A stretch of 11,198 nucleotides of DNA from a virus (lineage: Duplodnaviria > Heunggongvirae > Uroviricota > Caudoviricetes), in the IMG/VR virus record IMGVR_UViG_2734482782_000002, positions 1 to 11,198 of that record. The stretch is one strand, 5' to 3'. A program made the position numbers and the translations under genes. Positions 1 to 11,198 of this stretch are shown here, one piece after another (positions within the stretch are counted from its first letter, which is position 1; each line of letters opens with the position of its first letter). The notes under the pieces were generated by a model that had not been told where the DNA came from, searched no databases, and saw nothing but the letters and a program-made list of their open reading frames with translations.

Positions 1-7202: not shown

Positions 7203-7491
7203 GGCTGACCTCCTGCCCGAAAGCCAGGGCATCTTCCAATTCATTAGCGGCATAAATCAGGGCGTTGTGATGCGCGCGAAAACCACCATCAAGTTCGCGA
7301 GCAGCTCTGTCGCGCAAGATGTCGATCGCAGCCTGATAGTCATTCTGGTAATCGGCCGAACTGGCCGGCAGCTCCGCCAGCACCATCAACATGTTTTCCG
7401 GGTCGATGGGAATGGTGGCGAGCCCGAGCTCTTTGGCCTCCGCTGCTAAACGGGTCCAGCGTTCAATAATTCCAGTGGTACCTTTTTTCAT
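7192..7491 (-). CDS. hypothetical phage early protein (99 aa)
   Basis: ORF with GAGG upstream of ATG 7491. Its stop overlaps the xis start by 11 nt (translational coupling). Function not recognised. Confidence 0.6.
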   Translation of the reverse strand: MKKGTTGIIERWTRLAAEAKELGLATIPIDPENMLMVLAELPASSADYQNDYQAAIDILRDRAARELDGGFRAHHNALIYAANELEDALAFGQEVSHES

Positions 7492-7499
7492 GGCATACC

Positions 7500-7595
7500 T
7501 CAGAAACCTATCAAAAATTTATACTCAATCAGCGCGCCGAAAACGACGGCCACCAGCAATAGGCCAAACAGCATAGAGAGGAAGAAATACTTCAT
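7500..7595 (-). CDS. 31-aa hydrophobic single-helix peptide (MKYFFLSMLFGLLLVAVVFGALIEYKFLIGF)
   Basis: Not in the ORF track (too short); translated by hand from the minus strand. Its ATG overlaps the TGA of the upstream gene (ATGA at 7592-7595), GAGG lies 7 nt upstream, and it fills the gap between two flanking genes exactly. Predicted single transmembrane helix. Confidence 0.45.
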   Translation of the reverse strand: MKYFFLSMLFGLLLVAVVFGALIEYKFLIGF

Positions 7596-7816
7596 CGTGA
7601 TGCCTCACGAAAAACAGCTCTGTATGCACGCAGCATGTCCCGTGACTTGCCGGATAAAACTGTCCTCAGGAAGAACATCCCGCTACGGGTTGCCACGATG
7701 CCGGGTGTGTGTAGCAGCGTGAAATCTACCACTCTGCTATGTTTTCGGAACTCAAACAGAGTGCTTGTGATAACGATGTTCGCCACGGCGCCATAGTCCT
7801 GATGTTGAATTTTCAT
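7592..7816 (-). CDS. hypothetical phage early protein (74 aa)
   Basis: ATGA start/stop overlap with the upstream gene at 7813-7816; AAGGA 6 nt upstream of the ATG. Confidence 0.55.
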   Translation of the reverse strand: MKIQHQDYGAVANIVITSTLFEFRKHSRVVDFTLLHTPGIVATRSGMFFLRTVLSGKSRDMLRAYRAVFREASR

Positions 7817-8034
7817 TTTCTGTCCTTCAGTTTGCTGTATCGTTCATGGCTCATTACTTCCCAGTTCTGGCTGCCGTCTCGGGACAGCAGTCGCCAGCGG
7901 CGATTAACCCTCAGGCTCAGATTTCCGGAGCCGTGCATTCGGCAGGGATGAATTCGCTTGGCTCTGAACTGGCGGAGTACATGGACCGCCTGCAGGTGTA
8001 CCCACTCAGGTATTCGTATCGCTGTCAGGGCCAT
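7813..8034 (-). CDS. hypothetical basic protein (73 aa)
   Basis: ORF track 7813..8157. Preferred start is the internal ATG at 8034, preceded by AGGAGAGAAGGACA. The longer version would overlap the next gene extensively in another frame. Confidence 0.45.
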   Translation of the reverse strand: MALTAIRIPEWVHLQAVHVLRQFRAKRIHPCRMHGSGNLSLRVNRRWRLLSRDGSQNWEVMSHERYSKLKDRK

Positions 8035-8218
8035 TGTCCTTCTCTCCTGCAGGTGGGGTGATCGTGTAACCGGCGCGTTCAGCCATCCATAAAAAAGTCT
8101 CCAGCGATGCTGTAACCTCTCCGTTCTGAACCGGGCGCGCGTGGATAACTTTCCCATTCTCGATTGTCAGCACGATATTTACTGGTTCGTGCGTGATAAT
8201 TGGTGTCTGATCACTCAT
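8006..8218 (-). CDS. hypothetical phage early protein (70 aa)
   Basis: ORF track 8006..8275. Preferred start ATG 8218 (MSDQTPII...) with GGAGA 6 nt upstream, immediately after the stop of the upstream gene. Confidence 0.5.
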   Translation of the reverse strand: MSDQTPIITHEPVNIVLTIENGKVIHARPVQNGEVTASLETFLWMAERAGYTITPPAGEKDNGPDSDTNT

Positions 8219-8576
8219 GGCTTGTCTCCGCTGTGACTGATTTTTGTTTCTTGGCAAACTCGACCAGCTCAGCAATGAGATCGTCGATTAATGCCTTTCC
8301 GCTTTCTGTCAGGAACTCACCGCTGCCATTCACATCTACGGCGTTGCTGTAAATTCCTCTGATGGCTTTTACGCCGTCGACATTCCCGTATTCACTGAGA
8401 GCCAGCTTTTCGAATCGTCTCAACAGACCATCAAGCAGTATTTCTGTTAATTCGACTGTGTTTATTCCACCCTTAGGCATATTAATAATGATGCAGGTGC
8501 TTCCGGTTTTACGCTGGTGGCGAAATAACGCAGCCTTTAAAATTCTTCGGCGATACGTATTGATTAAGTTATTCAC
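8211..8576 (-). CDS. hypothetical phage early protein (about 121 aa)
   Basis: ORF track 8211..8597 (GTG). An alternative GTG at 8576 has GAGGA 8 nt upstream and overlaps the stop of the preceding gene. Start uncertain; function not recognised. Confidence 0.5.
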   Translation of the reverse strand: MNNLINTYRRRILKAALFRHQRKTGSTCIIINMPKGGINTVELTEILLDGLLRRFEKLALSEYGNVDGVKAIRGIYSNAVDVNGSGEFLTESGKALIDDLIAELVEFAKKQKSVTAETSHE

Positions 8577-8760
8577 GTCGCTTTTCCTCTTCTTCACACC
8601 AGTACAATAAATTTGCCGAAGCGTTAAGAGCCATTCCTAGTAATGATTCCTTTTGATTTTTGCTTAACTCATTATTGCTTGTTACTATTTCTAGGATGGT
8701 GTTAAGGTTCTCCGCCTCTAAAAGGATTTCATCTATCCCTGCTGTTTTGGGGTTCCACAT
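8569..8760 (-). CDS. hypothetical small acidic protein (63 aa)
   Basis: ATG 8760 preceded by GGGAG with a 7-nt spacer. AT-rich coding sequence. Confidence 0.5.
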   Translation of the reverse strand: MWNPKTAGIDEILLEAENLNTILEIVTSNNELSKNQKESLLGMALNASANLLYWCEEEEKRRE

Positions 8761-8867
8761 TTACAATCTCCCATATGCTTTTTTAAGATAAAGTCGAGCG
8801 ATTACCTCATAACCACACGCCGCATAAAGGCATGCTGTTCTATATGCCGTTTTATCTTTGATGAAAG

Positions 8868-9254
8868 TCATATGAAGTGCCTCACAGCCAAAGAGGCGAC
8901 AACCCTTCCGTGTATACGCATGTCTTTTTGCTCATCCGCATTAAGCGTGAAAGTTTGGTAATGTAGATTGTCAGAAATAATCTTCAGCGCCCCGTCCGGA
9001 AAGGGTTCTATTCGCTTGATGAACAGGCAGTTACGGCCAAAAACATCGACCGTAAAAACATAGATGCCGGGTGTAAAAGCGCGCCCTCCACAATCAACGA
9101 AAGCTACAACCTCACAGGGTTCGATAGTCGGCTGCATTGAATCACCTTCCATCCTGCAGCTCTTAACTCTGTTTCCAAAATCATTAATATTGTCAGAGCC
9201 GAACAGCATTTGTGGTGCTTTAATTGGCTCGTTAAAAGAAAGTGAATTTTGCAT
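8868..9254 (-). CDS. standalone S24 (LexA/UmuD-like) peptidase-domain protein without an HTH domain
   Basis: ORF track 8868..9260; start probably the ATG at 9254 (GAGGAA 8 nt upstream). Contains GDSMQPT (Ser nucleophile motif) and a downstream ...FIKRIEP... (Lys of the Ser/Lys dyad), spaced as in the LexA/UmuD/cI C-terminal fold. No N-terminal DNA-binding domain. Confidence 0.6.
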   Translation of the reverse strand: MQNSLSFNEPIKAPQMLFGSDNINDFGNRVKSCRMEGDSMQPTIEPCEVVAFVDCGGRAFTPGIYVFTVDVFGRNCLFIKRIEPFPDGALKIISDNLHYQTFTLNADEQKDMRIHGRVVASLAVRHFI

Positions 9255-9315
9255 TTTCATTTCCTCGGGGTGAATTTGGTCACACCATTTAAGGTGTTTT
9301 ATTAATTATTTTTAT

Positions 9316-9534
9316 TTATAATGATTTAATTTCGAAGTTATTTATTTGTTCGTTTACTTCTTCTAATGTTTTTACAACTAAAGTAATTAATGCGTGTTCT
9401 CTTATTTCTTCCTCGGATGTCATTTTTTCAAGGAGTAACCATAATGAAGATGAACAACAAGTTATATCGTGCGCCCAACTCATGACCATAGAGCTTGTTT
9501 CATCTTTATTGAGAACTACAGTATCAGTTATCAT
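9316..9534 (-). CDS. hypothetical phage early protein (72 aa)
   Basis: ATGA overlap with the stop of the upstream gene (9531-9534); GGAGA 7 nt upstream. Very AT-rich 3' half. Confidence 0.5.
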   Translation of the reverse strand: MITDTVVLNKDETSSMVMSWAHDITCCSSSLWLLLEKMTSEEEIREHALITLVVKTLEEVNEQINNFEIKSL

Positions 9535-9746
9535 TGTTTGTTCTCCGGCCAGTCATGCCCGATTTCGCGATTTATAACTGAAAGATTTTTCTTTAATTGG
9601 TTGATGCAAATTTGAATGAGGGCTGCTGGCTTATAGCCAGTATCTGGATCAGATTCGGCATATTCAAGCACGTTTACCACGCGATCAATATCCATAGCTA
9701 GCTTGTGGATGGGACCATTTTCAGATACCAATTGTTGAGTGCTCAT
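9531..9746 (-). CDS. hypothetical protein, first gene of the leftward early operon (71 aa)
   Basis: ATG 9746 preceded by GGAGCAGGAAG; lies about 30 nt downstream of the predicted leftward promoter and operator. Confidence 0.55.
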   Translation of the reverse strand: MSTQQLVSENGPIHKLAMDIDRVVNVLEYAESDPDTGYKPAALIQICINQLKKNLSVINREIGHDWPENKQ

Positions 9747-9774
9747 CTTCCTGCTCCGTTTACTTGTTGATGAT

Positions 9775-9806
9775 TAAACAATACATAACGTATTAACAAG
9801 CGTCAA
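9775..9806 (-). promoter_or_regulatory. leftward early promoter (PL-like) with overlapping operator
   Basis: On the minus strand: TTGACG (-35, plus-strand 9801-9806), 17-nt spacer, TATTGT (-10, plus-strand 9778-9783). The 13-nt motif TACGTTATGTATT (plus-strand 9780-9792) overlaps the -10 and is identical to a motif in the cI-cro intergenic region. Confidence 0.5.
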
Positions 9807-9886
9807 TACAAAACGGATTAATCTGATGTATTAATTTTTATCTAGATGTTTATTAAGGCTTTTTTGTTCTATTTCGTGACGGAGGG

Positions 9887-9910
9887 AATAAAAAAAGCCG
9901 CTTTCGCGGC
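9887..9910 (-). terminator. rho-independent terminator downstream of the repressor gene
   Basis: On the minus strand GCCGC-GAAA-GCGGC followed by a run of seven T, starting 7 nt after the cI stop codon (9918-9920). Confidence 0.75.
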
Positions 9911-9917
9911 TTGTGCA

Positions 9918-10622
9918 CTATGGCAGGTTGGTTATTTTTGCATCGACCACGACGCCGATAATACGGCAATTACCATTTATGGGAATGATCGGGTATTGAG
10001 GGTTTAACGGCTTGAGGAATCGTTGACCAGCATCGATAACCAGCTTTTTGAAGGTGGCCTCGTTATCCCCATCGAGCTTAGCGACAACTAACTTTCCGTT
10101 GATGGGTTCAACCTGAGGATCGACCAGTATAACCATGCCTTCAGGAATGCTAAGCCCAGCTGGCGATGTCATCGAATCCCCTCTGACATCTAACCAGAAT
10201 GAATCTTCTGAACATTCCACGGTTGTATCATACCAGCGGTCGACCGCGCGCCTATGATATGGTTCTACTGCTTCCATCCAATCCCCTGCGCTGACCCAAC
10301 TGATTACGGGGTAGCGTCCTTTCGATTCATTCATGGCGTGAAATGACACATTGTGATCAGCTCTTGCGTCGCTCACTGCGCCGTCAGCGTCAACCACAAA
10401 ACCTGGCATTTGTAGAATTTTAAAAATTTTTGCTATGACCTCCAGGTTAGGTTCACGTCTTCCGTTCAGCCAATGGCCTAGCCCACCCTGTGTCATACCG
10501 AGTGCTTCAGCTAGCTGTTCTTGAGTCATTCCGACTTCTTTCATCCTGGATTTCGCCAGGTCCTGCCATCTCTGTTTCATAGACATGATTATTACAATCC
10601 GTATTTTTTGAGCAACTTCCAT
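9918..10622 (-). CDS. cI: prophage repressor, lambda cI-like (N-terminal XRE-type HTH plus C-terminal S24 autopeptidase domain)
   Basis: C-terminal ...GDSMTSPAGLSIPEGMVILVDP...ATFKKLV...FLKPLNPQYPIIP... closely resembles the lambda cI C-terminal domain as recalled. N-terminal ...MTQEQLAEALGMTQGGLGHWLNGRREP... is a helix-turn-helix. Start may be the ATG at 10622 (no SD, possibly leaderless) or the internal ATG near 10586. Confidence 0.9.
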   Translation of the reverse strand: MEVAQKIRIVIIMSMKQRWQDLAKSRMKEVGMTQEQLAEALGMTQGGLGHWLNGRREPNLEVIAKIFKILQMPGFVVDADGAVSDARADHNVSFHAMNESKGRYPVISWVSAGDWMEAVEPYHRRAVDRWYDTTVECSEDSFWLDVRGDSMTSPAGLSIPEGMVILVDPQVEPINGKLVVAKLDGDNEATFKKLVIDAGQRFLKPLNPQYPIIPINGNCRIIGVVVDAKITNLP

Positions 10623-10623
10623 T

Positions 10624-10668
10624 TTGTATTATTGTTTTATGTGTGTATAGTACGTTATGTATTATTTA
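10624..10668 (+). promoter_or_regulatory. rightward early promoter (PR-like) with operator, in the cI-cro intergenic region
   Basis: TTGTAT (10624-10629), 16-nt spacer, TATAGT (10646-10651), immediately followed by TACGTTATGTATT (10651-10663). Related ATGTATTA-type half-motifs recur in the region. Confidence 0.5.
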
Positions 10669-10684
10669 GATAGGAACTATCCGA

Positions 10685-10909
10685 ATGAGCGGTATTAAGA
10701 GCCTAAGGCTGAAAGCAAAAGTGACCCAGGGGGAGCTGGCAGCGTTGATCGCTAGCTCTCAAGGGGCCGTTAGCCACTACGAAACTGGTCGCCGAATCCC
10801 AGATATTGAAGTTGGGAAACGCATTGTGAGCGCCTTTAAGCAGCTCGGATATGAAACCAGTCTGGATGAGGTTTTTTCCGATGAACATACCGGAGAGCAA
10901 CTTCGATAA
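10685..10909 (+). CDS. cro: Cro-like HTH transcriptional regulator (XRE family)
   Basis: 74-aa ORF transcribed divergently from cI. HTH segment ...VTQGELAALIASSQGAVSHYETGRR.... AGGAA 8 nt upstream of the ATG. Confidence 0.8.
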   Translation: MSGIKSLRLKAKVTQGELAALIASSQGAVSHYETGRRIPDIEVGKRIVSAFKQLGYETSLDEVFSDEHTGEQLR

Positions 10910-11198
10910 CGCATTGCTGCCGGATACCCACTCAAAAGCTGATGCCGAGTGGATCAAGCAGCAGTTACTTAGCCTGACACCAACTGCACGACAAAAAGCT
11001 ATCCAGCGTTATGCAGCTGTGTATCAGGAGACGTTCGAAGCTGAACCCGTTTCCTACCGCAAGGAGAACCGGGCAAGGCATGAAGCAAACACAAGGCTTC
11101 GCCTGTTTGTGAGAAATCAGGGCAGAGCTTTACAGGGGTATACCGCCGAACCTCCCCTGGCTGGAACGCAATCGCGCTCCTCATTGTTTCGGGTTTAA
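10881..11198 (+). CDS. hypothetical early-right operon protein (cII position), function unknown
   Basis: ORF track 10851..11198. The chosen ATG at 10881 overlaps the cro 3' end by 29 nt; start uncertain. Stop codon TAA is the last three bases of the window. Family not recognised. Confidence 0.45.
   Translation: MNIPESNFDNALLPDTHSKADAEWIKQQLLSLTPTARQKAIQRYAAVYQETFEAEPVSYRKENRARHEANTRLRLFVRNQGRALQGYTAEPPLAGTQSRSSLFRV

Follow-up and report, generated by a model that had tools for sequence, protein, structure and literature searches.

A conserved 31-codon ORF in the putative early-left operon of a lambdoid prophage is predicted to encode a single-helix membrane peptide

Comparison of related prophage loci makes a solid case that a 31-codon open reading frame (ORF) in an 11,198-nucleotide stretch of viral DNA (IMGVR_UViG_2734482782_000002:1-11198, the whole of which is called the window here) is a genuine protein-coding gene under purifying selection. 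Its product is predicted to be a bitopic membrane peptide with a single helix, and the gene appears to belong to a repressor-controlled early-left transcript that would be silent in the lysogen. We see an about even chance, judged by analogy with known systems, that this microprotein modulates a host inner-membrane protein during lytic development.

Results

The small ORF shares its start and stop signals with the flanking genes

The small ORF reads on the minus strand, from an ATG at 7595..7593 to a TGA at 7502..7500 (Table 1); the first-pass annotation that drew attention to it had named no strand. The features which that annotation described, namely a hydrophobic 31-aa peptide between two genes, an ATGA overlap at its start and a stop located inside the Shine-Dalgarno sequence of the downstream gene, are all present. 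Specifically, the downstream GAGG occupies 7501..7498 and is separated by a 6-nt spacer from the ATG of the 99-aa gene at 7491. The length of the ORF means little, as 28 ORFs of at least 25 aa overlap the same 2.1-kb stretch and a 31-codon ORF is not above chance level by length alone; the small ORF is significant because it is conserved. In the window, the Shine-Dalgarno sequence of the small ORF also lies partly in a short hairpin (CGUGA-GGCA-UCACG, 7596-7609, minus strand) that would be opened by ribosomes ending the upstream gene. Relatives carry GGGAGG at this place and do not preserve the pairing.

Table 1. Features of the window around the small ORF and at the control region of the leftward operon.
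Feature	Position	Strand	Details
Small ORF	7500..7595	minus	31 codons plus stop; product MKYFFLSMLFGLLLVAVVFGALIEYKFLIGF; from ORF reading and homologues
ATGA overlap	7592..7595	minus	small ORF start and 74-aa gene stop; translational coupling junction; from the sequence
Shine-Dalgarno of small ORF	7603..7606	minus	GAGG, 7 nt before the ATG, within the 3' end of the upstream gene
TGAGG	7498..7502	minus	TGA of small ORF overlapping the GAGG Shine-Dalgarno of the 99-aa gene
74-aa gene	7592..7816	minus	phrog_1001; upstream neighbour, commonest but not obligate
99-aa gene	7192..7491	minus	phrog_36586; downstream neighbour
Excisionase	6993..7202	minus	phrog_2917; 69-aa form taken from relatives
Tyrosine integrase	5866..7038	minus	Arm-DNA-bind_2 and Phage_integrase; last gene of the leftward operon
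pL-like promoter	9775..9821	minus	TTGACG-17-TATTGT (9806..9778) with two operator-like copies
CI-type repressor	9918..10622	minus	HTH_3 and Peptidase_S24
Intrinsic-terminator-like hairpin	9912..9895	minus	after cI
Cro-like gene	10685..10909		divergent from the CI repressor

Substitution patterns argue for coding constraint

Constraint on the small ORF was measured in a set of 67 loci that were fetched solely through the neighbouring 74-aa gene. The small ORF lies directly downstream with an ATGA junction in 27 of these loci (ORFs were recognised by a match to GALIE, and very divergent or decayed copies would be missed). Among the 27 loci, one has lost the frame through a 7-nt duplication and another reads KFM where the others have KFL. 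Over these 27 loci, codons 2-29 of the small ORF have a pooled Nei-Gojobori dN/dS of 0.149, codons 2-19 one of 0.204 and the motif codons 20-29 one of 0.073; these are pooled pairwise estimates made from short alignments of related sequences. The 74-aa neighbour gene gives 0.106 in the same loci. Synonymous divergence of the small ORF in the neighbour-chosen set (pS) is 0.30-0.37, and the other frames have stops or higher dN/dS ratios. In the set that was selected by a motif pattern (see below), the claimed frame never contains a stop and second codon positions are the least variable, with a mean entropy of 0.19 versus 0.54 and 0.62 at the other two, a pattern that reads as a T-rich hydrophobic signature.

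The first-pass annotation had held the ORF to be a real small protein rather than a chance ORF, and had named synonymous-site variation incompatible with coding constraint as the observation that would count against it. Running this comparison gave purifying selection (dN/dS 0.15 with a pS of 0.32), and the claim is further backed by junctions that are kept across unrelated flanks. It is hardly credible, in our estimate, that the ORF gives no functional protein and is a chance ORF or a spacer that relays ribosomes to the next gene. Short ORFs do abound in the stretch, the NCBI PGAP pipeline does not call this one and many related phages are without it, but the peptide is conserved to a degree like that of the neighbour gene and a 9-residue motif is near-invariant across subfamilies. 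The frame is also intact in about 107 of 109 loci with a canonical start, in addition to which there is one frameshifted copy and one deletion fusion elsewhere. On these comparisons the non-functional reading appears largely refuted.

Two other uses of the same bases were considered and rejected. An RNA element is not indicated, as the fold z-scores are ordinary (-0.68 and -0.23) and Rfam has no match on the small ORF. An antisense ORF was rejected since the open antisense frame has no start upstream of or within it (the first GTG is at 7597) and its dN/dS is 0.39-0.77.

The small ORF appears to be a cassette with its own translation signals

Across 109 loci the ATG of the small ORF has GGGAGG, GAAGGA or GGGGTG 6-9 nt upstream, and the Shine-Dalgarno sequence stays at the same distance in relatives that have five different upstream genes. 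The stop of the upstream gene forms the 4-nt ATGA overlap in most of these loci and otherwise a 1-nt overlap or a gap of 1-11 nt. On the other side, the next gene starts between 4 nt before and 11 nt after the small ORF stop (108 of 109 loci). Conservation of the ORF and of its coupling signals in related prophages, a check that had been proposed at the outset, was thus borne out in that start, Shine-Dalgarno sequence, length and tight junctions are kept.

The genes on either side are much more varied than the ORF's own signals. Clustering of the flanking proteins gave five upstream and eight downstream families, with the excisionase itself among them. In the neighbour-chosen set every full-length 74-aa gene (61/61) ends in an ATGA overlap with the next gene, and the small ORF is absent from 40 of the 67 loci that have the 74-aa gene. 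In 35 of these 40 loci the 74-aa gene abuts, again via ATGA, genes that elsewhere follow the small ORF. Comparison of the loci thus points to a precise presence/absence cassette that behaves as an independent mobile module with no fixed partner, because it has these five upstream and eight downstream families, its own ribosome-binding site and a polycistronic setting. An obligate partnership with either neighbour was rejected on the same flanking families and ORF-less loci.

Several single loci show unusual arrangements at this position. On one contig the 74-aa protein and the small ORF are fused into a single 85-aa product (P0023); a Rosetta-stone link drawn from it was given no weight, as the fusion is a singleton that is one base from the normal ATGA. 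In locus L086 (IMG/VR 2751185945_000008) an in-frame deletion has joined residues 1-12 of the 74-aa gene product to the C-terminal half of the small ORF product (MKIQHQDYGAVAAVVFGALIEYKFLIGF), and in locus L226 a 7-nt duplication ends the small ORF early at codon 25. Finally, in locus L263 (IMG/VR 2744054454_000032) a different ORF of 60 aa with two hydrophobic stretches (MSPLKRAVFIFVLICAMGLFSALASGVQWGTPVAGIITAFTFFVATLVAGAVYENDMWGE) follows the 74-aa gene through ATGA, and fills the slot that the 31-aa ORF holds elsewhere.

The family is narrow and largely skipped by one annotation pipeline

About 120 homologous loci in Enterobacteriaceae prophages keep the frame (30-34 codons), the Shine-Dalgarno sequence and a near-invariant C-terminal motif, G-x-LIEYKFL. 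The motif search used a 14-base degenerate pattern for G-x-L-I-E-Y-K-F-L, which preselects the motif, and matched 103 IMG/VR viral contigs, nearly all of which have a family ORF of 28-34 codons. Together with other known loci this amounts to 111 motif matches and about 48 distinct peptides. The same pattern matched 88 times in 596 Gb of species-representative genomes versus about 50 matches expected by chance (a hand estimate). About 10 of the 88 have an ATG, a hydrophobic stretch and the 30-aa architecture, which the rest do not, and where an organism is listed these full-architecture matches are all from Enterobacteriaceae (Citrobacter, Pseudocitrobacter, Enterobacter, Trabulsiella). Among complete E. 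coli genomes the small ORF is rare (19 of 5426). Peptides identical to that of the window are encoded on 61 contigs, and its 90% cluster has 55 members, some of them named 'hypothetical protein' in GenBank/UniRef records of Enterobacter, Citrobacter and E. coli.

When 1.84 billion representatives were searched exhaustively with HMMER, only four 50%-identity clusters came back, all of the same family, and no distant or host homologues. A tblastn search of the peptide against a phage collection gave no match, which we attribute to the low-complexity filter; DNA searches found the homologues. As sampled in these collections the family appears compact and narrow, being confined to the temperate phages of Enterobacter, Citrobacter, Escherichia and related bacteria. 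Pfam, PHROG, NCBIfam and PADLOC gave no significant match to the peptide (best E values of 0.0092-0.13, to unrelated hydrophobic families below the cut-offs), nor did the PDB (best E 0.91). The sub-threshold matches to PsbX, Prli42, PhrA and colicin A were set aside as hydrophobic noise.

The ORF had been described as unannotated, which is true of relatives processed by NCBI PGAP for RefSeq: PGAP omits the ORF in three out of three RefSeq E. coli relatives, with an intact frame in the one that was checked. The description does not extend to phages LMessi and phi467, in which the homologues (MMKLFIFSIIVSLLLAATVIGALIEYKFLVR and MKSFLLSMLFSLLLASVVFGTLIEYKFLMNY, respectively) are annotated CDSs for hypothetical proteins, nor to GenBank/UniRef entries or to metagenome contigs, where gene callers do call the ORF. 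Similarly, the statement that the ORF falls below typical ORF-calling thresholds is right for PGAP and wrong for Prodigal-type callers.

A literature search for the motif returned no paper text, no experimental work on the family and one supplementary table only. That table (Table S2 of Fesenko et al., 'The Cryptic Bacterial Microproteome', bioRxiv 2024; PMC11188072) lists a member of the family in the Entero67K cluster 'Citrobacter_76875'. The listed peptide, MKPFLLSMLFGLLLVAVVFGALIEYKFLMNY, is 84% identical to the window peptide, and the table holds at least one entry for the family. The entry is a catalogue record for which the rows covered give no prophage context, function or experiment, and the study also inferred purifying selection computationally (PMC11188072). 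Thus the existence of the family is already on the computational record.

The peptide is predicted to cross the membrane once

The C-terminal motif of the window peptide is G20-A-L-I-E-Y-K-F-L28. In the family alignment M1, L13, G20, L22, E24, Y25, K26, F27 and L28 are invariant, and K2, L14, V18 and I23 are nearly invariant. The prediction of a single transmembrane helix made in the first-pass annotation holds across the family: the best 19-residue Kyte-Doolittle mean is 2.18-2.92 in 20 of 20 variants, and AlphaFold2 models one helix over residues 2-30 (pLDDT 96). On the biological scale the summed free energy comes out negative for 18 of the 20 variants. The hydrophobic run is uninterrupted to I23 (21 residues), with a core of about 20 residues from F4 to I23. 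Charge is +1 to +3 on the N-terminal flank and -2 to 0 on the C-terminal tail in all 20 variants. Given the positive-inside rule and this N-positive, C-neutral or acidic bias, the predicted topology is N-in/C-out, with a cytoplasmic Met-Lys N-terminus and the EYKFL tail at the periplasmic face. The small-xxx-small motifs S7xxxG11 and A16xxxG20 are kept in both subfamilies, and would suit helix-helix packing.

The predictor columns given for the family entry in the Entero67K table read 'nonTM' for TMHMM, 'SIGNAL_PEPTIDE' for Phobius and nonSignal for a second signal-peptide predictor. The Phobius call raises the alternative that residues 1-20 form a Sec signal peptide that is cleaved after V18-x-G20, with release of a 10-14-residue ALIEYKFL... 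cargo to the periplasm. V18 and G20 are conserved (nearly invariant and invariant, respectively) and fit the -3/-1 rule, and the segment after G20 is the most constrained part of the peptide. However, the hydrophobic run extends across the proposed cleavage site as far as I23 and a polar c-region is lacking, and the second predictor in the table disagrees. A signal that carries specificity would be expected to differ from phage to phage, which the motif does not, and the small ORF is not accompanied by any candidate receptor gene. We consider cleavage very improbable. We likewise treat as a long shot that the ORF encodes a secreted pre-peptide which serves as an effector or signal on induction or, less radically, an uncleaved effector of a new Kil-type or exclusion-type class that acts on a conserved inner-membrane machine; if the former is true, phages of Gram-negative hosts would encode a secreted peptide with such a function.

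The small ORF lies in a putative leftward operon with operator-like repeats at its promoter-like site

The window contains the left end of a lambdoid prophage. The leftward string is close-packed and runs from small genes through a ParE_like gene, the 74-aa gene, the 31-aa ORF and the 99-aa gene to xis and int. Operator-like repeats (TAATACGTTATGTATTG / TAATCCGTTTTGTATTG) are present at 9775-9821 and, inverted, in the cI-cro intergenic region at 10618-10668. The small ORF is about 2.2 kb inside the operon, and the sole promoter-like site is the one among the operator-like repeats, as consensus scans found no promoter-like or terminator-like site on the minus strand between 9778 and the small ORF and none on the plus strand near it. 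These promoter and operator assignments come from consensus scans in which the match counts equal those in shuffled sequence. We infer that the pL-like promoter is the start of a leftward early operon that contains the small ORF. Expression in the lytic phase is the likely consequence because the promoter region has operator-like repeats in common with the cI-cro region.

Other genes of the leftward operon are also of interest. The ParE_like toxin-domain gene (73 aa, 7813-8034, minus strand; Pfam PF24732, E 1.4e-18) is preceded and overlapped by a 70-aa gene of phrog_340 (8006-8218, minus strand), and together they may form a toxin-antitoxin pair that sits in the early-left operon two genes before the small ORF. 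A 130-aa protein encoded at 8868-9260 on the minus strand belongs to phrog_6201 ('CI-like repressor'). Peptidase_S24 is its only domain, with no HTH detected, and it lies in the leftward operon separate from the true CI (9918-10622).

Downstream of the operon, about 130 bases beyond the integrase stop, is the 3' end of tmRNA/ssrA (...GTTCAACTCCCGCCAGCTCCACCA; 5707-5739, minus strand), which is also recognised by a partial match to Rfam RF00023 (5707-5773, E 2.6e-7). The ssrA 3' end is the attachment site of the prophage, next to ypjA, which is the position of CP4-57 in E. coli K-12. Beyond the tmRNA end lies host DNA with a ypjA/EhaD-like autotransporter (AIDA repeats plus a beta-domain fragment) on the plus strand at 2157-5546. 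It is divided among three ORFs (2157-3149, 3089-5191 and 5220-5546) that correspond to one 4575-nt gene in a related E. coli record. The split may reflect a pseudogene or sequencing frameshifts.

The position of the small ORF in the operon bears on whether it encodes a superinfection-exclusion or defence factor, one that would be expressed constitutively in the lysogen and block the entry of incoming phage DNA at the inner membrane. Small inner-membrane proteins such as T4 Imm and HK97 gp15 exclude superinfecting phages in this way, and the predicted periplasm-facing conserved tail of the small ORF product would suit such a role. T4 Imm and HK97 gp15 are likewise small and act at the inner membrane or periplasm, but they are longer than the small ORF product and unrelated to it in sequence, and HK97 gp15 is expressed from the prophage whereas the small ORF appears to be repressed in the lysogen. 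A further precedent is DicB, which blocks lambda entry through ManYZ (PMC6832061). Against constitutive expression stands the depth of the ORF in an operon whose sole promoter-like site lies among operator-like repeats. The ORF is also closely joined to both of its neighbours, and it has neither an internal promoter-like site upstream of it nor a PADLOC match. We regard an exclusion factor made in the lysogen as rather improbable. A lysogen-expressed moron is disfavoured by the same consensus scans, which are weak evidence and found no flanking promoter-like or terminator-like site.

The same setting bears on whether the peptide is a membrane-damaging toxin of the type I, holin or viroporin kind, which would oligomerise and depolarise or permeabilise the inner membrane without a specific partner, and so contribute to the shut-off of the host, to abortive killing or to the timing of lysis. 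In size, in hydrophobicity and in having one helix it resembles Ibs, TisB, Ldr and Fst (PMC12648545), its small-xxx-small motifs could equally drive self-association, and its likely repression in the lysogen fits a harmful product. However, it is found in a polycistronic operon with an ATGA junction and not as a stand-alone unit with an antisense RNA, there is no nearby plus-strand promoter or terminator, no Rfam match and no unusual RNA fold, and the ordinary synonymous divergence means that no overlapping RNA constraint is visible. The ORF is also far from any lysis cassette. Finally, it is the polar and aromatic EYKFL motif (dN/dS 0.07), and not hydrophobicity in general, that is most strongly constrained, which points to a specific contact. 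A damaging toxin thus seems unlikely to us.

Membership in two known toxin and lysis classes was also assessed. The type I toxins Ibs, TisB, Ldr, Hok and Fst are similar in length, hydrophobicity and single helix, and some are prophage-associated (PMC12648545), but the small ORF has no antisense RNA gene, no independent transcription unit of its own and no family match; type I membership was rejected on the first two of these. Assignment as a holin or other lysis-cassette protein was rejected as well, since in the window and in the relatives examined the ORF sits between the ParE-like and 74-aa genes and xis-int.

Discussion

We favour the reading in which the small ORF encodes a modulator of a host inner-membrane protein. 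The peptide would be translated by coupling or re-initiation from a polycistronic leftward early transcript that probably starts at the promoter with operator-like repeats and ends with xis and int. Because this promoter region shares its repeats with cI-cro, synthesis of the peptide would follow induction or infection, and a quiescent lysogen would not make it. The helix and juxtamembrane motif could then bind a host inner-membrane protein that is conserved in Enterobacteriaceae, with a component of the divisome or of envelope synthesis, or a DNA-entry or transport channel, as conceivable targets. Such binding might alter the activity of the target in lytic development, as an accessory function in the style of Kil, DicB, SidA or AcrZ, and exclusion during lytic growth would be one form of it. 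The binding step is proposed by analogy only, because the peptide has no homology to characterised proteins. The small ORF is itself dispensable in many related phages, as its absence from 40 of 67 loci indicates.

Small membrane proteins that have been studied are often regulators of transporters, kinases, cell division or phage entry. Small single-helix proteins of this sort are systematically missed by standard annotation, as with PGAP, which skips the small ORF in the RefSeq relatives examined. A compact, strongly constrained family among host-takeover genes is a clean and inexpensive candidate in the search for new contacts between phage and host at the inner membrane, and its near-invariant EYKFL motif offers a handle for mutagenesis. 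In kind the ORF is ordinary, being one more phage small membrane protein. Large surveys of small genes in phages and enterobacteria predict thousands like it, and its value lies in being a well-documented test case, not in surprise.

Among known systems, one group for comparison comes from repressed prophage operons and consists of small proteins that modulate the host or are lytic, for example DicB and YdfD (PMC6832061, PMC8835842, PMC10448788). The genes for DicB (62 aa) and YdfD (63 aa) of Qin and for lambda Kil lie, as the small ORF appears to, in an operon that is under repressor control and reads in the direction of int. These accessory genes are dispensable, and on derepression their products target division of the host cell, synthesis of its envelope or the entry of phages. 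They differ in having no homology to the small ORF, and DicB and Kil are not transmembrane peptides.

The second group is the single-pass microproteins that act by binding larger membrane proteins, with AcrZ-AcrB, MgtS-MgtA, MgrB-PhoQ and SidA-FtsW as known pairs. Single-pass regulatory microproteins and type I toxins, some of them prophage-associated, have been reviewed together (PMC12648545). AcrZ, MgtS, MgrB and SidA have no sequence similarity to the small ORF, which differs also in being phage-borne and located in an early operon. They have about 30-50 residues, one transmembrane helix and no enzymatic domain, as does the small ORF product, and small-xxx-small motifs with a conserved juxtamembrane segment are found both in AcrZ-type microproteins and in the peptide described here.

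Follow-up and report, generated by a model that had tools for sequence, protein, structure and literature searches.

A free-standing S24 catalytic core gene in the early-left region

The stretch of Caudoviricetes DNA analyzed here (hereafter the window; 11,198 nucleotides, positions 1 to 11,198 of IMG/VR record IMGVR_UViG_2734482782_000002) carries, on the minus strand at 8868..9260, a 130-codon open reading frame (ORF) that constitutes a free-standing S24 catalytic core gene, which we name S24s. Its translation contains the nucleophile serine motif G39-D40-S41-M42 (9135..9146, minus strand) and the general-base lysine motif F80-I81-K82-R83-I84 (9009..9023, minus strand), both read directly from the sequence. 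The Pfam family Peptidase_S24 (PF00717) matched S24s with an E-value of 9.7e-09 and a score of 35.4 bits, above the gathering cutoff of 23.3. This match covers only positions 32-116 of the 116-position profile, so the N-terminal third of the model, which includes the cleavage loop, is unmatched in S24s.

To place the motifs in a wider context, we used an alignment (A2) of S24s, its repressor relatives, and the repressors that adjoin S24s in other prophages. The Ser (GxSM) and Lys (KR) residues of S24s stand in register with those of the full-length repressors, and S41, M42, and K82 are invariant throughout. The initial annotation of this DNA had described an S24 domain of the LexA/UmuD/cI fold with Ser and Lys motifs, preceded by about 40 residues and without a helix-turn-helix (HTH) domain. 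That description is borne out by the Pfam match above the curated cutoff, by the positions of GDSM (39-42) and FIKRI (80-84), by the ~38 residues ahead of the Ser motif, and by the absence of any HTH family match in S24s; the neighboring cI matches both HTH_3 and the full Peptidase_S24 profile. The initial annotation had also assigned no known role to the protein, in agreement with the literature, in which searches for S24 phage proteins that stand alone or lack an HTH returned no characterized example.

The likely start of the gene lies slightly inside the annotated frame. Homologues of S24s are mostly 128 residues long, with their first residue at the third codon of the window ORF, and a Shine-Dalgarno-like GAGGAA (9261..9266, minus strand) is spaced appropriately for the ATG at 9254 rather than that at 9260. 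Translation therefore likely begins at ATG 9254 (M3) and yields a product of 128 amino acids, in which the catalytic serine would be residue 39 (S41 in the 130-residue numbering used here).

Organization and predicted control of the putative pL operon

The operon runs in the order o71, o72, S24s, o63, o128, o89, a ParE-like ORF, further small ORFs, xis, and int. S24s is thus the third gene behind a putative cI-repressed pL, consistent with its earlier assignment to an early-left operon. The candidate promoter, identified by promoter scan and sequence inspection, consists of TTGACG, a 17-nt spacer, and TATTGT (9778..9806, minus strand). A pattern search placed two operator-like sites of the form TAATAC-N5-GTATTA at 9779-9795 and 9804-9820, over the -10 and -35 elements of pL (9779..9820 in all). 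This pattern occurs 17 times in the window against 5.2 expected matches, and the other best-matching sites lie between cI and cro, at 10648-10664 and 10590-10606. The two clusters are probably OL and OR of this immunity type, with promoter and operators alike assigned by consensus match.

The repressor itself (9918..10622, minus strand) is a full-length cI-type protein with HTH_3 and Peptidase_S24 domains, as identified by Pfam and translation, and it has a lambda-cI-like layout with A112-G113, S150, and K192/193 (counted from the translation). Directly after its stop codon, a terminator scan detected an intrinsic-terminator-like hairpin with a T run (9895..9912, minus strand), a predicted element that separates cI from the pL operon. 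The first two operon genes, o71 (9531..9746, minus strand; 71 aa) and o72 (9316..9534, minus strand; 72 aa), have no family match, and both occur only in some of the prophages that carry S24s. The GC content of o72 and its surroundings is 28.5%, compared with 45-52% around them; sequence features suggest that o71 and o72 form a foreign cassette inserted right after pL.

Downstream of S24s, PHROGs matches were obtained for o63 (8569-8760, minus strand; phrog_8959) and o128 (8211-8597, minus strand; phrog_1737), both of which are syntenic with S24s. We considered an obligate pairing of S24s with o128 and rejected it because phages that lack S24s can also carry o128-like genes. Further along, o89 (8006-8275, minus strand; phrog_340) shows a weak antirepressor-family match, and its end is overlapped by a ParE-like toxin ORF (7813-8157, minus strand; PF24732, E-value 1.4e-18). 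Homologues of the latter are only ~73 residues long, so its real start is probably internal. These two ORFs may constitute a toxin-antitoxin-like pair in the early-left operon, and at many loci they accompany S24s in conserved order. PADLOC returned no defense-system match for S24s or its neighbors, and Rfam and tRNA scans of the window returned nothing.

The left flank of the prophage contains ypjC/B, a pinH-like fragment, and ypjA, an arrangement that identifies the host as Escherichia coli. The pinH-like recombinase fragment lies at ~1759-2016. The adhesin-like autotransporter gene ypjA is spread over three consecutive plus-strand ORFs (2157-3149, 3089-5191, and 5220-5546), which suggests frameshifts or a pseudogene. 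The prophage integrase gene (5866-7038) directly adjoins ypjA at its 3′ side, and the window holds no tRNA gene.

Searches for a LexA box at S24s were negative or at chance level. Given an operator-overlapped pL and the absence of a LexA box, expression of S24s is predicted only once cI is gone or upon infection; the gene should therefore be silent in a lysogen and be expressed early on infection or after cI inactivation. The initial annotation had proposed an SOS-sensing switch. Such a role is unlikely, because the promoter lies under cI-operator-like sites without a LexA box and because the protein lacks the cleavage loop described below.

S24s belongs to a conserved family of enterobacterial prophages

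To determine how widely S24s is distributed, we searched 5.8 billion proteins and identified 153 relatives, almost all of them 128 residues in length, in Enterobacter, Citrobacter, Salmonella, Escherichia, Kluyvera, Kosakonia, Lelliottia, and other genera. Databases label these proteins either "S24 family peptidase", which is also the RefSeq name of the family, or, wrongly, "helix-turn-helix transcriptional regulator". Full-length homologues are encoded by the Escherichia phages Fostie, LMessi, and CharmingMan, as well as by Cronobacter phage ENT39118 and "Aeromonas" phage AsXd-1, whose records are both classed as Hendrixvirinae. In PHROGs, S24s matched phrog_6201 (E-value 1.8e-37), with residues 1-128 aligned to profile positions 1-119 of 121. 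The label of that entry, "CI-like repressor", is unsupported for this family because the DNA-binding domain is absent. The S24s family is already catalogued and has a known fold.

Evolutionary analysis revealed strong constraint. The median dN/dS was 0.12 (41 pairs among 12 genomic copies), and positions Ser41 and Lys82 show no or almost no variation across a 26-sequence alignment of the family. GDSM is present in 108 of ~120 cluster representatives, and the dyad is conserved in ~96% of representatives. Substitutions at the dyad were found in ~4 of ~110 full-length representatives of 90% clusters, affecting Ser in one and Lys in three; the natural variants are S to L and K to N/T. As judged from these comparisons, S24s is a real, functional gene in a coherent family under purifying selection. 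Lack of conservation, which the initial annotation had named as grounds for abandoning its proposal, is the opposite of what was found in a family spanning many genera with a dN/dS of this order.

S24s occupies a variable slot beside repressors of different lineages

The gap between the end of cI (9918) and the start of S24s (9260) measures 657 bp, close to the ~650 bp first reported. A comparison of homologous neighborhoods, which the initial annotation had recommended, revealed the same order of repressor, variable ORFs, and S24s in all 13 loci with enough flanking sequence. In each, 515-697 bp separate S24s from a full-length HTH+S24 repressor gene that lies upstream on the same strand, even where the S24s member is only 41% identical. 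The intervening ORFs vary. In two of the related loci, a 143-167-aa ORF directly upstream of S24s (L008:5509-5940 and L010:5443-5946) has an N-terminal stretch of ~60 residues that, on visual inspection, resembles an HTH of the XRE type. This putative second HTH protein, encoded between the repressor and S24s, showed no similarity to o71 or o72. A split-repressor arrangement, in which o71 or o72 would be homologous to the C-terminal half of this XRE-HTH protein, gained no support from BLASTP and was rejected.

Three different repressor lineages stand upstream of S24s across the loci. One locus (L012) encodes a cI that is 97% identical to that of the window together with an S24s that is 56% identical, and another (L006) shows the reverse, with 56% identity in cI and 90% in S24s. 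S24s therefore does not co-vary with immunity type, and its pairing with cI is not specific. Moreover, S24s is absent from close relatives, namely, E. coli DX6, E. coli UMNK88, Klebsiella phage ST11-OXA48phi15.1, and Fels-1, in which other small ORFs occupy the same slot, and it was found in only 10 of 5,426 complete E. coli genomes. Because the slot varies among close relatives and the gene is rare in E. coli, S24s is optional cargo in a variable early slot and not a core part of the switch.

S24s also shows no detectable kinship to the repressor beside it. BLASTP of S24s against the window cI gave an E-value of 1.2, in line with the initial view that S24s is not a recent duplicate of the cI C-terminal domain. 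Alignment of the S24s family to the single window-cI sequence with hhalign gave a probability below 1%, a comparison that is insensitive with a one-sequence template.

S24s derives from COG2932-type repressors and lacks the cleavage loop

S24 regulators fall into two recognized groups, COG1974 (LexA/UmuD) and COG2932 (phage repressors) (PMC13148647). A profile search of 1.84 billion representative sequences delineated S24s as a tight family, with only six matches below 1e-30. After a gap, the next matches (E-values of 1e-15 to 1e-8) were the C-terminal domains of repressors of 200-250 residues, and the viral fold neighbors of S24s were likewise full-length CI/COG2932 repressors. By these sequence relationships, S24s stands closest to the C-terminal domains of COG2932-type phage repressors, rather than to UmuD, LexA, or the neighboring cI, and is best described as a truncated offshoot of the COG2932 group.

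Comparison with these CI/C2-like repressors (200-250 aa) reveals both shared and distinctive features. Identity is ~22-32% over S24s residues ~28-126, and the shared elements comprise the GDSMxPTI and F/YIKRLQ...SDN motifs and an LFG segment before the core. What sets S24s apart from the repressors is the lack of an HTH, a linker, and an Ala-Gly/Cys-Gly loop, a family-specific four-residue insertion before the Lys strand, and a gene that belongs to the lytic pL operon and is not the immunity gene.

The cleavage loops of the aligned full-length relatives (AKAG, SASCG, VEAG, RASAG, SVSAG, and FACG) lie ~22-26 columns N-terminal of the column that holds S24s residue 9. S24s thus begins just past the position of the loop. 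A search of S24s for an Ala-Gly/Cys-Gly cleavage loop ~35-45 residues ahead of the serine found none, and residues 1-20 contain no Gly. Since the scissile loop is missing, self-cleavage in the manner of LexA, cI, or UmuD is not expected, which makes the possibly RecA-responsive module of the initial annotation unlikely as a self-cleaver.

The AlphaFold model of S24s has a pLDDT of 71 (45-63 in the first 50 residues, where the Ser region lies) and superposes best on S24 structures, namely, LexA (10.7 and 9.5), the lambda cI C-terminal domain (9.2), and UmuD′ (8.7). A fold search with this model thus predicts a LexA-type beta fold. Sequence searches of the PDB with the single S24s sequence and with the family profile retrieved no S24 structure, and the structural link comes through the fold search. 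Assignment to the S26 signal peptidases was considered and rejected: S24s showed neither an N-terminal membrane anchor nor a fold match to S26 stronger than that to S24.

Other short S24 proteins without an HTH are also present in phage genomes. We noted three kinds that are unrelated to S24s, at four loci (122-132 aa; L074:4001-4396, L075:1408-1806, L076:4001-4369, and L077:1145-1513): one in the early operon of a Mu-like phage, where GemA and Mor flank it, one upstream of an integrase gene, and one divergent from replication genes. For the last type, a second contig shows an overlapping 115-aa ORF ahead of the gene, which could be a split repressor. Such occurrences hint, at the sequence level, that HTH loss from S24 repressors is recurrent.

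S24s differs from UmuD and HumD

Similarity in size and domain content invites comparison with UmuD′ and with HumD of phage P1. All are S24 proteins of 115-130 residues without a DNA-binding domain, and HumD is phage encoded; it is the one characterized phage S24 protein known to be genetically pre-truncated, its gene product beginning exactly at the equivalent of UmuD Gly25. HumD reportedly serves as a functional homologue of UmuD′ (McLenigan et al. 1999, cited in PMC11541004). S24s lacks the sequence relationship, the LexA box, and the UmuC partner that would extend the likeness. The NCBIfam UmuD model NF007621, included in the profile searches proposed by the initial annotation, was not matched by S24s at E ≤ 0.1, whereas the window cI matched it at 7.6e-12. 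BLASTP of S24s against P1 HumD gave an E-value of 0.52. The family alignment scored a probability of 0.2% against a single UmuD sequence (PDB 8gmt_B except for that entry's Lys-to-Ala change at position 97) and gave no signal against a single, approximate LexA sequence; hhalign is insensitive with such one-sequence templates. A Pfam scan of the window found no umuC-type or other polymerase domain in the ORFs downstream of S24s, as the initial annotation had stated of a umuC-like partner.

Two further observations separate the proteins. The annotated LexA site of humD has no counterpart at S24s, and the GDSM motif of HumD has decayed to ADSHH, whereas S24s keeps the canonical GDSMQPTI. Because HumD needs no catalysis and has lost the motif, its retention in S24s is informative. 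Furthermore, phage ENT39118 has a separate UmuD-like gene elsewhere (record positions 37707-38087) in addition to the S24s homologue of its early-left region (L002 4001-4387), so its two HTH-less S24 proteins are not redundant.

A possible S24 module acting in trans

Collectively, S24s is very probably an ~128-residue free-standing S24 Ser-Lys peptidase core that derives from a COG2932-type repressor C-terminal domain, has lost the HTH and the Ala-Gly loop, evolves under purifying selection, and is an optional passenger gene that HK97-like temperate phages of Enterobacteriaceae carry in a variable slot immediately behind pL. S24 proteins such as LexA, the lambdoid repressors, and UmuD are universal readers of the RecA* DNA-damage signal. 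To our knowledge, every characterized member either self-cleaves or, like UmuD′ and HumD, is the product of such cleavage and works with Pol V.

A protein that neither binds DNA nor cuts itself, and yet preserves the catalytic dyad, most plausibly works in trans. We tentatively propose, as a plausible though not yet probable reading of the sequence evidence, that S24s acts on the LexA-type cleavage loop of another protein, cleaving it or at least capturing it. A trans-acting protease, which the strictly kept dyad favors, was not among the options of the initial annotation. Its promoter, overlapped by cI-operator-like sites, would confine production of S24s to early infection or the time after induction. 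Without DNA binding or a scissile loop of its own, and with the GDSM serine and KR lysine strictly kept, its unoccupied LexA-type active-site cleft could accept the cleavage loop of a second protein. The most economical substrates would be host LexA, UmuD, and the cI-type repressors of this or co-resident prophages. Because S24s does not co-vary with immunity type, the target would be a generic or host-level feature, be it LexA, UmuD, RecA*, or Ala-Gly loops in general, and not the private dimer surface of the cognate repressor. The outcome may be an accessory early-lytic role, such as commitment or feed-forward, SOS manipulation, or interference with rival prophages, and not that of a core switch component.

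There are biochemical precedents for such activity. Kim and Little reportedly found in 1993 that C-terminal fragments of LexA and lambda cI can act in trans and cut further repressor molecules, and in a UmuD dimer one subunit cleaves the other. By analogy, a core without its own scissile loop might cleave the loop of another molecule. Those fragments were laboratory products that cut other molecules slowly in vitro; S24s, with its putative activity, is encoded in nature and under selection. Several considerations temper the trans model. Conservation of the dyad could stem partly from structural roles of the motifs, and in a few natural variants the dyad is replaced (S to L or K to N/T). An early gene that destroyed cI-type repressors would oppose the establishment of lysogeny, unless it were weak or specific for other targets. 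The Ser region is modeled at low confidence, so the predicted state of the active-site cleft is tentative.

A more specific form of the proposal is a dedicated, RecA-independent S24 protease that would cut in trans the Ala-Gly loops of host LexA, of the phage's own or rival repressors, or of both once pL fires. We regard this stronger version as doubtful.

Separate proteases that act on repressors are known from another catalytic class, and S24s would be their functional counterpart. ImmA cleaves the XRE repressor ImmR of a mobile element. IrrE, likewise the product of a separate protease gene, acts in trans on the XRE stress repressor DdrO (PMC6868357). ImmA and IrrE differ from S24s in being COG2856 metalloproteases rather than Ser-Lys S24 enzymes.

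Alternative explanations

The main rival, in line with the decoy for repressor cleavage that the initial annotation offered as its second option, is that S24s might instead be a non-catalytic binder of RecA*, which would dock in the filament groove without being consumed and damp co-protease activity. The S24 fold is common to all known RecA* co-protease clients, although the cleavage loop that S24s lacks may itself contribute to LexA docking on RecA*. Such a decoy could protect newly made cI during the establishment of lysogeny, or block rival-prophage induction and SOS during lytic growth, and the lack of covariation with cI type would fit a conserved host target. Binding to the RecA groove is shared by DinI, LexA, UmuD, and cI (PMC9926225). 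A precedent exists in Hex of phage 434, an accessory protein of the immunity region by which RecA-mediated autocleavage of repressors is blocked (PMC3564112). Like S24s, Hex is a small protein encoded beside the repressor, and its modulation of RecA-stimulated autocleavage is specific for some repressors; it differs in being made from PRM in the lysogen and in stabilizing lysogeny, and the abstract of PMC3564112 does not describe it as an S24 protein, whereas S24s is predicted to be expressed from pL. Binding, however, requires no Ser/Lys dyad, yet S24s keeps it while the non-catalytic HumD let its GDSM decay, and expression from pL in an induced lysogen comes only after cI has been inactivated. 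On balance, we consider a RecA* decoy possible but on the unlikely side.

A trans-acting peptidase need not target SOS proteins or repressors. The conserved dyad would equally serve cleavage of a co-transcribed phage protein or of a host defense or regulatory protein, and S24s would then resemble the stand-alone maturation peptidases of S24/S26-like type; a weak match to the NCBIfam model of the Ni-SOD maturation protease (E-value 0.006) points the same way. The location is also suggestive: S24s sits in a hypervariable early slot of the kind in which phages often keep host-takeover or anti-defense genes, sister phages carry other small ORFs there, and in phage Fostie the operon also includes Lar-like and antirepressor genes. 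Yet no conserved partner gene depends on S24s, as o128-like genes occur without it, PADLOC gave no match, and descent from repressor C-terminal domains would imply a cleft shaped for an Ala-Gly loop. A substrate of this unrelated kind is therefore rather unlikely in our estimation.

The constant position of S24s next to an HTH+S24 repressor gene raises the idea of a dominant-negative subunit that would heterodimerize with its own cI, poison cooperative operator binding, and lock the lytic decision, with the cI-controlled promoter providing positive feedback. [quoted passage not shown] A UmuD′-like subunit for host UmuC (Pol V), or a modulator of translesion synthesis, would have a counterpart in P1 HumD, a phage-encoded, HTH-less S24 protein of UmuD′ size. 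We judge it highly improbable given the unmatched UmuD model, the lack of similarity to UmuD and HumD, the absence of a nearby umuC and of a LexA box, and the separate UmuD-like gene in ENT39118. That S24s is a decaying, functionless remnant of a second repressor gene, as its resemblance to a repressor minus the N-terminal half might suggest, can be set aside almost entirely in the face of the low dN/dS, the conserved motifs, and the same 128-residue architecture across many genera and isolated phages.

Implications

In S24s, natural selection maintains an S24 core with its catalytic dyad but without a scissile loop or a DNA-binding domain, encoded in the lytic early operon beside the immunity switch. 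Recognition of these features would correct the database label "CI-like repressor". If S24s proves to be a minor accessory protease, the result would amount to a routine refinement of annotation. If the RecA-independent protease version of the trans model holds, S24s would be a protein-level feed-forward commitment switch, or a weapon of cross-induction or interference against co-resident prophages. Given the other HTH-less S24 phage genes, a trans-acting S24 protease could be a recurrent strategy. More broadly, should S24s cleave or sequester LexA-type proteins, or block RecA*, it would subject prophage induction, SOS, and competition among prophages to a previously unrecognized level of control in Enterobacteriaceae that include clinical Enterobacter, Citrobacter, Salmonella, and E. 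coli.

Follow-up and report, generated by a model that had tools for sequence, protein, structure and literature searches.

Genes at the locus

The window, by which we mean the whole 11,198-nt stretch that was analysed (IMGVR_UViG_2734482782_000002), is E. coli DNA with a prophage located beside the ypjA autotransporter gene. The prophage carries a cI-type repressor gene and a cro-like gene, which are divergently oriented across a 98-bp intergenic region, and a terminator at the end of the former:

9918–10586, minus strand: cI-type repressor gene, 222 aa, N-terminal HTH_3 and C-terminal Peptidase_S24 domains, phrog_4
10685–10909, plus strand: cro-like gene, 74 aa, HTH_3 domain (E=5.8e-10)
9895–9912, minus strand: intrinsic terminator directly after the cI stop codon, 7-bp stem with 5 GC pairs, followed by a T-run

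The repressor matches HTH_3 (E=3.9e-13) and Peptidase_S24 (E=5.4e-30) in Pfam and is a full-length homologue of the lambda repressor (3bdn; E=2.6e-40 over residues 7–215). Its Ala-Gly pair at residues 100–101 aligns with QAG of lambda, the autocleavage site, and the catalytic residues are conserved, with GDSM (Ser) and FKK (Lys) aligning with GNSM and FKK of the lambda protein. The recognition helix of the repressor is TQGGLGHWLNG. The corresponding helix of Cro (SQGAVSHYETGRR) resembles that of cI (TQGGLGHWLNGRR), and Cro matches the cI N-terminal domain with E=4e-10. The cI gene starts with two in-frame ATG codons (10578–10586). Given that both codons are conserved among relatives, that the intervening one is hypervariable (Ser, Ala, Thr, Gly, Asn, His or Pro) and that more distant homologues begin with MK(T/Q)xW, the sequence suggests that the true start is the second ATG, at 10580, and that positions 10581–10586 are untranslated.

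The terminator, which is conserved in relatives, separates cI transcription from a predicted leftward promoter, PL, pointing into an early operon that starts with two small ORFs (9531–9746, the first, and 9316–9534) and further encodes an S24-only ‘CI-like’ protein, an ORF with a ParE-like domain, an excisionase and an integrase. The S24-only protein (8868–9260, minus strand; 130 aa, without an HTH domain) matches Peptidase_S24 (E=9.7e-9) and phrog_6201, ‘CI-like repressor’ (E=1.8e-37), and is retained in a sister prophage, where it is annotated as ‘S24 family peptidase’. We considered that this ORF might be a recent copy of the C-terminal domain of the cI of this prophage and rejected the idea, because no similarity between the two was detected by BLASTP; it could be a UmuD-like protein or a repressor modulator. 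The ParE-like toxin domain (PF24732, E=1.4e-18) covers residues 52–109 of the ORF at 7813–8157 (minus strand), the start of which is probably internal, since its RefSeq relatives are annotated as a shorter, 222-nt ‘ParE family toxin-like protein’. On the other side, the position of cII is taken by an ORF (10851–11198, plus strand) that overlaps the 3' end of cro and is truncated by the window edge. The ORF is a member of phrog_852 (unknown function; E=3.7e-39) without a Pfam match, and phages that are otherwise different, among them Fels-1, Fostie and Yersinia phage YP3, share it at 81–97%.

At the host side, the ypjA/ehaD autotransporter gene (2157–5546) is split into three ORFs of 330, 700 and 108 aa and lacks ~1.3 kb that is present in its intact counterpart of 4575 nt in E. 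coli 25-06685. At the junction, near 5061–5070, the two alignment blocks share 10 bases. The split gene is probably a pseudogene. Two perfect palindromes, AGGAGCCGCGGCTCCT (5589–5604) and CCAATCATGATTGG (5696–5709), which may be related to a terminator or an attachment site, are located between ypjA and the integrase gene. Scans of the window for tRNA/tmRNA genes, including the ypjA-side end of the prophage, and for Rfam families found nothing.

A shared dyad at the predicted early promoters

The initial annotation singled out an identical 13-nt motif in inverted orientation over the two divergent early promoters, and exact copies of TACGTTATGTATT are indeed present at 10651–10663 on the plus strand and at 9780–9792 on the minus strand. 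With the flanks included, 17 of 18 positions match, as had been stated (10651–10668 versus the reverse complement of 9775–9792), and the copies are embedded in a longer inverted repeat with 21-nt arms (9775–9795 and 10648–10668) that are 90% complementary. The ATAC/GTAT arms described for the motif are real and belong to a dyad core, AATAC-N5-GTATT, the 17-mer form of which, TAATAC-N5-GTATTA, holds the 13-mer inside. Related half-motifs likewise recur nearby (ATGTATTA at 9826–9833 and TTGTATTA at 10624–10631), and the search for more copies that had been proposed as a check yielded further dyads at 9804–9820, 10590–10606 and 10615–10631. Five dyad copies, including one matching at 7 of the 10 core positions, thus lie in the two intergenic regions flanking cI, where we assign the following putative operators and promoters:

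9779–9795: putative operator OL-a, 17 bp, CAATACATAACGTATTA; core dyad 9780–9794, 10/10
9804–9820: putative operator OL-b, 17 bp, CAATACAAAACGGATTA; core 9/10
9826–9833: conserved half-site, ATGTATTA; TGTAT-TA columns conserved among relatives
10590–10606: putative operator OR-c (OR3-like), TATTACAATCCGTATTT; core 10591–10605, 9/10
10615–10631: putative operator OR-b (OR2-like), ACTTCCATTTTGTATTA; 7/10, left half weak
10648–10664: putative operator OR-a (OR1-like), TAGTACGTTATGTATTA; core 10649–10663, 9/10
9778–9806, minus strand: PL-like promoter, TTGACG-17-TATTGT; 9/12 consensus match in a promoter scan
10588–10596, minus strand: candidate extended -10 of PRM, TGTAATAAT, inside OR-c
10624–10651, plus strand: putative PR, TTGTAT (10624–10629)-16-TATAGT (10646–10651); 8/12

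The left copy of the 13-nt motif sits in OL-a and the right copy in OR-a. The centre-to-centre distances are 25 bp for OL-a/OL-b, 25 bp for OR-c/OR-b and 33 bp for OR-b/OR-a, and OR-b is 92% complementary to OL-b.

In 11 kb of DNA, exact 13-nt inverted pairs are not rare per se: at least one is present in 86% of composition-matched shuffles. The pair described here is the only exact inverted 13-nt pair in the window other than self-overlapping palindromes, and 0 of 300 shuffles had a pair whose arms fall into the two cI-flanking intergenic regions, one into each (analytic expectation, ~7e-4). It had been anticipated that a similar frequency of the motif elsewhere in the genome would speak against operators. 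Across the window, dyads with at most one mismatch number seven, compared to 0.39 expected; four of the seven fall into the two intergenic regions, and the other three are within host genes, at 1113, 3425 and 3593. Furthermore, the independent 39-kb genome of Klebsiella phage KPP5665-2, with ~79% identity to the window in this region, has three dyads with at most one mismatch, all of them in OL/OR.

The conserved half-site at 9826–9833 may be a weak third OL site, one that would overlap OL-b. A left half is not recognizable for it, and there is no dyad match at up to two mismatches. A third full OL site, at 9817–9833 or ~9835–9849, was rejected, given that it would consist of the conserved right half-site alone. 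In nearly all relatives, a conserved block (9836–9870; ATC....TGTTT.T.AAGG.TTTTTT) lies upstream of the PL -35, in the stretch that separates the OL sites from the cI terminator; it could act as an UP-like element or be bound by another protein.

Of the predicted promoters, PL is the one recovered by the scan. Its geometry is kept in relatives as TTGATC-17-TATTGT, OL-a covers the spacer and the -10, and OL-b overlaps the -35. Neither PR nor PRM reached the scan threshold in the window, hence the absence of PR from the scan output, and the PR hexamers are our reading of the sequence and of the conservation of GTGTATAGT in close relatives, not a tool call. With these hexamers, OR-b would overlap the -35 of PR, and OR-a would cover the edge of the -10 and the likely start site; an alternative -10, TATTAT, is found at 10660–10665. 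In phage L and the Stx1 phage, OR-a contains the -10 of PR, and the -35 is located between this site and OR-b; the same arrangement was considered for the window (TTGTTT-17-TTATGT or TTATGT-17-TATTAT) but fits poorly. The candidate PRM includes GATTATTACA, which is conserved across relatives, and would produce a leaderless or near-leaderless cI mRNA from ~10580, placing the centre of OR-b near -42. A leaderless mRNA fits with 10581–10586 being untranslated. In phage L, AATAAT is located 6 nt before the c2 ATG.

Conservation, co-variation and alternative explanations

Among cassette-sharing relatives, namely, E. coli DX6 (96.6% identical), E. coli UMNK88 (80%) and seven Klebsiella phages (~79%), homology starts at 9775–9777, the outer edge of OL-a, which is thus the outermost element of the immunity cassette. 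The sister prophage in E. coli 25-06685 is 93–97% identical elsewhere, and a different cassette replaces window positions 9326–10937 (L122, 10969–12457). The swap points of the cassette are 9775 and ~10937. Because the two comparisons bracket OL, cI, OR and cro, these elements make up the exchangeable immunity module. The replacement cassette of 25-06685 encodes a cI with the helix SQGAVGHYLNG and a different cro, and its OL and OR still hold dyads of the AATAC-N5-GTA(T/G) type (e.g. AATACTAAAAGTATA), including the form AATAC-N5-GTATA.

Alignment of 35 distinct OR and 41 distinct OL sequences reveals a footprint-like pattern in which the sites are nearly invariant and the spacers vary freely. 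The three OR dyads are in register in all 35 OR sequences, OL-a is nearly invariant in the 41 OL sequences and OL-b is conserved, with the 6-bp spacer between OL-a and OL-b being hypervariable. Phage L, SEN22, the Stx1 phage, a Thorsellia prophage and locus L087, which are more distant but encode the same helix, likewise keep three OR dyads, spaced by 25–26 and 32–34 bp in otherwise unrelated DNA.

To relate the dyads to the repressor, we scored 110 full-length loci from genomes and viral contigs for the presence of two or more dyads in the 150 bp upstream of cI and for the helix signature T[QK]G[GA]x[GS]HWL[NR]. The dyads were present in all 54 loci with the signature helix compared to none of the 56 loci with other N-terminal domains (Fisher p ~1e-32); with non-redundant sequences, the counts are 35/35 versus 0/37 (p ~2e-21). 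The 56 dyad-less loci encode the same type of C-terminal domain combined with a different DNA-binding domain. The same inspection recovered the expected operators as positive controls, that is, P22-type dyads next to P22-like N-terminal domains and the 434 operator next to a 434-like domain. It also found lambda-like AATCAC dyads beside Ser45-type Yersinia repressors.

It had been proposed that the motif represents OL and OR operators of the cI-like repressor. At the level of sequence, this interpretation is supported by the lambda-like length of the dyad, its presence in multiple copies at both early promoters, the conservation of the sites among variable spacers and the co-variation of the dyads with the DNA-binding domain of the repressor across the 110 loci. 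All sequence-level features of a lambdoid CI/Cro switch are found at the locus: the repressor with its cleavage residues, the divergent cro, the OR and OL clusters and the co-variation. Thus, this E. coli prophage very probably has a lambda-type immunity switch, with the 13-nt motif as the core of its operators. Points against the operator model are the poor left half of OR-b (7/10), the presence of only two full OL sites, the one-mismatch dyads in host genes, the scores of PR and PRM below the scan threshold and the 33-bp distance between OR-a and OR-b.

A different early regulator might account for the same pattern. If the sites were bound mainly by Cro, or by another early regulator, with the CI-like protein recognizing something else, the close relationship between the recognition helices of Cro and cI would be accommodated, and the occupying protein is not readable from the sequence alone. 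However, the dyad tracks the N-terminal domain of cI across the 110 loci, and no second conserved dyad family is visible in the OR or OL alignments, which makes this explanation very unlikely. Binding of Cro is in any case a complement more than a rival, given that CI and Cro of lambda share their operators.

An interpretation of the inverted copies as ends of a mobile or recombining cassette, where they would act as recombination sites or terminal inverted repeats, is similarly improbable. The 21-nt inverted arms do flank cI, and homology to the cassette-sharing relatives begins exactly at 9775. However, the right swap point (~10937) is past cro rather than at OR-a, there are additional internal copies (OL-b, OR-b and OR-c), and the cassette contains no recombinase, transposase or target duplication; furthermore, a mosaic junction beside an operator is expected if the flanking modules recombine.

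The similarity could also stem from common descent or duplication of two AT-rich promoter cores without a specific regulator, as both copies overlap promoter-like hexamers in AT-rich DNA. Such an origin appears extremely improbable in light of the dyad symmetry of the motif, its different placement relative to the -10 at PL and PR, the weaker copies where no promoter core is needed and the disappearance of the motif whenever the N-terminal domain of the repressor changes. Finally, there is a practically negligible chance that LexA, IHF or another host factor occupies the sites: although the repressor is a member of the LexA superfamily and SOS boxes are found in some prophage switches, the LexA box CTGT-N8-ACAG has no match at up to one mismatch in 9000–11198, and a host factor would have no reason to co-vary with the N-terminal domain of a phage repressor across host genera.

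The predicted switch and its relatives

In the switch that we envisage, dimers of the CI-like repressor would bind the 17-bp dyads, nAnTAC-N5-GTAnTn, through the HTH domain, and Cro would probably bind the same sites during lytic growth. Occupation of OL-a and OL-b would turn PL off and shut the leftward early operon, whereas occupation of OR-a and OR-b would turn PR off and shut cro and the replication genes. Located ~42 bp upstream of the likely start of cI transcription, OR-b could activate the maintenance promoter, and OR-c, which adjoins the cI start and overlaps the -10 of the candidate PRM, would turn cI down at high repressor levels. Upon DNA damage, RecA-stimulated self-cleavage at Ala100-Gly101 would release repression. 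Cooperative binding and looping between OL and OR may contribute. Nevertheless, cooperativity between the OR1-like and OR2-like sites in the style of lambda should not be assumed, because OR-a and OR-b are 33 bp apart compared to 24 bp in lambda.

The further claim of the initial annotation, that the motif defines immunity specificity, stands in part. The dyads do track the DNA-binding domain, but TAC/GTA arms are common to other cassettes and by themselves probably do not define immunity. Since the arms are shared with phage L, the Stx1 phage, epsilon34 and 25-06685, the outer and central bases must contribute if these cassettes are heteroimmune. Tentatively, the family of repressors with the HWLNG helix and TAC-N5-GTA operators might be wired unlike lambda, with immunity set by the outer and central bases, a scenario that we regard as unlikely, if conceivable. 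The case for unlike-lambda wiring comes from the OR1-like site, which would lie over the PR start, 32–34 bp (~three turns) from the OR2-like site, whereas the lambda-like 25-bp spacing is found between the OR2- and OR3-like sites and between the OL1- and OL2-like sites, and from the presence of only two full OL sites; the case for immunity being set outside the arms comes from the several probably heteroimmune cassettes that share them. Cooperativity at OR might then couple OR2 with OR3 or require same-face contacts over three turns, and the switch would follow a different order of occupancy and a different logic of autoregulation.

Overall, the locus is an ordinary lambdoid immunity region, a textbook feature of temperate phages which leaves the understanding of phage switches unchanged, and only the OR spacing, which departs from that of lambda and is conserved across the repressor family, is mildly unusual. 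The value of the analysis lies in the annotation of the regulatory core, that is, operators, promoters and cassette boundaries, of an uncharacterised immunity type which E. coli, Klebsiella, Enterobacter and Citrobacter prophages commonly carry. Such annotation could help to predict superinfection immunity and the inducibility of prophages, and to design reporter or repressor parts.

As regards lambda, the two repressors are homologous over the full length: both combine an HTH domain with an S24 domain and share the Ala-Gly pair, the Ser and the Lys. Both loci also have divergent cI and cro genes and a terminator between cI and PL. The putative operators are 17-bp dyads, three of them at OR, as in lambda; OL-a and OL-b are centred at ~-17 and ~-41 of PL, similar to OL1 and OL2, and the strongest OL and OR sites are nearly identical, as are OL1 and OR1. 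The half-site, nAnTAC, resembles tAtCAC of lambda, the difference being T instead of C at position 4, which could be linked to the Gly that is aligned here with Ser45 of lambda, judging from the known contacts in the lambda co-crystal. The layouts also differ: OR-a is predicted to lie over the PR start and not in the spacer, there are two full OL sites instead of three, OL and OR are separated by ~870 bp compared to 2.4 kb, rexAB is missing, and Cro is an all-helical HTH_3 protein. As for P22, its C2 provides the closest named match to the C-terminal oligomerisation and autocleavage domain, and the repressors of P22-like phages and mEp235 show ~60% full-length identity to the cI of the window, carried by this domain. 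By contrast, the N-terminal domain and the operators of P22 C2 are unrelated, and loci with P22-like N-terminal domains carry dyads of the ATTTAAG-N4-CTTAAAT type and no TAC-N5-GTA dyads.

Literature searches with the operator strings returned only the epsilon34 genome paper and an unrelated cancer preprint, the operator sequence of the window appearing in no paper, and we found no study of cognate-repressor binding for any phage with TAC-N5-GTA operators. The only EMSA that we found, on VT2-Sakai sites, was performed with lambda CI, not with the cognate repressor, and binding was weak, in the micromolar range (PMC10742460). Two candidate relatives were rejected: the 933W repressor, which resembles that of 434, differs in its helix and has operators of 15 bp (PMC3317979), and BAA2326, which has unrelated operators and a repressor of another class.

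Judging from its sequence, the switch of the window is a member of the TAC-N5-GTA operator class within the lambdoid CI/Cro family, a class that has already been predicted or annotated elsewhere. The members share the helix signature T(Q/K)G(G/A)x(G/S)HWL(N/R), represented by TQGGLGHWLNG in the window, TQGAIGHWLNG in phage L and TQGGIGHWLRG in the Stx1 phage, as well as 17-bp operators with the half-site nAnTAC and a 5-bp centre, and OR spacings of 25–26 and 32–34 bp. For epsilon34, WTACRAWWTGTAT have been proposed as operators, with the same TAC-N5-GTA core, and relatives of its repressor's N-terminal domain are found in phages L and VT2-Sa (PMC2629481). In the record of the Stx1 phage, 17-bp putative operators of the same kind are annotated (AAGTACATATTGTATTT, ATGCACAATGTGTATTT and TATTACGCTCTGTACTG), although the Stx1/VT2-Sakai repressor is only ~46% identical overall to the cI of the window, and its C-terminal domain is lambda-like, not P22-like. 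The closest named N-terminal domains are those of c2 from phages L, ST64T and SEN22, which show 58% identity to the cI of the window and contain the helix TQGAIGHWLNGRREP. These phages carry the same dyads (AGTACGAAATGTATT, ATTACGAGATGTATT and AATACAAAATGTACT) with the same three-site OR spacing, 26 and 34 bp. They differ from the window in the central 5 bp and the outer bases of the operators, in the presence of P22-type nut sites and gene 24 and, at OL, among themselves, with three sites in SEN22 and two, 30 bp apart, in phage L.
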